In this document: one piece after another, positions 1 to 64,000 of the stretch
Numbering within the stretch: position 1 is the stretch's first letter
Layout of the letters: every line of letters starts with the position of its first letter
Assembly (NCBI GenBank): GCA_964525225.1
Contig: CAZGDX010000001.1
Coordinates: 40,654 to 104,653 of the forward strand
Direction: 5' to 3'
Length of the DNA: 64,000 nucleotides
From: an uncultured Gammaproteobacteria bacterium
Lineage (GTDB): Bacteria; Patescibacteriota; Patescibacteriia; DYHP01
Program-made: the position numbers and the translations under genes
Notes under the pieces: model-generated
Told to the model about the DNA's origin: nothing
The model's input: only the letters and a program-made list of their open reading frames with translations
Databases searched by the model: none

Positions 1-189
1 AAGGAACGTATCCCCGAGAGCTGGAAGAAGAAAGATGTCATCGTCTTTGATGGTACTGAGTTGCAGAGCCCGCACGGCGACCGCTACGTTCTCTACCTGT
101 ACTGGTACGGCGTTGGGTGGGACTGGAACTACTACTGGCTTGGGAACGACTGGCGTGCTGGTTACCCGTCTGCGGTTCTCGCAAAGTAG
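1..189 (+). CDS. C-terminal fragment of a hypothetical protein (aromatic/Trp-Tyr-rich tail), gene truncated by window edge
   Basis: Open frame 1 runs from the window edge to TAG at 187-189. GC content is about 57%, against about 40% for neighbours, and codons are GC3-rich. A rho-independent terminator follows at 242-270. Confidence 0.3.
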   Translation, partial: KERIPESWKKKDVIVFDGTELQSPHGDRYVLYLYWYGVGWDWNYYWLGNDWRAGYPSAVLAK

Positions 190-241
190 TTCTTTGTTCT
201 TGAATTTTTGATTTTTTTGGTTTTTGACCCTTTATCTTTAG

Positions 242-270
242 CCCTTGGAATTTTTCCAAGGGTTTTTTAT
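242..270 (+). terminator. Rho-independent terminator (cccttggaatttttccaaggg + T-run)
   Basis: Perfect 8-bp stem and 5-nt loop followed by TTTTTT. The same hairpin sequence recurs at 56328-56355. Confidence 0.7.
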
Positions 271-275
271 ATATC

Positions 276-301
276 AAAAAACTCCCTCGCGGGAGTTTTT
301 T
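276..301. terminator. Bidirectional terminator hairpin (actccctcgcgggagt flanked by A-run/T-run) serving rpsA
   Basis: GC stem with an A-tract upstream and a T-tract downstream. It lies immediately 3' of the rpsA stop on the minus strand. Confidence 0.6.
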
Positions 302-308
302 GGTTTGC

Positions 309-1565
309 TTATTCTTTTGTTTCTTTAACAACTTCTTCTTTTACTTCTTCCACTTTTTCTTCAGCAGCTTCTTCTTTTACTTCCGTAGCTGCTTCTTCTG
401 TCTCTTCCGCTTTTTCTTTCTTTGATTTTTTTTCTTTTTTCGGTTTTTCCATTTTTTCGTCGCCCGCTTCTTCTTTCATTTGCTTCAAGCTCAAGCCAAG
501 ACGATGATATTCCGGTTCAATGGTAATAATTTTGAAATTCATCTTGTCGCCGGATTTGGCAATATCTTCAGGACGTTTTCCGCCTTCCAAACCGAGTTCG
601 GAAACGTGGGCAAGCCCATGAATATCGTGGTCAAGTTCCACAAAGAATCCGAATGGATTAGCTTTGAGTACCGTGCCTTCAACAATTTGTCCGATTTGGT
701 ATTTTTCGGCAATTTGCTTCCATGGGTCTTCCTTCAATTTTTTCATTGACAGGAATATTTTTGAACCTTCAATCCCGACGATTTGCGCTTTTATTGTTTC
801 GCCGACCTTCAAAAGGTCGCCCGGATGGTCAATGCGTTGCCAGGCAATTTCGGAAATATGGATTAAGCCCTCCAAATCGTCAAACTTCACGAAAGCTCCA
901 AAATCGGCAAGCGCGGAAATAACGCCTTCCACCATGTCCCCAACTTTGTATTTTTCAATAACTGATTTTTGTTCTTCTTCCCAGACGATTTTTTCCGAGA
1001 AAATCAATTTACCGTCGCCTTCGTCGGCATCCAGAATTTTAACTTTCATTTTTTGTCCGACAAAACCTTTTAATTTTTCAAGAATTTTTGCTTTATCGCC
1101 TCCGGAAACGCGCGGATAATTTTCCGGGCTTAATTGCGAGACCGGAATAAAACCAACCGCGCCCTCAAAAGACGCAATCAATCCGCCTTTGTTGGCTTCC
1201 GTGATTGTCGCGGCGATTGTTTCGCGTTTTTCTTTGGCTTCTTTTATCAAATCCCAGGCCTTTCTTTGACCGGCCGAGCGGAGCGATAGTTCCATTTCGC
1301 CATTTTCATTTTCCAATTCCAAAACCGTGGCCTCTATTTCTTCGCCGGGTTTAAGCATCGCGAGTGTCGGTTCTTCGGAAAGCTCGCGGCCTCGGACAAT
1401 GCCGGTGAAGCCGTTAATATCTATTTTAATTTCGCGCTTTGCGACGGAAATCACTTTACCTTTAACAATATCGCCTTCATTCGGAATGGCGAGATATGCT
1501 TTGTCGTTAAGCAATTTCTTTAATGCGCTGTCTTGCCCCAAAGGGGAGCTTTCAGCTTTAGACAT
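309..1565 (-). CDS. rpsA: 30S ribosomal protein S1 with Lys/Glu-rich C-terminal tail
   Basis: 418 aa with repeated S1 domains (GxxVxGxVxxIxxFGAFV motifs, e.g. the FGAFVKF segment). Confidence 0.88.
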   Translation of the reverse strand: MSKAESSPLGQDSALKKLLNDKAYLAIPNEGDIVKGKVISVAKREIKIDINGFTGIVRGRELSEEPTLAMLKPGEEIEATVLELENENGEMELSLRSAGQRKAWDLIKEAKEKRETIAATITEANKGGLIASFEGAVGFIPVSQLSPENYPRVSGGDKAKILEKLKGFVGQKMKVKILDADEGDGKLIFSEKIVWEEEQKSVIEKYKVGDMVEGVISALADFGAFVKFDDLEGLIHISEIAWQRIDHPGDLLKVGETIKAQIVGIEGSKIFLSMKKLKEDPWKQIAEKYQIGQIVEGTVLKANPFGFFVELDHDIHGLAHVSELGLEGGKRPEDIAKSGDKMNFKIITIEPEYHRLGLSLKQMKEEAGDEKMEKPKKEKKSKKEKAEETEEAATEVKEEAAEEKVEEVKEEVVKETKE

Positions 1566-1858
1566 AATTTAAGTATAAAAAAAAATATGTTAGCCCTTAT
1601 TCCGCCACAGGCGGATAGAGCCCCCGTTAGGGGATAAATTAGATTAATTAAGTTTGGTTTAATCTTAATACATTATTGGAAAATAGTCAAGATTTGGCGT
1701 CAAAATGCGGTTGAAATTACCTCTTGCGTGTTTTAAGCCAGCGTGATAAAATGTGGGTAGATTTTATAAGAAGATTTGACTTAAAGTAGATATAAAATTT
1801 CCATAGATTTTCACAGATAAAATCTGAAATCGTAAATCTTAAATCGTAAATTATATTT

Positions 1859-2506
1859 ATGGCTTTATCCATTACTTGGCACGGGCTTTCGTGCTTTGAA
1901 ATACAGACCAAGGTAGACAAAGAGGAATCAGTAGTTGTTACCGACCCGTACGATTCTTCGTCCGGACTTCGCGTTCCGCGCACTCTTGCCGCGGATATTG
2001 TGACAGTTTCAAAAGATAATCCGCTTTGCAACAATTTGGAAGCGATAAAAAGCGACGCGGTTGTTGTTAAAGCCCCGGGAGAATACGAAATAAAAGGAAT
2101 TTTTGTTTACGGTACCACATCTTCGCCGGAAAAGGGAAAAGACCAGACAATTTTTTATCGGTTTGAAATGGAGAATATTTCTCTTGTCCATCTCGGCGAT
2201 TTAAGTTACGAACCTTCAAACAAGGATTTGGAGGCACTTGGCGAACCGGATATTCTTTTCGTTCCGGTGAGCGGAGAAAAAACAATTGACATGAAAAAAA
2301 TTGCGGCCGTAGTTACCGCGCTTGACCCGCGGATTGTAATACCGATGAATTACGCGATTCCGAATTTAAAAATAAAACTTGACCCGGTGGAAAAATTTTT
2401 GAAAGAGATGGGAGTTAAAAATCAGGAAACAACCAAAAAAATTAAAGTTTCCAAAAAGGATTTAACCGGCGAAGAGATGAAAGTGGTGGTGCTGGATCGC
2501 GAGTAG
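1859..2506 (+). CDS. MBL-fold metal-dependent hydrolase (UPF0173-like)
   Basis: N-terminal ITWHGLSCF motif typical of beta-lactamase-fold hydrolases; 215 aa. Confidence 0.7.
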   Translation: MALSITWHGLSCFEIQTKVDKEESVVVTDPYDSSSGLRVPRTLAADIVTVSKDNPLCNNLEAIKSDAVVVKAPGEYEIKGIFVYGTTSSPEKGKDQTIFYRFEMENISLVHLGDLSYEPSNKDLEALGEPDILFVPVSGEKTIDMKKIAAVVTALDPRIVIPMNYAIPNLKIKLDPVEKFLKEMGVKNQETTKKIKVSKKDLTGEEMKVVVLDRE

Positions 2507-2592
2507 TTCATTTTAGATTTAAGATTTCTGATTTAAGATTTATTTAAAATAATTCGTAAATCGTAAATCGAAAATCATAAATAACTTATTCT

Positions 2593-2907
2593 ATGGAGGC
2601 GAAAAATAATCGTTTTTTAATCTATTTGTTGGTGGCCATAGTTGCCGGTTTTATATTTGTTTGCTGGCTGTATCTGTTGCCCTATATCATAAAACAAAAC
2701 AAAAATTTTAAAGACAATAAAAACGATTTTCAAAAAATCCACGAGGAAGCAAGGGGAACTTTGGATGAAGTGAGGGAGATGATAAAAAATATGGGCGAAA
2801 AAATTGAAGAATTGAAGACGGCCACGTCAACACAGGCGGCAGAAATTAAAAATCAGGACATAAATTTGTTAAAAGAAAAAATTTTGGAATTAAATTTGAA
2901 AAAATAA
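2593..2907 (+). CDS. hypothetical membrane-anchored coiled-coil protein
   Basis: N-terminal TM helix followed by a charged helical region; no family recognised. Confidence 0.4.
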   Translation: MEAKNNRFLIYLLVAIVAGFIFVCWLYLLPYIIKQNKNFKDNKNDFQKIHEEARGTLDEVREMIKNMGEKIEELKTATSTQAAEIKNQDINLLKEKILELNLKK

Positions 2908-2916
2908 CAGCAGTAT

Positions 2917-5400
2917 ATGGTTAGTAAAAAAGATGAAAAAACACCTCCAATGGAAGAAAAAATAAGCGATGCGAAAATTGTTAACCGTTCAATCGTTGAT
3001 GAGATGCAAGATTCCTATTTGGATTACGCAATGTCGGTAATCGTTTCGCGCGCGCTTCCGGATGTTCGCGACGGTTTAAAGCCGGTACACCGGAGAATTC
3101 TTTACGCAATGTGGAATATCGGGTTGAAAGCCGGAGCAAAGTTCAGAAAATCGGCGACTGTCGTCGGTGAAGTTCTTGGAAAATACCATCCTCACGGCGA
3201 TTCCGCGGTATACGAATCAATGGTCAGAATGGCCCAGGATTTTTCTTTGCGCTATCCGCTCGTGAACGGACAAGGAAACTTCGGCAGTTTGGATGGCGAC
3301 TCCGCGGCGGCTATGCGTTATACGGAAGCCAAGCTCACCGGAATCGCGGAAGAAATGCTTTTTGACCTTGAAAAAGATACAGTTGATTTTATTCCGAATT
3401 ATGACGGTTCAACAAAAGAACCGCAGGTCTTGCCGTCAAAACTTCCTAATTTGCTTTTAAACGGCACGATGGGCATTGCGGTCGGCATGGCGACAAATAT
3501 CCCGCCACACAATTTAGGAGAGTTGTGCGATGGCGCGGCGCATCTGATAGAAAATCCTAACGCTTCAATTGACGATTTGATGCAATTTATAAAAGGACCG
3601 GATTTTCCGACTGGCGGCATAATTTATGGGGCAAAAGATATCGCGCAGGCATACGCATGCGGAAAGGGCGGGGTGGTGGTGCGCGCGAAAACGGAAATTT
3701 CCGAAACCAAACAAGGGCATTTTCAGATTATTGTTTCCGAAATTCCTTACGCGGTCAATAAAGCGTCTCTTTTGGAAAAAATTGCCAATTTGGTTAATGA
3801 AAAGAAAATAGAGGGCATCCGCGATTTGCGCGATGAATCCAATAAAGACGGCTTGCGTATTGTTGTTGATTTGAAAAAAGACGCGTATCCGAAAAAAGTT
3901 TTAAACAAACTTTATCTTTCCACGCAGCTTCAAGATACTTTTCATTTCAATACGCTTGCGCTTGTTGACGGAATTCCGCGCATGCTCACGTTGAAAATGA
4001 TGCTTGAAGAATATCTCAAACACAGAGAAGTCGTAATTAAAAGGCGGACTAATTTTGAACTTCAAAAGGCAAAAGACAGAGCGCATATTTTAGAGGGTTT
4101 AAAAATCGCCATTCTTAAAATTGACCAAGTTATCTCTACGATTAAAAAATCCCGCGACAAAGATGAAGCGCGCGTTAATTTGATGAAAAAATTTAAGTTT
4201 TCCGAACCACAAACGCTCGCGATTTTGGAAATGCGCTTGCAGCAGCTTGCCAATATGGAACGCGTAAAAGTTGAGCAGGAATTGAAGGAAAAGAAAGAAC
4301 TGATAAAAGAACTGACTGATATTTTATCATCTCCGAAAAAAATAATGGCAGTGGTAAAAAAAGAAATAGTGGAAATAAAGGAAAAATATGCCGACGAACG
4401 AAGAACGCAAATTATTTCCCACGCGGTAAAAGAATTTTCCGCGGAAGATGTTATTCCGAACGAACCGACAATCATAATGATTACAAATGACGGGTACATA
4501 AAACGTTTGCCGCCGGATACTTTCCGCACTCAAGCGCGCGGAGGCAAAGGTGTTTCCGGACTTGCCATAAAAGAAGAAGACGTTGTTGAAGAAGTGAAGG
4601 CGACTATGACTCACGCCGACTTGCTTTTCTTTACCACTAGAGGGCGGGTATTTGAATTGAAAGCGTATGATGTTCCGGCTGCCTCCAGAATTTCCAAAGG
4701 GCAGGCATTGGTAAACTTTTTACAGCTCGGACCGAATGAAAAGGTCTCGGAAATGCTTTCCATTGAGGACTTGAAAGAATATAAATATTTGGTGATGACT
4801 ACGGCTATGGGCGTTGTGAAGAAAGTTGATATTAACGCTTTTGTAAATGTCCGCCGGTCCGGTCTTATCGCGCTGAAATTGCATGATGAAGATGTTCTTG
4901 GTTGGGTAAAACCGTCAACCGGAAGCGATGAGGTGGTAATTATCACATCGCTCGGTCAATCCATAAAATTTAAAGAAAAAGACGTGAGAGAAATGGGCAG
5001 AAATGCCGCCGGAGTGCGCGGTATCCGTTTGAAAAAGAACGACAAGGTCGTTGGTATGGATATAGTGGACCCGGCGCTCGTAAAAAAAGATGTCTTGGAA
5101 CTTTTCGTGGTAAGCCAGAATGGTTTTGGAAAACGCACGGGTCTTAAAAGTTATAAAACCCAGCATCGCGGCGGTTCAGGAATCAAGACCTCCAAAGTAA
5201 CTCCAAAAACCGGAAAGCTGGTAAGCGGATATATTACCAATTCCGAAGACGAACGCGACGTGATAATAATTTCCGATAAAGGGCAAGTTATTAGAATTCC
5301 GTTTTCAAGCATTTCTGTTATTGGTCGCGCGACCCAGGGTGTCTGTCTGATGAAATTCAAGGCCAAAGGAGATGAAATTGCCAGCGTGACAATCATTTAA
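2917..5400 (+). CDS. gyrA: DNA gyrase subunit A
   Basis: [32 protein letters not shown] active-site region; 827 aa. Confidence 0.95.
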
Positions 5401-5449
5401 TCACAGGTTTTTTCCACGCGGATAATGCCGATTGAAAATTGGCGTAAAA

Positions 5450-5473
5450 AATCCCCCATAGAAATGTGGGGGA
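5450..5473. terminator. bidirectional terminator hairpin (tcccccat agaa atgggggga)
   Basis: GC stem between the convergent gyrA gene and the small minus-strand ORF, flanked by A-run and T-run. Confidence 0.6.
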
Positions 5474-5483
5474 TTAATTGTGT

Positions 5484-5634
5484 TAATTATTTTCTCTGTA
5501 TGTCCGATTTTCCATTTCTTTTTTTAAGTTTTCTTCTCTGTGGCTCCTTTTGATTTTTGCCAGAATAATTGTAGCCAGGATAATAAAGCTGATAATTAAG
5601 CACATGGCAATAACTGCCTGCATTGTATTTTCCT
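5484..5634 (-). CDS. small hydrophobic membrane protein (49 aa), hypothetical
   Basis: ATG preceded by GGAGG at 8-nt spacing. Single TM helix (MQAVIAMCLIISFIILATIILAK). Not in the ORF track (under 60 aa). Confidence 0.35.
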
Positions 5635-5759
5635 CCGTTGATTTTTTTGTACTATGATATTTTTATCACAGAACCGCCATCTTGTCAAAATTAAAAAAAA
5701 GGTATATGATAAAAATGAATTAACAATTATCAAATTAAAACTGAAAATTAATATATAAT

Positions 5760-5963
5760 ATGCCTTTACCAAAAAAACGACATCCAAGTTCACGCAAACG
5801 GAGAAGGGCGGCGCATTTTGCTTTAAAAAAAGTAAATGTTGCAACTTGTCCGAAATGCAAGCAAGCGATTATGCCGCACACAGCTTGCTCTTTTTGCGGA
5901 ACTTATAAAAATAGAGAAGTGGTCAAACCCCGTGTTAAAGCGAAGAAAACAAGCAAGAAATAA
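5760..5963 (+). CDS. rpmF: 50S ribosomal protein L32
   Basis: MPLPKKRHPSSRKRRRAAH...CPKC...C.FCG: the L32 signature with a zinc ribbon. Confidence 0.9.
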   Translation: MPLPKKRHPSSRKRRRAAHFALKKVNVATCPKCKQAIMPHTACSFCGTYKNREVVKPRVKAKKTSKK

Positions 5964-6062
5964 ATTTTAACTTTGTGAGTTTTTCGTAAAGTTAAAATGT
6001 TAAATTGTTAAATATTGAGCGTTAAAACAATTTAACAATGAAACGATTTAACATTTGGATTT

Positions 6063-6521
6063 ATGTCTAGCCGCCATCTATCAAGGACAATCGCCATGCA
6101 ATCCCTTTATGAATGGGATTTTAAGGGCAAAATTAAAAACGAGCTGTCCACGATTGTAAAACACAATCTTGTTGAATTTGCGCCTGGAATCAAAGATGAT
6201 GCTTTTACTCGCGATCTTGCCGATGGAGTTTTGCGACACCTGGAAGAAATAGACGCATTGATTAAAAAATACGCCACCCAATGGCCCATAGACCAGATAA
6301 CTACGATAGACCGCAATGTTTTGCGTCTTGGAATTTTTGAACTTGTTTTTTATGAAAATACACCGTCGCGAGTCGCGATAAACGAAGCGATAGAAGTGGC
6401 AAAAAGTTTTGGCGGAGAATCTTCGGGGAAATTTATTAACGGCGTTCTTGGAGCGATATATAAAGACAGGATGGACGCGGGTCAAATAAAAGAGGCGGAT
6501 AAAGAGACAAAAATAAATTAA
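6063..6521 (+). CDS. nusB: transcription antitermination factor NusB
   Basis: AMQSLYEWDF... NusB fold signature; 152 aa. Confidence 0.85.
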   Translation: MSSRHLSRTIAMQSLYEWDFKGKIKNELSTIVKHNLVEFAPGIKDDAFTRDLADGVLRHLEEIDALIKKYATQWPIDQITTIDRNVLRLGIFELVFYENTPSRVAINEAIEVAKSFGGESSGKFINGVLGAIYKDRMDAGQIKEADKETKIN

Positions 6522-6645
6522 TTCAAATATCATGCGAATGGTATGCGAATGCCGCGAATAGTGAAATGCGCGAAGCGCGCATGGATAATTTGTGTCATTC
6601 GTATGTATTTGTGTGATATTGGCATCAAACGATGCTAATCGTACT

Positions 6646-7335
6646 ATGAAAGATTTTTCTAATTTGGAAAAAAAATTGGGGGTATCTTTTAAAAATCAAG
6701 ATTTGTTAATTCAGGCGCTTACGCACCGTTCGTATATAAACGAACACCCGTCGTTCCGTCTTGGGCACAATGAACGCCTGGAATTTTTGGGCGACGCGGT
6801 TTTGGAATTGGTGGTGACTGAAAATCTTTATAACAATTATCCGAATCCGGAAGGAGAGCTTACAAATTGGCGCGCCAGTTTGGTAAACGCCATAATGCTG
6901 TCAAAAATTTGTCGGGATATTGAAGTTGAAGAATTTTTATTGCTTTCCAAGGGGGAATCAAAAGACAAGAAAAGCAAAGCGCGGCAGTATATTTTAGCTA
7001 ACGCTTTTGAAGCGATTATTGGCGCTATTTATTTGGACGGCGGATATGAAACCGCCAAAGAATTTATTTTAAAAAACGTGGTAAAAGAACTTCAAAATAT
7101 TTTGGAGAAAAAACTTTACCTAGACCCAAAAAGCAACTTTCAGGAGATGGCGCAGGAGAGAGTCGGCATTACTCCATCTTATCGTGTTTTGGAAGAAACC
7201 GGTCCGGACCATGCTAAAAATTTTAAAGTGGGAGTTTATCTGGAAGACGAGCTTGTCGCCACAGGTGAAGGTTCGTCAAAACAGGAGGCGCAGGTGGAGG
7301 CGGCGACAAAAGCGATTGAGGCAAAACAGTGGTAA
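6646..7335 (+). CDS. rnc: ribonuclease III
   Basis: ALTHRSY...ERLEFLGDAVLELVV RNase III signature plus a C-terminal dsRBD. Start chosen at the internal ATG (MKDFSNLEKKLG) rather than the longer ORF start at 6592. Confidence 0.88.
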   Translation: MKDFSNLEKKLGVSFKNQDLLIQALTHRSYINEHPSFRLGHNERLEFLGDAVLELVVTENLYNNYPNPEGELTNWRASLVNAIMLSKICRDIEVEEFLLLSKGESKDKKSKARQYILANAFEAIIGAIYLDGGYETAKEFILKNVVKELQNILEKKLYLDPKSNFQEMAQERVGITPSYRVLEETGPDHAKNFKVGVYLEDELVATGEGSSKQEAQVEAATKAIEAKQW

Positions 7336-7481
7336 AATAGAATAAAATTCGAAATTTAAATATCGAAATCCGAAACAAATTCAAAATACAAAAATTAAAA
7401 TGTTTTAAACACGTTTTGAATTTTGAAAATTAGATATTGTTTCGTATTTAGGATTTCGCATTTCGAATTTTTTGTTAAACT

Positions 7482-8519
7482 ATGTCGTTAAATGTTTTAT
7501 TTAAAGTCGTGGAAAAACGGAATGCCTCTGATTTGCATTTGGTTGTCGGGCTTCCGCCGGTTTTACGCGTGGACGGCGAGCTGGAAGAAATCCAGGCGCA
7601 TACCGCGCTTACCGAAAAATCAATCAAAGAATTGGTTTTCGGAATTTTGGACCGCGAGCAGGAAGAAAAATTTGAGCGGGAAAAAGAATTGGATTTCGCG
7701 CACGAGATAGAAAACGGAACGCGTTTCCGCGTTAATATATTTTTTGAAAAAGGAAATATAAGTTTGGCGGCTCGCTTGATTCCGCAGGAAATTCCGACAA
7801 TGGAATCTTTGGAAATGCCGGAAGTGGCATACGATTTAGCGCGCAAACCGCACGGTTTGGTTCTGGTAACTGGTCCGACCGGCTCCGGAAAATCAACCAC
7901 GCTCGCGGCAATGATTGATTTGATTAACAAAGAAGAAAACGTTAATATCATAACTCTTGAAGACCCGATAGAATTTTTATTCAAGCCGGAAAAAGCAATA
8001 ATCAGGCAAAGGCAGGTTGGTTTTGACACTTCCAATTTTGCCGATTCGCTCCGCAGAGTTTTACGCCAGGACCCGGATGTCGTAATGGTGGGAGAAATGC
8101 GCGATTTGGAAACAATCGCCACCGCGCTGACATTGGCGGAAACCGGGCATTTGGTTTTTGCCACGCTTCATACTTGGAGCGCGGCGCAGACCATAGACCG
8201 CATAATAGACAGTTTTCCGGCGCATCAGCAAACACAAATTCGTTTGCAACTCGCGCTTACTCTTCGTGGAATTATTTCTCAGCAATTATTACCGCAAATC
8301 GGAGGCGGACGGGTGGCGGCGCGCGAGATTTTGGTAAATACTCCGGCAGTGGCAAATATGGTCCGTGAAAATAAAATTGTTCAGATAAATACTATTTTAG
8401 AAACTAACGCCAAACTTGGAATGGTAAGTTTGCGCCAGGATTTGCGTCGGCTTTTGAAAGAAAAAAGAATTGAAAAAGAAATCGCGGAAACATACGCAAT
8501 GGGAGAGATAGAAGAATAG
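7482..8519 (+). CDS. pilT: type IV pilus retraction ATPase PilT
   Basis: GPTGSGKSTTLAAMI Walker A and DPIEF...RQDPD motifs; about 345 aa, typical of PilT. Confidence 0.88.
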   Translation: MSLNVLFKVVEKRNASDLHLVVGLPPVLRVDGELEEIQAHTALTEKSIKELVFGILDREQEEKFEREKELDFAHEIENGTRFRVNIFFEKGNISLAARLIPQEIPTMESLEMPEVAYDLARKPHGLVLVTGPTGSGKSTTLAAMIDLINKEENVNIITLEDPIEFLFKPEKAIIRQRQVGFDTSNFADSLRRVLRQDPDVVMVGEMRDLETIATALTLAETGHLVFATLHTWSAAQTIDRIIDSFPAHQQTQIRLQLALTLRGIISQQLLPQIGGGRVAAREILVNTPAVANMVRENKIVQINTILETNAKLGMVSLRQDLRRLLKEKRIEKEIAETYAMGEIEE

Positions 8520-8530
8520 CTGGACATCGT

Positions 8531-8568
8531 GGTAGGGGACAGGCATGCCTGTTCCCTACATTTGTTTA
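8531..8568 (+). terminator. Rho-independent terminator after pilT
   Basis: taggggacagg-catg-cctgttcccta stem followed by atttgttt. Confidence 0.65.
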
Positions 8569-8578
8569 AGAACAGGAA

Positions 8579-8607
8579 TTGACAAAATTGCCATTTGGAG
8601 TTATAAT
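8579..8607 (+). promoter_or_regulatory. consensus sigma70-type promoter (TTGACA-17-TATAAT) for the tRNA-Arg/tRNA-Lys transcript
   Basis: Exact TTGACA at 8579-8584, 17-nt spacer, TATAAT at 8602-8607. Confidence 0.7.
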
Positions 8608-8674
8608 AAACATAAATTCTTTACATCTTCAACCCGGCGGATAGAGCATTGATTTCCTGCCCGCCACGGCCTGA

Positions 8675-8746
8675 GCCCTTGTAGCTTAATGGATAAAGTA
8701 GCGGTCTTCGGAACCGCTGATGTAGGTTCGATTCCTACCAAGGGCA
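8675..8746 (+). tRNA. tRNA-Arg (anticodon TCG)
   Basis: Manual cloverleaf: acceptor gcccttg/caagggc, anticodon stem gcggt/accgc, loop cttcgga, T-arm gtagg-ttcgatt-cctac, 4-nt variable loop. No encoded CCA. Confidence 0.85.
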
Positions 8747-8816
8747 TAGGCGATGGCAGGTGTGTTGAGGATTGGCAATCAGGGTTTGATTTTATCAGGA
8801 TGCTGTAAATAATTAC

Positions 8817-8889
8817 GCGCCCATAGCTCAATTGGCAGAGCAGATCCCTCTTAAGGATAAGGTTACAGGTTCGATTCCTGTTGGGCGCA
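8817..8889 (+). tRNA. tRNA-Lys (anticodon CTT)
   Basis: Acceptor gcgccca/tgggcgc, anticodon loop ctcttaa, T-arm acagg-ttcgatt-cctgt; 73 nt. Confidence 0.85.
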
Positions 8890-8940
8890 TTTTTGTTTAT
8901 TTAATTTTAAAAATACCCCGGATAAGCCGGGGTATTATTG

Positions 8941-9486
8941 TCAGATTGGTTCGTCTGTTGGTTCCGAGGTTCCTGATTCTGCCGGAGCCGGGTCGGATAC
9001 TTCTTCATAGTTGATGTTTTCGGGGTCAACTCCGTACATCATAAGCGCAAAAATAATTGCCAGCGCGCGGTCGCGGTTTATGCTGTTGTCGCCGGTTTCC
9101 GATATGGAAATAATGGAAATTCCCTGTAAATGGGAAGCCCGGTTGATGACCTCCGCGATAAGCCGAAGATTAATGTCAAGTTCGCTGGAAATGGCGGTAT
9201 TGGTATGGTTGCCAAAATCCGCAAAAAATGATAATCCGCCTTGTGTCATTTGGCCATTTCTGTCAACTACGACAACTCCAACCAAAATCCCGAGACCGCG
9301 TTGCCACATGTTTTCATCGTCCAGACGCGGGATCGTGCCGGAAAGCCGCGCCTCAATCGTTTCAATCTCGTTGGGTGTGATTTCGGCATCCGGAATACTG
9401 GAAATGGTTTGCCGCTGTTGTCCGGCGCATCCGCAGAAAATAACGAAAATAAGCGTAAAAATCAGGAACAAAGCGGCGTTTTTCAT
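8941..9486 (-). CDS. hypothetical secreted lipoprotein
   Basis: Signal peptide ending in the lipobox-like FCGCAG; RBS AAGGAG upstream; no recognised domain. Confidence 0.5.
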   Translation of the reverse strand: MKNAALFLIFTLIFVIFCGCAGQQRQTISSIPDAEITPNEIETIEARLSGTIPRLDDENMWQRGLGILVGVVVVDRNGQMTQGGLSFFADFGNHTNTAISSELDINLRLIAEVINRASHLQGISIISISETGDNSINRDRALAIIFALMMYGVDPENINYEEVSDPAPAESGTSEPTDEPI

Positions 9487-9684
9487 TTTCTCTTCTCCTT
9501 TTTTGTTTTCTCTCTTTACAGAGAGATTTTTAAATTTAGGCGGTTTTTAAAGGTCTATTTTGTTTTATCTTATATCTTATGAGTTTATTCGTCAAGTGTA
9601 ATAAAGGCCCCAGAAGTTTAGTTTTAAAATGGCTTAATTTAGCTAATAATTCGTGTTGACATTGATGGTTTGCCGTACACCCTC

Positions 9685-9713
9685 TTGACAAATTTTTTAA
9701 AATATGCTATATT
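9685..9713 (+). promoter_or_regulatory. consensus promoter TTGACA-17-TATATT for the tRNA cluster
   Basis: TTGACA at 9685-9690, 17-nt spacer, TATATT at 9708-9713, about 30 nt upstream of tRNA-Leu. Confidence 0.7.
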
Positions 9714-9744
9714 ACTTTGATACTTACAATACAAGTGAGTACCG

Positions 9745-9830
9745 GCTGAGATGGCGAAATGGCAGACGCCGGGCGCTTAAAACGCCCTGTCCCTCGGGAC
9801 GTGCGGGTTCAAATCCCGCTCTCGGCACCA
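9745..9830 (+). tRNA. tRNA-Leu (anticodon TAA), class II with long variable arm, CCA encoded
   Basis: Anticodon stem gggcg/cgccc, loop cttaaaa, variable arm tgtccctcgggacgt, T-arm gcggg-ttcaaat-cccgc, 3' end ...tctcggcacca. Confidence 0.85.
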
Positions 9831-9851
9831 AAAGACGGATTTTATCCGTCT

Positions 9852-9924
9852 GGCCCGGTAGTTAAGTGGCAATAACGCCCGCCTTATAAGTGGGAAGACG
9901 GGGGTTCGAGTCCCTCCCGGGTCA
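9852..9924 (+). tRNA. tRNA with anticodon TAT (AUA-decoding tRNA-Ile2-type), canonical 73-nt cloverleaf
   Basis: Acceptor ggcccgg/ccgggtc, D-arm gtta-agtggcaa-taac, anticodon stem cccgc/gtggg, loop cttataa, T-arm ggggg-ttcgagt-ccctc. Confidence 0.75.
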
Positions 9925-9944
9925 CTAAAGGCAGAAATGTCTTT

Positions 9945-10022
9945 GCGCCGTTAGAGGCTTAATAGGTTAGAGCCGCTGCTTAAGCATAGCAGAGGATGCA
10001 GGTTCGAATCCTGCACGGCGCG
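9945..10022 (+). tRNA. non-canonical tRNA-like gene (78 nt)
   Basis: Perfect 7-bp acceptor gcgccgt/acggcgc, good T-arm gcagg-ttcgaat-cctgc and D-arm ggct-taataggttag-agcc. Two extra nt lie between acceptor and D-stem, and the anticodon loop reads taagcat (A at position 33; anticodon would be AGC). Confidence 0.45.
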
Positions 10023-10024
10023 CA

Positions 10025-10075
10025 GGGGGTCCGCGTTGTTACGTTAAGGATAAAGGGAATAACAACGCGGACCCC
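10025..10075 (+). other. perfect 15-bp-stem hairpin (ggggtccgcgttgtt / aacaacgcggacccc, 21-nt loop) between tRNA genes
   Basis: Seen directly; it starts 3 nt after the tRNA-like gene, and tRNA-Lys follows immediately downstream. Confidence 0.6.
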
Positions 10076-10082
10076 ATTTCTC

Positions 10083-10158
10083 GGGTTAGTAGCTCAGTTG
10101 GCAGAGCACCGGACTTTTAATTCGATGGTCGAGGGTTCGAGCCCCTCCTGACCCACCA
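10083..10158 (+). tRNA. tRNA-Lys (anticodon TTT), CCA encoded
   Basis: Acceptor gggttag/ctgaccc, D-arm gctc-agttggca-gagc, anticodon loop cttttaa, T-arm gaggg-ttcgagc-ccctc. Confidence 0.85.
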
Positions 10159-10163
10159 CACAC

Positions 10164-10202
10164 AGGGTCCAAATCGCTTTATGGCGAGGCGGACCCTTTT
10201 TC
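10164..10202 (+). terminator. Rho-independent terminator ending the tRNA operon
   Basis: agggtcc...ggaccct stem followed by TTTTT. Confidence 0.7.
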
Positions 10203-10377
10203 CTTATTAGTTTTTACGTAAATTTATTTTGTTTTCGTTTATTGTCTTGAAAAGCTGTAAATTGCGGCTTGTTTGGATAATTGGCGAAAATGGTTTTGCC
10301 AATTGGGTCGTTGAAAATTAACCCTCCATTTGGAAAATGGAGGCAAACAAAAAAGAAAAAAGAAGGAGGATGTTGAG

Positions 10378-12681
10378 ATGAGGCACGAGAACACGGATTT
10401 GAATAACGCGATTTGTTTGGGTGTTTTTGCCGCTGTCGCGACGATTGTTTTTTTCGTGATGTCCGGATGCATTCAGGAGGACCTGCGGCGGACTTGCGAC
10501 GATTCGGATTGTTGCGCCGAGGATTCCGATTGCGATGACGAGCTTGCGTGCACGACCGATTCTTGCGTGCGCGGAGAATGCATGTTTACTGCGGTTGACG
10601 AATTGTGTGCCGATGGCGAGGTTTGCAACCTTGCGAGCGGCTGCGTTACCGAAAATGAGTGCGACGATGACGGAGATTGTGAAGACGCCTTTGATTGTAC
10701 TGGTGATGACTGCATTGGTGGCGTCTGCATTCACGTGGCGGATTCCGACCTCTGCGAAGAGGACGAGGTTTGCAATGAGTCAAGCGGATGTGTCCGCGAG
10801 GCAGAGTGTGTTTTTGACCGCGACTGCGACGAGGAAGGCCCGGATTGCAATGCCGATCGGTGCGCGGACGGAACCTGCGAGCGCGAGCCCAGCGATGGGC
10901 TTTGCGCCGACGGCTATGTCTGTAACGCGAGCGGCATTTGTGTTTTGGGTCATGAAGACGAGTGTGACGACGACGAAGATTGCGAGGATGGTGTGGCTTG
11001 CACCGAAGACGATTGTAGCGTCGGCAGGTGCATTTTCCGTCCTATGGATAATCGCTGCGACTCGTTTGAAGAGTGCGATGTCGAGCTCGGATGCGTTTGG
11101 GAGAGTTGGGTGCAGTGCGAGGTGAGTGGCGAGTGCACGGACGGTGTGGGTTGCACACGCAATATGTGTATTGGCCATCTATGTGTGTTTGAGCCAATGG
11201 ATGAGTCCTGCGGCGAGAACGAGCGTTGCGACACAACGCTCGGATGCATTGCAATGCCGGAGTGCGATGACGATACGGATTGCGATGATGGACAAATTTG
11301 CACGACCGACACTTGCGACGATGGCGAGTGCGCCAATACTCCAGTGAATAGTCGATGCGATGACGGCAATTACTGTTCTGCTGATATCTGTTTGGCTTCT
11401 GGTGAGTGCGTTCATATGCCACTCGATAGCTACTGTGCCGCGGACGGCGAACATTGTTCGCTGGCTGCCGGCGGTTGCGTGGAGTGTACTTCCAACAGCC
11501 ACTGCGCGGATTTTGAGTTTTGCAACGCCGATTACGAGTGCGAGAGCGGATGTGGTTCGTGCGACGATGGTGTTTTTTGCACCAATGATATTTGCACAAT
11601 TTATGGTTGTACTCACACCGCGACAAACTCTCGATGCGGCAGTTCTTTGCCGTATTGCCACTCGACCCGCGGTTGCGTGGAATGCCTCACAGACGCTCAT
11701 TGCGCGAGCAATGAACACTGTGATGGTTATGTCTGCGTGGCAGACGCCGAGTGCGATGCTGATTCTGACTGCGACGATTCCATCGCCTGCACTACCAACG
11801 ATTGCGATACTGCCGGACGTTGTCTTTACACGCCGAACGACGCTTTTTGCGATGATGGCGTGTACTGCACAGTAGACGATTGTTCGCTTGCCGAGCGCGG
11901 TTGTACTCACACCGCGACAAACTCTCGATGCGGCAGTTCTTTGCCGTATTGCCACTCGACCCGCGGTTGCGTGGAATGCCTCACGGATTCTCACTGTGGG
12001 ACGGGCGAGTATTGCAGCAGTTATGTCTGCGTGGTCGATGCCGAGTGTGATTATGATGCCGATTGTTCTGACGGCGTGTACTGTACTGTGGACGACTGCG
12101 CGAGCGGTTTCTGCACGAACACGGCCGACAACACGCGTTGTTCCTATGGTTTGCTTTGCCATTTGACCGCTGGTTGCGTGGAGTGCAGGACAGACGCGGA
12201 TTGTAGTTCTTCCGAGAGCTGCGCCTCGGACCACACTTGTGTATCCGATATCTGCACTTACGATTCTGACTGTTCCGACGACATTGCCTGCACGGTGGAC
12301 GACTGCACGTCGGCTCACGATTGCACGCACACGGCGATGAATTCGCTGTGTCTGTCTGGACAGTATTGCGATCCTCTATACGGATGCCGCACGAGCACTG
12401 GTTCCGATCTGGACTACGATGGCATTCCGGACAGTTCCGATAACTGTCCGACAACGCCAAATCCCGGGCAGGCAGACATGGATTATGACCACATCGGCGA
12501 CGTGTGCGACTGTGATGTGGACGGCGACGGTTCTGTCGCGTTCATCTGTGGTGGCTGGGATTGTAACGACTACAATAACAGCGTGCATCCCGGCGCTTGG
12601 GAGGATTGCGACGACGGCATGGATAATGATTGTGATGACCTGATCGATGGTTACGATGCCGACTGCGGTTGCTGTTCCTGA
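10378..12681 (+). CDS. large secreted/lipoprotein-like Cys- and Asp-rich repeat protein with C-terminal thrombospondin type-3-like Ca-binding repeat and MopE-like (CxDxDxxxxPGAxExCDGxDNDCD) motif
   Basis: Start set at the ATG with AGGAGG at 7-nt spacing. Signal peptide ends in the lipobox-like VMSGC. About 10 repeats of the CxxDxDCxDxxxCTxDxCxxGxC...CxDGxxC pattern. C-terminus: DYDGIPDSSDNCPTTPNPGQADMDYDHIGDVCDCDVDGDG, then CNDYNNSVHPGAWEDCDDGMDNDCDD. GC about 55%. Confidence 0.8.
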   Translation: MRHENTDLNNAICLGVFAAVATIVFFVMSGCIQEDLRRTCDDSDCCAEDSDCDDELACTTDSCVRGECMFTAVDELCADGEVCNLASGCVTENECDDDGDCEDAFDCTGDDCIGGVCIHVADSDLCEEDEVCNESSGCVREAECVFDRDCDEEGPDCNADRCADGTCEREPSDGLCADGYVCNASGICVLGHEDECDDDEDCEDGVACTEDDCSVGRCIFRPMDNRCDSFEECDVELGCVWESWVQCEVSGECTDGVGCTRNMCIGHLCVFEPMDESCGENERCDTTLGCIAMPECDDDTDCDDGQICTTDTCDDGECANTPVNSRCDDGNYCSADICLASGECVHMPLDSYCAADGEHCSLAAGGCVECTSNSHCADFEFCNADYECESGCGSCDDGVFCTNDICTIYGCTHTATNSRCGSSLPYCHSTRGCVECLTDAHCASNEHCDGYVCVADAECDADSDCDDSIACTTNDCDTAGRCLYTPNDAFCDDGVYCTVDDCSLAERGCTHTATNSRCGSSLPYCHSTRGCVECLTDSHCGTGEYCSSYVCVVDAECDYDADCSDGVYCTVDDCASGFCTNTADNTRCSYGLLCHLTAGCVECRTDADCSSSESCASDHTCVSDICTYDSDCSDDIACTVDDCTSAHDCTHTAMNSLCLSGQYCDPLYGCRTSTGSDLDYDGIPDSSDNCPTTPNPGQADMDYDHIGDVCDCDVDGDGSVAFICGGWDCNDYNNSVHPGAWEDCDDGMDNDCDDLIDGYDADCGCCS

Positions 12682-12718
12682 TGTCAACCACACCTTGAAA
12701 GGAGGTGAATAGTTCTTT

Positions 12719-12752
12719 GAGGGTTTCCTAATATAGGAAGCCCTCTTTTTTA
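12719..12752 (+). terminator. Rho-independent terminator after the Cys-rich gene
   Basis: gagggtttccta...taggaagccctc stem followed by TTTTTT. Confidence 0.7.
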
Positions 12753-12760
12753 TCTCCGTA

Positions 12761-12831
12761 TGTCATCCTCGGGGCAGCGAAGCGGATCCCTGGGATCCAC
12801 GTGGATTCCCCGAACAAGTCGGGGAATGACA
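12761..12831. repeat. GTCATCC hairpin element, copy A (about 71 bp, imperfect terminal inverted repeats tgtcatcc.../...ggaatgaca)
   Basis: Shares tgtcatcct.ggggc.gcg.agcggatcc.tgggatccacgtggatt with copy B at 20584 and the opening hairpin with copies at 53593 and 59846. Confidence 0.6.
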
Positions 12832-12993
12832 GAATGGTTTAGGGCGAGGTAATCCTTTATCTCTTTGTTCCTCTTGACATCTTTTTATTTTTTTGTTAAG
12901 ATAATGTGACATCTTTAAAAAACGCCCGAAAATAAAAAAACGGGCAAAAAACCGTCCTACGCTAAAAAGCTGCGGACGGCAAAGGAGGACAAA

Positions 12994-13671
12994 ATGGCAG
13001 GAAGAAGCGCGCTCGTGGCTCTATGTGTTCTTTTCGTTTTTGGTACCATGGGTTCCAGTTGCGCGGTTCAGCCGCCACCGGAGCCGGTGGAGTGCTATTC
13101 GGACAGCGATTGTTATGACGGCGTGAATTGCACTGATGATTATTGCTTCCGCAATTTTTGTGAGAATTACGAGAATGATGAAAATTGTCCGGTAAACGAG
13201 TGGTGCGATATGCGCCGCGGATGTATCAGCAACGATGTCCCGCCCCCTGTTGATTGCCATAGCGATATCGATTGTTTTGATGGAGTTTATTGCACCTGGG
13301 ACCTGTGCGAACAGGGCGAATGCGGAAATTACGACAGCGGAATTTGCGGAGTCGGGTACTATTGCGATTCGCTTTTGGATTGCCAGCCGATCGTCACGGT
13401 TTACGACTCTGATGGTGATGGTATTGAGGATTCTATAGACAACTGTTGGGAATTTTATAACCCGTGGCAGGAAGATATGGATTGGGACGGTTGGGGTGAC
13501 GCTTGCGATTGCGACGCGGATGGCGATTGGTACGACGACGCTGTTTGGTGTGGCGGATTGGATTGCAACGATTACGATTTGTATGTCAACCCCAGCGCTG
13601 TTGAGTGGTGTAACGATTGGATTGACAATGACTGTGATGGGTATATTGATTATTACGATTACTGCTGGTAA
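12994..13671 (+). CDS. smaller secreted paralog of the Cys-rich repeat protein (same repeat type, TSP3-like and MopE-like C-terminal motifs)
   Basis: Signal peptide with a GSSC lipobox-like site. Carries DSDGDGIEDSIDNCWEFYNPWQEDMDWDGWGDACDCDADGD, then CNDYDLYVNPSAVEWCNDWIDNDCDG. Confidence 0.75.
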   Translation: MAGRSALVALCVLFVFGTMGSSCAVQPPPEPVECYSDSDCYDGVNCTDDYCFRNFCENYENDENCPVNEWCDMRRGCISNDVPPPVDCHSDIDCFDGVYCTWDLCEQGECGNYDSGICGVGYYCDSLLDCQPIVTVYDSDGDGIEDSIDNCWEFYNPWQEDMDWDGWGDACDCDADGDWYDDAVWCGGLDCNDYDLYVNPSAVEWCNDWIDNDCDGYIDYYDYCW

Positions 13672-13680
13672 CAGTTTTTA

Positions 13681-13712
13681 TGCCCTTGGCAAATATGCCA
13701 AGGGTTTTTTAT
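13681..13712 (+). terminator. Rho-independent terminator (gcccttggc aaatat gccaaggg + T-run)
   Basis: Hairpin plus TTTTTT immediately after the stop. Confidence 0.7.
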
Positions 13713-13793
13713 TTTATCTCTTTATTATTTTATAAAGAAAAAGATAAAATAACCCTGCTCTAAACTGTTGTAATTACAACTAATTTTAATTTA

Positions 13794-13867
13794 GCGGAAG
13801 CCGAAGGCGTTTCCGAGAGACATACCCGAAAAATTATTAAATCGGCTTCGGGTTTAGGGTGGGGTAG
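13794..13867 (+). repeat. conserved ~75-nt element (GGAAGCCGAAGGCGTTTCCGAG...CTTCGGG.TTTAGG.GGGGT), copy 1, upstream of apt
   Basis: Near-identical 5' 22-mer and a conserved 3' G-rich tail shared with the copy at 61373-61447. Confidence 0.55.
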
Positions 13868-13934
13868 TCCTTTATTAATCTTCTTGATTTTATAGCTAAT
13901 AGTTGATAAGCTTTAAGCATAAATTATCTTTCGT

Positions 13935-14456
13935 ATGGATTTAAGACATCACATCCGCGAAGTTCCGGATTGGCCGAAATTAGGTATCCGTTTTTACGAC
14001 ATAACCACGCTTCTGGAAAATCCCGAAGCGTTGAAATATGCGATAGATAAATTAGCCGAGCCATTCCAAAATCAGAAAATAGATAAAGTTGTCGGCATTG
14101 ACGCGCGCGGTTTTTTGCTCGCATCCGCGGTTGCGTACATTTTGGGTTCAGGCGTTTCACTTGTCAGGAAAAAAGGAAAATTGCCGTATAAAACAATCTC
14201 CCGCGATTATACTTTGGAATACGCGTCAAACACCGTGGAAATGCACGAAGACACTATTAAACAGGGAGAAAGGGTGATTTTAATAGATGATTTAATTGCC
14301 ACAGGAGGCACCGCTTGCGCCGCGGTTGAGCTTATAGAACAAATGGGCGGACAAATTGTCGGAGTTGGATTTTTGGTGGATTTACCGTTTTTGGGAGGAA
14401 TAGAGCGATTATCAAAGTACAGTCCGTTTTCATTGGTAAAGTATCAAAACGAGTAA
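13935..14456 (+). CDS. apt: adenine phosphoribosyltransferase
   Basis: VILIDDLIATGGT PRPP-binding motif; 173 aa. Confidence 0.9.
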   Translation: MDLRHHIREVPDWPKLGIRFYDITTLLENPEALKYAIDKLAEPFQNQKIDKVVGIDARGFLLASAVAYILGSGVSLVRKKGKLPYKTISRDYTLEYASNTVEMHEDTIKQGERVILIDDLIATGGTACAAVELIEQMGGQIVGVGFLVDLPFLGGIERLSKYSPFSLVKYQNE

Positions 14457-14542
14457 GGAACAAAACTCCCACTAATCCATACCACTAATCCGCACTAATT
14501 ATTCGTGAGTATTGGTGGCAGAAATTAGTGGAAGTCTAGTAC
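14457..14542. repeat. 85-bp palindromic intergenic element, copy 1 (between apt and mtnP)
   Basis: Ends aacaaaactcccactaat / attagtggaagtctagtac with a cgcactaattattcgtg core; four further copies in the window. Confidence 0.7.
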
Positions 14543-14556
14543 ATAATTTATAGACT

Positions 14557-15345
14557 ATGATTGGTATTTTTGGCGGCTCGGGATTTTACGAGCTTTTGGA
14601 AAAATCTTCAGAAGTGGAAATAAAAACTCCGTACGGATTTCCGTCGGATAAAATTACGATTGGCGAGTATGCCGGAAAACGCGTGGCTTTTCTGCCAAGG
14701 CACGGAAAAAATCACAGGTTTGCTCCGCACACAATTCCTTACCGTGCGAACATCTGGGCAATGAAAGAACTTGGGGCGACAAAAATTTTCGGGCCATGCG
14801 CCGCCGGAGGACTTCAGGAAGAAGTGAGACCGGGCGACTTCGTCATCTGCGACAGTTTTGTTGACAGAACCCGCGGTAGGCAGGATACTTTTTTTGAATT
14901 TGACGATGTAAGACATATTTCATCAGCCAAGCCGTATTGTCCGGAACTGCGGAAAATCGCTTTGGAAACTGCCGGAGAGCTTGGAATCGTCGCGCACAAT
15001 GGCGGAACGGTTGTAATAATAAACGGCCCGCGATTTTCATCCGTTGCCGAAAGCAGGTGGTTTTCTTCGGCCGGATTTTCGGTAATAAATATGACAGGAT
15101 ATCCGGAAGTGATTTTGGCAAACGAACTTGGAATTTGTTATGTGAATATTTCTTTGATTACCGACTACGATTGCGGTCTTGAAGGACAAGGAAGCATTAG
15201 GGCGTCAGATGTAAATGAAATTTTTGCCACTTTCAAAAGCAATAACGAGCGGATTAAAAAAATGATTTTCAAAATGATAGAAAAAACAGAAGACAAGCCG
15301 TGCCTTCGTTGCGTAAGAAAAGCCGAAGCGGCCAAGCTTAAGTAA
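14557..15345 (+). CDS. mtnP: S-methyl-5'-thioadenosine phosphorylase (PNP family)
   Basis: Strong similarity across the whole length to MTAP (IGIFGGSG..., ARHGR.H..P..V.YRANIWA, GPRFSS.AES, INMT..PE). Confidence 0.85.
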   Translation: MIGIFGGSGFYELLEKSSEVEIKTPYGFPSDKITIGEYAGKRVAFLPRHGKNHRFAPHTIPYRANIWAMKELGATKIFGPCAAGGLQEEVRPGDFVICDSFVDRTRGRQDTFFEFDDVRHISSAKPYCPELRKIALETAGELGIVAHNGGTVVIINGPRFSSVAESRWFSSAGFSVINMTGYPEVILANELGICYVNISLITDYDCGLEGQGSIRASDVNEIFATFKSNNERIKKMIFKMIEKTEDKPCLRCVRKAEAAKLK

Positions 15346-15479
15346 AAATCCGAATTTTAAATTATAAATTTTAAATCAAATCCGAATTTTCAAGTTTAAA
15401 TTTTAAAACAGACGGCGAAATAATTTTTTAATTTTAGTCTTCATGTTTTAATCTTGAATTAAAATTGAAAAATTGATAA

Positions 15480-16742
15480 TTGAAAATTTCATCTATGTTA
15501 TATTCACAAATATTTCCAAAGACACAAAAGACCGCGCCGGCAGATGAAGAATCAAAAAATGCAAAATTTTTGGTTCGCGCCGGATTCACGGATAAATTGA
15601 TGGCCGGAGTTTATTCCTGGCTTCCTTTGGGATTGCGCGTGCGCGTCAAAGTGGAAGAGATAATCCGCGAAGAAATGAACGCCCTCGGCGCCAACGAAAT
15701 TTTGATGCCGGCATTGCAACCGAAAGAGAATTGGGACGCGACTAAACGTTGGGATTCTATGGATGTGCTTTTTAAAATTAAAAGCCAGACCGGAAAAGAA
15801 GTGGCGCTCGGGCCCACGCATGAAGAAATTGTTACTCCACTTGTCGGAAAATTCATCAAATCCTATAAAGATTTGCCGTTCGCGCTTTATCAGATACAAA
15901 ATAAATTCCGCGATGAATTGCGCGCCAAAAGCGGATTGCTTCGTGGCAGGGAATTTGGAATGAAGGACTTATACAGCTTTCACGCGGATGAAAAGTGTCT
16001 GGAAAAATATTATGAAAAAGTCGCCAAAGTTTATGTAAAACTTTTCGGCCGGATGGGATTGAAGGCGGTGCGCGTGCGCGCCACCGGCGGCGCTTTTTCA
16101 AAATTCTCCGATGAATTCCAGGTGCTCACCCCGAACGGCGAAGATACAATTTATTGGTGCCCGAAATGCAAAGTTTATTACAATCAAGAGCTTGTGAAAA
16201 ATAATAAATGTCCGGAGGGGCATATGTTGGAAAAATCGGAAAAGGCGGTTGAAGTCGGAAATATTTTTAAACTCGGCACGCGCTTTTCCGATTCTTTCGG
16301 TTTAAGCTTCTTGGACAAAGCCGGAAAAAAACAGCCGGTAATAATGGGATGTTATGGTCTTGGTCCGACCCGCGTTATCGGCGCTATCGCCGAACTTAAA
16401 AGCGATGACCGCGGTCTTATCTGGCCGAAATCAGTCGCACCATACGCGGTGCATCTTTTGGGATTGAATCTGAATGATAAAAAGATTAAAAAGGTTGCGG
16501 AAGATTTATATGAAAAGCTGGAAAAGCTTGGAGTTGAAGTTTTATACGATGACCGTGTGGAATCATCTGCCGGAGAAAAATTCGCCGACGCGGATTTAAT
16601 CGGCATCCCATTACGTCTTGTCATCTCTTCCCGAAGCATGGAGCATAAATCCGTAGAGTGGAAGATGCGAAATGAGCAGAAGGCGAAGCAGGTTAAGATC
16701 GCCAGCATTGTAAATGAAGTTAAGAGGTGGGCTAATAAATAA
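15480..16742 (+). CDS. proS: prolyl-tRNA synthetase, short form lacking the insertion/editing domain
   Basis: Class II aaRS motifs and C-terminal anticodon-binding domain. 420 aa, which is too short for an INS editing domain. Confidence 0.88.
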   Translation: MKISSMLYSQIFPKTQKTAPADEESKNAKFLVRAGFTDKLMAGVYSWLPLGLRVRVKVEEIIREEMNALGANEILMPALQPKENWDATKRWDSMDVLFKIKSQTGKEVALGPTHEEIVTPLVGKFIKSYKDLPFALYQIQNKFRDELRAKSGLLRGREFGMKDLYSFHADEKCLEKYYEKVAKVYVKLFGRMGLKAVRVRATGGAFSKFSDEFQVLTPNGEDTIYWCPKCKVYYNQELVKNNKCPEGHMLEKSEKAVEVGNIFKLGTRFSDSFGLSFLDKAGKKQPVIMGCYGLGPTRVIGAIAELKSDDRGLIWPKSVAPYAVHLLGLNLNDKKIKKVAEDLYEKLEKLGVEVLYDDRVESSAGEKFADADLIGIPLRLVISSRSMEHKSVEWKMRNEQKAKQVKIASIVNEVKRWANK

Positions 16743-16923
16743 AACATCAATTTACTTCTGTTGGCGCGAAGTCCCTCACTTGCGTGCTAGTGAGGGAGGG
16801 TGGAGTGGAAGGAGAGAGATAAAAAAGAGGGGAAGATTGTGAAGATGGGAAGCGTCATTAAAGAAGTTAAAAAGTTCGTATCGCATTAGATAATAAAAAG
16901 ACCCCGTGCGGGGTCTTTTTAAA

Positions 16924-17208
16924 TTATCTCTTATTTTTCAATACATCTTTAAGTTTCTTTCCTGTCTTGAATTTTGCCACTATAACCGATGGCATTTCAA
17001 TCTTTTGCGCGGTGTTCCGCGGGTTTACGCCGACCCGTCCTTTGCGGGCGCGGGCGCTGAATGTGCCGAATCCGGTGAGCGATACTTCGCCGCCGTTTTT
17101 TAACGTGGAGATGATTGTATCGGTAATCGCGTCAATTATCTCATCGGCTTTTGACTTTTGGACATTGCATTTTTCCGCAATGGCGTGGGCAAGTTGTGCC
17201 TTATTCAT
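16924..17208 (-). CDS. hup: DNA-binding protein HU
   Basis: MNKAQLAHAIAEK...GFGTFSARARKGRVGVNPRNTAQKIEMP HU signature; 94 aa. Terminator hairpin at 16896-16922. Confidence 0.9.
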   Translation of the reverse strand: MNKAQLAHAIAEKCNVQKSKADEIIDAITDTIISTLKNGGEVSLTGFGTFSARARKGRVGVNPRNTAQKIEMPSVIVAKFKTGKKLKDVLKNKR

Positions 17209-17248
17209 AAAACCTCAGATTTACGGGCACAGATAACACAGATATTAT

Positions 17249-18055
17249 CTATGCGCTTTTTATTTCTTTATAAATTCTTTCTATTTTTTTTGCTTTTTTA
17301 GTTTTGGGATCAATCTGTATCAGGACAGCGTTTAGTATTGCCGGCCATTCATCCGCAATTTCATATTTATGTTTTGTCCCCTCTGTATAAGATTTTACAA
17401 TACTTTCAGGATTTTCGCCAATTATGGAGTTTTTCGCGCCCGTCATTCCGACATCCGTGATGTAGGCGGTTGATTTATCAAACATTTGTTCGTCAGCCGT
17501 CGGTACGTGAGTATGTGTTCCGACCAGCGCCGAGATTCTTCCTTTGGCATAATGCAGAAGCGCTATTTTTTCCGATGTTGCTTCAGCGTGAAAATCTACA
17601 AATATTCCGTTCAGTTTTTCTTTCTTGTATTTTTCGAGTATCTTATCAAGAGTTTTAAAAGGGGATTCGTATTCTTCTTGGATGAAGACTTGCCCGTTTA
17701 AATTTATCACCAAAAGTTTATACTTCCCACTCTTGATTATTTTTTCTCCATCTCCAGTTTTGTTTTTATGGTTTGCCGGGCGGATAATAATGTTATTTAG
17801 CGCCGTGTCGGCAAACACTTTTTCTGCCTCATCTTTTTTGTCAAAAATATGATTGCCGGAGGTAAAGAATTGCGCGCCGGCATCAAGCGCGTCCGCCACT
17901 GTTTTTCTGGTAATTCCAAGCCCGTGCGCCAAGTTTTCCGCATTGGCGATGATAAAATTTGGCTTATATTTTTTAATCAAAGAAGGCAGGGCTTTGCGCA
18001 CCGTCTGCCTTCCGATTTTTCCGATTAAATCTCCGATAAAGAGAATTTTTAACAT
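17249..18055 (-). CDS. ymdB: YmdB-like metallophosphoesterase (2',3'-cyclic-nucleotide phosphodiesterase family)
   Basis: MLKILFIGDLIGKIGR...GNH metallophosphatase motifs; sits immediately downstream of rny, as in many bacteria. Confidence 0.85.
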   Translation of the reverse strand: MLKILFIGDLIGKIGRQTVRKALPSLIKKYKPNFIIANAENLAHGLGITRKTVADALDAGAQFFTSGNHIFDKKDEAEKVFADTALNNIIIRPANHKNKTGDGEKIIKSGKYKLLVINLNGQVFIQEEYESPFKTLDKILEKYKKEKLNGIFVDFHAEATSEKIALLHYAKGRISALVGTHTHVPTADEQMFDKSTAYITDVGMTGAKNSIIGENPESIVKSYTEGTKHKYEIADEWPAILNAVLIQIDPKTKKAKKIERIYKEIKSA

Positions 18056-18062
18056 AAATAAT

Positions 18063-18148
18063 GTACTAGACTTCCACTAATTAATATCACGAATTCGCAC
18101 TAATAATTCGTGCGTATTCGTGGTTTAGATTTGTGGAAGTTTTGTTCC
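18063..18148. repeat. 85-bp palindromic intergenic element, copy 2 (between rny and ymdB)
   Basis: gtactagacttccactaat...cacgaattcgcactaataattcgtgcg...agatttgtggaagttttgttcc. Confidence 0.7.
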
Positions 18149-18157
18149 TTTTATCAC

Positions 18158-19678
18158 TTACTTCGCGTACTCCGTCACTCTGGTTTCGCGGATGACTGTA
18201 ATTCTGATTTCGCCGGGATAACGAAGCTCGGCTTCCACTTTTTTGGCGATGTCGCGCGCTAAATTGTACGCGCTCAAATCATCAATTTCTTGCGGTTTGA
18301 CGAAAACGCGCACTTCGCGTCCGGCTTGGATGGCATAGGCCTTTTGCACGCCGGAAAAAGATGTCGCCACGTTTTCAAGTTCGGTAAGCCGTTGGACATA
18401 TTGTTCCAAGGTTTCTTTTCTTGCGCCCGGGCGGGCGCCGGAAATCGCATCCGCGGCTTTAACTATAATTGCTTCAATGTTTTTCGGAGAATCGCTGTGG
18501 TGCGAAAGCGCCGGATAAGCGATTTCATCGGAAATTCCGAATTTTTTCAGCAAATTAAAACCGATTTCAGTGTGGTTTCCTTGGACTTCATGGTCTACGG
18601 CTTTGCCGATATCGTGGAAAAGGCCGCCTTTTTTGGCAAGCGCCACGTCAGCCCCAAGTTCCTCGGCCATTAATCCGGAAAGATGCGCTACTTCAAGGGA
18701 GTGCGCCAAAATGTTTTGTCCGTAGCTGGTGCGGTATTTGAGCCGTCCGAGAATCTGGACAAGTTTTGGGTCAAATCCGGCAACGCTGATTCCCAAGTTG
18801 AAAAGCGCATCTTCGCCGGCTTTCTTAATTTCAATTGCCAGTTCTTTTTTGGATTCTTCAATCGCTTCTTCAATGCGCGCCGGTTGGATTCTGCCGTCGG
18901 CGACAAGTTTGGTAAGCGCCAATTTGGCGATCTGCCTGCGGATGGGGGAAAATCCGGAAACCGTAATGACATTTGGGGTTTCGTCTACGATAAGTTCCGT
19001 GCCGGTAAGCTGTTCTATTGTTTTAATATTTCTTCCTTCTTTGCCAATGATTCTTCCTTTCATTTCGTCATTTGGAATATCCACGCTTGAAGTTGTTGTC
19101 TCGCAAGCATGAGACGCGGCTATGCGTTGTATCACGCTGGATAAAACATCGCGCGCTCTTTTTTGCAGTTCGTCCGCTCCGACTTCCTGAACTTTTCTAG
19201 CGCGGGAAAGAATTGCGTCCTTGGCATCATCTTCCGCTAAACGCATCAGCTCTTCTTTTGCCTGGCTTTGGGATAAATTGCTGATTTTTTCAAGTTTTAC
19301 AATTTCATCCTGTTTTATCTTTAATGTTTCGTCTTTTATTTTTTCAATTTCTTGGGTTTTTTCGGTAAGCTGATGTTCCTTGTCCTGGAATTCAAGAAGT
19401 TTTTGTTCAAAAAGTCCGGTTCTTTTTTGGAGCTTTTTTTGGTATTCCAAAAGGTCCCTCCTGATGTCGCGCTCTTCTTTCTTTGCGTCATCAATTATTT
19501 TTAAAGCGCGTTCTTTTGCCTGCATCAGATATTTTTGTCCGCGCGTTTTTGCCTCCTCAAGAAGTTTTTCGGCCCTGGATTCTACCGTGTTAGCCCGGCG
19601 TTTGGCTACAGCCCTTCGGAGCAGATAGCCCGATATGCCGCCTCCAAATAGTCCGACGATAATATATATCAAAGACAT
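18158..19678 (-). CDS. rny: ribonuclease Y
   Basis: N-terminal TM and coiled coil, KH domain, HD domain (LAHSLEVAHLSGLMA...HDIGKA). Confidence 0.9.
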   Translation of the reverse strand: MSLIYIIVGLFGGGISGYLLRRAVAKRRANTVESRAEKLLEEAKTRGQKYLMQAKERALKIIDDAKKEERDIRRDLLEYQKKLQKRTGLFEQKLLEFQDKEHQLTEKTQEIEKIKDETLKIKQDEIVKLEKISNLSQSQAKEELMRLAEDDAKDAILSRARKVQEVGADELQKRARDVLSSVIQRIAASHACETTTSSVDIPNDEMKGRIIGKEGRNIKTIEQLTGTELIVDETPNVITVSGFSPIRRQIAKLALTKLVADGRIQPARIEEAIEESKKELAIEIKKAGEDALFNLGISVAGFDPKLVQILGRLKYRTSYGQNILAHSLEVAHLSGLMAEELGADVALAKKGGLFHDIGKAVDHEVQGNHTEIGFNLLKKFGISDEIAYPALSHHSDSPKNIEAIIVKAADAISGARPGARKETLEQYVQRLTELENVATSFSGVQKAYAIQAGREVRVFVKPQEIDDLSAYNLARDIAKKVEAELRYPGEIRITVIRETRVTEYAK

Positions 19679-19944
19679 ACTTTTTCAAACCAAAAAACGG
19701 CCGATTATAAAGAAAATCCGCATCAAAAATCTTCAGTTTTTTCTCTAAGTTTAGATTAAAAGTTAACATAAAGTTCGTTTCAAAACCATCTTTCTCTTTG
19801 CAACCGGTTTTTTGGTTTTTTTGTTTATTTGTTATATATCCAATTTAGCACATTTGGCGGAAATTGACAATAGGTATTGACTTTTTTTCCAAAAACCCCT
19901 AAATTTAGAGCAAAGGACATTAAAAATTTAAAACGGAGAGTAGA

Positions 19945-20526
19945 ATGCTAAAAAGGTTAGAAGATTGGCTTGGGCGGATTCCGCGCTGGACCGCGCTGAT
20001 TTTGTGGCTCGTTATGGCAAGCCCGTACGTGCCTATCAACTACCTTCTTCCGTATGAGGCGGGGCAGTTCCCATTGTTTCCGTGGGAAGACAGAATTCCT
20101 TTTATGGGTTGGACTATTTATATCTATGTTTCTTTCTTTTTACTCATTCCGGTGGCGATGTATCTTATTCCAAAGGAAAAATTTGGCAGAGTTTTTCTAT
20201 CTCTCTGTGTTTTGTGCTGGGTGCATTTTATTTTTTTCATTTTTTTTCCGGTAACATATCCGCGGACTTACAGCGATGGCGGACATATTTTCTTCGCGCT
20301 GGTGAAACTTTTGGACCAGCCGAACAATTGTTTTCCGTCGCTTCATGTGGCGATTTCGGTTTTCTTGACCATTGCCGTGTGGCGGACGCGCCATAGACAG
20401 GCGGGAACTCTTATGGCTTTCTGGACGCTTCTGATTATCATTTCAACCCTGACTGTCAAGCAACATTACGCGCTGGATATTATCGGAGGAATCGGGATGG
20501 CAGTTCTTGCGTCGTTTTTGCTCTGA
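19945..20526 (+). CDS. PAP2-superfamily membrane phosphatase-like protein
   Basis: Multi-TM protein with PSLHVA and KQHYALD motifs that resemble PAP2 motifs 2 and 3. Confidence 0.6.
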   Translation: MLKRLEDWLGRIPRWTALILWLVMASPYVPINYLLPYEAGQFPLFPWEDRIPFMGWTIYIYVSFFLLIPVAMYLIPKEKFGRVFLSLCVLCWVHFIFFIFFPVTYPRTYSDGGHIFFALVKLLDQPNNCFPSLHVAISVFLTIAVWRTRHRQAGTLMAFWTLLIIISTLTVKQHYALDIIGGIGMAVLASFLL

Positions 20527-20583
20527 TTATGTGAGAAAAAAGTTTTAGAATCAGACCCGCTCTTTAGCAGGTCTTTTTTAATT

Positions 20584-20745
20584 TGTCATCCTTGGGGCCG
20601 CGGAGCGGATCCTTGGGATCCACGTGGATTTTTGCCGGCGGACTTTGGGTCACCAGGCACGTCTCCGTATTTACTTTGGGGTGTCGGGCACCTCTCCTTG
20701 GTCTTTGCGGCACACCGCGGACAACGGAGCGGTACCCGACATCAT
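20584..20745. repeat. GTCATCC hairpin element, copy B (longer, about 160 bp, 61% GC)
   Basis: The first 55 bp are near-identical to copy A; the remainder is a unique GC-rich sequence with no obvious ORF. Confidence 0.55.
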
Positions 20746-20815
20746 TTAATTTTAGACATTAGGAATTAGATACTTGGAATTAAAAAAATCACCCCTTTCG
20801 GGGTGATTTTTTTTC

Positions 20816-22480
<1,665 letters not shown>

Positions 22481-22485
22481 TTAAT

Positions 22486-22587
22486 GGGTACTAAACTTCC
22501 ACAAATCTATGCCACGAATACGCACGAATTAGAAAATTAATTTATTAGTGCGAATTAGCGATAGAAATTAGTGGGAGTCTAGTTCCT
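22486..22587. repeat. 85-bp palindromic intergenic element, copy 3 (fills the groES-groEL spacer)
   Basis: actaaacttccacaaatctatgccacgaatacgcacgaattag...attagtgcgaattagcgatagaaattagtgggagtctag. Confidence 0.7.
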
Positions 22588-22875
22588 TTATTCAATAATT
22601 GCCAAGACGTCCGATTCCGAAATAAGTAATAATACTTCGCCGTCTGTTTTTATTTCGTCCGGACTGTATTTTTTAAACATAACAATATCGTCAATTTTGA
22701 CGGACATCGGAGCTTTGTTGCCGTTTTCAAGCGTCCTCCCCGGGCCTGTGGCAATAATTTTTCCTTTTTCCGGTTTTTCCTTTGCTGTATCGGGCAAAAG
22801 GATTCCGGATTTCGTGGCCGCTTCTTCAGCGAGCGGCTTGACCAAAATTCGGTCGCCTAATGGACGTATGTTCAT
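22588..22875 (-). CDS. groS: co-chaperonin GroES
   Basis: MNIRPLGDRILVKP... Start moved to the internal Met; about 95 aa, typical of GroES. Confidence 0.88.
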   Translation of the reverse strand: MNIRPLGDRILVKPLAEEAATKSGILLPDTAKEKPEKGKIIATGPGRTLENGNKAPMSVKIDDIVMFKKYSPDEIKTDGEVLLLISESDVLAIIE

Positions 22876-23023
22876 AAGGTTTTGTTTATCGGCAAAAGTA
22901 TAAAATATTATTTTATCGCTTTTTGCCTTTCTTAATTTCAGATTATATCTTGGCAAAATATATGGGATTTGTCAAGTAAAAAATACCCCGACTTAATAGC
23001 CGGGGCGGGTATGAGGATATAAT

Positions 23024-23458
23024 TTAAAACTTTTCTTTAAAAGTCCAGTATTTGTTCATGGTGAAATTCCATGCCCAGGAAATTGTGCCGACACAGAGTT
23101 TGGCTATTATATCGTGGACGCCGATTTTTACGAGACCATAGAGAACTGCTTCGGAAAGCAACAAACTGGAACCGCAGATGATAATGTATTTTAGGTATTG
23201 CCGGATTTTTTTGACATCTTTATTTTCAAAAGTCCATTTTTTATTCCAAATAAATCCCCAGCCGGTGGCTGTAAGAAAAGATATGGCATTGGCAATGAGG
23301 TAGTGTTCGCCAAAAAAAATGGTAAATCTCGTAAGCGCCCAATAAATAAAAAAATCTATTGAGGCGCTTGTAGCCCCGATAATTGAGTATTTTATAAAAT
23401 GTCTGAACCCGCGCGGAAGTATTATCCAGCAATTTTTTACTTTTGCGATAATAAACAT
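23024..23458 (-). CDS. GtrA-family membrane protein (polysaccharide biosynthesis)
   Basis: Four TM helices and a NKKWTF-type GtrA motif. Terminator hairpin downstream (ccccggctattaagtcgggg). Confidence 0.7.
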   Translation of the reverse strand: MFIIAKVKNCWIILPRGFRHFIKYSIIGATSASIDFFIYWALTRFTIFFGEHYLIANAISFLTATGWGFIWNKKWTFENKDVKKIRQYLKYIIICGSSLLLSEAVLYGLVKIGVHDIIAKLCVGTISWAWNFTMNKYWTFKEKF

Positions 23459-23565
23459 AATTTTCCGAAATTTTCAGTTTTAATTTTTAAATTTTAATTT
23501 ATTTTATTAAAAAGTAATTTAAAATTTATAAATTAAAATTGGGAAAGTTGCTTGTTGAGATAAAA

Positions 23566-24804
23566 TTATGTTTTTGTTTTGTTTGCTAAACAAGATAAAC
23601 CGACAACAAATCCCACCAACATTATACCAGCATAGATGCTTATTGGGTAATGGTCAAAAAGTCCGAGAATTAAAATGGGAGAGAGGAAAATAATTTTTAA
23701 TTTTAAATTATAAATTATAAATAAAATCATCAAAAATAAAAATGCTAAAATGCCAAATTTTGAAATAAAAAGAAGATAAATATTGTGCGTTGGCTGGTAT
23801 GCGAAAGATTTCAGATTTGGGTTAATTTCATTTTTCAGCGCCAGCGTATAATTTCCAGGACCCACGCCGAAAACAGGATGGAGTTTTATGATTTTGAAAG
23901 ATTCGCGGTAGAACTGCATCCGTTCGGCGTTTGATTTTTCTTCAAGCCGTGCGACACCCTCCACGCGAGTTTTTAGCAAAGGAGTGTAAATAAAAGAAAG
24001 AATCAGAGGTATGGTGGCGCAAACAATGGTTATAGACGCGATTTTTTTTAAGTTTGTTTTATTTTTTAAGTTGGCGAGTAAAAAAATCAGCAAGCAAAAA
24101 ATCAGGGCAATCCATGCGGCGCGGGAAAATGTTAAAAATAATGCTGAAGATAAAATTATTATTGCGGGAAATACTAATTTTGATTCTTTGTGGACATATA
24201 AAATTGCTAGAAGAAAAATCGCGATTACTAGATATCCTGCCAAAATGTTTGGATGAGGAAGCGCGCCATAAGCTCTTAGCCAGCGTCCGCTTCCTGTTTC
24301 AACGACCGATGCCCCAAGGATTGACGCGTTTTGCAAAGCCATTCCGAGCCATTTTGAAGAAAATGATGTTTGAGTAAAAAATTGCCAAAACGCGACAGAT
24401 GCCTGAATCAGCATACCGCCAGAAAATGCGTAAATTATTTTTTTAAAATTCGCCAGTTTGTAAATTAAAAATGCCAGAATTCCTCCTTCGGCGATTTTCA
24501 GAAGCGTATAAAACGCCAGCGCCGGATTAAACGCCAAAACAGCGGATATGAACGAAAAAATTAAAAATAAAAAAATCAGTATTTTAAATCGTAAATCGTA
24601 AATCGTAAATCGTAAATTTTCATTCTTAATCAGATAAAACAAACTTATCAAGGTTATCGTCCATAAGATTATCTCTGTCCCATAAAGCGAATAAGTATTA
24701 TATTCGGAATAGCCGTTCAAATTTCCGGCTTTAATAATCCACCGCGTTTGCCACGGCAATAAAAAGACAAGAAGATAAATCCCGTATTCTAAAATTTTCT
24801 TCAT
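23566..24804 (-). CDS. O-antigen ligase-like (Wzy_C family) polytopic membrane protein
   Basis: 12 predicted TM helices; the SRAAWIAL segment is typical of WaaL/O-antigen ligase loops. Contains an (acgattt)x4 repeat. Confidence 0.7.
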   Translation of the reverse strand: MKKILEYGIYLLVFLLPWQTRWIIKAGNLNGYSEYNTYSLYGTEIILWTITLISLFYLIKNENLRFTIYDLRFKILIFLFLIFSFISAVLAFNPALAFYTLLKIAEGGILAFLIYKLANFKKIIYAFSGGMLIQASVAFWQFFTQTSFSSKWLGMALQNASILGASVVETGSGRWLRAYGALPHPNILAGYLVIAIFLLAILYVHKESKLVFPAIIILSSALFLTFSRAAWIALIFCLLIFLLANLKNKTNLKKIASITIVCATIPLILSFIYTPLLKTRVEGVARLEEKSNAERMQFYRESFKIIKLHPVFGVGPGNYTLALKNEINPNLKSFAYQPTHNIYLLFISKFGILAFLFLMILFIIYNLKLKIIFLSPILILGLFDHYPISIYAGIMLVGFVVGLSCLANKTKT

Positions 24805-24807
24805 ACT

Positions 24808-25767
24808 TTATACTTTCGGGGGACCGTCCCCCGACGCGGGGGACGGTCCCCACGTAGTTATTTTATAAAATTTGTTTCTTAAATCTTCGCGGGAATCATG
24901 CGTATGAAATTTAAGTATGCTGTCGGTTATGACGACATTGGTATTTTTATTTGCCAGTCGTTTTAAATTTTCCGGCATTATTCCAAGTTGAATTTTTTTC
25001 GTTTTTTGTTCAAGCCAATCGCCAAAAAAACCTTGAAAAATTTTTTCAAAGTATTCGGCAACGGAGGATATGGCGATATTTCTTCGCGCCGGCGGTTTTT
25101 TTGCGACAAGGGCGTTTGGTAAAAAATCGTTGACCCACTTATTTTCTTCGCCGAATTTTTTATTAAACCCGTCTTTTTCTAAAATCGGCGCCATCTGGCA
25201 CACCCAATACGAAAAATGTGGGTCGTCCGGCGCGCCCAATTCGTTTTTAAGGGCCAGATTTTTTAGGTTGATATTGTCTTCGTCAATAAAAAAACTCGGG
25301 CATATCGCGTCGCGTGAATTTTCTCCGGGACGCATCTTGAATAGTTTTAAAAAACCGGTTATCAGCAGCCGCGCGAGCCAGATTCGTTTGCGCGAGGTAA
25401 TAACGAAGAGGTCTATATCACTTCCGTCGGGCGCGTTTGAATATCCCAAATCATTACAGACGGAAATCATTTTAATAAATGGAAAAAAAGAAAATATCCG
25501 CGCGAGACGCATAACTTTTTTATATTTTCTTTCGGCAAAAAGATATTTTTCCGCCCGTTCCGCCAAAATATTTTCTTTTCCGCGGATAAAATAAAAACCG
25601 TCTTTTTCCTGCAAAACGGTTTTTATCTCCTCGCTTTTTAATATCGTAAAAATTTCGGGAAGCGTTAAAATTTTTTCGTTTTTATATTGCCATTTCCAAA
25701 TTTCTTCGGCGCGGAGCGTCCAATTATAAATATCAAAATAGGATATTGTCCGCAAAATATTTTTCAT
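24808..25767 (-). CDS. hypothetical protein with minimal nucleotidyltransferase-fold motif (GSDIDLFV)
   Basis: GS...DIDL motif. The 3' end overlaps a GC-rich palindrome. Confidence 0.45.
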   Translation of the reverse strand: MKNILRTISYFDIYNWTLRAEEIWKWQYKNEKILTLPEIFTILKSEEIKTVLQEKDGFYFIRGKENILAERAEKYLFAERKYKKVMRLARIFSFFPFIKMISVCNDLGYSNAPDGSDIDLFVITSRKRIWLARLLITGFLKLFKMRPGENSRDAICPSFFIDEDNINLKNLALKNELGAPDDPHFSYWVCQMAPILEKDGFNKKFGEENKWVNDFLPNALVAKKPPARRNIAISSVAEYFEKIFQGFFGDWLEQKTKKIQLGIMPENLKRLANKNTNVVITDSILKFHTHDSREDLRNKFYKITTWGPSPASGDGPPKV

Positions 25768-25776
25768 ACATTGCTT

Positions 25777-26073
25777 TTATTTGGATGTTGCCGTAAGCGC
25801 GGGTTCCGTTTTTTTCATAAGAGTTTCTGTCGTATTTGATTTTATTTTTTCGCGGATTGCTCCATCTTCAACTATCATTTTTTGGCCGTCTATAGAGAGC
25901 ACCTGATTTCTTCCGATTATCAGATTTTCATTGCTGATAAATCCGCATCTGACGGCATACGAATTTACAATATGCGATTCAATATCCAAATTAATATCCG
26001 CGACTTTGCCGATTTTTGTTCCGCCACTCGTTTCAACCGGAAGCCCGATTATTTTTTTTGCATTCAAAATCAT
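25777..26073 (-). CDS. PRC-barrel-like small protein
   Basis: GLPVETSGGTKIGKVADINLD pattern resembling YlmC/YmxH PRC-barrel proteins. Confidence 0.45.
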   Translation of the reverse strand: MILNAKKIIGLPVETSGGTKIGKVADINLDIESHIVNSYAVRCGFISNENLIIGRNQVLSIDGQKMIVEDGAIREKIKSNTTETLMKKTEPALTATSK

Positions 26074-26076
26074 AAA

Positions 26077-26805
26077 TTAAATTACTTTTTTTGGCCGTAG
26101 GAATATCCATTGTTGAACAATTGTCAGCGCGTTCATAACTAGCCAGTAAAGCACCAGTCCTCCCGGAAGGGAATAGCCGATGAATACTGTGAGAATCGGC
26201 ATCATATAGAGCATTTGTTTATTCATTGAGCCAAGCATTGCCTCATCTTTGCTTCCAGGGTCTTTTTGGGCAACACGCGCCGGTGACGAAGTTGTCATCA
26301 TTTTTCCTTGAAAAAATTGCGTGATGCCGGCAAGCAGGCAAAGAATCACATTTTTGCTTTCGGCGAGGTCCATAAATTCCAGAAAGATGGTGTCAATGTG
26401 TCCCGGATTGGCGACAAAAGGATAAAGCGCTTCAAAGCCGCTGGATTTCAATCCGGCCGCGAGCACCTGATAAAGCGCTATCAAAAACGGAAGCTGGATT
26501 AAAATCGGCAAACACGAAGAAAACGGATTTACTTTTTCTTTGCGGTAAAGTTCCATTATCGCTTTTGACATTTCTTCTTTTTGATTTTTATATTTTTCTT
26601 TTATTTCGTTTATTTTGGGTTGAATTTCCTGCAATGCTTTTTGCGAACGCAAAGATTTTATCGTCAGGGGAAAAAGCAAAAATTTTAAAATTACCGTTAG
26701 CGCAATAATCGCAATGCCGATATCATAACCAGGGATGACGTCATAGAGCCAGACCAAAAGATTGAATATCGGTTGGTAAAATATGATGTGAAATAAATTA
26801 GCCAT
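26077..26805 (-). CDS. yidC: membrane protein insertase YidC/Oxa1 (short form)
   Basis: Five TM helices; QQWIFL... C-terminal region and conserved PGGLVLYW segment. Confidence 0.85.
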   Translation of the reverse strand: MANLFHIIFYQPIFNLLVWLYDVIPGYDIGIAIIALTVILKFLLFPLTIKSLRSQKALQEIQPKINEIKEKYKNQKEEMSKAIMELYRKEKVNPFSSCLPILIQLPFLIALYQVLAAGLKSSGFEALYPFVANPGHIDTIFLEFMDLAESKNVILCLLAGITQFFQGKMMTTSSPARVAQKDPGSKDEAMLGSMNKQMLYMMPILTVFIGYSLPGGLVLYWLVMNALTIVQQWIFLRPKKVI

Positions 26806-26809
26806 GGAT

Positions 26810-28186
26810 TTATTTTTTAGTGTTATTTTCTTTTATTTTATCAGTTTCTGTTTCTTTCGGCGAGGTTTCTTTTTTTGTTTCTTCCGGAGATTCGGCAATC
26901 GGAGGATTTTCGGCAGGAATTTCCGGTTTGGTTTCCTCCGCGGTTTCTTGTCCGGTTTCGGTCTTTTCCGCAACTTCGGTTTCTTTTTCTTTTGTTTCTT
27001 CCGGGATGTCTTTTGCTTTAATTTCTTCAATAGTAATGGTCCAGCCGGTCAGTCGCGCGGCCAAACGGACATTTTGTCCGCCTCTGCCGATAGCCAAAGA
27101 AAGCTGGTCGGATGAAACATGGGCGGTTGCGAGCTTGGTTTCCTGATTTAAATTTATTTTTTGGATTTTTGCCGGAGAAAGCGCGTTTCCGATAAATTTT
27201 TCCACATTTTCGCTGTATTCAACTATATCTATTTTTTCGCCGCCGAGTTCATTGATGATTGTTTGGATGCGAGTGCCGCGCTGGCCGATGCAGGAACCGA
27301 CCGGGTCAACGTTTTCTTCTTTTGAAGAAACCGCGATTTTGGTCCGCGATCCGGCTTCGCGCGCCACAGAGTTGATTGTAACGGCGCCTTCCGCGATTTC
27401 CGGAATTTCGGACATAAAAAGTTTTTTTACCAATTCCGGATGCGCGCGGGAAATCGTTATTTCTGGTCCGCGCGAACCGATTGTGACTGATTCAACATAA
27501 ACCTTTATGCGGTCGCCCGGATTATATCTTTCGGTCGGGATTTGTCCTTCGGGCGGTATGACGGCCGTGATTTTTCCAAGGTCAACTAAAACTACCCGGC
27601 CTTCGCGCCTTTGCACGATGCCGATAAGGACCTGTTGTTCCTTGTCTTTGAATTCCGCAAAGACATTTTCCCGTTCGGCTTCGCGGAGACGTTGGGTGAT
27701 TACTTGTTTTGCCGTTTGCGCGGCCATTCTTCCGAATTCGCCCGGAACTTCAAGTTCGGTTTTTAAAACTTCATCAAGTTTCGCGCTTTTCTTAATTTTT
27801 TTTGCTTCGGAAAGGGAAATATTAAGTTTCGGGCTGAAGCGCGGTTTTTCCTCTTCGCCTTCCGCCGGAACAATTTCTTCCTTTTCTTCCTTGGCGAGAG
27901 GAACAGCAACGCCTTCGGCTTCCATTTGTTCGCGCAATTTGGCGCGTTCTTCCATTTCTTTCTGGTATTCTTCAAAAAGCTCGTCAGAAACTACGGTTTT
28001 AATATCAAAAACGCGAAGAGCTCCGGTTTCCGGGTCAAATTCGGCTTTCAGATTTTGATTTTTTTCGCCAAAATCTTTGCGGTACGCGGAAGCCAACGCG
28101 GATTCCACTGTTTCCAAAACAGATTCGTACGAAAGATTTTTTTCCTCGCAGATTTGTTTGATTGCTTGCATTATTGGTGACGACAT
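26810..28186 (-). CDS. nusA: transcription termination/antitermination factor NusA with Glu/Lys-rich C-terminal extension
   Basis: N-terminal domain, S1 domain and two KH domains, followed by a low-complexity acidic/basic tail. Confidence 0.9.
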   Translation of the reverse strand: MSSPIMQAIKQICEEKNLSYESVLETVESALASAYRKDFGEKNQNLKAEFDPETGALRVFDIKTVVSDELFEEYQKEMEERAKLREQMEAEGVAVPLAKEEKEEIVPAEGEEEKPRFSPKLNISLSEAKKIKKSAKLDEVLKTELEVPGEFGRMAAQTAKQVITQRLREAERENVFAEFKDKEQQVLIGIVQRREGRVVLVDLGKITAVIPPEGQIPTERYNPGDRIKVYVESVTIGSRGPEITISRAHPELVKKLFMSEIPEIAEGAVTINSVAREAGSRTKIAVSSKEENVDPVGSCIGQRGTRIQTIINELGGEKIDIVEYSENVEKFIGNALSPAKIQKINLNQETKLATAHVSSDQLSLAIGRGGQNVRLAARLTGWTITIEEIKAKDIPEETKEKETEVAEKTETGQETAEETKPEIPAENPPIAESPEETKKETSPKETETDKIKENNTKK

Positions 28187-28197
28187 GATGTTTTATA

Positions 28198-28284
28198 GGG
28201 ATACAACTTCCACTAATTTTTTTCACCAATAAGCACGAATAATTAGTGCGGATTAGTGATATAGATTTGTGGGAGTCTTGTTCC
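28198..28284. repeat. 85-bp palindromic intergenic element, copy 4 (12 bp upstream of nusA start)
   Basis: gatacaacttccactaat...cacgaataattagtgcggattagtg...agatttgtgggagtcttgttcc. Confidence 0.7.
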
Positions 28285-28449
28285 TTTTTAATTAGTGCTT
28301 AATAAAAATGACCAGTCCGCAGAGACCAGTCCTTATGTTTTTATAATACTATAAATTGAAATAAATGTCAAGCGATTGACAAAAGTTGAGTTTTTTGATA
28401 AGTTGATTTAATGTTCGTTAAAATAAAAAAAAGAAAGAAGGGAAAGAAA

Positions 28450-28674
28450 ATGTCCGACAAAACAGATTTTGAAAAGGCGCGGAAAGCAAAGGCAAAATTG
28501 GCGGCAAAAATCAGACATTTGCATTGCGCAATCGGAATCGGCAGAAATGATAATGGTTTCATTCTCGTGGTGCAGGTAAAAGAATTAACCCCGGAAATCA
28601 AGGTGGCCATTCCGGACGAATTCGAAGGATTTGAAGTGAAAGTTGAGGCGGTTGGGCAGATCCGTCCGAGATAA
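28450..28674 (+). CDS. hypothetical small protein (75 aa)
   Basis: TTGACA-17-TAAGTT promoter at 28374 and a GGGAAAG RBS; terminator hairpin at 28681-28708. Confidence 0.45.
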   Translation: MSDKTDFEKARKAKAKLAAKIRHLHCAIGIGRNDNGFILVVQVKELTPEIKVAIPDEFEGFEVKVEAVGQIRPR

Positions 28675-28709
28675 AAGAATAAAGAGCGGTAATGTTCCGC
28701 TCTTTTTAA

Positions 28710-29069
28710 TTAACAAATACTTTCCAAAAACCGTACTTTGGCTTTTTTTGTTTTATAATCCAAGTCAATCGCCACGCAATCTATTTGGTAATTTTCGTGG
28801 CTGATATTATTTTCTGAAAGATAGCGATAAACCGATTTTGTAATCCGCTCCTGTTTTATTTTGGTAATCGCTTCTTCGGGCAAACCAAAAACGCGGTTGG
28901 TCCGCGTTTTTACTTCTACAAAATGCAAATGCCCATCTTTTTCCGCAACCACATCTATTTCGCCAAGCCGGCCGGCGTGATATTGTCCGCCAAGAATTTT
29001 ATATCCTTTGCCAACCAGGTATTTTTTGGCAATTTCCTCCCCAAGATTTCCTGTGGCGCGGGTTTTCAT
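28710..29069 (-). CDS. yraN: YraN-family endonuclease (UPF0102)
   Basis: GE..A..YL...GY.IL..N...GEID.V......L.FVEVK pattern. Confidence 0.8.
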   Translation of the reverse strand: MKTRATGNLGEEIAKKYLVGKGYKILGGQYHAGRLGEIDVVAEKDGHLHFVEVKTRTNRVFGLPEEAITKIKQERITKSVYRYLSENNISHENYQIDCVAIDLDYKTKKAKVRFLESIC

Positions 29070-29072
29070 AAT

Positions 29073-29477
29073 TTATTTTTTCTTCGGCAAATATTTTTCA
29101 AAACTTGCTTTGTCTTTATCCGCTTTTCTTTCTTTCGGCATTTTTTTTATCAAATCGTAAATAATAAATCCGAGCCAGGTCAAAAATCCCAAAATCCATA
29201 TCAGATACCAGAACCGCGCTCCGAAAACATAGGCCTTTTCGTAAGTAAAAAACAAAAGCGCAAATCCGGCGGCGCCGAGAGCCAGAAACATTCTTTGGAA
29301 GCGGTCAAATCTTTTTCTAAGGTATGAATCAATTTTTTTATCTTTTTTTATAAATGAAAAGACGATTGAAACAATTATGAATAATCCGAACAAGCTTATC
29401 AAAACTATTTCATAGCCCTGAAACAGGGGAGCCGGGCGCAGTGTGAACCAGAATGAAGGAGTAAAAAATTTAAGCAT
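29073..29477 (-). CDS. hypothetical membrane protein
   Basis: Four TM helices and a Lys-rich tail; no family recognised. Confidence 0.45.
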   Translation of the reverse strand: MLKFFTPSFWFTLRPAPLFQGYEIVLISLFGLFIIVSIVFSFIKKDKKIDSYLRKRFDRFQRMFLALGAAGFALLFFTYEKAYVFGARFWYLIWILGFLTWLGFIIYDLIKKMPKERKADKDKASFEKYLPKKK

Positions 29478-29544
29478 AGATTTTGAAATTTAAAGTTTAT
29501 ATCTTTCTTTTTATCGCATTTTGTCGCAACTTGTCAAATCAACA

Positions 29545-29573
29545 TTGACAGCGAAGAAATAATTTGATATAGT
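29545..29573 (+). promoter_or_regulatory. promoter TTGACA-17-TATAGT driving the GC-rich paralog 1
   Basis: Exact -35 hexamer, 17-nt spacer, TATAGT -10. Confidence 0.6.
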
Positions 29574-29620
29574 AAAGTGATTTGAAAATTAACAATAAAA
29601 AGAAAAGAAAGGAAGCTGAA

Positions 29621-30196
29621 ATGGAATACAAATGCGAAGAGTGCGGTTATAAGTGGAATCGCATTGAAGCTGGCCGGGCAAGATATTGCCAGCGATGCGG
29701 TTCGGATAGGATAGCACAGATTGGTTTGATAGGAGAAGCGTGGAGGACCATCAAGCTCGGTCTCCACAAGAGCGTTGACGAGTATCATCGCGCTCTCCAT
29801 GCGGCTGGTTTTTACATCAATAGCTGGGCCGATGATATTCTCGGACGCGTCACTTTTTCTGTGGCGGAAAGAGAAGTTAATCTTGTTGTTCGTTCCGTCG
29901 CCGAGCTGGGATTCGCCAATGGCGCCACATTCGCGCAAATCTGTGACGCCGCCAAGAAGCTCGGTCTGTCGCTGTGCCCCGCGGAAGTTGGTCCGGCGTT
30001 CCGCGAGCAGTATTGCGATCAGCCGATGTACGAATGGCTTATCATTGCCATGGAGCCGATTTCCGCCTCGGACGGCAGCCTCCGCGTGTTCTACGTGGCG
30101 CGCATTGGTGACGGTCTCTGGCTGGGCAACAGCTATGGCTCTCCCAGGGTTGTCTGGAATGCTGGCAACCGGTTCGTGTTCGCGTCCAGCAGGTGA
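29621..30196 (+). CDS. hypothetical protein, N-terminal C4 zinc ribbon plus a ~150-aa domain of an unrecognised family (paralog 1); GC-rich, foreign-looking
   Basis: MEYKCEECGYKW...CQRCGS, then WRTIKLG...CPAEVGPAFREQYCDQPMYEWLIIAMEP. GC about 57% with GC3-rich codons. Clear homology to the ORF at 46068-46571. Confidence 0.6.
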   Translation: MEYKCEECGYKWNRIEAGRARYCQRCGSDRIAQIGLIGEAWRTIKLGLHKSVDEYHRALHAAGFYINSWADDILGRVTFSVAEREVNLVVRSVAELGFANGATFAQICDAAKKLGLSLCPAEVGPAFREQYCDQPMYEWLIIAMEPISASDGSLRVFYVARIGDGLWLGNSYGSPRVVWNAGNRFVFASSR

Positions 30197-30269
30197 TCTG
30201 TACCTTTAGGCACCTTACTTCCCACCCCTTACCCTTGGATTTTTTCCGAGGGTCTTTTAAAATAAAAAA

Positions 30270-30305
30270 TTATGCTATCTTTCACGGTCGTAAAAGATAG
30301 TATAA
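30270..30305. promoter_or_regulatory. 11-6-11 inverted-repeat site (ctatctttca-cggtcg-taaaagatag) downstream of paralog 1
   Basis: Near-perfect palindrome; the same site recurs at 46626-46654 after paralog 2. Confidence 0.55.
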
Positions 30306-30349
30306 AAATAAAACACCGTGATTTTTTGTCGCGGTGTTTTTGTCTATGA

Positions 30350-30889
30350 TTATTTTACGAATATTATTCCGAAGTGGTATGGGCCGGCTTTGAATTCTTC
30401 CAAGAATTTAAGCCCGATTTCTTCCGCGTCTTTTTTAATTCGTTCCGGGTCAGGCCGGTTTTTGGTCGGAGGACCGAATGGCGCGGAGGTCTTTTCCCAA
30501 TCCACTATTAGAAGTTTTCCGCCGGGTTTTATGAGCCGCGCGGCTTCGCGTATCATATCCGCTTTTGCCCCAACATTATGCAAAAAGGCGATATCCACTT
30601 CGTTGTTGCCAACCTTTGTGCCGCCCAAAACTTCAATATCCGACCAGATTGTCTGGACATTGGAAACGCCTTCCATTTTTATCCGGCTTTCAATCCCGGC
30701 AAGCGCTGATTTCAAAATATCAATCGCGTAAACCGCGCCTCTATCGCCAACTAAGTGCGAGGCGGCGAATACAAAATGCCCCATGGTGCCGCATCCTAAA
30801 TCGGCAATTTTCATACCCTCGCCGATGCCGGCCCTTTTTAAAATTTCAAAAGGATTTAAGAGCTCTGTTCCTGATGGAATGTATGTCAT
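30350..30889 (-). CDS. class I SAM-dependent methyltransferase
   Basis: Motif I ADLGCGTMG and the Rossmann-fold pattern. Confidence 0.8.
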   Translation of the reverse strand: MTYIPSGTELLNPFEILKRAGIGEGMKIADLGCGTMGHFVFAASHLVGDRGAVYAIDILKSALAGIESRIKMEGVSNVQTIWSDIEVLGGTKVGNNEVDIAFLHNVGAKADMIREAARLIKPGGKLLIVDWEKTSAPFGPPTKNRPDPERIKKDAEEIGLKFLEEFKAGPYHFGIIFVK

Positions 30890-30898
30890 AATTTTATA

Positions 30899-30985
30899 TT
30901 GTACAAAACTTCCACAAATCTATGCCACTAATCCGCACTAATTATTCGTGAGTATTTGTGATAAAAATTAGTGGAAGTCTATTTC
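30899..30985. repeat. 85-bp palindromic intergenic element, copy 5 (10 bp upstream of methyltransferase start)
   Basis: gtacaaaacttccacaaatctatgccactaatccgcactaattattcgtgagtatttgtgataaaaattagtggaagtctatttc. Confidence 0.7.
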
Positions 30986-30990
30986 ATTTA

Positions 30991-31248
30991 TTATTTTACC
31001 CCTTGGAATATCGGACCGAAAAACCACATTATTATATCATCCAAACTTCCGCTTACCCAGATAAAACAGATTAAGATTATTAAAATTCCGAGAAGTTTGT
31101 AAAAAGTGTGCGAACCGCCGAAAGTTCCCAGATATTTTTCCGCGAACGGCACGCTGCCGACATTGTACAAAAACCAGGTGGCTTTCCAGACAAGCAAAAA
31201 TCCCAAGACCATTCCGCCGATTCCCAAAATGTATTTTATAATGCCCAT
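30991..31248 (-). CDS. small membrane protein, hypothetical
   Basis: Two TM helices; 85 aa. Confidence 0.4.
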   Translation of the reverse strand: MGIIKYILGIGGMVLGFLLVWKATWFLYNVGSVPFAEKYLGTFGGSHTFYKLLGILIILICFIWVSGSLDDIIMWFFGPIFQGVK

Positions 31249-31313
31249 ATATTCACATTATAGCAAAAATTTAAGAAAACAAAAAACTCCGAAAAAATTC
31301 GGAGTGTGCTGTT

Positions 31314-31940
31314 TTATTTTTCCGCTTCTTTGCGGCATTTTGCGATATGCCGTTCGCGAATAGGTCTTACGACAAGCTTGTTGATGAATGGAAAATACCA
31401 TGCAAGAACCAGCAGAGGGAATTTTAAAAGATATTCTTTGGCGCGATTTACCAGTTTCATCGATCTTGCGTCAAACGGCACGCCGATGAACTCATAAGCT
31501 TGATGATATGTACACATTTTAGCAAGAATGTGCCTAGCTAAAAACTCCATTTGAAATCTACGGGAATATTCCCAAAAGAAAAGTGTCAAATAAGTCATTG
31601 GAGGGTCTTCAATGGTTTGGGTAAATAACACTAGATTATCACGTCCAGTGGTTGATTCTTCAATAAGTATAACTCTTCTGACATTTTTTGGTAAACCATG
31701 ATGTTCAAACCACATTTGCATTGCCCGCGCTTCTGATAAATCGGTTCTATTTGTAAACCCACCAGCTAAATAAAGAGTAAAATCATACTTTGAGTTAGGT
31801 ATACCATATTTCGAATTGGATTCAACAAAATTTTCAACAGTACTTTTAACTGCCCCTAAATATCTTGATAGATTTCCGTCATTAACCGGATCTTTTGGTG
31901 CGCCATAACCATTGATGTATATCTTTGCACTCGTCGGCAT
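31314..31940 (-). CDS. DUF218 (YdcF/SanA/ElyC) family protein
   Basis: LYLAGGFTNRTDLSEARAMQ...VILIEESTTGRDN pattern of DUF218. Confidence 0.65.
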   Translation of the reverse strand: MPTSAKIYINGYGAPKDPVNDGNLSRYLGAVKSTVENFVESNSKYGIPNSKYDFTLYLAGGFTNRTDLSEARAMQMWFEHHGLPKNVRRVILIEESTTGRDNLVLFTQTIEDPPMTYLTLFFWEYSRRFQMEFLARHILAKMCTYHQAYEFIGVPFDARSMKLVNRAKEYLLKFPLLVLAWYFPFINKLVVRPIRERHIAKCRKEAEK

Positions 31941-32046
31941 TTTCTTGTCCCCGTTTCATTTTTTAAACAGCAGTCAATTTAATTTATCAGAAAGAGTAGT
32001 TTTTGTCAATAGTAAACAAAAAAACACCCGACTGCCGGATGCTCTT

Positions 32047-32081
32047 TGGTGCGCGCTTAGGGATTCGAACCCTATGCCCTG
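32047..32081 (-). pseudogene. 3' fragment of a tRNA (T-arm taggg-ttcgaat-cccta, acceptor 3' strand agcgcgc, discriminator A, CCA)
   Basis: Lacks the 5' half. Its acceptor strand is complementary to the 5' half-tRNA at 32185-32225. Confidence 0.5.
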
Positions 32082-32094
32082 TTAAATTCTCAAA

Positions 32095-32168
32095 TGGACG
32101 GTGCAGGATTCGAACCTGCGACCCTCTCGGTGTAAACGAGATACTCTAACCAACTGAGCTAACCGTCC
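32095..32168 (-). tRNA. tRNA-Val (anticodon TAC)
   Basis: ggacggt-ta-gctcagttggttagagt-a-tctcg-tttacac-cgaga-gggtc-gcagg-ttcgaat-cctgc-accgtcc-a. Confidence 0.85.
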
Positions 32169-32184
32169 GATGAAGATTTAACGG

Positions 32185-32225
32185 GGTAAATAAACGAGAT
32201 GCTCTAACCACTGAGTTAAGCGCGC
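32185..32225 (-). pseudogene. 5' half of a tRNA (acceptor gcgcgct, D-arm, anticodon-stem 5' strand tctcg, loop start ttta), interrupted
   Basis: gcgcgcttaactcagtggttagagcatctcgttta then non-tRNA sequence. Pairs with the 3' fragment at 32047-32081 across the tRNA-Val. Confidence 0.5.
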
Positions 32226-32229
32226 GAAA

Positions 32230-32312
32230 TGCGGACGAGAGGACTCGAACCTCCACGGTCTTGCGACCACCACCCCCTCAAAGTGGCGTGTATGCCATTT
32301 CACCACGTCCGC
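32230..32312 (-). tRNA. tRNA-Leu (anticodon GAG), class II with long variable arm
   Basis: gcggacg...anticodon stem ccact/ggtgg, loop ttgaggg, variable arm tggtcgcaagaccgt, T-arm ggagg-ttcgagt-cctct. Confidence 0.8.
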
Positions 32313-32543
32313 GTATTTTTATTGTATATTTTTAAAGATTATATTTTGTTTATTTCATCGGATTAGTGTTTTGATGCGCCCGCCACGCAAGACAGCTTGC
32401 TGGCGTTGCGGGCAGGCCACGTCCGCGTAATTTAATTTCAAATTGCAGATTTCAGATTTTACAATTTGAATTATTTTATCATAAATTTTTAATTTTGTCC
32501 AGTTTCACCGCCATCTGTGTTATCTGTGTTCCATAATCTGCGG

Positions 32544-33326
32544 TCAGAACATTCTCTCTTTTCCGGTTATCATCTTCAGCTTTTGGGGCACTACTTCAAT
32601 ATTTGCTTCCGAAGTTTCTATTTTGGCGCCATCCGCGAAAATTGAAAACAGACCCCCCGATTTTATGCGTATTTTTTTGACCGGAAGAATACTGATCCTT
32701 TCCTTGGAAAGATTTTTTGGATTTCCCAGCCACCATCTTACTTTGCCGAAAACCGAAGACAGGGGAGTGGCGATATAAAGGTCTAGATTGCCGTCGCATG
32801 GCCGCGACATTTTGGGTTCTACGGAAGAATCGGCGGCTATCGGCAAATTATGCACGTAAACGCTTGCAACATTTTCGGGATGGATCGTGAAGTTTTCATT
32901 ACAGATTATCGGCAAAGTGGTTTGCGGTATTGAAATGCTTCCAAAAAAGAATTTGTTGTTTATTTTTCCGATATCCATTTTTTTGATAATTCTCGCCGAG
33001 AGCACGTCGCATGCCGTTTCTCCTTCCGGAATCCCTAAAAATTTGGCGATTTTGTTTGGAGAGCCGACGGGAATAATTCCGAAAGTTAAATTAAAATCCG
33101 GAATCACTTCTAGAACCTTTCTGACTGTGTCGTCATTCCCGACAACCACTATTGTTTTCATTTCTCGGCGCACAGCGTCATGCAAAATTTCTTTCGGATT
33201 TTTAAAAGTGGAAATGCGATCAATACGTCCTTGGATTCCAAGGTCGGTAAGCCGCGTTTCAATTACCGCCAGTGTCTTCGCATATTTTATCTCTGTCAGA
33301 AAATTATCGTACAGATATGTATACAT
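32544..33326 (-). CDS. diacylglycerol-kinase-family lipid kinase (DAGK_cat/YegS-like)
   Basis: TIVVVGNDDTVRKVLEV resembles the GGDGT catalytic motif; 260 aa. Confidence 0.65.
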   Translation of the reverse strand: MYTYLYDNFLTEIKYAKTLAVIETRLTDLGIQGRIDRISTFKNPKEILHDAVRREMKTIVVVGNDDTVRKVLEVIPDFNLTFGIIPVGSPNKIAKFLGIPEGETACDVLSARIIKKMDIGKINNKFFFGSISIPQTTLPIICNENFTIHPENVASVYVHNLPIAADSSVEPKMSRPCDGNLDLYIATPLSSVFGKVRWWLGNPKNLSKERISILPVKKIRIKSGGLFSIFADGAKIETSEANIEVVPQKLKMITGKERMF

Positions 33327-33383
33327 AATATAAAATTCAGAATTATGGATTTGAAATTCTGAATTAAAATTCTCCGGTAAATT

Positions 33384-33785
33384 TTATCTTTCAGTTATTT
33401 CGGCTTCTTTTTCCCGCGCCACGCGCCCATTCGGTTTTTCCGCCGTTGCGTTTTCTCCCACAGCGCATTTTCCGTTCAGGTTGGCGCCTGCCTCAATTGA
33501 CAAAATATTCGCGGAAACATCTCCCTTTACGTTCGCGGTCCGCAAAATATCAAGCCGCCCTTTTATGCGGATGTCGCCTTTTATTTCTCCGGCTATGATT
33601 CCATTTTGCGCGGAAATATTCGCGACTATTTTTGCTTGTTCGCCTATGTTAATATCATCTTCTGTTTTTATGTTTCCCGCAACATCTCCGTCAATTATTA
33701 ATTTTCCTTTGCTTACGAACTCTCCTTCAACGCGAACACCGGCGGCTATAATTGTTTCCCCTCCCTGTTCTTCTTTTTTAAACAT
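33384..33785 (-). CDS. bactofilin-family cytoskeletal protein
   Basis: Repeating G.I.G.V/A beta-helix pattern (DUF583). Confidence 0.75.
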   Translation of the reverse strand: MFKKEEQGGETIIAAGVRVEGEFVSKGKLIIDGDVAGNIKTEDDINIGEQAKIVANISAQNGIIAGEIKGDIRIKGRLDILRTANVKGDVSANILSIEAGANLNGKCAVGENATAEKPNGRVAREKEAEITER

Positions 33786-33793
33786 ATGAGAAA

Positions 33794-33821
33794 TTTCAGA
33801 TTGCAGATTTCAGATTGCAGA
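33794..33821. promoter_or_regulatory. tandem 14-bp motif (tttcagattgcaga)x2 = TCTGCAATCTGAAA x2, immediately upstream of the SD-less bactofilin start
   Basis: Exact tandem; related TTGCAATYTGAAAT motifs at 32441, 50495, 53047 and 61557. Confidence 0.5.
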
Positions 33822-33897
33822 TTTTTAAATCCGCCTCTGCCCGCAAAATTATTTTATTTTGTGATTTTAAATTAACACAAAAAGTTTGGGTAGTCAA

Positions 33898-35610
33898 TTA
33901 CATCTTTTTTAACGGTTCTATGCCTAATAATTTTAATCCTTTTTCAAAAACAATCTGCAAATTGCGCAAGAAATACAATCTGGCCGTTTTTGTTTCTTTT
34001 CCGGCTCTTAAAACATTTTCATCGCGGTAGAAATCGCTGAAATCTTTTGCCAGTTCGTAAAGATATTTTGTCAGTTCGGATGGGTCGTAATTTATTTCGG
34101 CAGTTTTCAGCACTTCGCCAAAGCGAGCCAGGTCGGATATGATTTTGTGTTCGTTGTCGCCCAAAAGTTTTTCGTAATTTATTTTTCCGAAGATTTTCGG
34201 CGACTTGACTTTTTCAAAAATGTTTGCCATTCTGGCGTAAGTATAAAGAAGGTACGGGCCGGTGTTGCCGGCGAAGGAAAGAGAAGCGCGCGGGTCAAAA
34301 ATCATGCTGTTTTTCGGTCCGACATTTAAAATAAAATATTTCAAAGCCGCAAGCGCGATCGGCGTAGCGCGTTTTTCAACTTCTTTTTCTTTCAGAAAAT
34401 CGTGCCGGGTTTTTATTTCGTTGATTGCGTAATCTTCCAGTTTGTTAATTAAATCATCGGCGTCTACCACCGTGCCTTCGCGGGATTTCATCCGTCCTTC
34501 CGGCAAATTGACAATGCCATAACTTAAATGTTTCACGTCAAATTTGCGCCCGAGTTTTTTTAGTATCTGGAATAATTGTTTGAAAGACAAATCCTGTTCA
34601 CTCCCGACAACATAAATAAGGGCTGAAATTTTATTTTCTTTAAAAACTTTTTCCGCGTAAGCAAGGTCGGTGGTAATGTAAACCGCAGTGCCGTCGGCGC
34701 GTAAAAGCACGCGGTCGGGCAAGCCGTCCAATTTTGCGATTATGTTTTTATTTTCATCTTTTATAAAAATTCCTTTCTTAAAATTTTCCAAGACAATTTC
34801 TTTTCCTCGTTTGTAGATTTTACTTTCAAAATATTCTTTATTAAATTTAATTCCAAGTTTTTTGTAAGTTTCTTTGTATCCTTTTTGCGCCCAGCGGTTC
34901 ATTTTTTTCCAAAGTTCTAATGTTTTTTTATCTCCATCTTCCCATTTTTGAAGGAGTATTTTTAATTCTTCTTCAATTTCCGAATTGCCTTTTCCGCGTT
35001 GTTCAAACATCACATAATATTTTCCGACAAGGTGGTCGCTTTTCATGCCCGCGCTTTCCGGAGTTTCGCCATTTCCGAATTTTTCGTACATCAGAAGACA
35101 TTTGGAAATTCCCATTCCGCGGTCGTTATTCAGAACCCCGCGGATTACCTTGTATCCGGCCGTTTCAAAGATGTTTGAAACGGCCTCGCCCAGAAATCCG
35201 TTTCGCAAATGTCCCAGGTGGAGCGGCTTGTTGGTATTCGGAGAAACATATTCTATATAAACTTTTTTTCCGCGCCCGTCAGAAGAATTTCCGTATTTAT
35301 TTTTTTCTTTGGCGATTTGCTTCAGAGTCATCTCCGCGAATTTTTTTCTGTTAACACGGAAATTCAGGTAGGGCCCGGAATTTTCAATGGCAACAACCAA
35401 TCCGGATGGTTTTATTCTTTCTTTTAATTTCGCGGCAATATTTTGCGGAGAATTTTTTAATTCTTTTGCCAGTCCGAAGCAGGGAAATGAAAAGTCGCCC
35501 ATTTTTTGATTAGGCGGAACGATTATGTTGTTTTCGGATATATCCGCTTTGGCGGAGGCATTTTTTATGAGTTTCGTGATTTCTTTTTTGATTTTTAGAG
35601 ATGGTGTCAT
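33898..35610 (-). CDS. argS: arginyl-tRNA synthetase
   Basis: HLGHLRNGFLGEA class I HIGH region and KMSK-region equivalent; 570 aa. Confidence 0.92.
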   Translation of the reverse strand: MTPSLKIKKEITKLIKNASAKADISENNIIVPPNQKMGDFSFPCFGLAKELKNSPQNIAAKLKERIKPSGLVVAIENSGPYLNFRVNRKKFAEMTLKQIAKEKNKYGNSSDGRGKKVYIEYVSPNTNKPLHLGHLRNGFLGEAVSNIFETAGYKVIRGVLNNDRGMGISKCLLMYEKFGNGETPESAGMKSDHLVGKYYVMFEQRGKGNSEIEEELKILLQKWEDGDKKTLELWKKMNRWAQKGYKETYKKLGIKFNKEYFESKIYKRGKEIVLENFKKGIFIKDENKNIIAKLDGLPDRVLLRADGTAVYITTDLAYAEKVFKENKISALIYVVGSEQDLSFKQLFQILKKLGRKFDVKHLSYGIVNLPEGRMKSREGTVVDADDLINKLEDYAINEIKTRHDFLKEKEVEKRATPIALAALKYFILNVGPKNSMIFDPRASLSFAGNTGPYLLYTYARMANIFEKVKSPKIFGKINYEKLLGDNEHKIISDLARFGEVLKTAEINYDPSELTKYLYELAKDFSDFYRDENVLRAGKETKTARLYFLRNLQIVFEKGLKLLGIEPLKKM

Positions 35611-35724
35611 AATAATTTTATTATGAACTAAAATACTTAATTTGACAACGGCTCAAAATTCGGATGTAATGATTAAATAAGGTCTGTTCAAGGTCTTTAA
35701 AAAACAAAGAAAAGAGGAAATGGA

Positions 35725-35988
35725 ATGTCTTTTGTAAAACTTATCATTAAATTTGGCGGTGTTGGCGCGATTTTTTTGGTTATTGCCGCAGGTTTTTATA
35801 AAATGTGCGCCGTTATATCCGGTATGGTCGCGAGCGGAAATCCGGTTGACATCTTTTGCGGTTATCTTAGCTTGATTTTTTTGTCCGTAATGGCGATTTT
35901 ATTCGCGATTTTTATCGTGTCTATCATTGTATTTATTATAAAAATAAAACGGAGCGGCAAAGATGATAATAAAAAAGACGATTCGTAA
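35725..35988 (+). CDS. small membrane protein, hypothetical
   Basis: Three TM helices; GGAAATGG RBS region. Confidence 0.4.
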   Translation: MSFVKLIIKFGGVGAIFLVIAAGFYKMCAVISGMVASGNPVDIFCGYLSLIFLSVMAILFAIFIVSIIVFIIKIKRSGKDDNKKDDS

Positions 35989-36166
35989 GCTTGTTGTTAT
36001 CGCGTATTTTATTATTTTTTATGCGCTGTCCTGGGGCGCCGTGTATTTATGGATTACAGATAAGAACGAATTTAAATCAATAGCCGCGTTCGCCTTGGGT
36101 TTATTTCTTATTTTTGCGATACCGGCATCTTTTTGGTTCTTTATAAAGAACAAAAAACGGCCTTAA
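35963..36166 (+). CDS. small membrane protein, hypothetical (overlaps previous gene by 26 nt)
   Basis: Two TM helices; terminator hairpin at 36165-36200. Confidence 0.35.
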   Translation: MIIKKTIRKLVVIAYFIIFYALSWGAVYLWITDKNEFKSIAAFALGLFLIFAIPASFWFFIKNKKRP

Positions 36167-36277
36167 ATGGCTTTCTCCCGCATAATTTTGCGGGGGATTT
36201 TGTTTTGCCCTTGCATTATTTTTTAATATATGATAATCTATTTTAAGTTAAATTCGGAGGAAATACACATAAACACT

Positions 36278-36874
36278 ATGAAAAATTACGAAATTTTATT
36301 GATAATAAATCCGCAATTCAGCGATGAGGAAGTGCCATCCGTATTGGAAGGCGTTTTTGAAATTATAAAAAGAAACAGCGGCGAAATAAAAGAACACAAA
36401 ATTTTAGGAAGAAACAAGCTTGCTTATCCGATAAAACGCGCGAAATTCGGAATTTATGTCCTGACGCAAATGGAAATTGACCCGCTTCAAATGGAAAAAT
36501 TGGGTAAAGAAATAACAATGATGCCTGAAATTTTGCGGCTTGATGTTTCTAATGAGGTCTCCAAAGGGGATTTTTCCTTCAAGCCGTTTGGGACAAAAGA
36601 ATTAAACGAAACCGAAGTTTCAGGAATGCCGGCGCGCGAAGAGAATGTTCATCCTGAGCATAAAGCTTCGGACGGCAACGCGGAAAGCGCGGTGGAAAAT
36701 TTTGATGCCGCGCAACCGGTTGCTGCCGTTGAAGTTCCGGAAAAACTTGTCGAAGAACCGGAAGTTGCTCCGGCAATCGCGGAAGATGCGGAAAAGAAAG
36801 CAAAAGATTCCAAAGCATCTCTTGATGAATTGGATAAAAAATTAGACGAAATTTTAAAAGAAGAGATTATATAA
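36278..36874 (+). CDS. rpsF: 30S ribosomal protein S6 with acidic C-terminal extension
   Basis: MKNYEILLIINPQ...LAYPI S6 signature. Start moved to the internal Met that matches the conserved S6 N-terminus. Confidence 0.85.
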   Translation: MKNYEILLIINPQFSDEEVPSVLEGVFEIIKRNSGEIKEHKILGRNKLAYPIKRAKFGIYVLTQMEIDPLQMEKLGKEITMMPEILRLDVSNEVSKGDFSFKPFGTKELNETEVSGMPAREENVHPEHKASDGNAESAVENFDAAQPVAAVEVPEKLVEEPEVAPAIAEDAEKKAKDSKASLDELDKKLDEILKEEII

Positions 36875-36989
36875 CTTATAAGGTACAAAACCTCCACAGA
36901 TTTCTATCACAGATTTTCACAGATAAAAAAATTAATCTGTGCGTATCTGTGAAAAATATCTGCGGTGGTCTGGTACCGATAAAACGTTT

Positions 36990-37475
36990 ATGGCAAGTTT
37001 AAACCGCGCGACTTTAATAGGAAATTTAACCCGCGACCCGGAATTCCGGACAACGCCAACAGGGCAGTCGGTAGTTTCGTTCGCGATTGCCACAAATCAT
37101 TCTTGGCTTGACGCGAATAAGCAGAAGCAGGAAAAAGCCGAATTTCACAATATAGTCGCATGGGGCAAGCTTGCTGAAATCTGCAATCAATACTTAAAGA
37201 AAGGAAGAAAGGTTTATATTGACGGGCGTCTTCAAACCCGCGATTGGCAAGGGCAGGATGGCGTGAAAAGATACCGCACTGAAATTGTTGCCGACAATAT
37301 GATAATGCTTGACCGCGGAAATCAGGCCGGACAAACTTACGGCGAAGCGGGAATATCCGCTCCGGTGATGCACCAGGCGATGGGAAATTCGCAGTCGTAT
37401 GCTTCAGAAGAAATTCCGACAATTCAGCAGGAAGCGCCGGTTCAGGCCGTTGCCGAGGAAGAAGTTCCGTTTTAA
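36990..37475 (+). CDS. ssb: single-stranded DNA-binding protein
   Basis: MASLNRATLIGNLTRDPE...OB fold, with an acidic C-terminal tip (EEEVPF). Confidence 0.88.
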   Translation: MASLNRATLIGNLTRDPEFRTTPTGQSVVSFAIATNHSWLDANKQKQEKAEFHNIVAWGKLAEICNQYLKKGRKVYIDGRLQTRDWQGQDGVKRYRTEIVADNMIMLDRGNQAGQTYGEAGISAPVMHQAMGNSQSYASEEIPTIQQEAPVQAVAEEEVPF

Positions 37476-37492
37476 TCAAATTATTATAAATT

Positions 37493-37738
37493 ATGAGTGA
37501 AACAAAAACAACGCAAAATAAGAAGAAAACAACGCCTCATTCTTTTTGCTATTTCTGCGTTAAAAATATTAAAGAAATAGATTACAAAGACGTGGAATTG
37601 CTTAAAAAGTTTATGTCTTCTTACTGCAAAATCGTGGCTAAAAAAAGAAGCCATGTTTGCAATTGGCATCAAAGAAAACTCTCCAAAGCCATCAAAAGAG
37701 CGAGAGTTATGGGTCTGGTTCCGTTTGTTGAAGACTAG
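37493..37738 (+). CDS. rpsR: 30S ribosomal protein S18
   Basis: CYFC...IDYKDVELLKKF...RKLSKAIKRAR S18 signature; conserved rpsF-ssb-rpsR order. Confidence 0.9.
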   Translation: MSETKTTQNKKKTTPHSFCYFCVKNIKEIDYKDVELLKKFMSSYCKIVAKKRSHVCNWHQRKLSKAIKRARVMGLVPFVED

Positions 37739-37834
37739 GTCACTACGAAATTACGAAAAACGCGTACGAAAGTACGAAAACACTGAATAGAATTTAGTAA
37801 TTTCGTAAATTTTAGTAATTTAGTAGTATTTTTT

Positions 37835-38407
37835 ATGTCCGTCTTACCAAACTTAAATTCAATTAAAACTGGCTTGCGTATTCTTTGGAATGGCGAGCCA
37901 TATTTGGTCGTTACCGCTAATTTTGTAAGAATGCAACAAAGAAAGCCGGTAATGCAAACGAAGCTTAAAAATTTGATTACCGGAAAGGTTTTGGAATACA
38001 GCTTCCATCCGGGCGACAATGTTGAAGAAGCCGATTTGGAAAGAATAAAAGCCAGTTTTTTATACAAGACCGATACAGAGGCCTGTTTTATGGACAGCTC
38101 TTCTTATGAGCAATTTTCTTTGGAACTTCCAACCGTTGCGGATAAGATAAAATATTTAAAAGAAGGCGATGAAGTTGATATTTTGAAATTTGAAGGGCGT
38201 CCAATCAGCTTGGAAATTCAAAAGAAAATAACTTTGAAAGTGGTATCGGCCCCGCCCGGAGTAAAAGGCGATACCGCGGGCGGAAATGTCACCAAAGAAG
38301 CCGAACTTGAAAATGGCTTGATGGCCCGCGTTCCGTTGTTTATAAATGAAGGCGACAGTGTAGTTATCAATACAGATACGGGAGATTACGTGGAGCGAGC
38401 GAAGTGA
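37835..38407 (+). CDS. efp: elongation factor P
   Basis: 190 aa with three OB domains; the LRILWNGEPYLV segment is typical of EF-P. Confidence 0.9.
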   Translation: MSVLPNLNSIKTGLRILWNGEPYLVVTANFVRMQQRKPVMQTKLKNLITGKVLEYSFHPGDNVEEADLERIKASFLYKTDTEACFMDSSSYEQFSLELPTVADKIKYLKEGDEVDILKFEGRPISLEIQKKITLKVVSAPPGVKGDTAGGNVTKEAELENGLMARVPLFINEGDSVVINTDTGDYVERAK

Positions 38408-38538
38408 GATTTTAAAAAAGCCCTCTGTGAAAACGGAGGGCTTTTTGGTTGACAAAAATCCATTTTTATGATAATCTTTTATGAATGTTCTTTGAAATTG
38501 TGTTATGATGTAATCATAATTAATAAAATTATATTATT

Positions 38539-38817
38539 ATGAATTTACCCGAACAAATAAAAAATCAAGAAGGAGCGAAAATGGAACAAGAACAAACTCC
38601 GGAGCAGATTGAGGCCGTCGTAAAGGAAGCCCTTGAGAAAGCATTGGTTTTTGATATGGTTTATGACGGCCAAGAGGTTTGGGATTGTGTCTGTATGGAA
38701 GAGAATGGCGGATTGTACATATCTATCATTGAAGATGATGGTGAAATCGGAATGGGTATTCCGGCAGATATGGAGAATATAAATAAAGTTGCTCTCAAAT
38801 GGCCTTTTAATGAATAA
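38539..38817 (+). CDS. hypothetical acidic small protein
   Basis: No family recognised. Confidence 0.35.
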   Translation: MNLPEQIKNQEGAKMEQEQTPEQIEAVVKEALEKALVFDMVYDGQEVWDCVCMEENGGLYISIIEDDGEIGMGIPADMENINKVALKWPFNE

Positions 38818-38824
38818 AAATATG

Positions 38825-39265
38825 AAAAGAGCTCAAAATATCGTAGTCGCGTCCGGACCGGTTATTATAGAAAACGGCGAAGTTTTGTTGAATAGGCACG
38901 GCGATGATGATTTTTGGAAATTTTTGGGCGGAAAAGTTGAACCAAAAGACGTCGTTGGGGAAAATTCTTTGGAAGACACTTGTAGGAGAGAAGCAAAAGA
39001 AGAAAACGGTTTTGATATTGAAATAATTTGCCCGCTTAAGCCGATAATGATCCGAAAACCCGGCAGTAAAGATGAGTTTGTTGTGTTAATTCATTTTTTG
39101 GCAAAAAGAAAGGGCAAAAAGATTAAATTGGGAAGCGATATTCGCGAGTTTGGAAAGTTTAATATCGTTAAATTGGTAAAAGGAAAGTATAAGGAAAAAT
39201 TCGCCCCGAACATAATTTCGGTTTTAAAAAATTATTTGGAGTTGAAGAGAAAGAAAATATTATAA
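38825..39265 (+). CDS. NUDIX hydrolase
   Basis: Nudix box GGKVEPKDVVGENSLEDTCRREAKEENG. Confidence 0.75.
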   Translation, partial: KRAQNIVVASGPVIIENGEVLLNRHGDDDFWKFLGGKVEPKDVVGENSLEDTCRREAKEENGFDIEIICPLKPIMIRKPGSKDEFVVLIHFLAKRKGKKIKLGSDIREFGKFNIVKLVKGKYKEKFAPNIISVLKNYLELKRKKIL

Positions 39266-39308
39266 AACCAAAAGACGGGAAGTTATCCCGTCTTTTTTAA
39301 TTTCCGAT

Positions 39309-40370
39309 TTACTGTGTGGCGGCTTCTTTTGCTTTTACCGCTTCCCATGTTTGTTTGCGAAGCGTTGCCATAAGCGCGGGGTTTCCTTTTATATATGCTT
39401 TGGCGTTTTCTCTGCCGACGCCGAGTTTTTCCTCGCCAAAAGTATAAGAATTTCCGCTCTTGGTAATGACATTTAATTCCGTGCCCAAGTCCACCAAATC
39501 CCCGGATACCGAGATGCCTTCGTTATACATAATATCAAATTCGCAGGCGCGGAACGGCGGAGCGACTTTGTTTTTTACAATCTTCACTTTTACGCGGTTG
39601 CCGGTAATATTTTCTCCCTGCTTTAATTGCGCGGCTTTGCGCACTTCAATGCGGACGGAAGAATAAAATTTAAGCGCGTTTCCGCCGGTTGTTGTTTCCG
39701 GATTTCCAAAAAATACTCCTATTTTGTGGCGGATTTGGTTGATAAAGATAACAACCGTCTTGCTTTTAGCGCTGATGCCGGCAAGTTTTCTAAGCGCTTG
39801 GCTCATTAAACGGGCTTGTAGGCCCATATGCGACGCGCCCATTTCTCCTTCAATTTCCGCTTTTGGCACAAGCGCGGCAACCGAATCCACTACGATTACA
39901 TCAATGCCATTTGAGCGCACCAGCGTTTCCACAATATCAAGAGCTTGCTCCCCGGTATCCGGTTGAGAGATAAGCAAATCGTCTATGTTCACGCCGATTT
40001 TTTTCGCGTATTCAGGATCAAGCGCGTGTTCTGCGTCTACAAACGCGGCAATGCCTCCATTTTTTTGAACTTCAGCGATAATATGTTGGGTGAGCGTGGT
40101 TTTCCCCGATGCTTCAGGTCCAAAAATTTCAATGACGCGTCCGCGCGGAACTCCTCCGCCCAAGGCAATATCCAGAGATAAACAGCCGGTTGAAATTGTT
40201 TCTACAAACATTTTCTTGGCTTCGCCGAATTTCATTATGGAACCGGCGCCAAATTTTTCTCTGATTTGGGCAATGGCAAGCCCGGCGGCTTTAAACCGTT
40301 CGTCATATTCCCCCTGCGCCCCGCATTCCTGCGGGACGATTTTTCCTCCATCCTTTTCTTTTTTCGTCAT
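39309..40370 (-). CDS. recA: recombinase RecA
   Basis: Whole-length RecA similarity ([10 protein letters not shown]..., ALDP.YA...). Confidence 0.97.
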
Positions 40371-40394
40371 AGGATGTTTTTAATTATTAATTTT

Positions 40395-41066
40395 TTAATT
40401 ATTTTTTTCTTCGTCAAAAATTATTTTTCTGTAAATTATGTTTTCTTTGCTGTATTTTTTCGCCGCGGAGATTTTTATAACATTCAGACCGTGTTGCAAA
40501 TCTATCTCTTCATTGAATGTCCCGTCGGCATTTGGCATTACCGATTCGCCGTTTATTTTTATTCTTGTTTCTTTTTCGCTTTTTCCGGTTATTGAAAGTA
40601 TCGGGCTTTTTACTATTGTTTCGTCGGTCGGTTCAAAGATTTCCAGATTCGGGGGAGAAGTTATTTTTTTAATTTCCAGTCCGAGATAAGTGGCAAAGGA
40701 AATTATAATAAGACCCAAAACCGCGTATTTTGTTACGTGCGCCGGAAAAACAAAACATGGTTTTCCCATTCTTTTTTGGACTGTTTTATTGGTTTTATTT
40801 TTGCTTATTTCGGAAAAATACGCGTTTACAAACGGCGCGGGGTCTTGCTTGAAAAATTTAATGTAAGCGATTATATAATTTTTGGTATAAATTTCATCCG
40901 GCAAATCCGCGTAATTATTTTCTTCCAACGCTTCTATATATTTTTTATGTATGAAAATTTTTTTCGCGAGTCGTTTGACGGAGTAAAGATTTTTTTCGCG
41001 CAGATTTTTCAGTTTTTCGCCCAGTGTTGTTTCTGCCCCGATTTTTTTTACGGAGAAAGAATGCAT
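40395..41066 (-). CDS. RodZ-like HTH (XRE-family) membrane protein
   Basis: N-terminal HTH (LGEKLKNLREKNLYSVKRLAKKI), a single TM helix and a C-terminal beta domain. Confidence 0.6.
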   Translation of the reverse strand: MHSFSVKKIGAETTLGEKLKNLREKNLYSVKRLAKKIFIHKKYIEALEENNYADLPDEIYTKNYIIAYIKFFKQDPAPFVNAYFSEISKNKTNKTVQKRMGKPCFVFPAHVTKYAVLGLIIISFATYLGLEIKKITSPPNLEIFEPTDETIVKSPILSITGKSEKETRIKINGESVMPNADGTFNEEIDLQHGLNVIKISAAKKYSKENIIYRKIIFDEEKNN

Positions 41067-41084
41067 ACAAAAACAGGAATTAGT

Positions 41085-43439
41085 TTATTTTATTTTTTCC
41101 TCCTTTTCCTCATCTTCCTCATAATACTCTTCGTCCCCGATTTCATCAATGCCGTTGTTTATCGGTTCTATCTCGCCGCGCTCTTCGTAATATTCTTCCT
41201 CGTTATCCGGATTTTCTTCATATTCTTCGTATTTTGATTCGCCTTCAGGGTGTTCGTGTTCCGGATGTCCCGCCGACGGCTTGCCAAATCCCAAAATTTC
41301 CCGCGGTTTTGCGCCGTCGCTCGGACCAATGAGCCCTTGTTTTTCCATAATATCCAAAAGCCGGGCCGCTCTTGAATAGCCAACCTTGAGCCGGCGTTGC
41401 AGCAGAGAAGCGGATGCTTTGCCCGCTTGAATTATTACATCTTTCGCGCCTTCAAGCAACGGATCGTCATCTTCGTCAAAACCCGATGCGTTCCGCGCTC
41501 CGAATACCGTCGGTCCGAGCCCCAAACTTGAAACATTTATTTTTTCGGTCACTTCTTCAACATATTCTGGGGTTTCATTTTCGGATTTTATAAAATTGGC
41601 AATACGGATCAATTCTTCATCGGAAATAAACGCTCCTTGCAGACGTTTCGGTTTTGAAAGTTCGGATGACGTAAAAAGCATGTCGCCGCGGCCCAGCAAT
41701 TTTTCCGCTCCGCTGGTATCCAAGATGGTGCGCGAATCAATCATTGAACCGACGGCAAAAGCAATGCGCGATGTGATATTGGCTTTGATGAGCCCGGTAA
41801 TGACGTCAACCGAAGGACGTTGCGTGGCAATCACTAGATGAATGCCGACGGCGCGCGCCATTTGCGCGAGGCGGACAACACACCCTTCAACTTCTGAAGC
41901 GGCCGCGACCATCAAATCCGCCAGTTCGTCTATTACCACGACAAGATATGGCATTTTTTCGCCGGTTTCTTTGTTAAATGCGGTAATATCCCTTTTTTTA
42001 TATCTTGAAAGAAGTTCTAGACGCCTGTCCATTTCCAAGATTGTCCATTTTAAAGCGTTTACTATTTTCGGAACCTGTGTAACCACCGGAGTGATAAGGT
42101 GCGGAATGCCGTTGAATACCGGGAGTTCCACCCGTTTTGGGTCAATTAAAATAAATTTTAAATTATCCGGAGAATTTTGATAAAGAAGACAGGTGATAAT
42201 GGTTAGAAGGCAGATTGTTTTTCCGGAACCGGTGGTGCCGGCCACAAGAAGATGAGGCATTTTTCCAAGGTCGGCGGTCCAGATTTTTCCAGCAACATCT
42301 TTTCCGAGCCCGATTGAGAGATCGGTTTTTCTTTGTTTGTATTCAGGGGATTCCAAAATTTCGCGCATTCTTACTGTGGCAATGGTGTGATTCGGAACTT
42401 CAACTCCGACAAGAGATTTTCCCGGAATTGGCGCTTCAATGCGGATTGGATGCGCGGCAAGCGCGAGCGCCAAGTCGTTTGAAAGGGAAGTGATGCGGGA
42501 AAGTTTAATGCCTTCAGCCGGAGCAAGGGTGTATTGCGCCACTGTCGGACCAACGGAAATCGGACCCATTTCCACTGGAATTCCAAAATTTTCCAAGGTC
42601 TTTTTGATTTTTTCGCTGTTCATTTTTATATCGCCGGCAGACGGTTTGGTGACGGTGTTGCTCAAAAGACCGAGCGGAATATCTATTTTTTTTCTCGCAT
42701 CCGACGCTTTTCTGACCAGTGGCATTTTAATCGGAGAGCCGGAAATATTGTCTGCTGGCACGCGGTCGCCGGCGACTTCAACGGTTTTGAATCCGGAATT
42801 TTCATTTTTTAGGTATTCCGCGTTTGGTTCCGCGGGCATGGCTTCCAATTTTTTGAACCTTAAACTGTTAAAAATGTTTTGCGCCCCGGCAAACGCGGAA
42901 AAGATTGATGAAAACGGCGCGAATAGTCCTTTAAGGTCTGTGTTAAAAGATAAAATTACGGAAATTATAAAAATTGACGCGAGAGTGATTATTGTCGCGA
43001 CTAATCCGAAAGCCGATGAAAGCGGAGCGGCAAGAATCATTCCCGCATATCCTCCTCCTTGCTCCAGGTTTTCAAAAATCGCGTTCCGCGAAGCAATTAA
43101 ATGGATTAATCCGTTCGTGCTTAAAATCAGGAGAGCGAATCCCACCCAATTTTTTATGGTTAAGGAAAATTTTTCCGGATAAAGAAGAGTGAATCCGATA
43201 AATAAAAATGATATCGGAAGTATCAGCCGGTCTATGCCAAAAATGGCGCGCAGGGCATTGTCCAGATATTCGCCGGCATATCCGGCAAAATTAAAATAGC
43301 TTAAAAACGAAATAGCCGAAGCGGCAAAAAGAAAAACAATCAAAATTTCTTTTTGGGTCTGCGGCCGCAAATCCATATTGATGTTTTTAAGGTCAAGTTG
43401 CGTCTGTTTTTTTCGCGGTTGCCTTGCGTCCTGCCTCAT
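41085..43439 (-). CDS. ftsK: DNA translocase FtsK/SpoIIIE
   Basis: N-terminal TM domain, Walker A GTTGSGKT motor and C-terminal winged-helix gamma domain (LLQRRLKVGYSRAARLLD). Confidence 0.92.
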   Translation of the reverse strand: MRQDARQPRKKQTQLDLKNINMDLRPQTQKEILIVFLFAASAISFLSYFNFAGYAGEYLDNALRAIFGIDRLILPISFLFIGFTLLYPEKFSLTIKNWVGFALLILSTNGLIHLIASRNAIFENLEQGGGYAGMILAAPLSSAFGLVATIITLASIFIISVILSFNTDLKGLFAPFSSIFSAFAGAQNIFNSLRFKKLEAMPAEPNAEYLKNENSGFKTVEVAGDRVPADNISGSPIKMPLVRKASDARKKIDIPLGLLSNTVTKPSAGDIKMNSEKIKKTLENFGIPVEMGPISVGPTVAQYTLAPAEGIKLSRITSLSNDLALALAAHPIRIEAPIPGKSLVGVEVPNHTIATVRMREILESPEYKQRKTDLSIGLGKDVAGKIWTADLGKMPHLLVAGTTGSGKTICLLTIITCLLYQNSPDNLKFILIDPKRVELPVFNGIPHLITPVVTQVPKIVNALKWTILEMDRRLELLSRYKKRDITAFNKETGEKMPYLVVVIDELADLMVAAASEVEGCVVRLAQMARAVGIHLVIATQRPSVDVITGLIKANITSRIAFAVGSMIDSRTILDTSGAEKLLGRGDMLFTSSELSKPKRLQGAFISDEELIRIANFIKSENETPEYVEEVTEKINVSSLGLGPTVFGARNASGFDEDDDPLLEGAKDVIIQAGKASASLLQRRLKVGYSRAARLLDIMEKQGLIGPSDGAKPREILGFGKPSAGHPEHEHPEGESKYEEYEENPDNEEEYYEERGEIEPINNGIDEIGDEEYYEEDEEKEEKIK

Positions 43440-43547
43440 ATTGCAAGAAAATGAATATTATAATAAGGTTATTTATAACCATATTATATCAAATTATATA
43501 ATAAGGCGCAAAATAGTCCTTTAAAATTTAAAAAAGAGGAGTGAGCA

Positions 43548-44678
43548 ATGTCTGAACACGACATGAAACACGACCACAAGAGATTTAAAGATGTTATTAG
43601 GGGAAAGATTAGAAAAAATCTTAAAAAGTATGTTGCCCGCGGAGAAAATATTGTCAGACGGTATAAAGATAATGATGGTAATGTTCGCGAGAAGATTTTG
43701 GCGCCGATGCCTTGGATTGATATGCCAAGATTTACTTGGGACGATAAGCAACGCGGAGGTGTTGGACAGGGAGATGGCAAAGAAGGAGACCCGCTTTCCG
43801 GCAAAGAAGGTGAAGATTATGGAGATGCCGGCGAGCATGCCGGCGAGCACTTGATTGAGGAATTTACAATGGAGGATTTTGTGGATTTAATAGCCGAAGA
43901 TTTGGAATTGCCCGACCTCACAGAAACCGCAAAGAAATTTATCGTGGATGTAAAAAATGTTTATCGCGGGATTCAGCGCCATGGTCCGAAAGGGCTGATG
44001 CATAAAAAACGGACGCTTAAAAGAGCGTTGGCGCGGCAAATGTCTTCTGGAAATTATGACCCGCAAAATCCGATTTTGATTCCCGAACCGCCGGACCATC
44101 GTTACAAAGGTCCAAAGCCGAAAATTGTTGAAAGTATCCGGGCGGTTGTTTTTTTAATGAAAGATTGCTCCGGGAGTATGGGCGCGGAGCAGAATGAAAT
44201 GCTTAGAAATCTTGATTTTTGGATTCTTCGGTGGATTATGCGAAATTATAAAAAAACAGATACGAGATTTATTATTCACGATACCGACGCCAAAGAAGTT
44301 GATGAAGATATTTTTTTTAAGATGTCATCTAACGGTGGCACGCAAATTTCGTCCGCTCTCCGGCTGGCTCTAAAAATTATTGACGAGGAATATCCGCCCG
44401 AAGATTGGAATATTTATATGTTATACGGTTCGGACGGGGATAATTTTGATTCCGACAATCACGGTTGCGTTAATCTTTTGCGTAGCAGAATTCTTCCGGA
44501 TACCGTTAGAATGTTCGGCTACACGCAAGTGAAAAGTCCGTATTCAAGCAATAGGTTTAAAAATATTCTGGAAGGAAATTTTACTCCAAAAATGCGAGAA
44601 AAAATAAGGATTGCCAAAATGAATAGCATTGATGACACAATGAAAGCCATGAAAAAACTGTTTGGAAAGAAAAAGTAA
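43548..44678 (+). CDS. YhbH/YeaH-family (DUF444) protein with vWA-like domain
   Basis: FLMKDCSGSMG... is the DUF444 signature; 376 aa. Confidence 0.7.
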   Translation: MSEHDMKHDHKRFKDVIRGKIRKNLKKYVARGENIVRRYKDNDGNVREKILAPMPWIDMPRFTWDDKQRGGVGQGDGKEGDPLSGKEGEDYGDAGEHAGEHLIEEFTMEDFVDLIAEDLELPDLTETAKKFIVDVKNVYRGIQRHGPKGLMHKKRTLKRALARQMSSGNYDPQNPILIPEPPDHRYKGPKPKIVESIRAVVFLMKDCSGSMGAEQNEMLRNLDFWILRWIMRNYKKTDTRFIIHDTDAKEVDEDIFFKMSSNGGTQISSALRLALKIIDEEYPPEDWNIYMLYGSDGDNFDSDNHGCVNLLRSRILPDTVRMFGYTQVKSPYSSNRFKNILEGNFTPKMREKIRIAKMNSIDDTMKAMKKLFGKKK

Positions 44679-44694
44679 AAGATAAGCTCCGTTT

Positions 44695-45846
44695 TTACGC
44701 GGAGCTTTTTATTATTTCCAGAGTTTCTTCAGCTGTTTTTCGCCAATTGAATTTTTTTATTCGTTCAAATCCGCGTTGTATCATTTCATTTCTCACGGCG
44801 CTGTCTTTAATGAGTACATTTATTGCGCAGGCGAGGTTGTTGGCGTCATAGGGATTTATCAAAATGCCGGCATTGCCGATTGTTTCGGTTAAAGATGAGG
44901 AAACGGAAGAAATTATTGGGACGCCTTGTGCCATGGCTTCAAGCGGGGGAAAACCAAAACCTTCATAAAAAGACGGAAAGACAAAAATTTTGGCAAGCTT
45001 GTAAAGCGCCGGACGGTCTTCGGTATCCGCGTAATCAAGTATTTTAATATTTCTGGTTTCACTGCTTTTTTCCACAACTTCAAAAAAAGAGTCGGATTTA
45101 TATCCCAGCGCTCCGACAATTATTAATTGTAGGGGACGAAAATTTTCGTCCTCTACGTTTTTTAAAATCTCAAAAGCTCTTATCAACGTCTCTAAATTTT
45201 TTCTCGGTTCAATATTTCCAAGATACAAAATAAAATTGTCCGGCAGATTGTATTTTTCTTTAACTCTTCTCAAATCGTATTCTTGCGCTTCGGTTGTTTT
45301 GATTCCCGAGTAAATTGTTTTTATTTTTTCAGACCGAATTTTGTAAATTTTTTCCAAATCGCGGGCGGTATTTTTAGAAACCGCGATTACCTTATCCGCT
45401 TCACCGCAGATTTTTTTAAGATTAGCCAGTTTGTGCCACAAACGGCTTTTGGGAGAAAAAAATTCGGGATAAATTTCAAAAGACAAATCGTGGATAACAA
45501 CTATTTTTTTGCAGTTCTTCGATAGAGAAATAAAATTAGTGTTCGGTATCAAAAATGTATCTAGTCGTTCTTTTATTAGCCAATCTATTTTTGGAAAACC
45601 AAAAAATTTCAAACCGAAGTTTAAAATTTTGTTGGGAATTTTAAAACCGAAAAATTTAGCGTTCGGAAAATTCCAGGATGGGAGTGAAACGTTTTTCCAA
45701 GAATTATAAAAAAGAAAATACTGGTTTTCTTTATCAATCTTCAAAAGATTTTCCACCAGATTCTCGGTGTATTCCGCCACGCCGGATTTTTTTTCATCGC
45801 AAAGGCATCTTACGTCTATTCCAATTTTCATATCATCCGTTGCCAC
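44695..45846 (-). CDS. GT4-family glycosyltransferase
   Basis: GT-B C-terminal motifs (EGFGFPPLEAMAQGVPII). Confidence 0.85.
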   Translation of the reverse strand: MATDDMKIGIDVRCLCDEKKSGVAEYTENLVENLLKIDKENQYFLFYNSWKNVSLPSWNFPNAKFFGFKIPNKILNFGLKFFGFPKIDWLIKERLDTFLIPNTNFISLSKNCKKIVVIHDLSFEIYPEFFSPKSRLWHKLANLKKICGEADKVIAVSKNTARDLEKIYKIRSEKIKTIYSGIKTTEAQEYDLRRVKEKYNLPDNFILYLGNIEPRKNLETLIRAFEILKNVEDENFRPLQLIIVGALGYKSDSFFEVVEKSSETRNIKILDYADTEDRPALYKLAKIFVFPSFYEGFGFPPLEAMAQGVPIISSVSSSLTETIGNAGILINPYDANNLACAINVLIKDSAVRNEMIQRGFERIKKFNWRKTAEETLEIIKSSA

Positions 45847-45996
45847 TGAGTATCACGCCGTAGTCGGTGTCGGGTATCACTCCGTTTGTCTGCTGTGTGC
45901 GGCGAAGTCCAAGGAGGGATACTCGACACCCCGAAGTCAAAATACTCGGTGGCCCAAAGGTTTATTACGCCTAAACTTTACCAAAATAAGCCACTA

Positions 45997-46024
45997 TTGA
46001 CAAACTTGTTAAAGGTGTTATAGT
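45997..46024 (+). promoter_or_regulatory. promoter TTGACA-16-TATAGT driving paralog 2
   Basis: Same hexamers as the paralog-1 promoter; AAGAGGAGG RBS follows. Confidence 0.6.
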
Positions 46025-46067
46025 TCAAAGTTGTAATGGTTCATTTAAAAAAAGAGGAGGGCGGATA

Positions 46068-46571
46068 ATGGCTGCCGGAAAAAAGAAAGTCAAGGTATTC
46101 CCCGTTTGGAAAACCATCAAGCTTGGCGTAAATAGAACAAAAGAAGGCTATAGGCGAGCTTTAAAAGATGCTGGTTGCGCAATGTCTAATTTTTTAACGT
46201 GTTGTATTCTTGATATAAATACGGTCTTTTCAGATGTTGAATTAGAGGTTGATCTTGTCAGAGTTTCTGTCGGCGATCTGGACTTGAAGAACGGAACGGC
46301 TGTTCACGAAGTGTGTGAACAGGCATTGAAGTTTGGGCTTGAATTTTGTCCTTTGGAGGCTATTTTTGCTCTTCGCCTGCAGTATCCTGATCAGCCGGAA
46401 GGTGAGTGGCTTCTTGTTGTGACAGACCATGGTAATGAAAATCTTATCACAACAGGTGATGTGATAAAAACCAATGGTGTTAATTTCGTCGGTGCCAAAT
46501 ACACCAATCGCTTCTTTTACACTCTTGATGAAAAACATCGTCTGGTATTTGTCCGTCCCAAACCAGCCTGA
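46068..46571 (+). CDS. hypothetical protein, paralog 2 of the unrecognised family (no zinc ribbon)
   Basis: WKTIKLG...FCPLEAIFALRLQYPDQPEGEWLLVVTD aligns with the 29621-30196 protein at about 30% identity. Confidence 0.6.
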   Translation: MAAGKKKVKVFPVWKTIKLGVNRTKEGYRRALKDAGCAMSNFLTCCILDINTVFSDVELEVDLVRVSVGDLDLKNGTAVHEVCEQALKFGLEFCPLEAIFALRLQYPDQPEGEWLLVVTDHGNENLITTGDVIKTNGVNFVGAKYTNRFFYTLDEKHRLVFVRPKPA

Positions 46572-46625
46572 TTTTATTTCCAAAACTCTCGGATTTTTCC
46601 GAGAGTTTTTTTAAAAAATAATTAT

Positions 46626-46654
46626 ACTATTTATTCACGGTCGTGAAAGATAGT
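46626..46654. promoter_or_regulatory. 11-6-11 inverted-repeat site (actatttattca-cggtcg-tgaaagatagt), second copy
   Basis: Conserved against 30270-30305 in a shared ~45-bp context (aaaattatRctatYtt..tcacggtcgtRaaagatagtataa). Confidence 0.55.
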
Positions 46655-46660
46655 ATAATT

Positions 46661-47764
46661 TTATAGTGAGTTGTGCGCGTGCCAGTTGTTTTCAACAAAG
46701 TTTTTTATCTTTGTTTTAAATATTTCCGAATCGTACTGAAGCGCATGGGCGCGGATTTTGGTTGGCGAATATTTTTCCGGATTGAATTTTAAAATTGAAT
46801 GCGCCAGACATTCCCAGGTTTGTTCTTCAAAAAATTCTCCCGTCTCGCCGGGAATTATCGTTTCAACGGCTCCGCCTTTTCCGAACGCGATTACCGGTCT
46901 GCCGGATGCCATTGCCTCAAGAGCGGTAATGCCAAAGTCCTCTTCTTGAGGATGTATGAAAGCGATACATTTTTTGTAAAGTTCCGTTTTTTCAACGTCG
47001 GAAATTTTTCCAAGGAATTCTATATTTTTTTTGGCGGTTTCTTTTAAATTTTTAAGTTCCGGACCGATGCCGAAAATTTTCAAAGGAAGTCCGAGCCGTG
47101 AAAAAACTTTTATCGCGATGTCAAAACGTTTGTATGGCACAAGACGTCCTCCCGCAAGATAATAATTGTCCGGCCGAATGGTGGCAATGGAGAATTTGCG
47201 CGCTTCCACGGGCGGGTTTATCACTTCCGAAACGCGCCCGAAATATTTTTTTATTCTTTTGCCGACAGTTTTTGAGTTGGCAATTATTTTTTCCGGACGT
47301 GTCGCGCCCGCTCTGTCCCAAACGCGCATCCGCGGGAGAAAAAACGGCAGAACGCTTTTTACAAAAAAATTTTTGTTAAGTTCATTTACGTAATTTATGG
47401 CTTCTGTCCAAAGAAACCGCGCCGGCGTGTGGCAGTAGCATATATGCAAGGTCTCCGGTCTGGTAATTACATTTTTTGAAAACGCGCTGGAACTTGAAAG
47501 CACAACGTCAAAATTCGATAAATCCAGTCGTTCAACCGCTGCCGGCATAAAAGGCAAAAGCCACTGATAATGTCTTACGCCAAACGGAATTTTTTGCAGA
47601 AAAGAAGTGTGAATTTTTCCATTTTTGAAGTAATCGGGCGCGCGTTTTTTATCGTGCGCCAGAGTAAATACTGGGGCGTCCGGCCAAATTTCTCGGAAAA
47701 CGCAAAGTACCCGTTCGGCCCCCCCATCTTGTATAAGAAAATCATGGACAAGCGCAATTTTCAT
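46661..47764 (-). CDS. GT4-family glycosyltransferase
   Basis: EDFGITALEAMASGRPVIA motif. Confidence 0.85.
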   Translation of the reverse strand: MKIALVHDFLIQDGGAERVLCVFREIWPDAPVFTLAHDKKRAPDYFKNGKIHTSFLQKIPFGVRHYQWLLPFMPAAVERLDLSNFDVVLSSSSAFSKNVITRPETLHICYCHTPARFLWTEAINYVNELNKNFFVKSVLPFFLPRMRVWDRAGATRPEKIIANSKTVGKRIKKYFGRVSEVINPPVEARKFSIATIRPDNYYLAGGRLVPYKRFDIAIKVFSRLGLPLKIFGIGPELKNLKETAKKNIEFLGKISDVEKTELYKKCIAFIHPQEEDFGITALEAMASGRPVIAFGKGGAVETIIPGETGEFFEEQTWECLAHSILKFNPEKYSPTKIRAHALQYDSEIFKTKIKNFVENNWHAHNSL

Positions 47765-47774
47765 ATTTGGAATT

Positions 47775-49184
47775 TTAATACGCTCCTTTTTTTGTTATTA
47801 TCGCAATTGGTGTTTTTAACAGTATATACAAATCCATCTTTGGCGACCAGTTTTCAATATAGAAAATGTCAAGACGCGCTTCGTCGTCAAATTCTAGATT
47901 GGAACGTCCGGAAATTTGCGCGAGTCCGGTAATGCCGGGTTTGATTTCAAAAATTTTTTGATGATGGCGCGCGTATTTTTCCACTTCTCTCGGCTGGTGC
48001 GGGCGCGGGCCGACCAAACTCATATTTCCAATTAAACAGTTAAAGAATTGCGGAAGTTCATCCATGCTCCACTGGCGTAAAAAACGCCCGAATCCTGTAA
48101 CGCGCGGGTCATCTTTTATTTTATAAACCGGACCTTCTTTAATGCCTTTTTCGGTAATCAGCTGTTGTTCAAGAGCCATCGCTTCTTCTTGATTTCCGAA
48201 TTGTTTTCCCACGGATACTTCTTTTTTCATTGTTCGGAATTTAAAAGCGTCAAATTTTTTTCCGCGTTCGCCGACGCGTTCATTTTTGAAAATTACCGGC
48301 AAGCCGGTTTCCAGCAAAATTCCAATAGTCGCGAAAATCAAAAGGGGAGAGAAAATGATGATTAAAAACAGCGCGCCCAAAATATCAAAAGCCCTTTTGA
48401 AAATTTTCCCCCATCCTTCAAGAGATGTTTTTTTGATTTCTACGAACGGAATTCCGGCAATGGCGTGAACTTCAATTTTGGCGCTGCCACTGGCAAAAAT
48501 ATCCGCCGAATATTTTATGGATATATGATGCGTGATGGAAAAATCCAAAATTCGTTCAAGTTCTTCGCGGGAAATTTTTGGGTCGGTTATTATGATTTCA
48601 TCAATTCTCATTTTGTCGATTTCTTCTTCCGCGGACAGGTCAAAGCGTGGAAAGGCGCGCAGAATATTTATTCCGGCCGAAGAATCTTTTTTGAATTCCT
48701 CAATGATTATTTCCGCTTCTTTGTTCCCGCCGACAACCACAATATTTTTTCGTATTATGCCTTTTTTCGCCAGCATTTTATAAATTTGTTGGAAAACCTG
48801 TCGTTCCAATCCGGCAAAAGAAAAACTTAAAAACCATACGGCAATGATAATAAACCGCGAAGCAAAAAATTCCCGGCGGAAAAAGAGAATCAAAATAGTA
48901 AGCGCGATGGCTGCCGACGAAGCGAAAAATATCTTTATGATTTCTTCAAATACCGGGCGTCTTTCTTTTTTATATAGGCCGGAAAGAGTGAAGAAAAACA
49001 CGATTACAAAAGAAAAGCTGAAGGAAATTAAAAGATAGTTTGGAAATGTAATAATTTCGGTGGCCGGACGCCACTCGGTTAAAGCGCTGAAACGTAAATA
49101 ATATGCCGCGAGGGTCGCCAAAAAGACCGCGGCAAAATCCAGCGGGAGTTTAAGGAATAGAAGTATGAGCTCTATTCTTTTCAT
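47775..49184 (-). CDS. polyprenyl-phosphate sugar phosphotransferase (WbaP/bacterial sugar transferase family)
   Basis: Five N-terminal TM helices and the C-terminal catalytic domain ...RPLLIFATIGILLETGLPVIFKNERVGERGKKFDAFKFRTM...LVGPRP. Confidence 0.85.
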   Translation of the reverse strand: MKRIELILLFLKLPLDFAAVFLATLAAYYLRFSALTEWRPATEIITFPNYLLISFSFSFVIVFFFTLSGLYKKERRPVFEEIIKIFFASSAAIALTILILFFRREFFASRFIIIAVWFLSFSFAGLERQVFQQIYKMLAKKGIIRKNIVVVGGNKEAEIIIEEFKKDSSAGINILRAFPRFDLSAEEEIDKMRIDEIIITDPKISREELERILDFSITHHISIKYSADIFASGSAKIEVHAIAGIPFVEIKKTSLEGWGKIFKRAFDILGALFLIIIFSPLLIFATIGILLETGLPVIFKNERVGERGKKFDAFKFRTMKKEVSVGKQFGNQEEAMALEQQLITEKGIKEGPVYKIKDDPRVTGFGRFLRQWSMDELPQFFNCLIGNMSLVGPRPHQPREVEKYARHHQKIFEIKPGITGLAQISGRSNLEFDDEARLDIFYIENWSPKMDLYILLKTPIAIITKKGAY

Positions 49185-49212
49185 GCCTCTACCTTACCAA
49201 AAAGAACCAATC

Positions 49213-49241
49213 TTGACAATTAGCTTAAAATGTGCTACAAT
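49213..49241 (+). promoter_or_regulatory. promoter TTGACA-17-TACAAT (extended -10 TGcTACAAT) for RNase P RNA
   Basis: Exact -35; TG dinucleotide sits two bp upstream of the -10 hexamer. Confidence 0.65.
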
Positions 49242-49249
49242 ACATCTGT

Positions 49250-49800
49250 TCCTTGAAATAAGAAAACCGGATAGCTGCCCCACACCTTTTGGCTTTTATT
49301 ATTTAAGTTTCGTCTATGTTCTATGTTTATATCTTAAAAAGCATGCAAAGGCCCTAGTCCAATTAAAGAGAAGAATAAGATGGTCGCTAGATGAAAGCTA
49401 AAAGGTGTGGGGAGGAAAGTCCGAACACCATTCTTCGCAGCAATGCGGGGCTTAGAGGTAGTCGCTAACGGCGACGGGGAGTAAATAATTTTGTTTTATC
49501 GCGGATTTGCGTTTATAGCGCAAACAAGCGAATGCAGTTTTAAGAAGCCCACGGATAGTGTCTTGAAAAAGGTTTGTTTTTCTTGTAGTAATATAAGAAA
49601 GATAAGCAACAGAAAATATACCGCCGAATTCCCGATTTTTCGGGAATGGCAAGGTTGAAATCGTGAGGTAAGAGCTCACGCGTAACCGCAGCGATGCGGC
49701 ATGTGGCAAACACCTACCCGGTGCAAGGTTTAAAAACCGCTTGAGCTTTATAGAAATATAAAGCCCAGAGAAATAGCTATCCACCCCTCACACGGAAAGC
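49250..49800 (+). ncRNA. rnpB: RNase P RNA (bacterial type), with an unusually long insertion in the P3 region
   Basis: Universally conserved GGAGGAAAGUCCG (P4 5' strand), ACAGAAAAUAUACCGCC, GGUAAGAGCUCACG and CACCUACCCGGUGCAAGG blocks in the canonical order. P1 candidate pairing ggatagct(49282)/agctatcc(49778). Ends are approximate. Confidence 0.75.
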
Positions 49801-50138
49801 GATTGTGTGCAACGCTTGATATTATTGGCGATATTTTAAAATGTCACTTAGAAATATTAAATGTTCAAATTATTGCATACTTTCGTTTTTTCGCTTTCCG
49901 TGTGAAGGGGGACAGAATTCGGCTTATAGGTTATCTTATATTTAAGGAACAAAAATACGCTTGAGTACTCAAGCGTATTTTTGTTTGAACACCAACTGTG
50001 TACAATTCCAATTGACACAAGTCCAAAAAAATGGTATAATATATGTGTAAGCTCGAAAAGGGTTTACTAAAACAAAAAAATAGAAATGCCCCAATTTAAT
50101 CCGCGTATAGGCGTGGAACATCTGTGGCAAAAACAAAA

Positions 50139-50462
50139 ATGAACGAAGAAATAACGAATTTTAATAATCTTGATACCGCCCCGATTTTTGAAGCGGAAAA
50201 TACGGCGCCGCAAAGCGTCCCGGAAGCTGTTTTAAAAGACAGTTTTTTTGTTTTTTTAAAACCGAATTGTTATTACGAAGACGGCGCGGTGCAGACGGAT
50301 TTCGTGGCATATAATATTCCGATGGAGAATTTGAATTTAAGTTCGGAACTAATCCACAAATTAAATGTCTGCCCAACTTCCTTAATGAAGGACTTCCAGA
50401 CCCTTGAATCGCAGGCGTATGATATCAAATCTCTGGCAGAACATGGTATAATGGAATCATAA
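50139..50462 (+). CDS. hypothetical protein
   Basis: No family recognised. Confidence 0.35.
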   Translation: MNEEITNFNNLDTAPIFEAENTAPQSVPEAVLKDSFFVFLKPNCYYEDGAVQTDFVAYNIPMENLNLSSELIHKLNVCPTSLMKDFQTLESQAYDIKSLAEHGIMES

Positions 50463-50536
50463 ATCAATTTAAGATTTCAAATTTCAAATTTCAAATTTAA
50501 TTTTGCAATTTGCAATCTGAAATTTGCATTTAGCAT

Positions 50537-50863
50537 ATGGACACAAAACAAATTCAAAAAGAAATTAAGAAAGGTTTAAATTCAAAGAATTTCATCGCGG
50601 CGCTATCTTATCTTTGGATTCTTTGTCTCGTTCCGTTAATTCTTAAAAGAAACGACAAGCTCGCGCAATTTCACGGCAAGCAAGGTTTGCTTTTGGCGGT
50701 GCTTTGGTTTTTTGGCGGTTTGATTTTTTGGATACCAGTAATCGGCTGGCTTGCGGCATTGACTCTCGCGATTGCGTCGGTCGTTGGATTTTTTAAAGCG
50801 TTGCAAGGTGAAATGTGGGAAATGCCGGTAATCGGCCAATACGCTAAAAAAATTGATTTATAA
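50537..50863 (+). CDS. small membrane protein (DUF4870/TM2-like topology)
   Basis: Two or three TM helices; FHGKQGLLL pattern. Confidence 0.45.
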   Translation: MDTKQIQKEIKKGLNSKNFIAALSYLWILCLVPLILKRNDKLAQFHGKQGLLLAVLWFFGGLIFWIPVIGWLAALTLAIASVVGFFKALQGEMWEMPVIGQYAKKIDL

Positions 50864-51009
50864 TTTATGCCCAGTAATACAACCCAGTATAAAAAGCTAA
50901 TGCTTTTATACTGGACTTCATTCACTACTGTTCACTCCGCTTCCAGAAATCTTGAAGCGAAGCCCGGTAGTTAACCGAAGGTTATTACTACTGGGTTGAT
51001 ATACTGGGT

Positions 51010-52096
51010 ATGAATCCCAAAATAGAAGAATTGCAGCAAAAGGTCCGGGATTTAGGGAGGTTTCTTTGACATAGAAACAGCCCGGAAAGAAATTAGAGTT
51101 TTAGAGGCGGAAATGAATTCCGCTGATTTTTGGAAAAACACCGAAGAAGCAAAAAAAGTTTCTGCCGAACACGGCGCCTTGTCGCAAAAGGTAAAGACAT
51201 TTGAAGATTTGGAAGATGAAGTGGCCGCGCTTGTTGATTTTGAAAAAGAAGCTGCGGTTTTGGCAGATAAAGAACTAAACGAAGAAATAACAAAAAAAAT
51301 AATTGAACTCCAAGCCCGGGTGGCTAAATTGGAGTTTTTTCTTTTATTTTCCGAAAAATACGACAAAAGTAATGCCATTATTTCAATTCATGCCGGCGCC
51401 GGGGGAACGGAAGCCCAGGATTGGGTCGGAATGATTCTGCGGATGATTATGAGGTATTGTGAAAAAAAGGGTTTTAAAACGCAGATTTTGGACGAGCATA
51501 GGGGCGCGGAAGCCGGATACAAGAGCGCGACTCTTTCGGTTGAAGGGGAATATGCTTATGGATATTTAAAATCCGAATCAGGGACGCACCGCCTGGTGCG
51601 CATTTCTCCGTTTGACGCGGAAAAAATGCGCCACACATCTTTTGCCGGGGTGGAAATTTTGCCGGAAATTCCAGAGACCGAAGAAGTGGTGATAGACCCT
51701 AAAGATTTGCGAGTGGATACATTTTTATCCGGCGGACATGGCGGTCAAAGCGTGCAAACCACTTATTCCGCGGTCCGCATAGTTCATATTCCAACCGGAA
51801 TTACGGTTTCTTGCCAAAATGAGCGCTCACAGCTAAAGAACAAGGAAATAGCAATGAAAGTGCTCCGCGCTAAATTATTTAAAAAATACGAAGAAGAACG
51901 GACAAAGGAAGTTCAAGAAATTCGCGGGGAGCATGTTTCCGCGGAGTGGGGAAGGCAAATCCGTTCGTATGTTTTGCACCCTTATAAAATGGTCAAAGAC
52001 CACCGCACCGATTACGAAACCCAAGATACCGACGCGGTTCTTGATGGCAATTTGGATGAATTTGTGGAACAATACTTAAGAAGTTTAAAGAAATAA
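51010..52096 (+). CDS. prfB: peptide chain release factor 2, requires +1 programmed ribosomal frameshift at CTT TGA C (join 51010..51066,51068..52096)
   Basis: The short frame-0 ORF MNPKIEELQQKVRDLGRFL ends at TGA within GGGAGG TTT CTT TGA C, the canonical RF2 autoregulatory site with an internal SD. The +1 frame continues DIETARKEIRVLEAEMNSADFW...SPF motif...GGQ. Confidence 0.9.
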
Positions 52097-52097
52097 A

Positions 52098-52664
52098 ATG
52101 AAAATCGCAAAGAAAATAAAAACAGAAGAAATTGCCCGTCTTTTAAAAAAGGGCGGAGTTGTGGTATTGCCGACCGATACGGCGTATGGCTTTTCGTGTG
52201 ATTCAAAAAATAAAAAAGCCATTAAAAGAATATATAATATAAAAGGAAGGCCGAAACAAAAACCATTCCTATTTATAGTATCAGATTTGAAAATGGTGGA
52301 AAAATTTTTTGTTTTATCGCCGGAGGAAAAGAAGCTTGCCAAAAAGCACTGGCCGGGACCGCTCTCGATTGTTCTTCGTCCCAAAAAAGACGGGAGGAGA
52401 GTGGGCGTGCGTGTGCCGGATAATAATCTTTGCCGCAAAATAATAAAAAAACTCGGCCGGCCGATTATCACGACTTCGGCGAATGTTTCCGGAATGGAAA
52501 CTCCGTACAGTATTACGGAAATTTTAAAACAATTCGGTAAAGCGGATTTTGCGGATTTGATAATTGATGTCGGAAAATTAAAAAAAGTTAAACCGTCAAC
52601 ATTGATAAAAATAGAGAAGGGGAAAGTAGTGGTTTTAAGGCAGGGGCCGGTTAAAATTATATAA
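52098..52664 (+). CDS. tsaC: L-threonylcarbamoyladenylate synthase (YrdC/Sua5 family)
   Basis: VVVLPTDTAYGF...YrdC fold pattern; 188 aa. Confidence 0.85.
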   Translation: MKIAKKIKTEEIARLLKKGGVVVLPTDTAYGFSCDSKNKKAIKRIYNIKGRPKQKPFLFIVSDLKMVEKFFVLSPEEKKLAKKHWPGPLSIVLRPKKDGRRVGVRVPDNNLCRKIIKKLGRPIITTSANVSGMETPYSITEILKQFGKADFADLIIDVGKLKKVKPSTLIKIEKGKVVVLRQGPVKII

Positions 52665-52756
52665 CCCCTCTTAATCTCCCCTTTGACAAAAGGGGAGAAA
52701 GTGTCGTCTCCCGCCCTTTTTCTAAAAGGAGGGTGGGGAGGGTTAATTAAAGAAAT

Positions 52757-53558
52757 GTTAAACGCGTTTGAAATCAAAAAACTTTGTGAAGAACTCGGAA
52801 TCGTCCCCACAAAAAGCAAAGGACAGAATTTTTTGATAGATAAAAATATTTTGGATAAAATAATCGCTGCCGCGGATTTGAAAAAGAGTGATACGGTTTT
52901 GGAAGTTGGCCCGGGTCTGGGCGTTTTGACCGAAGAGCTTTTGAAGCGGGTACAAAAAGTGTTCGCCGTGGAATTGGATAAAAAATTATTTGAAAGATTA
53001 AGTGTTGTCTTTAAAAATAACAAAAATTTAAAAATCTACAACGCCGACATTTTGCAATTTGAAATTTGCAATTTGAAATTCAACAAAGTAGTTGCCAATC
53101 TTCCGTATCAGATAACGTCCGCGGTTATTAGAAAATTTTTGGAAAATGAGATTAAGCCGGAACTTATTGTTTTGATGGTTCAAAAAGAAGTGGCCGAACG
53201 CATTTGCACGCGTTCCGGAGATATGGGGCTCTTGTCAGTTTCCGTTCAATTTTATGGCAAACCGGAAATAGTTTCAAAAGTTTCAAAAAATTCTTTCTGG
53301 CCGGTGCCAAAAGTGGATTCGGCGATTTTAAAAATTACGCCGATTAAGCGAGAAAAAATAAATGAAGAAAAATTTTTCCGTATTGTCCGCGCGGGTTTTG
53401 CTCATCCTCGCAAACAGCTTCGTAGAAATTTGGCAGACGGATTAAATTTGCCGGTGAAAAAAATAGACAAAGCGATTCTATCCGCCAAGTTAAATCCAAA
53501 AATTCGGGCCGAAGAATTGGAGGTGGAGGATTGGATAAAGATTATGAGAATAATATAA
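52757..53558 (+). CDS. rsmA: 16S rRNA (adenine1518/1519-N6)-dimethyltransferase
   Basis: KSKGQNFLIDKNILDKI, VLEVGPGLGVLT, VVANLPYQITS motifs. Start set at Met MLNAFEIKK; the ORF extends upstream to 52683. Confidence 0.88.
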
Positions 53559-53586
53559 AATGAACGTTCACTGAACGTTCATTTTA
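53559..53586 (+). terminator. terminator hairpin (aatgaacg ttcactgaa cgttcatt) after rsmA
   Basis: 8-bp stem plus T-rich tail. Confidence 0.55.
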
Positions 53587-53592
53587 TGTTTT

Positions 53593-53680
53593 TGTCATCC
53601 CGAGCGAAGCCGAGGGATCCCTTAAACATTGTCGAAGCGATTCCTCCACTCACTGCGGTTCGGTCGGAAAGACAATGTGA
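53593..53680. repeat. GTCATCC hairpin element, copy C
   Basis: tgtcatcccgagcgaagccgagggatccc..., with an internal acattgtc/gacaatgt inverted repeat. Confidence 0.55.
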
Positions 53681-53684
53681 TTTT

Positions 53685-54827
53685 CTATTCTTCAATAGCA
53701 AACCCGTCTTCGGTGTAAACATTCCGCGCGTTCCAGAACATCCATCCCGCTCCGCCAGCATCGGCCACCGCCTTAATCTGCGCTTTGATTTTTGCGGCAT
53801 CGTAATTCGCGCCCATATCAAAATCCTGAAGCCAAGGGCGGAGTTTGGCGAATTTTTCCGCGGGAATTTCAGGATGCGCTTTGCGGAAGTGTTCCAGGCG
53901 GACCATGGTTTCTTCTAAGCTCATTTTTACCACTTCATAAGGAAATTCCGCCGGGTTTTTATATTGCCTGAAACCGCCGTAATAGTGCGACGGATACATC
54001 ATTTGGGAAATGGCGTCAAAATGCGGATACGCGTCTATAATGCGCTGTCCGATGGTCAGGTCGTTATCATTGCAACAGGTTAGTCCGAACAGGTCCGCGG
54101 AAATCGGAATACCTTGCTGCCGGAGATTTTTATCTAGATATTCGTAAAAAGATTTTAAAGTTGCAAATTTTTCCCCGCCTTTCCAATAGTTGAATTTCAT
54201 TTGCGCCACCGGGCCATCGGAGGGAAAACGGATGTAGTCAAAATTTATTTCATCAAATCCGCGTTCGTATGCTTCGCGCGCCAACGTTATATTGTAATCC
54301 CAAATTCCTTGAACCGCGGGGTCTATCCACGTCGTTCCGCGCCAGTCCTTCCATAATCCGCCGTATTTGTTTTGAACGGCCCATTGCGGATTTTTGGCAA
54401 CGGCGGCCGGGTCCTGAAAAACAAAAACGCGCGCGATTAAATAGATATTTTTGCCATGCGCCTTTTTAATCATTCCGTCAAAATCCGGAATTTGAATATT
54501 GACATCTGCAAATTTTTTTAGATTTTGGTTTTTTGGTTCAAACGCCAGATATCCGGCGCCGGTTTTTATATCAATAACAAAAGAATTGATTTCGGTTTTT
54601 TCCGCGAATTTCAAAAGTTCTTCAAATCTTCTTGAACCCGCTGAATAAGCGGTTAAATAAATCGCTTTTGCTGTTTCAGGGGTTTGAATATGGAAGATTT
54701 TGGTTTCCGCGAATTCCGCCGGTTTTCTGTCAAATTGAAATAAAATCACAGTTCCGGCAATCAGAAAAGCCAGGCAAACGGCAGGAATCCAGAATATAGA
54801 TTTAATTTTAGAATAATTAATCTTCAT
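53685..54827 (-). CDS. secreted/membrane-anchored putative glycoside-hydrolase-like TIM-barrel protein (GH-like, DUF4015-type resemblance)
   Basis: N-terminal TM/signal sequence; pattern typical of the GHL families (…NSFVIDIK…, …EINFDYIRFP…). Confidence 0.55.
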   Translation of the reverse strand: MKINYSKIKSIFWIPAVCLAFLIAGTVILFQFDRKPAEFAETKIFHIQTPETAKAIYLTAYSAGSRRFEELLKFAEKTEINSFVIDIKTGAGYLAFEPKNQNLKKFADVNIQIPDFDGMIKKAHGKNIYLIARVFVFQDPAAVAKNPQWAVQNKYGGLWKDWRGTTWIDPAVQGIWDYNITLAREAYERGFDEINFDYIRFPSDGPVAQMKFNYWKGGEKFATLKSFYEYLDKNLRQQGIPISADLFGLTCCNDNDLTIGQRIIDAYPHFDAISQMMYPSHYYGGFRQYKNPAEFPYEVVKMSLEETMVRLEHFRKAHPEIPAEKFAKLRPWLQDFDMGANYDAAKIKAQIKAVADAGGAGWMFWNARNVYTEDGFAIEE

Positions 54828-54977
54828 TCTTATATTATATCATTTTTGCGGTTCTTTTAAGAATGGCAAAGGGCACCTTTGACAACCCTGTCAAAGGTGC
54901 CCTTTGCCATTGACTTTTAGCTGATTTTTTGTTAACCTTTTCTTAAAGGACTTTAAAAAATAGCAAGAGGCAAGCAG

Positions 54978-55397
54978 ATGAAAAAAAAGGTAGTTTTGTG
55001 TTTTTTGCTCTTGTTTTTTGAAAATACGGCTTTTGCCGAAGAATACAGGGTTGATGGCGGGATAGTGTCTGTATTAAGAACAGAAGATTATGTCAGATTT
55101 AGTTATATTCCGGACGATGTTTCGCAAAATTATACGCAGTATCTTTATATTTTAAGAGGGAACCACAGACATTTTAGGGAATTGCGAATATATCAGGCAG
55201 GAAGGCCGATGATATTTATCACGGCGAACGCGCAAGCCGACATCGTGAGAGTCGGAGTCGGGACGGAAAATTGTTATTGCGCTTTAAGCCGGTGCAAATC
55301 TCAGTGCGGATTGGGCAAAATGCTTTTAAATCTCTGGACAAACAAATTGAGGATAAACGAACATCTTGTGAACCCTAATCGCATTATTATTTTTTAA
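54978..55397 (+). CDS. hypothetical secreted protein
   Basis: Signal peptide and four Cys; no family recognised. Confidence 0.4.
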   Translation: MKKKVVLCFLLLFFENTAFAEEYRVDGGIVSVLRTEDYVRFSYIPDDVSQNYTQYLYILRGNHRHFRELRIYQAGRPMIFITANAQADIVRVGVGTENCYCALSRCKSQCGLGKMLLNLWTNKLRINEHLVNPNRIIIF

Positions 55398-55450
55398 AAA
55401 CTCCGCTTTCGTCTCGCGGCATTGCGGGACTATGGCGGGTAAGGAGAAGA

Positions 55451-55678
55451 ATGGGCAATAATTACGAGACCACTGCTTTGGCAAGAGCGGTTGTTATCGC
55501 GGTATTTGTTATCTTTATATTGTTGATTATTTTTGTGTCTAAATTTTTTCCAGAATCTTTGCCCGGTTCCGGCGGTTTTGACGCGGATGTCCGTGAATCG
55601 GATGTTTGTTGTTGCGAGAACGGTTTTGTGGTTGAACAAATTTCGTTTGGTCAATGTCCGGCCGAATGTTCGCCTTGA
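55451..55678 (+). CDS. hypothetical small membrane protein
   Basis: One TM helix and a CCC motif. Weak call; a terminator hairpin lies at 55752-55785. Confidence 0.3.
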   Translation: MGNNYETTALARAVVIAVFVIFILLIIFVSKFFPESLPGSGGFDADVRESDVCCCENGFVVEQISFGQCPAECSP

Positions 55679-55851
55679 CGGCCTCCTTGGCAGCGTCCGG
55701 GCGACGCTGGAAATTCTGACGGCGGCACTAAACGGGATGCCGACTGATTTCAAACTCTCCGCAGTACTGTGGAGAGTTTTTTATTGACAAAACGCGGTTT
55801 TTATGCAAAGATAGCGCAATACGGTCATTAAAAAAACGAAAAGGAGAGCAG

Positions 55852-56325
55852 ATGAGATATCCGCCGTTTCGGATAATTTTAATTCTGTTGTCAATTTATT
55901 GCCTGTCATTTTTTTTACAATGCGCAACGGAAGAAACGCAAGCGGGACAACTGCGGCAATTGCAAGAAGATTCTCAAGAAGAGCCGAAGGAAAAAATTAT
56001 CACTACAAAAAGAATGAGCACAATAACGATTGATTATTATGAAGGGAAAATTTACGTCGCGCGATATACCCATTTTTTAAAAAATCATCCAAGATATAAT
56101 AAATATTCCGGACGGGCCGCTTTTTATAAAAAGAATCCTCAAGTAAAGGCATGGATAAACCGCAAAAGAGAAGTTGCCATTGTTTATTATGGGGATTCCC
56201 GTTATGATTGCAGTTTTTTTAGATATAAATATACGAGTTGCAGAGCTGTCCAAAAAAGATTAATTTATTGGGAAAAACGGCTGGAGATTAAGCGGAGAGT
56301 GGAAGAAGCCGGAGGCGAGTATTGA
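55852..56325 (+). CDS. hypothetical secreted protein
   Basis: Signal peptide, basic, Tyr-rich; terminator cccttggaatttttccaaggg at 56328-56355. Confidence 0.4.
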   Translation: MRYPPFRIILILLSIYCLSFFLQCATEETQAGQLRQLQEDSQEEPKEKIITTKRMSTITIDYYEGKIYVARYTHFLKNHPRYNKYSGRAAFYKKNPQVKAWINRKREVAIVYYGDSRYDCSFFRYKYTSCRAVQKRLIYWEKRLEIKRRVEEAGGEY

Positions 56326-56400
56326 TTTTTGACCCTTGGAATTTTTCCAAGGGTTTTTTTTAATTGAATTTTTATCCGGAATTTAGTATTATATAAAAAT

Positions 56401-57174
56401 ATGAAACCAATCATAAAATCAAAAGAAGAAATAGAAATAATGCGCCAGGGCGGGAAAATCCTGTCGCGGGTTTTGAAGCAGGTCGTAAAGATGGCTAAGC
56501 CGGGTGTTGGGACTGTGGCGCTTGATGAATTTGCTGAAGAAGAAATGAGAAAAATCGGCGGGAAACCGGCGTTCAAGGGTTATCCGGCGCATTCAAAAAA
56601 TCCTTTCCCAAATACTTTATGCATTTCAATAAATGATGAAGTGGTTCATGGAATGGCAGCCCCTAACCGTATTTTGAAATCCGGGGATGTTTTGAGTTTG
56701 GACGCGGGATTAATATATAAAGGAATGTTTACGGATATGGCGGTTACGGTACCGGTTGGAAAAATTGACAAAGATGCCAAACGGCTCATAGACGCCACAA
56801 GCCAATCGCTGAATACCGGATTAAAAACAATAAAATCTGGCGCTGACCTTTCGGATTTGGGGCGGGCGATTGAAGAATTTGTTACTAAAAAAGGTTTTTA
56901 CGTGGTGCGCGATTTGACCGGGCACGGAGTTGGCAGGGAATTGCACGAAGCCCCGTCCATTCCAAATTTTTTTGACCGCGGATTTAGTGTTATCTTGCGC
57001 GAAGGAATGACGCTCGCGATTGAACCGATGGTTTGCGAATGTTCGCATGAAGTTTTTACAGATGACGATAATTGGACAATAAAAACTTGTGAAGGCGGGC
57101 GCGCGGCGCATTTTGAAGCGACTCTTGCGGTTACAAAAAACGGATGCGAAATTTTAACACCGATGTTTTGGTAA
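56401..57174 (+). CDS. map: methionine aminopeptidase type I
   Basis: Metal ligands are in the typical context (D...D...H...E...E). Confidence 0.92.
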   Translation: MKPIIKSKEEIEIMRQGGKILSRVLKQVVKMAKPGVGTVALDEFAEEEMRKIGGKPAFKGYPAHSKNPFPNTLCISINDEVVHGMAAPNRILKSGDVLSLDAGLIYKGMFTDMAVTVPVGKIDKDAKRLIDATSQSLNTGLKTIKSGADLSDLGRAIEEFVTKKGFYVVRDLTGHGVGRELHEAPSIPNFFDRGFSVILREGMTLAIEPMVCECSHEVFTDDDNWTIKTCEGGRAAHFEATLAVTKNGCEILTPMFW

Positions 57175-57175
57175 T

Positions 57176-57568
57176 ATGATGCTCGGAATTGATTACGGCA
57201 CAAAAAATGTGGGAGTGGCGATCGGCGGGCCTGAAACCGGCCTGGCTTTGCCATATAAAACTTTGAAAAACGGAGATAAATTTTTTGCGGAACTTAAAAA
57301 AATTTGCGAAGACGAAAGAATAGAAAAAATAATAATCGGAATTCCGATGCCAACGCGAGGCGAGGCAGGGGAGCAAGTGGCGCGGGCGAAAAAGTTCGCT
57401 CATGCGATAGGCGAGAAAACCGGATGCCCGGTCGTCACGGTAGACGAGAAGTTCACCACCCGCGAGGTGAAAAGCTATTTCTCCGATTTTAAAAAAAAAA
57501 TGAAGAAAATAGAAAAAGACGCAGCCGCAGCTGCGATAATCCTTCAGAGTTATTTGGATAGGAAATAA
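57176..57568 (+). CDS. ruvX: Holliday-junction-resolvase-like YqgF/RuvX
   Basis: MLGIDYGTKNVGVAIG N-terminus; 130 aa. Confidence 0.85.
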   Translation: MMLGIDYGTKNVGVAIGGPETGLALPYKTLKNGDKFFAELKKICEDERIEKIIIGIPMPTRGEAGEQVARAKKFAHAIGEKTGCPVVTVDEKFTTREVKSYFSDFKKKMKKIEKDAAAAAIILQSYLDRK

Positions 57569-57673
57569 GCCCTTGACAAAAAAGTAAAATTATAATAATA
57601 TAAAATGATTCTTTAATAAGAGTCATTTTTGTTCTTTTTAGAGTAAAAAATAAAAAAAGAGGAGCGAAGAAAA

Positions 57674-58372
57674 ATGTACCGAGAAAACGATGCCCATCTT
57701 GTTAGCGCAATTCAATTTGCCGAAGGATGTCGCGAGCTTGGAAAGAGATTTGAATTTACGAATGAAGAATAGGCGCAAGCATTTAATACGGTTTTTGGGA
57801 CTCGTATTAAGGTATCGTCCGTGGGTGTTCAGGATATTTTTGCCGATTGGCAGAAATTTTATAAAGATGTTTTCAACATTGATGTTAACTTGTCAAGCAT
57901 TCAAGTTCCCGCGCATCAGCAAGATTTTGACCGCGTTCTCATCATCGCCCAAGGCCTTACCCTAAACCAAGCATTTCAAGTTTGCATTAATAATTTTTCC
58001 TCGTGGAAATATGCCGACGATTTGGATAAAGCCATCACGAAAAACGACAGAAACCCAACCGTCGCCTACGCCGTTCGTTTCCGTGACAGGGTGGAAGCCG
58101 ATGAAGAACTAAAGAATCTTTCTGCTAATGATCTTGCCAGACAAGGCGTCAAAGGTATTACCCTGCTTGAACGGCTCATCTATGAGCTCAAGTATTGGAA
58201 AGAAACCAGCATGCATCTTGATATTGTCAATTGGACTCTTTGTACGGGTTCGCGCTATGCCGACGGCTGTGTTCCGGGCGTCAGTTGGCGCGATGTCAGG
58301 TTGTGCGTCAATTGGGACTTTTCTGCTTACTCTCGCGGCCTTTTGCGAGCTCGTTCCGCAGTTACCCTTTAA
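57674..58372 (+). pseudogene. GC-rich hypothetical gene interrupted by an in-frame TAG (57770-57772); the ORF continues in the same frame from a GTG at 57821
   Basis: Promoter TTGACA-17-TAATAT at 57574 and an AAGAGGAG RBS serve the 32-codon N-terminal ORF. The 184-codon continuation lacks its own SD. GC is about 48%. Confidence 0.45.
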
Positions 58373-58498
58373 TCTTTTATCTTTAACCCTTCGTACCGTT
58401 CTGCCGTATTGGCACGAACGGTATTTTTTATATAATGTGTTCGACTTGCTAAAAGATAAAAATTATTGTTAAGATAATTCTGAAATCGGAAATTATCT

Positions 58499-59230
58499 AT
58501 GTCCACCATCAGAACCTCCGGCATCGTGCTTCAAAAAAAAGAAATACGGGAAAATGACCGGCTGTACGTTGTATATACAAATGATTTGGGTAAAATTGAA
58601 GCGGTTGCCCGGGGAAGCAGAAAGATTTTAAGTAAATTGGCGCCACATTTGGAACCGCCAATTTTTTCTGACTTGATGATTGCCAAGGGAAAACAGTTGG
58701 ATAAAATCGCCGGCGCGGATACGATAAAAACGTATCCGAAAATCAGAGCGGATTTGGCGCGAACACAAGTAGTGTTCAGTGTTTTAAATCAGCTGAATCG
58801 CCTTACCAAGTTTAATAGCCATGACCCCAAAATATGGGCGCTTCTTGTGAAATTCTTGGAAATATGTGAAAATATCGTTGATAATATTTTTATTGAAAAA
58901 AAAGAAATATTGGAAAACGCGTTTTTAATAAAGTTTCTTTCGTTTTTGGGCTATAAGCCGGAACTTAAAAAATGCGTTTTTTGCGGAAAAGAAAATTTAT
59001 CGGAAAAATGGTATTTTGATTTTTTGAAAGGCGGAATTTTTTGCGCGGAATGCCTTAATAAAAATTCCTATCCGGACAGCCGTCAAAATCCGGTTTCTGT
59101 TTTATTTTTGGAAGAAATGAATTTTCTTTTATATAAAAAATTTGATGAAATTTTGGAAAGTTCTTTAAAAAATATGTCAAAAGAAACCAAAGAAATGGTA
59201 TCGTCCTTAATTGAAAATTACAGGGTCTAA
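58499..59230 (+). CDS. recO: DNA repair protein RecO
   Basis: N-terminal OB fold and a C-terminal CxxC...CxxC zinc motif (CVFCGKE...CAEC). Confidence 0.85.
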   Translation: MSTIRTSGIVLQKKEIRENDRLYVVYTNDLGKIEAVARGSRKILSKLAPHLEPPIFSDLMIAKGKQLDKIAGADTIKTYPKIRADLARTQVVFSVLNQLNRLTKFNSHDPKIWALLVKFLEICENIVDNIFIEKKEILENAFLIKFLSFLGYKPELKKCVFCGKENLSEKWYFDFLKGGIFCAECLNKNSYPDSRQNPVSVLFLEEMNFLLYKKFDEILESSLKNMSKETKEMVSSLIENYRV

Positions 59231-59250
59231 AATCAAAAAACGGAGAAAAG

Positions 59251-59523
59251 ATGCTTGAGACGATTTTGGGTATCGCGCTGGTATTGTATATTTTAATCGG
59301 ATTTTATATGACCGCGGTGATTTCCGCGCGGTTTCAGGAAGCGACAGGAGTAAGGATTGAATGGTACTATAAAATTATAGCGGTAATTTTTGGAATTTTT
59401 TGGATTTTGACAATAGCCATAAGCTTAATAATATTGTCCATTGAGCGCATACCGCCGGAAGTGAAAAACAAAAAGAAACAATCCGAAGAAAAACAGATTG
59501 GTTTTATTTCGCGATTAAAATAA
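59251..59523 (+). CDS. small membrane protein, hypothetical
   Basis: Two TM helices. Confidence 0.4.
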   Translation: MLETILGIALVLYILIGFYMTAVISARFQEATGVRIEWYYKIIAVIFGIFWILTIAISLIILSIERIPPEVKNKKKQSEEKQIGFISRLK

Positions 59524-59540
59524 AAAAGAGAGGGAGAATA

Positions 59541-59750
59541 ATGAAGGAACAGCCAAAGCAGGAAGAGCATTACGGCGCGCGGGTCTGGGTTAATCCGACC
59601 ATTGAGTCGCTGAGACGAAAAGAATGTTTGTGCTTGAATTGTGGCAAAATTGGCGGATGCGCGAAAGCCAAAGCGCTTTATCAAATCTGTAAAGACGGAG
59701 ATTTGGCGCTCGCGGTAACCCGGTGTCCGGATTGGGAAGAGAAAGTTTGA
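59541..59750 (+). CDS. small Cys-rich (CxxC / C / C) protein, hypothetical
   Basis: AAGGAAC RBS; terminator at 59757-59790. Confidence 0.4.
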   Translation: MKEQPKQEEHYGARVWVNPTIESLRRKECLCLNCGKIGGCAKAKALYQICKDGDLALAVTRCPDWEEKV

Positions 59751-59845
59751 AATTGAGCCCCGAAATTAAGTCGGGGCTTTTATTTTTTAAGCAAAATGTT
59801 ATACTATTATAAAGATGAATGAACTCATATTGAGTTCCTATTTTA

Positions 59846-59914
59846 TGTCATTCCGAGCCACAGCGAGGAATCTCACCCCGAGGTATGAGATCCTTCACTT
59901 CGTTCAGGATGACG
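59846..59914. repeat. GTCATCC hairpin element, copy D (terminal inverted repeats tgtcattccgagc / gttcaggatgacg)
   Basis: The reverse complement reads gtcatcctgaacgaagtgaaggatctc; it ends 17 bp before the aspS start. Confidence 0.55.
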
Positions 59915-59930
59915 TTAATTGATTATTACT

Positions 59931-61316
59931 ATGAGAACTTTAGCGCGCGACACAATCAAGATGGAGGGAAAAGAAGTGCAAATATCCGGATGGGTGCATA
60001 ACCGCCGCGATATGGGAAAAATTATTTTTATTGACTTCCGCGACCGGAGCGGAATTTTGCAGCTTGTTTTTGCGCCGAGCGAACTTTCGGAGCGGGCGTA
60101 TCAAGCCGCCAAAGGTTTGCGTTCAGAATTTGTCATTAAAGTTAAAGGCAATGTAGTGGCGCGTTCGCCAAAAGCGGTGAATCCCAATTTGCCGACCGGA
60201 AAAATTGAAATTTTGGTGAAGGACTTGGAAATTTTAAACGAAGCGAAGACAACACCGTTTGAACTGGATAAAGATACTCGCGTCATCAGCGAAGATGTTC
60301 GCTTGAAATACAGATACTTGGATTTGAGGAGCGAACGAATGAGAAACAATCTGGAGCTTCGCCATAATGTAATAAAATTTTTCCGCGATTATTTTTCCGC
60401 CGAAGGATTTTTTGAAATAGAGACCCCGTTTTTGACCAAGGGGACTCCTGAAGGTTCAAGAGAGTATATCGTCCCTTCGCGTCTTCATCCGGAAAATTTT
60501 TATGTTTTGCCTCAGTCACCGCAGCAATTTAAACAGCTTTTGATGGTTGCCGGGATGGAAAAATATTTTCAGGTGGCGCGGTGTTTTCGCGACGAAGACC
60601 AGCGCGGTGATCGCCAGCCGGAATTCACCCAGCTTGACGTGGAAATGTCTTTTGTCGAAGAAGAAGATATTATTTCTTTTATGGAAAAAGCGATAGTGGA
60701 AATGGTGAAAAAAGTCGCTTCGGAAAAAAAGATTTTACAGACCCCGTTTCCGCGCGTCACTTACGCCGACGCGATAAAAAAATACAAGTCCGACAAGCCG
60801 GATATGCGCAAAAACAAAGAAGATAAAAATGAATTGGCTTTTTGCTGGGTGGTGGATTTTCCGATGTTTGAAAAAGGGGATGACGGAAAAATTAACGCGT
60901 CACACCATCCTTTTACCGCGCCAAAAGACAGAGACCTCAAAAATCTTTCCAAGACCCCGCTCAAAGTCCGCGCCAAGGCATACGATATTGTTCTAAACGG
61001 TTATGAAATCGGCGGCGGAAGCGTTAGAATCCACAATCGTGATTTGCAAAACAAAATTTTTGAAATTTTAGGGCTTAAAGAAAAAGAAATCAAAGAAAGA
61101 TTCGGGCACATTCTTGAGGCGTTTGAATACGGCGCGCCTCCGCACGGCGGAATTGCCCTCGGTTTGGACCGGCTTTTAATGATTTTGCGCGGAGAAGAAA
61201 GCATTCGCGAAGTTATTGCGTTTCCGAAAACCGGAGAAGCGGAGGATTTAATGATGGGCGCTCCTTCCGAACTTCCAAACAAACAGTTAAGGGAGGCGCA
61301 TATAAAAACTGCATAA
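59931..61316 (+). CDS. aspS: aspartyl-tRNA synthetase, compact form without GAD insertion
   Basis: LPQSPQQFKQLLMVAG and class II motifs; about 460 aa. Start set at Met MRTLARDTI; the ORF extends to 59919 with TTG. Confidence 0.9.
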   Translation: MRTLARDTIKMEGKEVQISGWVHNRRDMGKIIFIDFRDRSGILQLVFAPSELSERAYQAAKGLRSEFVIKVKGNVVARSPKAVNPNLPTGKIEILVKDLEILNEAKTTPFELDKDTRVISEDVRLKYRYLDLRSERMRNNLELRHNVIKFFRDYFSAEGFFEIETPFLTKGTPEGSREYIVPSRLHPENFYVLPQSPQQFKQLLMVAGMEKYFQVARCFRDEDQRGDRQPEFTQLDVEMSFVEEEDIISFMEKAIVEMVKKVASEKKILQTPFPRVTYADAIKKYKSDKPDMRKNKEDKNELAFCWVVDFPMFEKGDDGKINASHHPFTAPKDRDLKNLSKTPLKVRAKAYDIVLNGYEIGGGSVRIHNRDLQNKIFEILGLKEKEIKERFGHILEAFEYGAPPHGGIALGLDRLLMILRGEESIREVIAFPKTGEAEDLMMGAPSELPNKQLREAHIKTA

Positions 61317-61372
61317 TCATAAACCAAATCTCGCCCCGCTTAAAGCTATGCTACAATCGTCCAATTTTGATA

Positions 61373-61447
61373 GGGGAAGCCGAAGGCGTTTCCGAGTGAA
61401 AGACATGTGGTAAAATAATTGACGACTTCGGGCTTTAGGCGGGGTGG
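61373..61447 (+). repeat. conserved ~75-nt element copy 2, preceded by an extended -10 (TGcTACAAT at 61350-61358) and flanked by a degenerate duplicate of the aspS 3' end
   Basis: ggggaagccgaaggcgtttccgag...cttcgggctttaggcggggtg. Sequence 61447-61505 is about 75% identical to aspS 61258-61318. Confidence 0.55.
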
Positions 61448-61579
61448 GCGCTCCTTCCAAATTGCCGTCCAAACAATTAAAAGAAGCAAATATAAAATCT
61501 TTATAAAATAAAGATTGCAAGGTGGAGATTTTAAATTTTAAAAAATCTTAAATCTAAAATTTGCAATCTGAAATTATTT

Positions 61580-62140
61580 ATGGCTATTCCAAAAAAAGTT
61601 CTTGCTCATTTGGAAGCGCATGGTGTCAAATTTGACATTGTGGAACACAAAAAAGTGTTCACGGCTTATGACTTGGCCCAAACTTTGGGGCATAAGCTGG
61701 AAAAAATTGGAAAAACTCTGCTTATAAAAGCGGATATTCCGGAGATTAAGAAAAAAGGGAAAAATTATTTTGTGGTGGTGTTGCCGGCATCCTACAGAGT
61801 TGACCTTAAAAAAATTGAGAAATTTTTAAAGGCCAAAAAAGCGGAGATAGTGCCGGAAAAAATGTTTAAACAATTAGGGATAAAGCCGGGAGCGCTTGTT
61901 CCGTTTGGCCGGCTTCATAAATTTGAAGTTCTTCTTGATAAATCACTGCTAAAAGCAAAAGAAGTTCTTTTGAATGCCGGAAGTTATACCGAATCGCTCC
62001 GAATGAAAGTAAAAGATTTGCACAAGCTTGAAAACGCGGTGGTCGCGGCAATCGGGATGAAAGGGAAAAAGATAAAGGCGCGGAAAAAACCGAAAAAATC
62101 AGCGCCAAAAAAACTAAGAGGACGGGGCAAGAAAAAATAA
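61580..62140 (+). CDS. ybaK: YbaK/ProX-type aminoacyl-tRNA deacylase with Lys-rich C-terminal tail
   Basis: Fold pattern of trans-editing deacylases (FDIVEHKKVFTAYDLA...KTLLIK...). This fits the fact that ProRS lacks an editing domain. Confidence 0.65.
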   Translation: MAIPKKVLAHLEAHGVKFDIVEHKKVFTAYDLAQTLGHKLEKIGKTLLIKADIPEIKKKGKNYFVVVLPASYRVDLKKIEKFLKAKKAEIVPEKMFKQLGIKPGALVPFGRLHKFEVLLDKSLLKAKEVLLNAGSYTESLRMKVKDLHKLENAVVAAIGMKGKKIKARKKPKKSAPKKLRGRGKKK

Positions 62141-62836
62141 ATGGATTTCAAGATAGAAAAATTTGAAGGCCCATTAGACCTCCTGCTTAATCTTATTGAG
62201 CAGAAGGAACTTGATATAACGGAAGTGAATATCGCGCGCGTGGCTGATCAATTTTTACAGTATCTGAAAAAAGCGGAAATAAAAAATCCGGATGAAATCG
62301 CCGATTTTTTGGTAGTGGCGGCAAAACTTATTTTTATAAAGTCCAAATCAATTTTACCCGGTCTTGAGGATGAATTTGAAGAAGAGGGCGAGACATTGGA
62401 ACAACAATTGAAAATGTATCGCGAGTTTGTGGAGGCCTCCCGCGGAATAGACGAAATGCTTTTACAAAAGTATTTTTCTTTTAGCAGGCAGAAAATCGCG
62501 GCGCAGGAGGGCGTGTTTTTCCCGCCCAAATTTTTCACCGCGGAAAAAATGGCGAAAATTTTTGAGGAAGTCATAGCTTTCATAAAGCCGGTGCTCAAAT
62601 TACCGGAACAGGCAATTAAAAAAGCCATTTCCATTCAGGAAAAAATAAATCACATTCAGAGCATAATTAAAAAAAGGGGGAGCGTGATTTTTAGCAAAGT
62701 GCTGAAAGACGCCAAAGATAAAACGGAAAAAATTGTAAGTTTCCTGGCGCTTCTGGAACTTGTAAAACAAAAATATGTTTCCGTTGACCAAGGGAAAATT
62801 TTTGATGACATAGAGGTGGAAAATATAAAATCATAA
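62141..62836 (+). CDS. scpA: segregation and condensation protein A
   Basis: FEGPLDLLLNLIEQKELDITEVNIARVADQFL signature. Confidence 0.88.
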   Translation: MDFKIEKFEGPLDLLLNLIEQKELDITEVNIARVADQFLQYLKKAEIKNPDEIADFLVVAAKLIFIKSKSILPGLEDEFEEEGETLEQQLKMYREFVEASRGIDEMLLQKYFSFSRQKIAAQEGVFFPPKFFTAEKMAKIFEEVIAFIKPVLKLPEQAIKKAISIQEKINHIQSIIKKRGSVIFSKVLKDAKDKTEKIVSFLALLELVKQKYVSVDQGKIFDDIEVENIKS

Positions 62837-62837
62837 T

Positions 62838-63386
62838 ATGAATTTCAAAACAAAAATAGAAAGTTTGCTGTTTGTTTCCGACCGACCGCTTTCGGCGGAG
62901 GATATTTTAAAAATCTTCGGAGAAAACGCGCCCACGGCCGAAGAAATCGGAAAAAACTTGGAAGAGCTGTTTGTGGAATATAAAGAGAAGAAGAGAGGAA
63001 TAATTATTATAAAAAATTCCGGAAAATACCAAATGTCTTCATCGCCGGAAAGCGCGGATGTAGTGCAGAAATTTTTAAGCGACGAAACAACCGGCGAACT
63101 TACCCGCCCGCAATTAGAAACTTTAACCATTGTCGCTTACCGCGGGCCGATCGGAAAAACCGAGCTGGAACAAATCAGGGGCGTGAACTGTTCGTTGGTG
63201 CTCCGGAATCTTTTGATACGCGGGTTGGTTGAAGAAAGAGAACAGGACGGCGAAGCGCATTTTTTCGTGACCGCGGATTTTCTGAAGTTTTTGGGGATAA
63301 ACTCAACAGAAGAATTGCCCGATTATCAAAAATTGCGTAATAATGAGATTATAAATCAGGTAATTGAAAATGAAAATTTGTCATGA
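62838..63386 (+). CDS. scpB: segregation and condensation protein B
   Basis: Tandem winged-helix pattern (LLFVSDRPLS...LTIVAYRGPI...). Confidence 0.88.
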   Translation: MNFKTKIESLLFVSDRPLSAEDILKIFGENAPTAEEIGKNLEELFVEYKEKKRGIIIIKNSGKYQMSSSPESADVVQKFLSDETTGELTRPQLETLTIVAYRGPIGKTELEQIRGVNCSLVLRNLLIRGLVEEREQDGEAHFFVTADFLKFLGINSTEELPDYQKLRNNEIINQVIENENLS

Positions 63387-64000
63387 GAAAGATTTTGCTA
63401 TTATCGGCATTTTTTTTGTTTTTTGTTTTTGTCGCGCTGATTTTATCGGTTCCCGCGGAAGAAATTAAAAAAGCCGTAACAACACAAGAGGGCGCCGGTT
63501 TGGTTCTGGCCGAAGAAAAAAAAGCGCTGGAGCCGGCGGATATATTCAAAGACACGGAGATTTTGGAAATCGGCGGAGTTGCCCTTTCCGCTAAGGGAAT
63601 TTTAGTGATGGATGCGGAAACAGGAAGAATGATTTTTTCAAAAAATCCGGAGGAAATTTTTCCTCTTGCAAGCATAACCAAGCTGATGTCTTTGGTTATT
63701 TTTATTGAATCAAAAACCGATTTGGAAAAAATAATAACAGTAGAAGAAAATGATTATGCGGATTTACAAAGATATGTCGGTACGGAAGATGCGGTAGCTC
63801 ATGTTCCGCTTTTGGCCGGAGATGAGATAAAAGTTAAAGACGCGGTTTATTCCGGCATTGTGCATTCGGCAAATAACGCGGTAAAAATTTTCGCCCGCGC
63901 TACCGGAATGAGCGATGAAGAATTCGTCGGGAAGATGAATGAAAAGGCGCGGGAGCTCAATCTTTCAAATACTTATTTCACCGAGCCGACCGGGCTTGAT
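63383..64000 (+). CDS. dacA: D-alanyl-D-alanine carboxypeptidase (PBP5/DacA-like), 3'-truncated by window edge
   Basis: Signal peptide and the SITKLM (SxxK) active-site motif. ATGA overlap with the scpB stop. Confidence 0.8.
   Translation, partial: MRKILLLSAFFLFFVFVALILSVPAEEIKKAVTTQEGAGLVLAEEKKALEPADIFKDTEILEIGGVALSAKGILVMDAETGRMIFSKNPEEIFPLASITKLMSLVIFIESKTDLEKIITVEENDYADLQRYVGTEDAVAHVPLLAGDEIKVKDAVYSGIVHSANNAVKIFARATGMSDEEFVGKMNEKARELNLSNTYFTEPTGLD

What the first reader, a model, noticed from the sequence alone, without database searches (positions are those of the whole stretch)
32047..32227. tRNA gene split into a 5' half and a 3' fragment around an intact tRNA-Val that is bracketed by ~15-bp inverted repeats
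On the minus strand the order is tRNA-Leu(GAG); 3 nt; GCGCGCTTAACTCAGTGGTTAGAGCATCTCGTTTA (acceptor, D-arm, anticodon-stem 5' strand, then the tRNA ends abruptly); CCCCGTTAAATCTTCATC; complete tRNA-Val(TAC); TTTGAGAATTTAACAGGG; CATAGGGTTCGAATCCCTAAGCGCGCACCA (T-arm plus acceptor 3' strand plus CCA). The two partial pieces have perfectly complementary acceptor strands (GCGCGCT / AGCGCGC), so they derive from one tRNA. The sequences immediately flanking tRNA-Val are inverted repeats of each other (CCCCGTTAAATCTTC vs GAGAATTTAACAGGG), so they can form a stem that encloses the tRNA-Val. Possible explanations are a remnant of site-specific integration at a tRNA gene (duplicated att core), a tRNA carrying an intron-like insertion that itself contains a tRNA, or a decayed duplicate.
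Basis: seen in the sequence. Interest (0 to 1): 0.62.

Follow-up and report, generated by a model that had tools for sequence, protein, structure and literature searches.

The report
Broken tRNA gene enclosing tRNA-Val
In a tiny-genome (Patescibacteria) bacterium, one tRNA gene has been split in its anticodon arm by a short insert carrying a complete, working-looking tRNA-Val gene. The two leftover pieces are most likely a young gene relic, not a new kind of spliced or split tRNA.

Summary
On the minus strand the order is:
- tRNA-Leu(GAG)
- TTTC
- positions 1-35 of a second tRNA, 'X' (32225-32191)
- TTTA
- a 15-nt repeat arm
- a complete tRNA-Val(UAC) (32168-32095)
- the complementary arm
- X's T-arm, acceptor 3' strand, A73 and CCA (to 32047)
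- a terminator

Three other assemblies carry the identical sequence, so it is not an assembly error.

X cannot be rebuilt. Positions 36-43 are missing, ARAGORN's intron mode finds nothing, and Rfam finds no group I core. I see no bulge-helix-bulge motif. The best artificial splice gives U37 and a 13-nt unstructured variable region.

Relatives differ at this slot. One has Leu directly followed by Val with no X. One has an X-like 5' part right after Leu. One has X's 3' end with a normal variable loop.

No integrase or transposase lies within ±14 kb, and neither tRNA's 3' end is repeated elsewhere in the window.

Best reading (about 0.6): X is a recently disrupted tRNA gene and Val is the functional one. 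The inverted repeat would act as a leader-trailer helix around Val.

A functional two-piece tRNA-like RNA is not excluded (about 0.1). Interest is modest.

The parts
32230..32312 (-). tRNA-Leu(GAG), first gene of the operon. No encoded CCA. It is followed by TTTC (32229-32226).
   Evidence: ARAGORN. Rfam tRNA, 48.4 bits.
32191..32225 (-). 5' piece of tRNA 'X', positions 1-35: acceptor 5' strand GCGCGCT, D-arm (with an A10-C25 mismatch), the anticodon-stem 5' strand TCTCG, then TTTA.
   Evidence: Sequence. Aligns to positions 1-37 of the Rfam tRNA model as a 3'-truncated hit of 9.8 bits, E = 7.5. It is 95% identical over 20 nt to the matching part of tRNA-Val.
32187..32190 (-). TTTA, a repeat of the last 4 nt of the 5' piece. 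With the next bases it reads TTTATTTACCCC, which resembles the sequence upstream of tRNA-Val in relative L016 (TTTATTTACGCC).
   Evidence: Local alignment, p about 0.01.
32172..32186 (-). Left arm of the inverted repeat, CCCCGTTAAATCTTC (leader of tRNA-Val).
   Evidence: Pair probabilities 0.5-1.0 in the partition function.
32095..32168 (-). Complete tRNA-Val(UAC), no encoded CCA. It is orthologous to the tRNA-Val that follows tRNA-Leu in relatives L001 and L016.
   Evidence: ARAGORN. Rfam, 71.9 bits. Relatives.
32077..32091 (-). Right arm of the inverted repeat, GAGAATTTAACAGGG (trailer of tRNA-Val). Its last three G overlap the variable-loop-like GGGCA of X.
32047..32076 (-). 3' piece of tRNA 'X': CA, the T-arm TAGGG-TTCGAAT-CCCTA (32074-32058), the acceptor 3' strand AGCGCGC (32057-32051), A73 (32050) and CCA (32049-32047).
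   Evidence: The last 26 nt are identical to the start of relative contig L012. X acceptor pairs have probability 0.89-0.99.
32019..32046 (-). Intrinsic-terminator-like hairpin plus T-run that ends the Leu-X-Val transcription unit.
32316..32429 (-). A second tRNA scar in the same locus. A 13-nt copy of the 5' end of tRNA-Leu (TACGCGGACGTGG, 32429-32417) is followed by a 101-nt segment holding a GC-rich hairpin. This copy and segment are absent from the closest relative, L011.

Best explanation
This is the tail of an ordinary tRNA operon (promoter, tRNA-Leu(GAG), tRNA-Val(UAC), terminator) in a Patescibacteria/Parcubacteria genome. A second tRNA gene, X, has been broken open in its anticodon arm by a segment of about 115-130 bp that carries the complete tRNA-Val gene with its own short flanks.

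X keeps positions 1-35 and about 44-76 plus CCA. It has lost positions 36-43: the last anticodon base, the rest of the loop and the 3' strand of the anticodon stem. No excision can regenerate a decoding tRNA.

How it most likely works (inferred from standard bacterial tRNA processing):
- The whole unit is transcribed as one precursor.
- RNase P and RNase Z release tRNA-Leu and tRNA-Val. Neither encodes CCA, so a CCA-adding enzyme completes them.
- The X pieces are by-products, serving as leader and trailer.
- The 15-bp inverted repeat forms a leader-trailer helix that closes off tRNA-Val. This may help it fold next to the very similar 5' piece of X.

X is a young relic, tolerated because the inserted tRNA or another copy elsewhere covers its function. 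The event fits a slot that turns over quickly among relatives: the position after tRNA-Leu holds Val, X or junk in different lineages.

Shown: the anatomy, the absence of a restorable anticodon arm, the variation among relatives, and the lack of mobile-element genes.
Inferred: loss of function, the processing route, and the origin by insertion plus deletion.
For: Anatomy and significance.

Real DNA: identical sequence in three other assemblies.

X is not restorable.
- ARAGORN with introns up to 300 nt and relaxed thresholds finds no X.
- The canonical-length spliced product (74 nt) has a mismatched anticodon stem.
- The only product with a good stem (UCUCG/UGAGA, 84 nt) has loop UUUAUUU with U37 and an unstructured 13-nt variable region. 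That stem has probability about 0 in the fold.

Signs of relaxed constraint in X:
- A10 gives an A10-C25 mismatch, where the X-like gene in L015 has G10-C25.
- A48 stands where L012 has the usual C48 in AGGTC.

The slot is variable among relatives.
- L001 (65% diacylglycerol-kinase-family (DAGK) protein identity) has Leu, 1 nt, Val, CCA, terminator and no X or repeat.
- L016/L017 (49%) have Leu, 297 nt of tRNA-Leu 3' fragments, then Val.
- L015 (63%) has Leu, 11 nt, then an X-like 5' part.
- L012 has X's 3' end with a normal variable loop just upstream of the DUF218 gene.
- A second scar sits 114 nt upstream in the window and is absent from the 92% relative L011.

Leader-trailer helices:
- One also flanks tRNA-Arg at 8675-8746.
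- Shuffling the left arm lowers the mean predicted native pairing of tRNA-Val from 0.62 to 0.43.

The start of the insert resembles the sequence upstream of Val in L016 (p about 0.01).
Against: - The X pieces are very well kept for a relic: 7/7 acceptor pairs, 5/5 T-stem pairs, a canonical T-loop and an encoded CCA directly before the terminator.
- X's last 26 nt are identical to those of a relative whose neighbouring protein is only 53% identical. This fits either a very recent break or continued selection.
- I could not obtain any genome between 65% and 100% relatedness that spans the site. The age of the event and any compensatory change are therefore unknown.
- The contigs of L015 and L012 stop at X positions 32 and 44. 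They are equally compatible with an intact X and with the same nested layout.
- The inverted repeat is not explained by the insertion itself, and it is absent around tRNA-Val in L001 and L016.
- A one-step route to this layout needs an insertion plus an 8-12 nt deletion.
- Whether the genome has another copy of X is unknown, because only 64 kb is visible.
Confidence: 0.6

Rival explanations
1. The composite is functional at the RNA level. After RNase P and RNase Z cut out tRNA-Val, the two X pieces would stay paired through the 7-bp acceptor stem and the 15-bp helix, forming a two-piece tRNA-like RNA with a CCA end. It could be an RNase P-cleavable processing module for the 3' end of tRNA-Leu and for tRNA-Val, a decoy, or a substrate for a ligase. 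It would resemble a cis version of the archaeal split tRNAs.
For: - The acceptor stem and T-arm are perfect, and CCA is encoded.
- X acceptor pairs and repeat pairs are predicted at 0.5-1.0 probability, and the whole stretch folds at z = -4.9.
- The halves are followed and preceded by mutually complementary sequence, as in Nanoarchaeum split tRNAs (my own knowledge of Randau et al. 2005).
- X's 3' end is conserved with L012.
- X's G1 lies only 4 nt after tRNA-Leu, so RNase P cleavage there would trim the Leu trailer (inference).
Against: - No anticodon arm can form: the UCUCG/UGAGA stem has probability about 0, and the spliced loop has U37.
- A10-C25 and A48 break conserved contacts.
- The layout is absent from L001 and L016.
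- No bulge-helix-bulge motif is visible, and no bacterial enzyme is known to process such a substrate.
- None of 68 cases in viral contigs of a complete tRNA followed closely by a second T-loop showed a convincing matching 5' half. Six gave junction-spanning calls, which on inspection looked like neighbouring complete tRNAs or over-long spurious calls.
Confidence: 0.12
2. The pieces are scars of tyrosine-integrase recombination at a tRNA gene (att-site remnants), left after an integrated element was largely deleted.
For: - The 5' piece ends in the anticodon loop, a classic crossover sublocation (my own knowledge of Williams 2002).
- The locus carries other tRNA fragments: the Leu 5' copy at 32429-32417 and Leu 3' fragments in L016.
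- The gene just downstream (DUF218-like, 31940-31314) is an accessory gene. It is absent from L001 and L016 and sits in other contexts in L013 and L014.
- tRNA gene fragments produced by integration are common in prokaryotes (PMC9897764, abstract).
Against: - Integration normally leaves an intact tRNA plus a duplicated partial copy. Here the two pieces are complementary halves and no intact X is present.
- Neither X's nor Val's 3' end is repeated elsewhere in the 64 kb.
- No integrase, recombinase or transposase lies within ±14 kb. The neighbours are housekeeping genes: NusA, YidC, GroEL/ES, RNase Y, ArgRS, S6, SSB, EF-P, RecA and FtsK.
- tRNA-Val is the native gene of this locus, not cargo.
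Confidence: 0.1
3. The insert is a small mobile cassette: a MITE-like element with 15-bp terminal inverted repeats that carries a tRNA gene and transposed into X.
For: Imperfect 15-bp inverted repeats sit 3 nt from each end of the tRNA. The insert size of about 115 bp is typical of MITEs (my own knowledge).
Against: - No other copy of the arm exists in 64 kb beyond its own partner.
- There is no target-site duplication.
- Removing the element does not restore X.
- tRNA-Val is orthologous to the resident Val of relatives.
- The helix around tRNA-Arg has an unrelated sequence.
Confidence: 0.06
4. X is an intron-containing tRNA, with either a group I intron (as described for Patescibacteria at position 35/36) or an archaeal-type intron, and the intron happens to contain tRNA-Val.
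For: The break falls at about position 35/36 of the anticodon loop. That is the unusual group I insertion site reported for tRNA-Asn and tRNA-Asp in this phylum (PMC13011429, abstract).
Against: - No Intron_gpI or other ribozyme hit appears at E up to 10.
- The insert is only about 115-130 nt, of which 74 are tRNA-Val.
- The 3' exon lacks positions 36-43.
- ARAGORN's intron mode is negative.
Confidence: 0.02

Closest known systems
[quoted passage not shown] 2023, PMC9897764)
   Same: These are tRNA-derived pieces next to intact tRNA genes. Standard tools do not call them, and they probably do not function in translation.
   Different: Those fragments are typically duplicated 3' or 5' parts left by integrated elements or CRISPR activity. 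Here both complementary halves of one gene survive, on either side of a different, intact tRNA. No element or integrase is nearby.
Split tRNAs of Nanoarchaeum equitans, and archaeal bulge-helix-bulge (BHB) introns
   Same: The tRNA is divided in the anticodon region. The 5' half is followed, and the 3' half preceded, by mutually complementary sequence that can hold the halves together.
   Different: This case is bacterial and in cis. I see no BHB motif. The 3' half lacks the anticodon-stem 3' strand, so no complete tRNA results. The intervening sequence is itself a tRNA.
Group I introns in Patescibacteria tRNA genes at position 35/36 (Nakagawa et al. 2026, PMC13011429)
   Same: Same phylum. 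The interruption lies in the anticodon loop at about position 35/36. Standard annotation misses the gene.
   Different: No group I catalytic core is detected. The insert is too short and consists mostly of tRNA-Val. The exons are not joinable.
Leader-trailer processing stems of rRNA operons and some pre-tRNAs
   Same: An inverted repeat directly brackets a stable RNA gene within a longer precursor. A comparable helix flanks tRNA-Arg in this window.
   Different: The helix is short (15 bp, AT-rich, with two mismatches). It is not conserved around tRNA-Val in relatives, and no cleavage by RNase III or any other enzyme has been shown.

Membership tests
Intact bacterial tRNA gene (X) | A contiguous cloverleaf that reaches the Rfam tRNA gathering score (29 bits) or is called by ARAGORN. 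| tested here: not met
   No hit for X in the Rfam E-value scan. No ARAGORN call, even with introns up to 300 nt and lowered thresholds.
Intact bacterial tRNA gene (X) | A 7-bp acceptor stem, a discriminator base, and a T-arm with the loop TTCRANY. | tested here: met
   GCGCGCT/AGCGCGC pair 7/7. A73 and CCA are present. The T-arm is TAGGG-TTCGAAT-CCCTA. Pair probabilities are 0.89-0.99.
Intact bacterial tRNA gene (X) | A 5-bp anticodon stem with a 7-nt loop, U33 and a purine at position 37. | tested here: not met
   Across the splice junctions I enumerated, the inspected canonical-length (74-nt) product has a mismatched stem. The product with the good stem has U37 and a 13-nt variable region.
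Group I intron-interrupted tRNA | An intron with a group I catalytic core. | tested here: not met
   No group I hit at E up to 10 in 31900-32500. The insert is about 115-130 nt, of which 74 are tRNA-Val.
Group I intron-interrupted tRNA | Exons that join into a canonical tRNA. | tested here: not met
Archaeal-type split or BHB-intron tRNA | A bulge-helix-bulge motif at the exon-intron junctions. | tested here: not met
   By inspection of the sequence and the predicted folds. The junction helix is a plain 15-bp stem with two 1x1 C-A mismatches. It has no pair of 3-nt bulges around a 4-bp helix.
Archaeal-type split or BHB-intron tRNA | Complementary sequences adjoining the two halves. | tested here: met
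   13 of 15 positions pair, counting one G-U.
Archaeal-type split or BHB-intron tRNA | A splicing endonuclease (EndA) and a ligase encoded in the genome. | not testable with these tools
   Only 64 kb of the genome is visible. None of the 26 ORFs I scanned within about ±14 kb of the site matched such an enzyme.
att-site tRNA fragment from integrase-mediated integration | The fragment duplicates part of an adjacent intact tRNA, with a second copy at the far end of an element. | tested here: not met
   No intact X is present, and neither X's nor Val's 3' end is repeated in the window.
att-site tRNA fragment from integrase-mediated integration | An integrase or recombinase gene nearby. | tested here: not met
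   Pfam scans of ORFs within ±14 kb found only housekeeping families.
MITE or IS-like element | Terminal inverted repeats. | tested here: met
   15-nt arms, 12 of 15 complementary as DNA.
MITE or IS-like element | A target-site duplication, multiple copies in the genome, and restoration of the target on excision. | tested here: not met
   No duplication at the junctions. No further copy in 64 kb. Excision does not restore X.
tRNA pseudogene (relic of a broken gene) | An intact orthologue in relatives, a disrupted copy here, and departures at conserved positions. | tested here: inconclusive
   An X-like 5' part (L015) and a 3' part with a normal variable loop (L012) exist in relatives, but both contigs end inside the gene. 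The window's X has A10-C25 and A48.

The most novel reading that the evidence does not exclude
The nested layout may be a working unit rather than a wreck. A complete tRNA-Val would be transcribed inside a tRNA-like shell. RNase P and RNase Z would then release Val and leave a stable two-piece, CCA-ended tRNA-like RNA, held together by the acceptor stem and the 15-bp helix. That RNA could serve as a processing handle for the CCA-less tRNA-Leu and tRNA-Val, or as a tRNA mimic. It would be the first bacterial counterpart of archaeal split tRNAs, and a live example of how split or intron-bearing tRNA genes can arise.
Probability: 0.1. Interest if true: 0.7.

Novelty: new variant of a known kind. 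Interest (0 to 1): 0.3.

Why it matters
If it is a relic, it is a clean snapshot of how tRNA genes turn over in reduced Patescibacteria genomes. One gene is knocked out by an insert that carries a replacement-capable tRNA, in a slot that holds different tRNAs in different relatives. It also warns annotators that tRNA halves can hide on either side of an intact tRNA.

If the shell RNA turned out to be stable or functional, it would extend split or nested tRNA gene architectures from archaea to bacteria. It would also give a testable model for the origin of disrupted tRNA genes.

Tried and rejected
- **ARAGORN intron and pseudogene options**: no X.
- **Rfam on each piece placed at the end of the stretch searched**, so that truncated matches are allowed. 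The 5' piece scored 9.8 bits and the 3' piece gave only local T-arm look-alikes. That is too weak to count as membership.
- **Relatives by protein anchors.** The metagenome and genome collection scans, both done with the DAGK-family protein, yielded one 92% relative whose contig stops before the tRNAs and one irrelevant hit.
Contigs of the closest relatives end inside or next to the tRNA cluster. L018 and L019 did not include it.
- **Viral contig scans for X's ends and for DAGK relatives:** nothing.
- **A survey of viral contigs for two T-loops 14-44 nt apart**. It gave 68 cases of an intact tRNA followed closely by a second T-loop. Six gave junction-spanning calls that on inspection looked like neighbouring complete tRNAs or over-long spurious calls, and none showed a convincing matching 5' half. 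The nested form is therefore not common there.
- **Guessing X's amino-acid identity by BLAST against phage tRNAs** gave contradictory answers: Lys for the 5' piece and Gly for the 3' piece. X's identity stays unknown. UA at positions 34-35 would fit Val(UAC) or Ile(UAU), but those bases may belong to the junction.
- **Homology of the terminator after X to the terminator after Val in L001:** not significant (p = 0.08).
- **A second nested case around tRNA-Arg.** GGATAGAGCA...TTCCTG lies upstream and ATCAG downstream, but neither ARAGORN splicing nor Rfam supports it.
- **An attC-like reading of GTTAAAT/ATTTAAC** was rejected because the order of the core sites is inverted.
- **Assembly artefact** was rejected.

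Full report
**What is there**

Read on the minus strand, 32312 to 32019 contains, in order:
- tRNA-Leu(GAG), 32312-32230
- TTTC
- GCGCGCTTAACTCAGTGGTTAGAGCATCTCGTTTA, 32225-32191
- TTTA
- CCCCGTTAAATCTTC, 32186-32172
- ATC
- a complete tRNA-Val(UAC), 32168-32095
- TTT
- GAGAATTTAACAGGG, 32091-32077
- CA
- TAGGGTTCGAATCCCTA, AGCGCGC, A, CCA, ending at 32047
- a hairpin plus T-run terminator, 32046-32019

ARAGORN and Rfam call only Leu and Val; Val scores 71.9 bits. The spacer after Leu is 4 nt, not 3. It omitted the TTTA. The repeat has 12 Watson-Crick pairs, 1 G-U and 2 C-A mismatches out of 15.

**Are the two pieces one tRNA, and is this more than chance?**

The acceptor strands pair 7/7 and the T-arm is canonical. 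Every universally conserved D- and T-loop residue is present, and the 3' piece ends in ACCA.

As a control I joined the 75-nt flanks of each tRNA at every possible junction and ran ARAGORN. The flanks of tRNA-Val gave 48 junction-spanning tRNA calls out of 3080. The flanks of 11 other tRNAs in the window and in relatives gave 0 of 3080 each.

The full stretch folds with the X acceptor stem, the repeat helix and the X T-arm closed, at z = -4.9. In the partition function the X acceptor pairs have probability 0.89-0.99 and the repeat pairs 0.5-1.0.

The same 606-nt intergenic sequence is 100% identical in two JGI contigs and one Logan contig from other samples. Over kilobases these contigs are 99.97-100% identical to the window. 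They prove the assembly but carry no evolutionary information.

**Organism and neighbourhood**

The window comes from a Patescibacteria (Parcubacteria-group) genome. The best hits to the flanking diacylglycerol-kinase-family (DAGK) protein are named that way. The RNase P RNA is expanded to 576 nt.

Within ±14 kb the genes are RNase Y, GroEL/ES, YidC, NusA, a methyltransferase, a DUF218-like protein, the kinase-family protein, bactofilin, ArgRS, S6, SSB, EF-P, RecA and FtsK. There is no integrase, recombinase or transposase.

**Can X be restored?**

No.
- ARAGORN with introns up to 300 nt and relaxed thresholds finds nothing.
- Rfam at E up to 10 shows no group I intron or any other ribozyme.
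- With each piece placed at the end of the searched stretch, the 5' piece aligns to tRNA model positions 1-37 at only 9.8 bits. The 3' piece gives no tRNA hit.
- Among all artificial splices, the 74-nt product has a mismatched anticodon stem. The only product with a good stem (UCUCG/UGAGA) is 84 nt, with loop UUUAUUU (U at position 37, where tRNAs have a purine) and an unstructured 13-nt variable region. That stem has essentially zero probability in the fold, because GAGA is used by the repeat helix.
- I see no bulge-helix-bulge motif.

X therefore lacks positions 36-43 in any usable form.

**Relatives**

The slot after tRNA-Leu varies.
- L001 (kinase-family protein 65% identical): Leu, 1 nt, Val, CCA, terminator. 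It has no X pieces and no repeat.
- L016/L017 (49%): Leu, then 297 nt containing scrambled 3' fragments of tRNA-Leu, then Val.
- L015 (63%): Leu, 11 nt, then GCACGCTTAGCTCAGTTGGCTAGAGCACTTCGT at the end of the contig. This is an X-like 5' part with G10-C25 intact.
- L012: begins AGGTCTGGGGTTCGAATCCCTAAGCGCGCACCA, directly upstream of two DUF218-like genes. This is X's 3' end with a normal variable loop, and its last 26 nt are identical to the window.
- L011 (92%): ends exactly at the CCA of tRNA-Leu.

Three things follow. tRNA-Val, with acceptor GGACGRT, is the old resident of this locus. X is a distinct tRNA that occurs at the same slot in some lineages. The window alone is seen to hold both, one inside the other. 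The L015 and L012 contigs break at X positions 32 and 44, so they cannot show whether X is intact there.

**Signs of turnover and decay**

- The window's X has A10, giving an A10-C25 mismatch, and A48 in place of the usual pyrimidine. Both positions normally form conserved contacts.
- A 13-nt copy of the 5' end of tRNA-Leu lies 114 nt upstream, followed by a 101-nt segment with a GC-rich hairpin. This copy and segment are absent from L011.
- The start of the insert (TTTATTTACCCC) resembles the sequence upstream of Val in L016 (TTTATTTACGCC, p about 0.01). This hints that Val arrived with its own flank.
- The accessory DUF218-like gene next to X is absent from L001 and L016, and it sits in other contexts in L013 and L014.
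- Neither X's nor Val's 3' end is repeated elsewhere in the 64 kb.

**The inverted repeat**

The repeat is not part of a repeat family in the window. It has no target-site duplication, and it is absent around Val in L001 and L016.

A comparable leader-trailer helix of unrelated sequence flanks tRNA-Arg at 8675-8746. Shuffling the left arm lowers the mean predicted probability of tRNA-Val's native pairs from 0.62 to 0.43. I therefore read the repeat as a leader-trailer helix that closes off Val inside the precursor. This is an inference from folding predictions only.

**Verdict**

The most likely reading (about 0.6) is that X is a tRNA gene recently broken by an insertion plus deletion that placed the locus's tRNA-Val in its anticodon arm. 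Val and Leu would be released by RNase P and RNase Z and completed by CCA addition, since neither encodes CCA. The X pieces would be by-products.

What keeps this from being certain is how well the pieces are preserved, together with my failure to obtain any relative that spans the site at intermediate distance.

The rivals, in order:
- a functional two-piece tRNA-like shell (about 0.12)
- integrase scars (about 0.10)
- a MITE-like tRNA cassette (about 0.06)
- a true intron (about 0.02)

A survey of viral contigs found 68 cases of an intact tRNA followed closely by a second T-loop. Six gave junction-spanning calls that on inspection looked like neighbouring complete tRNAs or over-long spurious calls, and none had a convincing matching 5' half. 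The nested form is unusual, but on present evidence it occurs in a single lineage.

In kind, it is a variant of known disrupted or partial tRNA genes (PMC9897764). It resembles archaeal split tRNAs, and the 35/36 group I introns of Patescibacteria (PMC13011429), in position only.

Noticed in passing
window 32316-32429 (minus strand): A 13-nt copy of the 5' end of tRNA-Leu (TACGCGGACGTGG) lies 114 nt upstream of the real gene. It is followed by a 101-nt segment with a GC-rich hairpin (GCCCGCAACGCCAG...CTTGCGTGGCGGGC). This copy and segment are absent from the 92% relative L011. It looks like a recent insertion or duplication inside or next to the tRNA gene.
   Followed up: partly
window 8615-8816: tRNA-Arg(TCG) is bracketed by a leader-trailer helix (CCTGCC..GCC / GGC..GGCAGG, -22 kcal/mol). 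Upstream sits GGATAGAGCATTGATTTCCTG, which looks like the D-arm and anticodon-loop remnant of a tRNA-Arg(CCT). A matching ATCAG lies downstream. Neither ARAGORN splicing nor Rfam supports a second nested relic.
   Followed up: partly
window 9947-10020: A weak tRNA-like gene (Rfam 30.4 bits, gathering score 29) that ARAGORN does not call. It has extra bases between the acceptor and the D stem, anticodon loop TAAGCAT (A at position 33), and the same T-arm as tRNA-Val. It lies in a cluster with tRNA-Leu(TAA), tRNA-Ile(TAT) and tRNA-Lys(TTT).
   Followed up: no
window 49367-49942: The RNase P RNA (bacterial type A) spans 576 nt against a 367-position model and barely passes the gathering score (103.4 vs 100). 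It therefore has large insertions.
   Followed up: no
window 14458-14551, 18063-18156, 22488-22583, 28199-28292, 30901-30994, 36883-36926: A family of partly palindromic intergenic repeats of about 92 nt (CCACTAATCC...GGATTAGTGG type), 66-91% alike. One copy lies between the 85-aa gene and the methyltransferase gene, about 1 kb from the tRNA cluster.
   Followed up: no
window 10600-13400: A GC-rich stretch (0.48-0.53 against about 0.40 elsewhere) with at least six copies of a 52-nt coding-type repeat (…GATTGTTCTGACGGCGTGTACTGTAC…), and a 103-nt repeat at 11605 and 11899. It is probably a large repetitive protein gene.
   Followed up: no
L016 4877-5173 (also L017): Between tRNA-Leu and tRNA-Val, this relative has 297 nt containing scrambled tRNA-Leu parts. 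These include an acceptor/T-arm minihelix (GGCGGAA...GTTCGAGTCCTCTTCCGCC), a copy of the variable arm (GCTCGCAAGAGCTT) and a terminal CCCGCGCA. This is another sign that the locus collects tRNA debris.
   Followed up: partly
L020-L139 (IMG/VR contigs): At least 120 viral contigs have two GGTTCGAATCC T-loops only 14-44 nt apart. In 68 cases the first belongs to a complete tRNA and the second does not lie in a called tRNA. Gaps of 27-28 nt recur often in the listing.
   Followed up: partly

What the first reader, a model, noticed from the sequence alone, without database searches (positions are those of the whole stretch)
61258..61505. Conserved ~75-nt element with promoter inserted at the aspS 3' end, flanked by a decayed duplicate of the last ~20 codons of aspS; second copy of the element upstream of apt (13794-13867)
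61447-61505 is about 75% identical to 61258-61318 (the aspS C-terminus and stop), so the region between them (61319-61446) looks like the remnant of an integration that supplied a replacement 3' end for aspS and displaced the original one. That region holds an extended -10 promoter TGCTACAAT, nearly identical to the rnpB promoter, and the element GGGGAAGCCGAAGGCGTTTCCGAG...CTTCGGGCTTTAGGCGGGGTG. The element recurs 67 bp upstream of apt with a near-identical 5' hairpin (GGAA-GCC-GAA-GGC...UUCC) and a conserved 3' G-rich tail. Alternative pairings between CCGAAG and CUUCGG are possible in both copies, which suggests a small RNA or a cis-regulatory leader.
Basis: seen in the sequence. Interest (0 to 1): 0.55.

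Follow-up and report, generated by a model that had tools for sequence, protein, structure and literature searches.

The report
Mobile structured small RNA gene family
The two repeats are copies of a previously undescribed ~119-base folded RNA element of ultra-small (Patescibacteria) bacteria. It comes and goes between genes, and at aspS it arrived on a 190-base insertion that carried its own replacement end for that gene.

Summary
The repeat and the duplicated aspS tail are real, but the unit is larger than reported.

Four further homologues were found in low-GC metagenome contigs. All six keep an almost invariant hairpin, GGAAGCC-GNA-GGC-GU-UUCC followed by GAG. The closing helix differs in sequence but still pairs: 12 of 19 pairs change on both sides, and 0 of 500 shuffles match this. 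The 17 G·U pairs fix the folded strand. No Rfam 15 family matches.

Close relatives lack the element at both window loci, and every copy has a different genomic context. Two copies are followed by convergent genes, so it is not a 5' leader.

Deleting 61257-61446 (190 nt) restores the native aspS-ybaK junction. The displaced tail (61447-61506) is closer to relatives' aspS tails than the tail now in use, so the element came in with a foreign aspS end.

TGCTACAAT is not conserved among copies, and its likeness to the rnpB promoter is at chance level.

Best reading: a new, horizontally mobile, stand-alone structured small RNA whose invariant hairpin is a recognition site for an unknown partner. 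The fold is well supported; the function is inferred.

The parts
61330..61448 (+). Copy A of the structured RNA element (about 119 nt), between aspS and the displaced aspS tail
   Evidence: Covariance-model match of 115.9 bits, E=2e-22. Folding energy -50 kcal/mol, z=-4.96 against shuffles.
61330..61348 (+). Copy A, 5' strand of closing helix P1 (CUCGCCCCGCUUAAAGCUA)
   Evidence: Pairs with 61430-61448. Covariation across six homologues.
61349..61357 (+). TGCTACAAT, an extended -10-like motif inside variable region V1
   Evidence: Present but not conserved in the other five copies. No -35 element. Chance-level similarity to the rnpB promoter.
61375..61396 (+). Copy A, invariant core hairpin P3 plus GAG (GGAAGCC-GAA-GGC-GU-UUCC-GAG)
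   Evidence: Identical in five of six homologues. The one change is the middle base of the triloop, in L061.
61430..61448 (+). Copy A, 3' strand of P1 (GGGCUUUAGGCGGGGUGGG), preceded by the conserved UUCG at 61427-61430
61257..61316 (+). T1: the last 19 codons and stop of aspS as now used; the part brought in with the element
   Evidence: Less similar than T2 to the aspS tails of five relatives: 35-41 matches against 42-46.
61447..61506 (+). T2: the displaced native aspS tail, now non-coding, with frame and stop retained
   Evidence: 45 of 60 identical to T1. 87% identical to the L003 tail over 46 nt. The peptide is closest to the nearest AspRS homologues P0242 and P0244.
61257..61446 (+). The 190-nt insertion (T1 + 13-nt spacer + RNA element). 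Deleting it restores the native aspS-ybaK junction. It is bounded by a 14-nt direct repeat, TGGGCGCTCCTTCC.
13749..13868 (+). Copy B of the structured RNA element, 66 nt upstream of apt
   Evidence: Covariance-model match of 121.8 bits, E=1e-23. Folding z=-3.2.
13796..13817 (+). Copy B, invariant core hairpin P3 plus GAG
13697..13748 (+). AT-rich leader of copy B. It is shared almost identically with homologue L065 although the upstream genes differ. Candidate promoter region of the RNA (inferred).
   Evidence: BLAST of L065 21-203 against window 13879-13697. Sequences.
13869..13881 (+). Short trailer of copy B, shared with L065. Homology with the element-free relative L046 resumes at 13882.

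Best explanation
Both repeats are genes, or gene-like units, for one previously undescribed structured small RNA of Patescibacteria, about 119 nt long.

Architecture:
- The 5' and 3' ends pair in a long closing helix, P1 (15-19 bp).
- P1 encloses an AU-rich, fast-evolving interior. Region V1 is 25-30 nt. Region V2 is 30-250 nt and carries an optional hairpin.
- The interior holds one almost invariant apical hairpin, P3 (GGAA-GCC-GNA-GGC, a GU bulge, then UUCC), followed by GAG.
- A conserved UUCG in a mini-hairpin abuts the 3' strand of P1.

Inferred mechanism:
- The RNA is made as its own transcript from the AT-rich leader, or by read-through from aspS.
- P1 clamps the ends. It would protect the RNA from exonucleases, or serve as an RNase III processing stem; an RNase III gene is present in this genome.
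- P3 plus GAG is the sequence-specific docking site for a trans-acting partner, most likely a protein.

Mobility:
- The gene is gained and lost horizontally.
- At aspS it entered on a 190-bp segment from a related genome in which it lay just downstream of aspS. Recombination at or near the 14-nt repeat TGGGCGCTCCTTCC left the imported tail (T1) fused to aspS and pushed the native tail (T2) downstream.

Shown: the family, the fold (P1, P3), the folded strand, the insertion status and the polarity of the two tails.
Inferred: transcription, the partner, and the recombination mechanism.
For: - Six distinct homologues exist: the two window copies and L056, L061, L065 and L067 (=L070).
- P1 has 19 pairs, 12 of them changed on both sides, with 92% of cells paired. 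None of 500 shuffles reaches this, and slid controls give 33-61% pairing.
- RNAalifold independently predicts P1 and P3.
- The 17 G·U cells would be A·C mismatches on the other strand.
- The core 22-mer is invariant apart from the N of a GNA triloop, while the remaining sequence is only about 50% identical.
- One copy tolerates a ~215-nt tandem-repeat insertion in V2.
- Nothing in Rfam 15 matches any copy, even at E<=10.
- The element is absent from the orthologous aspS-ybaK junction in six relatives and from the region upstream of apt in all apt relatives examined (loci L046-L052), including proteins 89-93% identical.
- All six copies have different neighbours.
- L061 and L067 are followed by convergent genes.
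- T2 is closer than T1 to every relative's tail. pN/pS between T1 and T2 is 0.45, so both evolved as coding sequence.
- An RNase III gene lies in the window region covered by L078.
Against: - There is no expression data, so transcription, ends and stability are unproven.
- No canonical promoter lies upstream of P1, although this genome's stable-RNA genes have TTGACA-17-TAnAAT promoters.
- No U-tract terminator follows P1.
- Only six sequences are available, and the register of the two group-2 sequences was set by hand.
- P3 never varies in its stem, so the hairpin has no covariation support. It could equally be a DNA-level site.
- G·T-tolerant pairing is also compatible with a folded single DNA strand.
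- No donor genome with the element next to aspS was found.
Confidence: 0.55

Rival explanations
1. It is a DNA-level miniature mobile element. The unit folds as single-stranded DNA. The invariant bulged hairpin is the binding or cleavage site of a recombinase acting on folded ssDNA (HUH/Y1 transposase, or an integron-like or other tyrosine recombinase). P1 keeps the ends together. Any RNA is incidental.
For: - Distribution is sporadic, the element is inserted relative to close relatives, and every context differs.
- The unit (leader + element + trailer) is found in a different locus in a contig from the sample that also yielded element-free aspS and apt loci (L065 against L047 and L080).
- A 14-nt direct repeat bounds the aspS insertion.
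- An invariant hairpin, stem sequence included, is typical of a protein-recognised site.
- A Y1_Tnp/RAYT-like ORF lies just outside the window.
Against: - The Y1-like gene is flanked by a different palindrome (GTAGGGGACGCAGATCTGCGTCCCCTAC), not by this element, and that palindrome is absent from the window.
- There is no target-site duplication and no conserved terminal sequence. The helix ends covary rather than being conserved.
- There is only one hairpin, not the left-end and right-end pair of IS200/IS605 elements.
- There are no attC R boxes.
- Only two copies occur in 64 kb, none in a further ~10 kb of the same genome, and none in viral contigs, phage records or plasmids.
Confidence: 0.2
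2. It is a cis-regulatory leader (riboswitch or attenuator). It controls the downstream genes ybaK and apt by switching between hairpin P3 and the alternative pairing GAAGCCGA/UCGGCUUC, or CCGAAG/CUUCGG.
For: - Both window copies and L056 lie upstream of co-oriented genes.
- The alternative pairing is perfect over 6-8 bp in the window copies.
Against: - L061 and L067 are followed by convergent genes.
- The apt promoter region is conserved in relative L046, which lacks the element, and lies downstream of the element.
- Downstream genes are functionally unrelated.
- The alternative pairing drops to 4 bp in L061 and L067, and the one loop change (A to U in L061) is not compensated.
- No terminator or ribosome-binding-site sequestering stem is present.
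- No Rfam riboswitch matches.
Confidence: 0.07
3. The insertion carries an outward extended -10 promoter (TGCTACAAT), and a short sRNA or the ybaK mRNA starts about 7 nt after it. The 5' strand of P1 is not part of the RNA.
For: - TGCTACAAT is a textbook extended -10 motif.
- In L056 a divergent gene starts 9 nt from the element, so its promoter must overlap the element.
- Region V1 is AT-rich in all copies.
Against: - The -11 A is missing in the apt copy and in L065, and no equivalent motif occurs at a fixed distance in the others.
- There is no -35 element.
- The motif count equals chance, and the rnpB similarity is not significant.
- Covariation shows selection on pairing of the strand upstream of this motif, which a transcript starting after it could not use.
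Confidence: 0.08
4. For the aspS copy only: 61257-61446 is the eroded remnant (attL side) of a larger integrated element that targeted the aspS 3' end. The RNA-like sequence is just what survived deletion.
For: - The replacement tail plus displaced tail with an identical 14-nt core is the classical signature of integrases that target gene 3' ends.
- The junction is a hot spot: relative L003 has an unrelated 94-aa ORF inserted there.
Against: - The surviving piece is exactly one complete member of a family that occurs intact in five other, unrelated contexts without duplicated gene tails.
- No integrase or other island gene lies nearby.
Confidence: 0.08

Closest known systems
Orphan structured bacterial ncRNA motifs defined by comparative genomics (the class collected in Rfam from metagenome surveys)
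   Same: It is small and intergenic. It is defined by a covarying closing helix plus a highly conserved core. It is restricted to one lineage and its function is unknown.
   Different: It matches none of the 4227 Rfam 15 models. Conservation is concentrated in one contiguous 22-nt hairpin, stem included, rather than in junction nucleotides. Its loci are not syntenic, and it is an insertion relative to close relatives.
Integrative elements that carry a substitute 3' end for their target gene (e.g. phage 21/e14 in icd, islands in tRNA/tmRNA genes; from my own knowledge)
   Same: An imported 3' end is fused to the gene. The native 3' end is displaced downstream as a diverged direct repeat with an identical core. 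The differences between the tails are enriched for synonymous changes.
   Different: The whole insert is 190 bp with no integrase or cargo. Its only content is one member of an RNA family that elsewhere sits without any gene-tail duplication.
REP/REPIN elements mobilised by RAYT (Y1 HUH) transposases (own knowledge)
   Same: Both are roughly 100-nt intergenic hairpin-forming units, with compensatory change in the stem and a strand-specific fold. A RAYT-like gene exists in this genome.
   Different: In REPINs the conserved part is the stem, formed by two inverted REPs that carry GTAG. Here the stem varies and the apex is invariant. Copy number is very low. The RAYT-like gene is associated with a different palindrome.
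Integron attC sites (own knowledge)
   Same: The length range is similar. Structure is conserved while sequence is not. Only one strand folds. The position is just after a stop codon (aspS copy).
   Different: There are no RYYYAAC/GTTRRRY boxes at the helix base, no cassette array and no integrase. An invariant internal hairpin is not an attC feature.
Stable RNP-type sRNAs with an end-to-end closing helix, a large internal loop and an apical hairpin (6S RNA, Y RNAs)
   Same: The overall shape is shared: a long terminal helix, a large AU-rich bubble and an apical stem-loop. A sequence-specific protein-docking helix is a plausible reading.
   Different: It is much shorter than 6S RNA. There are no Rfam 6S, Y or YrlA matches. 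No Ro or other partner gene is linked. It is not universally present in the lineage.

Membership tests
Any Rfam 15 RNA family | Covariance-model score at or near the family's gathering threshold | tested here: not met
   The gathering scan of the window finds only rnpB and tRNAs. Scans at E<=10 of four copies give nothing at the element, or only unrelated weak hits that are inconsistent between copies.
Riboswitch / 5' cis-regulatory leader | Members lie in the 5' UTR of a co-oriented regulated gene | tested here: not met
   L061 and L067 are followed by convergent genes (VanW-like, tsf). apt and ybaK orthologues lack the element.
Riboswitch / 5' cis-regulatory leader | Expression platform (terminator or RBS-sequestering helix) with conserved alternative pairing | tested here: not met
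   There is no U-tract terminator after the element. The alternative pairing is not kept in L061 or L067.
MITE / TIR DNA transposon | Terminal inverted repeats conserved in sequence among copies, and target-site duplication | tested here: not met
   12 of 19 helix positions differ between copies with compensation. No short flanking duplication is seen in any of the six copies.
REP/REPIN (RAYT-associated) | GTAG-type tetranucleotide plus palindrome, as inverted doublets, in many copies, flanking the RAYT gene | tested here: not met
   The core has no GTAG. There are two copies in 64 kb. The RAYT-like ORF is flanked by a different palindrome. No copy occurs in the 21 kb around it.
IS200/IS605-derived non-autonomous element (PATE) | Two similar subterminal hairpins (left and right ends) | tested here: not met
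   There is only one core hairpin per unit.
Integron attC | R'' RYYYAAC and R' GTTRRRY at the base of the stem; arrays of cassettes | tested here: not met
   The base of P1 is CCCC/GGGG. AAAC/GUUU occurs only at the inner end, in two copies. Copies are solitary.
Integrase-type insertion into a gene 3' end | Imported substitute 3' end plus displaced native 3' end as direct repeats with an identical core | tested here: met
   T1 and T2 are 45 of 60 identical and share a 14-nt identical core. T2 is nearer to relatives.
Integrase-type insertion into a gene 3' end | Integrase or other element genes between the repeats | tested here: not met
   Only 130 nt lie between T1 and T2, with no ORF.
   The aspS copy has TGnTACAAT. 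The apt copy and L065 have G at -11. There is no -35. The consensus scan reports no promoter there. Activity is not testable here.
Intrinsic terminator | GC-rich stem directly followed by a U tract | tested here: not met
   No terminator is called at either copy. The sequences after P1 are not U-rich except in L061.
Transcribed stable small RNA | Discrete transcript with defined ends | not testable with these tools
   No expression data are available. Strand and fold are inferred from covariation and G·U pairs.

The most novel reading that the evidence does not exclude
The ~160-190-bp unit (short leader + 119-nt RNA + short trailer) is itself a new kind of miniature integrative element: a self-contained, horizontally mobile RNA gene. 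Its invariant bulged GNA-triloop hairpin would be the handle for an unknown recombinase or RNP. The unit can insert at the 3' end of an essential gene while carrying a replacement for the sequence it displaces.
Probability: 0.15. Interest if true: 0.8.

Novelty: new variant of a known kind. Interest (0 to 1): 0.6.

Why it matters
I know of very few described non-housekeeping RNAs in Patescibacteria (CPR), whose genomes are about 1 Mb, and my literature searches found none matching this element. This is a compact candidate with unusually clean covariation from only six sequences, a 22-nt invariant module that points to a specific partner, and clear evidence of gain and loss between close relatives.

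It gives a concrete covariance model for surveying CPR genomes, and a testable case of how a small RNA gene moves. One insertion preserved an essential aminoacyl-tRNA synthetase gene by importing a substitute 3' end.

If the partner is a recombinase or an RNP, this would be a new type of mobile unit. If the partner is a housekeeping protein, it would be one of the few lineage-specific regulatory RNAs I know of in CPR.

Tried and rejected
- **Rfam:** scans at the gathering threshold and at E<=10 on four copies found nothing.
- **Genome-collection scan:** a degenerate core pattern returned 35 hits, all chance matches in GC-rich coding sequence (...EAxGxSE...).
- **Viral contigs, phage records and plasmids:** only chance matches or nothing.
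- **More copies:** the covariance model was run over the window with filters off, over ~160 kb of related loci, and over ~10 kb beyond the window start. No further copies were found. The next-best hit is a generic long hairpin inserted in rnpB, which lacks the core.
- **Guide-RNA idea:** regions V1 and V2 were tested for matches to flanking DNA, as in bridge or omega RNAs. Only AT-rich 8-mers matched.
- **Interior hairpins:** V1 and V2 are not more stable than shuffles in the four group-1 copies.
- **rnpB promoter homology:** not significant.
- **Small ORF in the element:** there is a 21-codon ORF in the aspS copy only; it is not conserved in the apt copy (read).
- **Considered from memory and dropped for lack of defining motifs:** 5S rRNA, SRP RNA, T-box, boxA/boxB, K-turn, hammerhead/twister and tRNA-like readings.
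- **Literature:** searches for the core sequence and for CPR structured RNAs found nothing relevant.
Full report
**The observation**

The 22-mer GGAAGCCGAAGGCGTTTCCGAG occurs exactly twice in the window, at 13796-13817 and 61375-61396 on the + strand. None is expected by chance. The G-rich 3' block recurs as well.

The last 19 codons and stop of aspS (T1, 61257-61316) are repeated at 61447-61506 (T2). The two share 45 of 60 ungapped positions, and no other position in the window reaches 38 of 60. T2 keeps the frame and the stop codon: it reads GAPSKLPSKQLKEANIKSL*, against GAPSELPNKQLREAHIKTA* for T1.

The organism belongs to Patescibacteria (CPR), near Candidatus Uhrbacteria, judged from the named homologues of its YbaK-like and AspRS proteins. 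Window G+C is 41.7%.

**The unit is larger than reported**

Folded as RNA, 61330-61450 and 13750-13870 close with a long terminal helix. The energies are -50 and -38 kcal/mol, with z-scores of -4.96 and -3.2 against dinucleotide shuffles.

The motif TGCTACAAT (61349-61357) therefore lies inside the fold, just after the 5' strand of the helix.

**Homologues**

- The scan of species-representative genomes returned only chance matches in GC-rich coding sequence. Viral contigs, phage records and plasmids gave nothing real.
- The metagenome scan gave four further distinct copies in low-GC contigs: L056, L061, L065 and L067 (L070 is identical to L067).
- A covariance model built from four sequences recovers the copies at 111-122 bits and L061 at 44.5 bits. 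It finds no other copy in the window (filters off), in ~160 kb of related loci, or in ~10 kb of the same genome beyond the window start.
- The next-best window hit is a long hairpin inserted in rnpB. It scores on both strands and lacks the core, so it is a generic hairpin.

**Fold**

All six copies share four features:
- a closing helix, P1;
- the hairpin GGAA-GCC-GNA-GGC-(GU)-UUCC followed by GAG, which is invariant apart from the middle loop base (A to U in L061);
- a UUCG just 5' of the 3' strand of P1;
- two very variable AU-rich stretches, V1 and V2.

On a hand-registered alignment of the P1 strands, 12 of 19 pairs change on both sides and 92% of cells pair. None of 500 shuffles reaches any of these values, and sliding the partner strand drops pairing to 33-61%.

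RNAalifold, run on an untouched MAFFT alignment of four copies, predicts the same P1 (15 bp) and P3, plus a 2-bp mini-hairpin next to P1.

Seventeen cells are G·U. On the opposite strand these would be A·C mismatches, so the folded strand is the + strand as oriented here.

L067 carries a ~215-nt insertion of three tandem repeats in V2 without disturbing P1 or P3. V1 and V2 on their own are not more stable than shuffles in the four group-1 copies. In L061 and L067 a hairpin after GAG shows one compensatory change (read).

No Rfam 15 family matches any copy, even at E<=10.

**Distribution**

Synteny recO-x-aspS-ybaK-scpA-scpB is conserved in the longer related loci. Six related aspS-ybaK junctions lack the element. 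They include loci whose YbaK is 90-93% identical (L003, L080) and the locus of the closest AspRS homologue (L072, 78% identical). Their spacers are 32-114 nt, or hold an unrelated 94-aa ORF in L003.

All apt relatives examined (loci L046-L052, apt proteins 73-89% identical) lack the element upstream of apt. L046 keeps the apt promoter region that lies downstream of the element in the window.

BLAST shows that window homology with L046 stops at 13722 and resumes at 13882. Homology with L065 covers exactly 13697-13879 although the flanking genes differ. The transferable unit is therefore about 160-185 bp: an AT-rich leader, the RNA and a ~12-nt trailer.

L065 comes from the same sample that yielded the element-free apt and aspS-ybaK loci L047 and L080. 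This suggests relocation, but the contigs are not proven to come from one organism.

All six copies have different neighbours. L061 and L067 are followed by convergent genes, and L056 lies 9 nt from a divergent start codon.

**The aspS junction**

T2 is closer than T1 to the aspS tails of all five relatives that were compared: 42-46 matches against 35-41. BLAST aligns the L003 tail to T2 at 87% over 46 nt. The T2 peptide resembles the tails of the nearest AspRS homologues...KEANIKSI and ...KEANVKTA.

The distance from the T2 stop to the ybaK ATG is 73 nt, against 71 nt in L073. Deleting 61257-61446 (190 nt, bounded by the 14-nt repeat TGGGCGCTCCTTCC) would therefore restore the native junction.

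Between T1 and T2, pN/pS is 0.45 (6 synonymous and 9 non-synonymous differences). Both tails therefore evolved mainly as coding sequence. T1 is best read as an imported tail that came in with the RNA, not as an in-place duplicate.

This pattern is what integrases that target gene 3' ends produce (my own knowledge: phage 21/e14 in icd). Here, however, the insert has no other content. Campbell-type or homology-facilitated recombination with a fragment from a related genome, in which the RNA lay after aspS, explains it equally well. No donor genome was found.

**The promoter idea**

TGNTACAAT occurs twice in the window against 1.5 expected. The other site is the -10 of a canonical TTGACA-17-TACAAT promoter about 125 nt upstream of rnpB.

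A 16-of-20 similarity between the two regions exists. A local alignment scores 23, which 8 of 500 shuffles reach and other window sites exceed.

The essential -11 A is G in the apt copy and in L065. The other copies have no motif at a fixed distance. The motif may still fire in the aspS copy, but it is not a family feature. Selection on the helix strand upstream of it argues that the functional molecule starts earlier.

**What it most likely is**

The best-supported reading is a stand-alone, horizontally mobile structured small RNA.
- P1 clamps the ends. It is a possible RNase III substrate, since RNase III is encoded in this genome.
- The invariant P3-GAG module docks a specific partner.

A 5' leader or riboswitch is rejected on gene orientation and on absence from orthologous loci.

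A DNA-level hairpin element recognised by an ssDNA recombinase remains the main rival, because G·T-tolerant, strand-specific pairing and an invariant hairpin fit that reading too. The only Y1-type gene seen is associated with a different palindrome. No target duplication or conserved ends exist, and copy number is very low.

**Limits**

- Only six sequences are available, and two were registered by hand.
- There is no expression data.
- The taxonomy of the four metagenome contigs is inferred from their low G+C and gene content only.
- The collection scans were exact-pattern searches, so divergent members were missed.

Noticed in passing
L078 11880-12203 (- strand of the locus), with palindromes at L078 ~12092-12119 and ~12370-12397; same genome, ~0.6-1.1 kb beyond the window start: A truncated Y1_Tnp/RAYT-like ORF (Pfam PF01797, 27.5 bits; HLH ... 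WQRSFYDHVIR). It carries inside it, and again ~280 nt upstream, the perfect REP-like palindrome GTAGGGGACGCAGATCTGCGTCCCCTAC. The palindrome is absent from the 64-kb window.
   Followed up: partly
window 27904-27923 (- strand), inside nusA (26810-28186, -): GGAAGCCGAAGGCGTT, 16 of 16 identical to the 5' part of the invariant hairpin, occurs in the sense strand of nusA. It codes for MEAEGV in a Glu-rich linker and is followed by ...GCUGUUCC, which could close a similar hairpin. About 2e-4 exact 16-mers are expected under uniform base composition. It is probably helped by GAA-G codon repeats, but it remains unexplained.
   Followed up: partly
window 49213-49241 and 49367-49942: A canonical promoter, TTGACA-17-TGCTACAAT, lies ~125 nt upstream of the Rfam-defined start of rnpB. 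The RNase P RNA is 576 nt long, with two large insertions. One of them (49784-49909) is a 126-nt hairpin with an 18-bp CCCC.../...GGGG stem (folding z=-8.2).
   Followed up: partly
L061, ~60 nt immediately upstream of the element (oriented strand; GTTACTGG...CAGTAAC): A second rod-like hairpin with nested inverted repeats. Its apex, GUCC-GAAG-GAC, resembles the core apex GCC-GAA-GGC. It may be a related or degenerate module.
   Followed up: no
L003 2644-2928: A relative whose YbaK is 93% identical has an unrelated 94-aa ORF inserted at the same aspS-ybaK junction. The junction is an insertion hot spot in this lineage.
   Followed up: no
L067 ~1400-1630: Three tandem ~46-nt repeats (GACATTTTTTCTTTTTGTCATTCCGAACTTGTTTCGGAATCAGGAT), each forming two hairpins, are inserted in the variable region of one family member.
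   Followed up: no
window 61507-61579: The native aspS-ybaK spacer is rich in nested inverted repeats, e.g. GATTGCAA...TTGCAATC enclosing AGATTTT...AAAATCT. Relatives have comparable AT-rich repeat-laden spacers. This may be a ybaK regulatory region.
   Followed up: no
window 8579-8607 and 50012-50040: Two further perfect TTGACA-N17-TATAAT promoters, one of them upstream of tRNA-Arg. This CPR genome therefore uses canonical sigma-70-type promoters for stable RNA genes.
   Followed up: no
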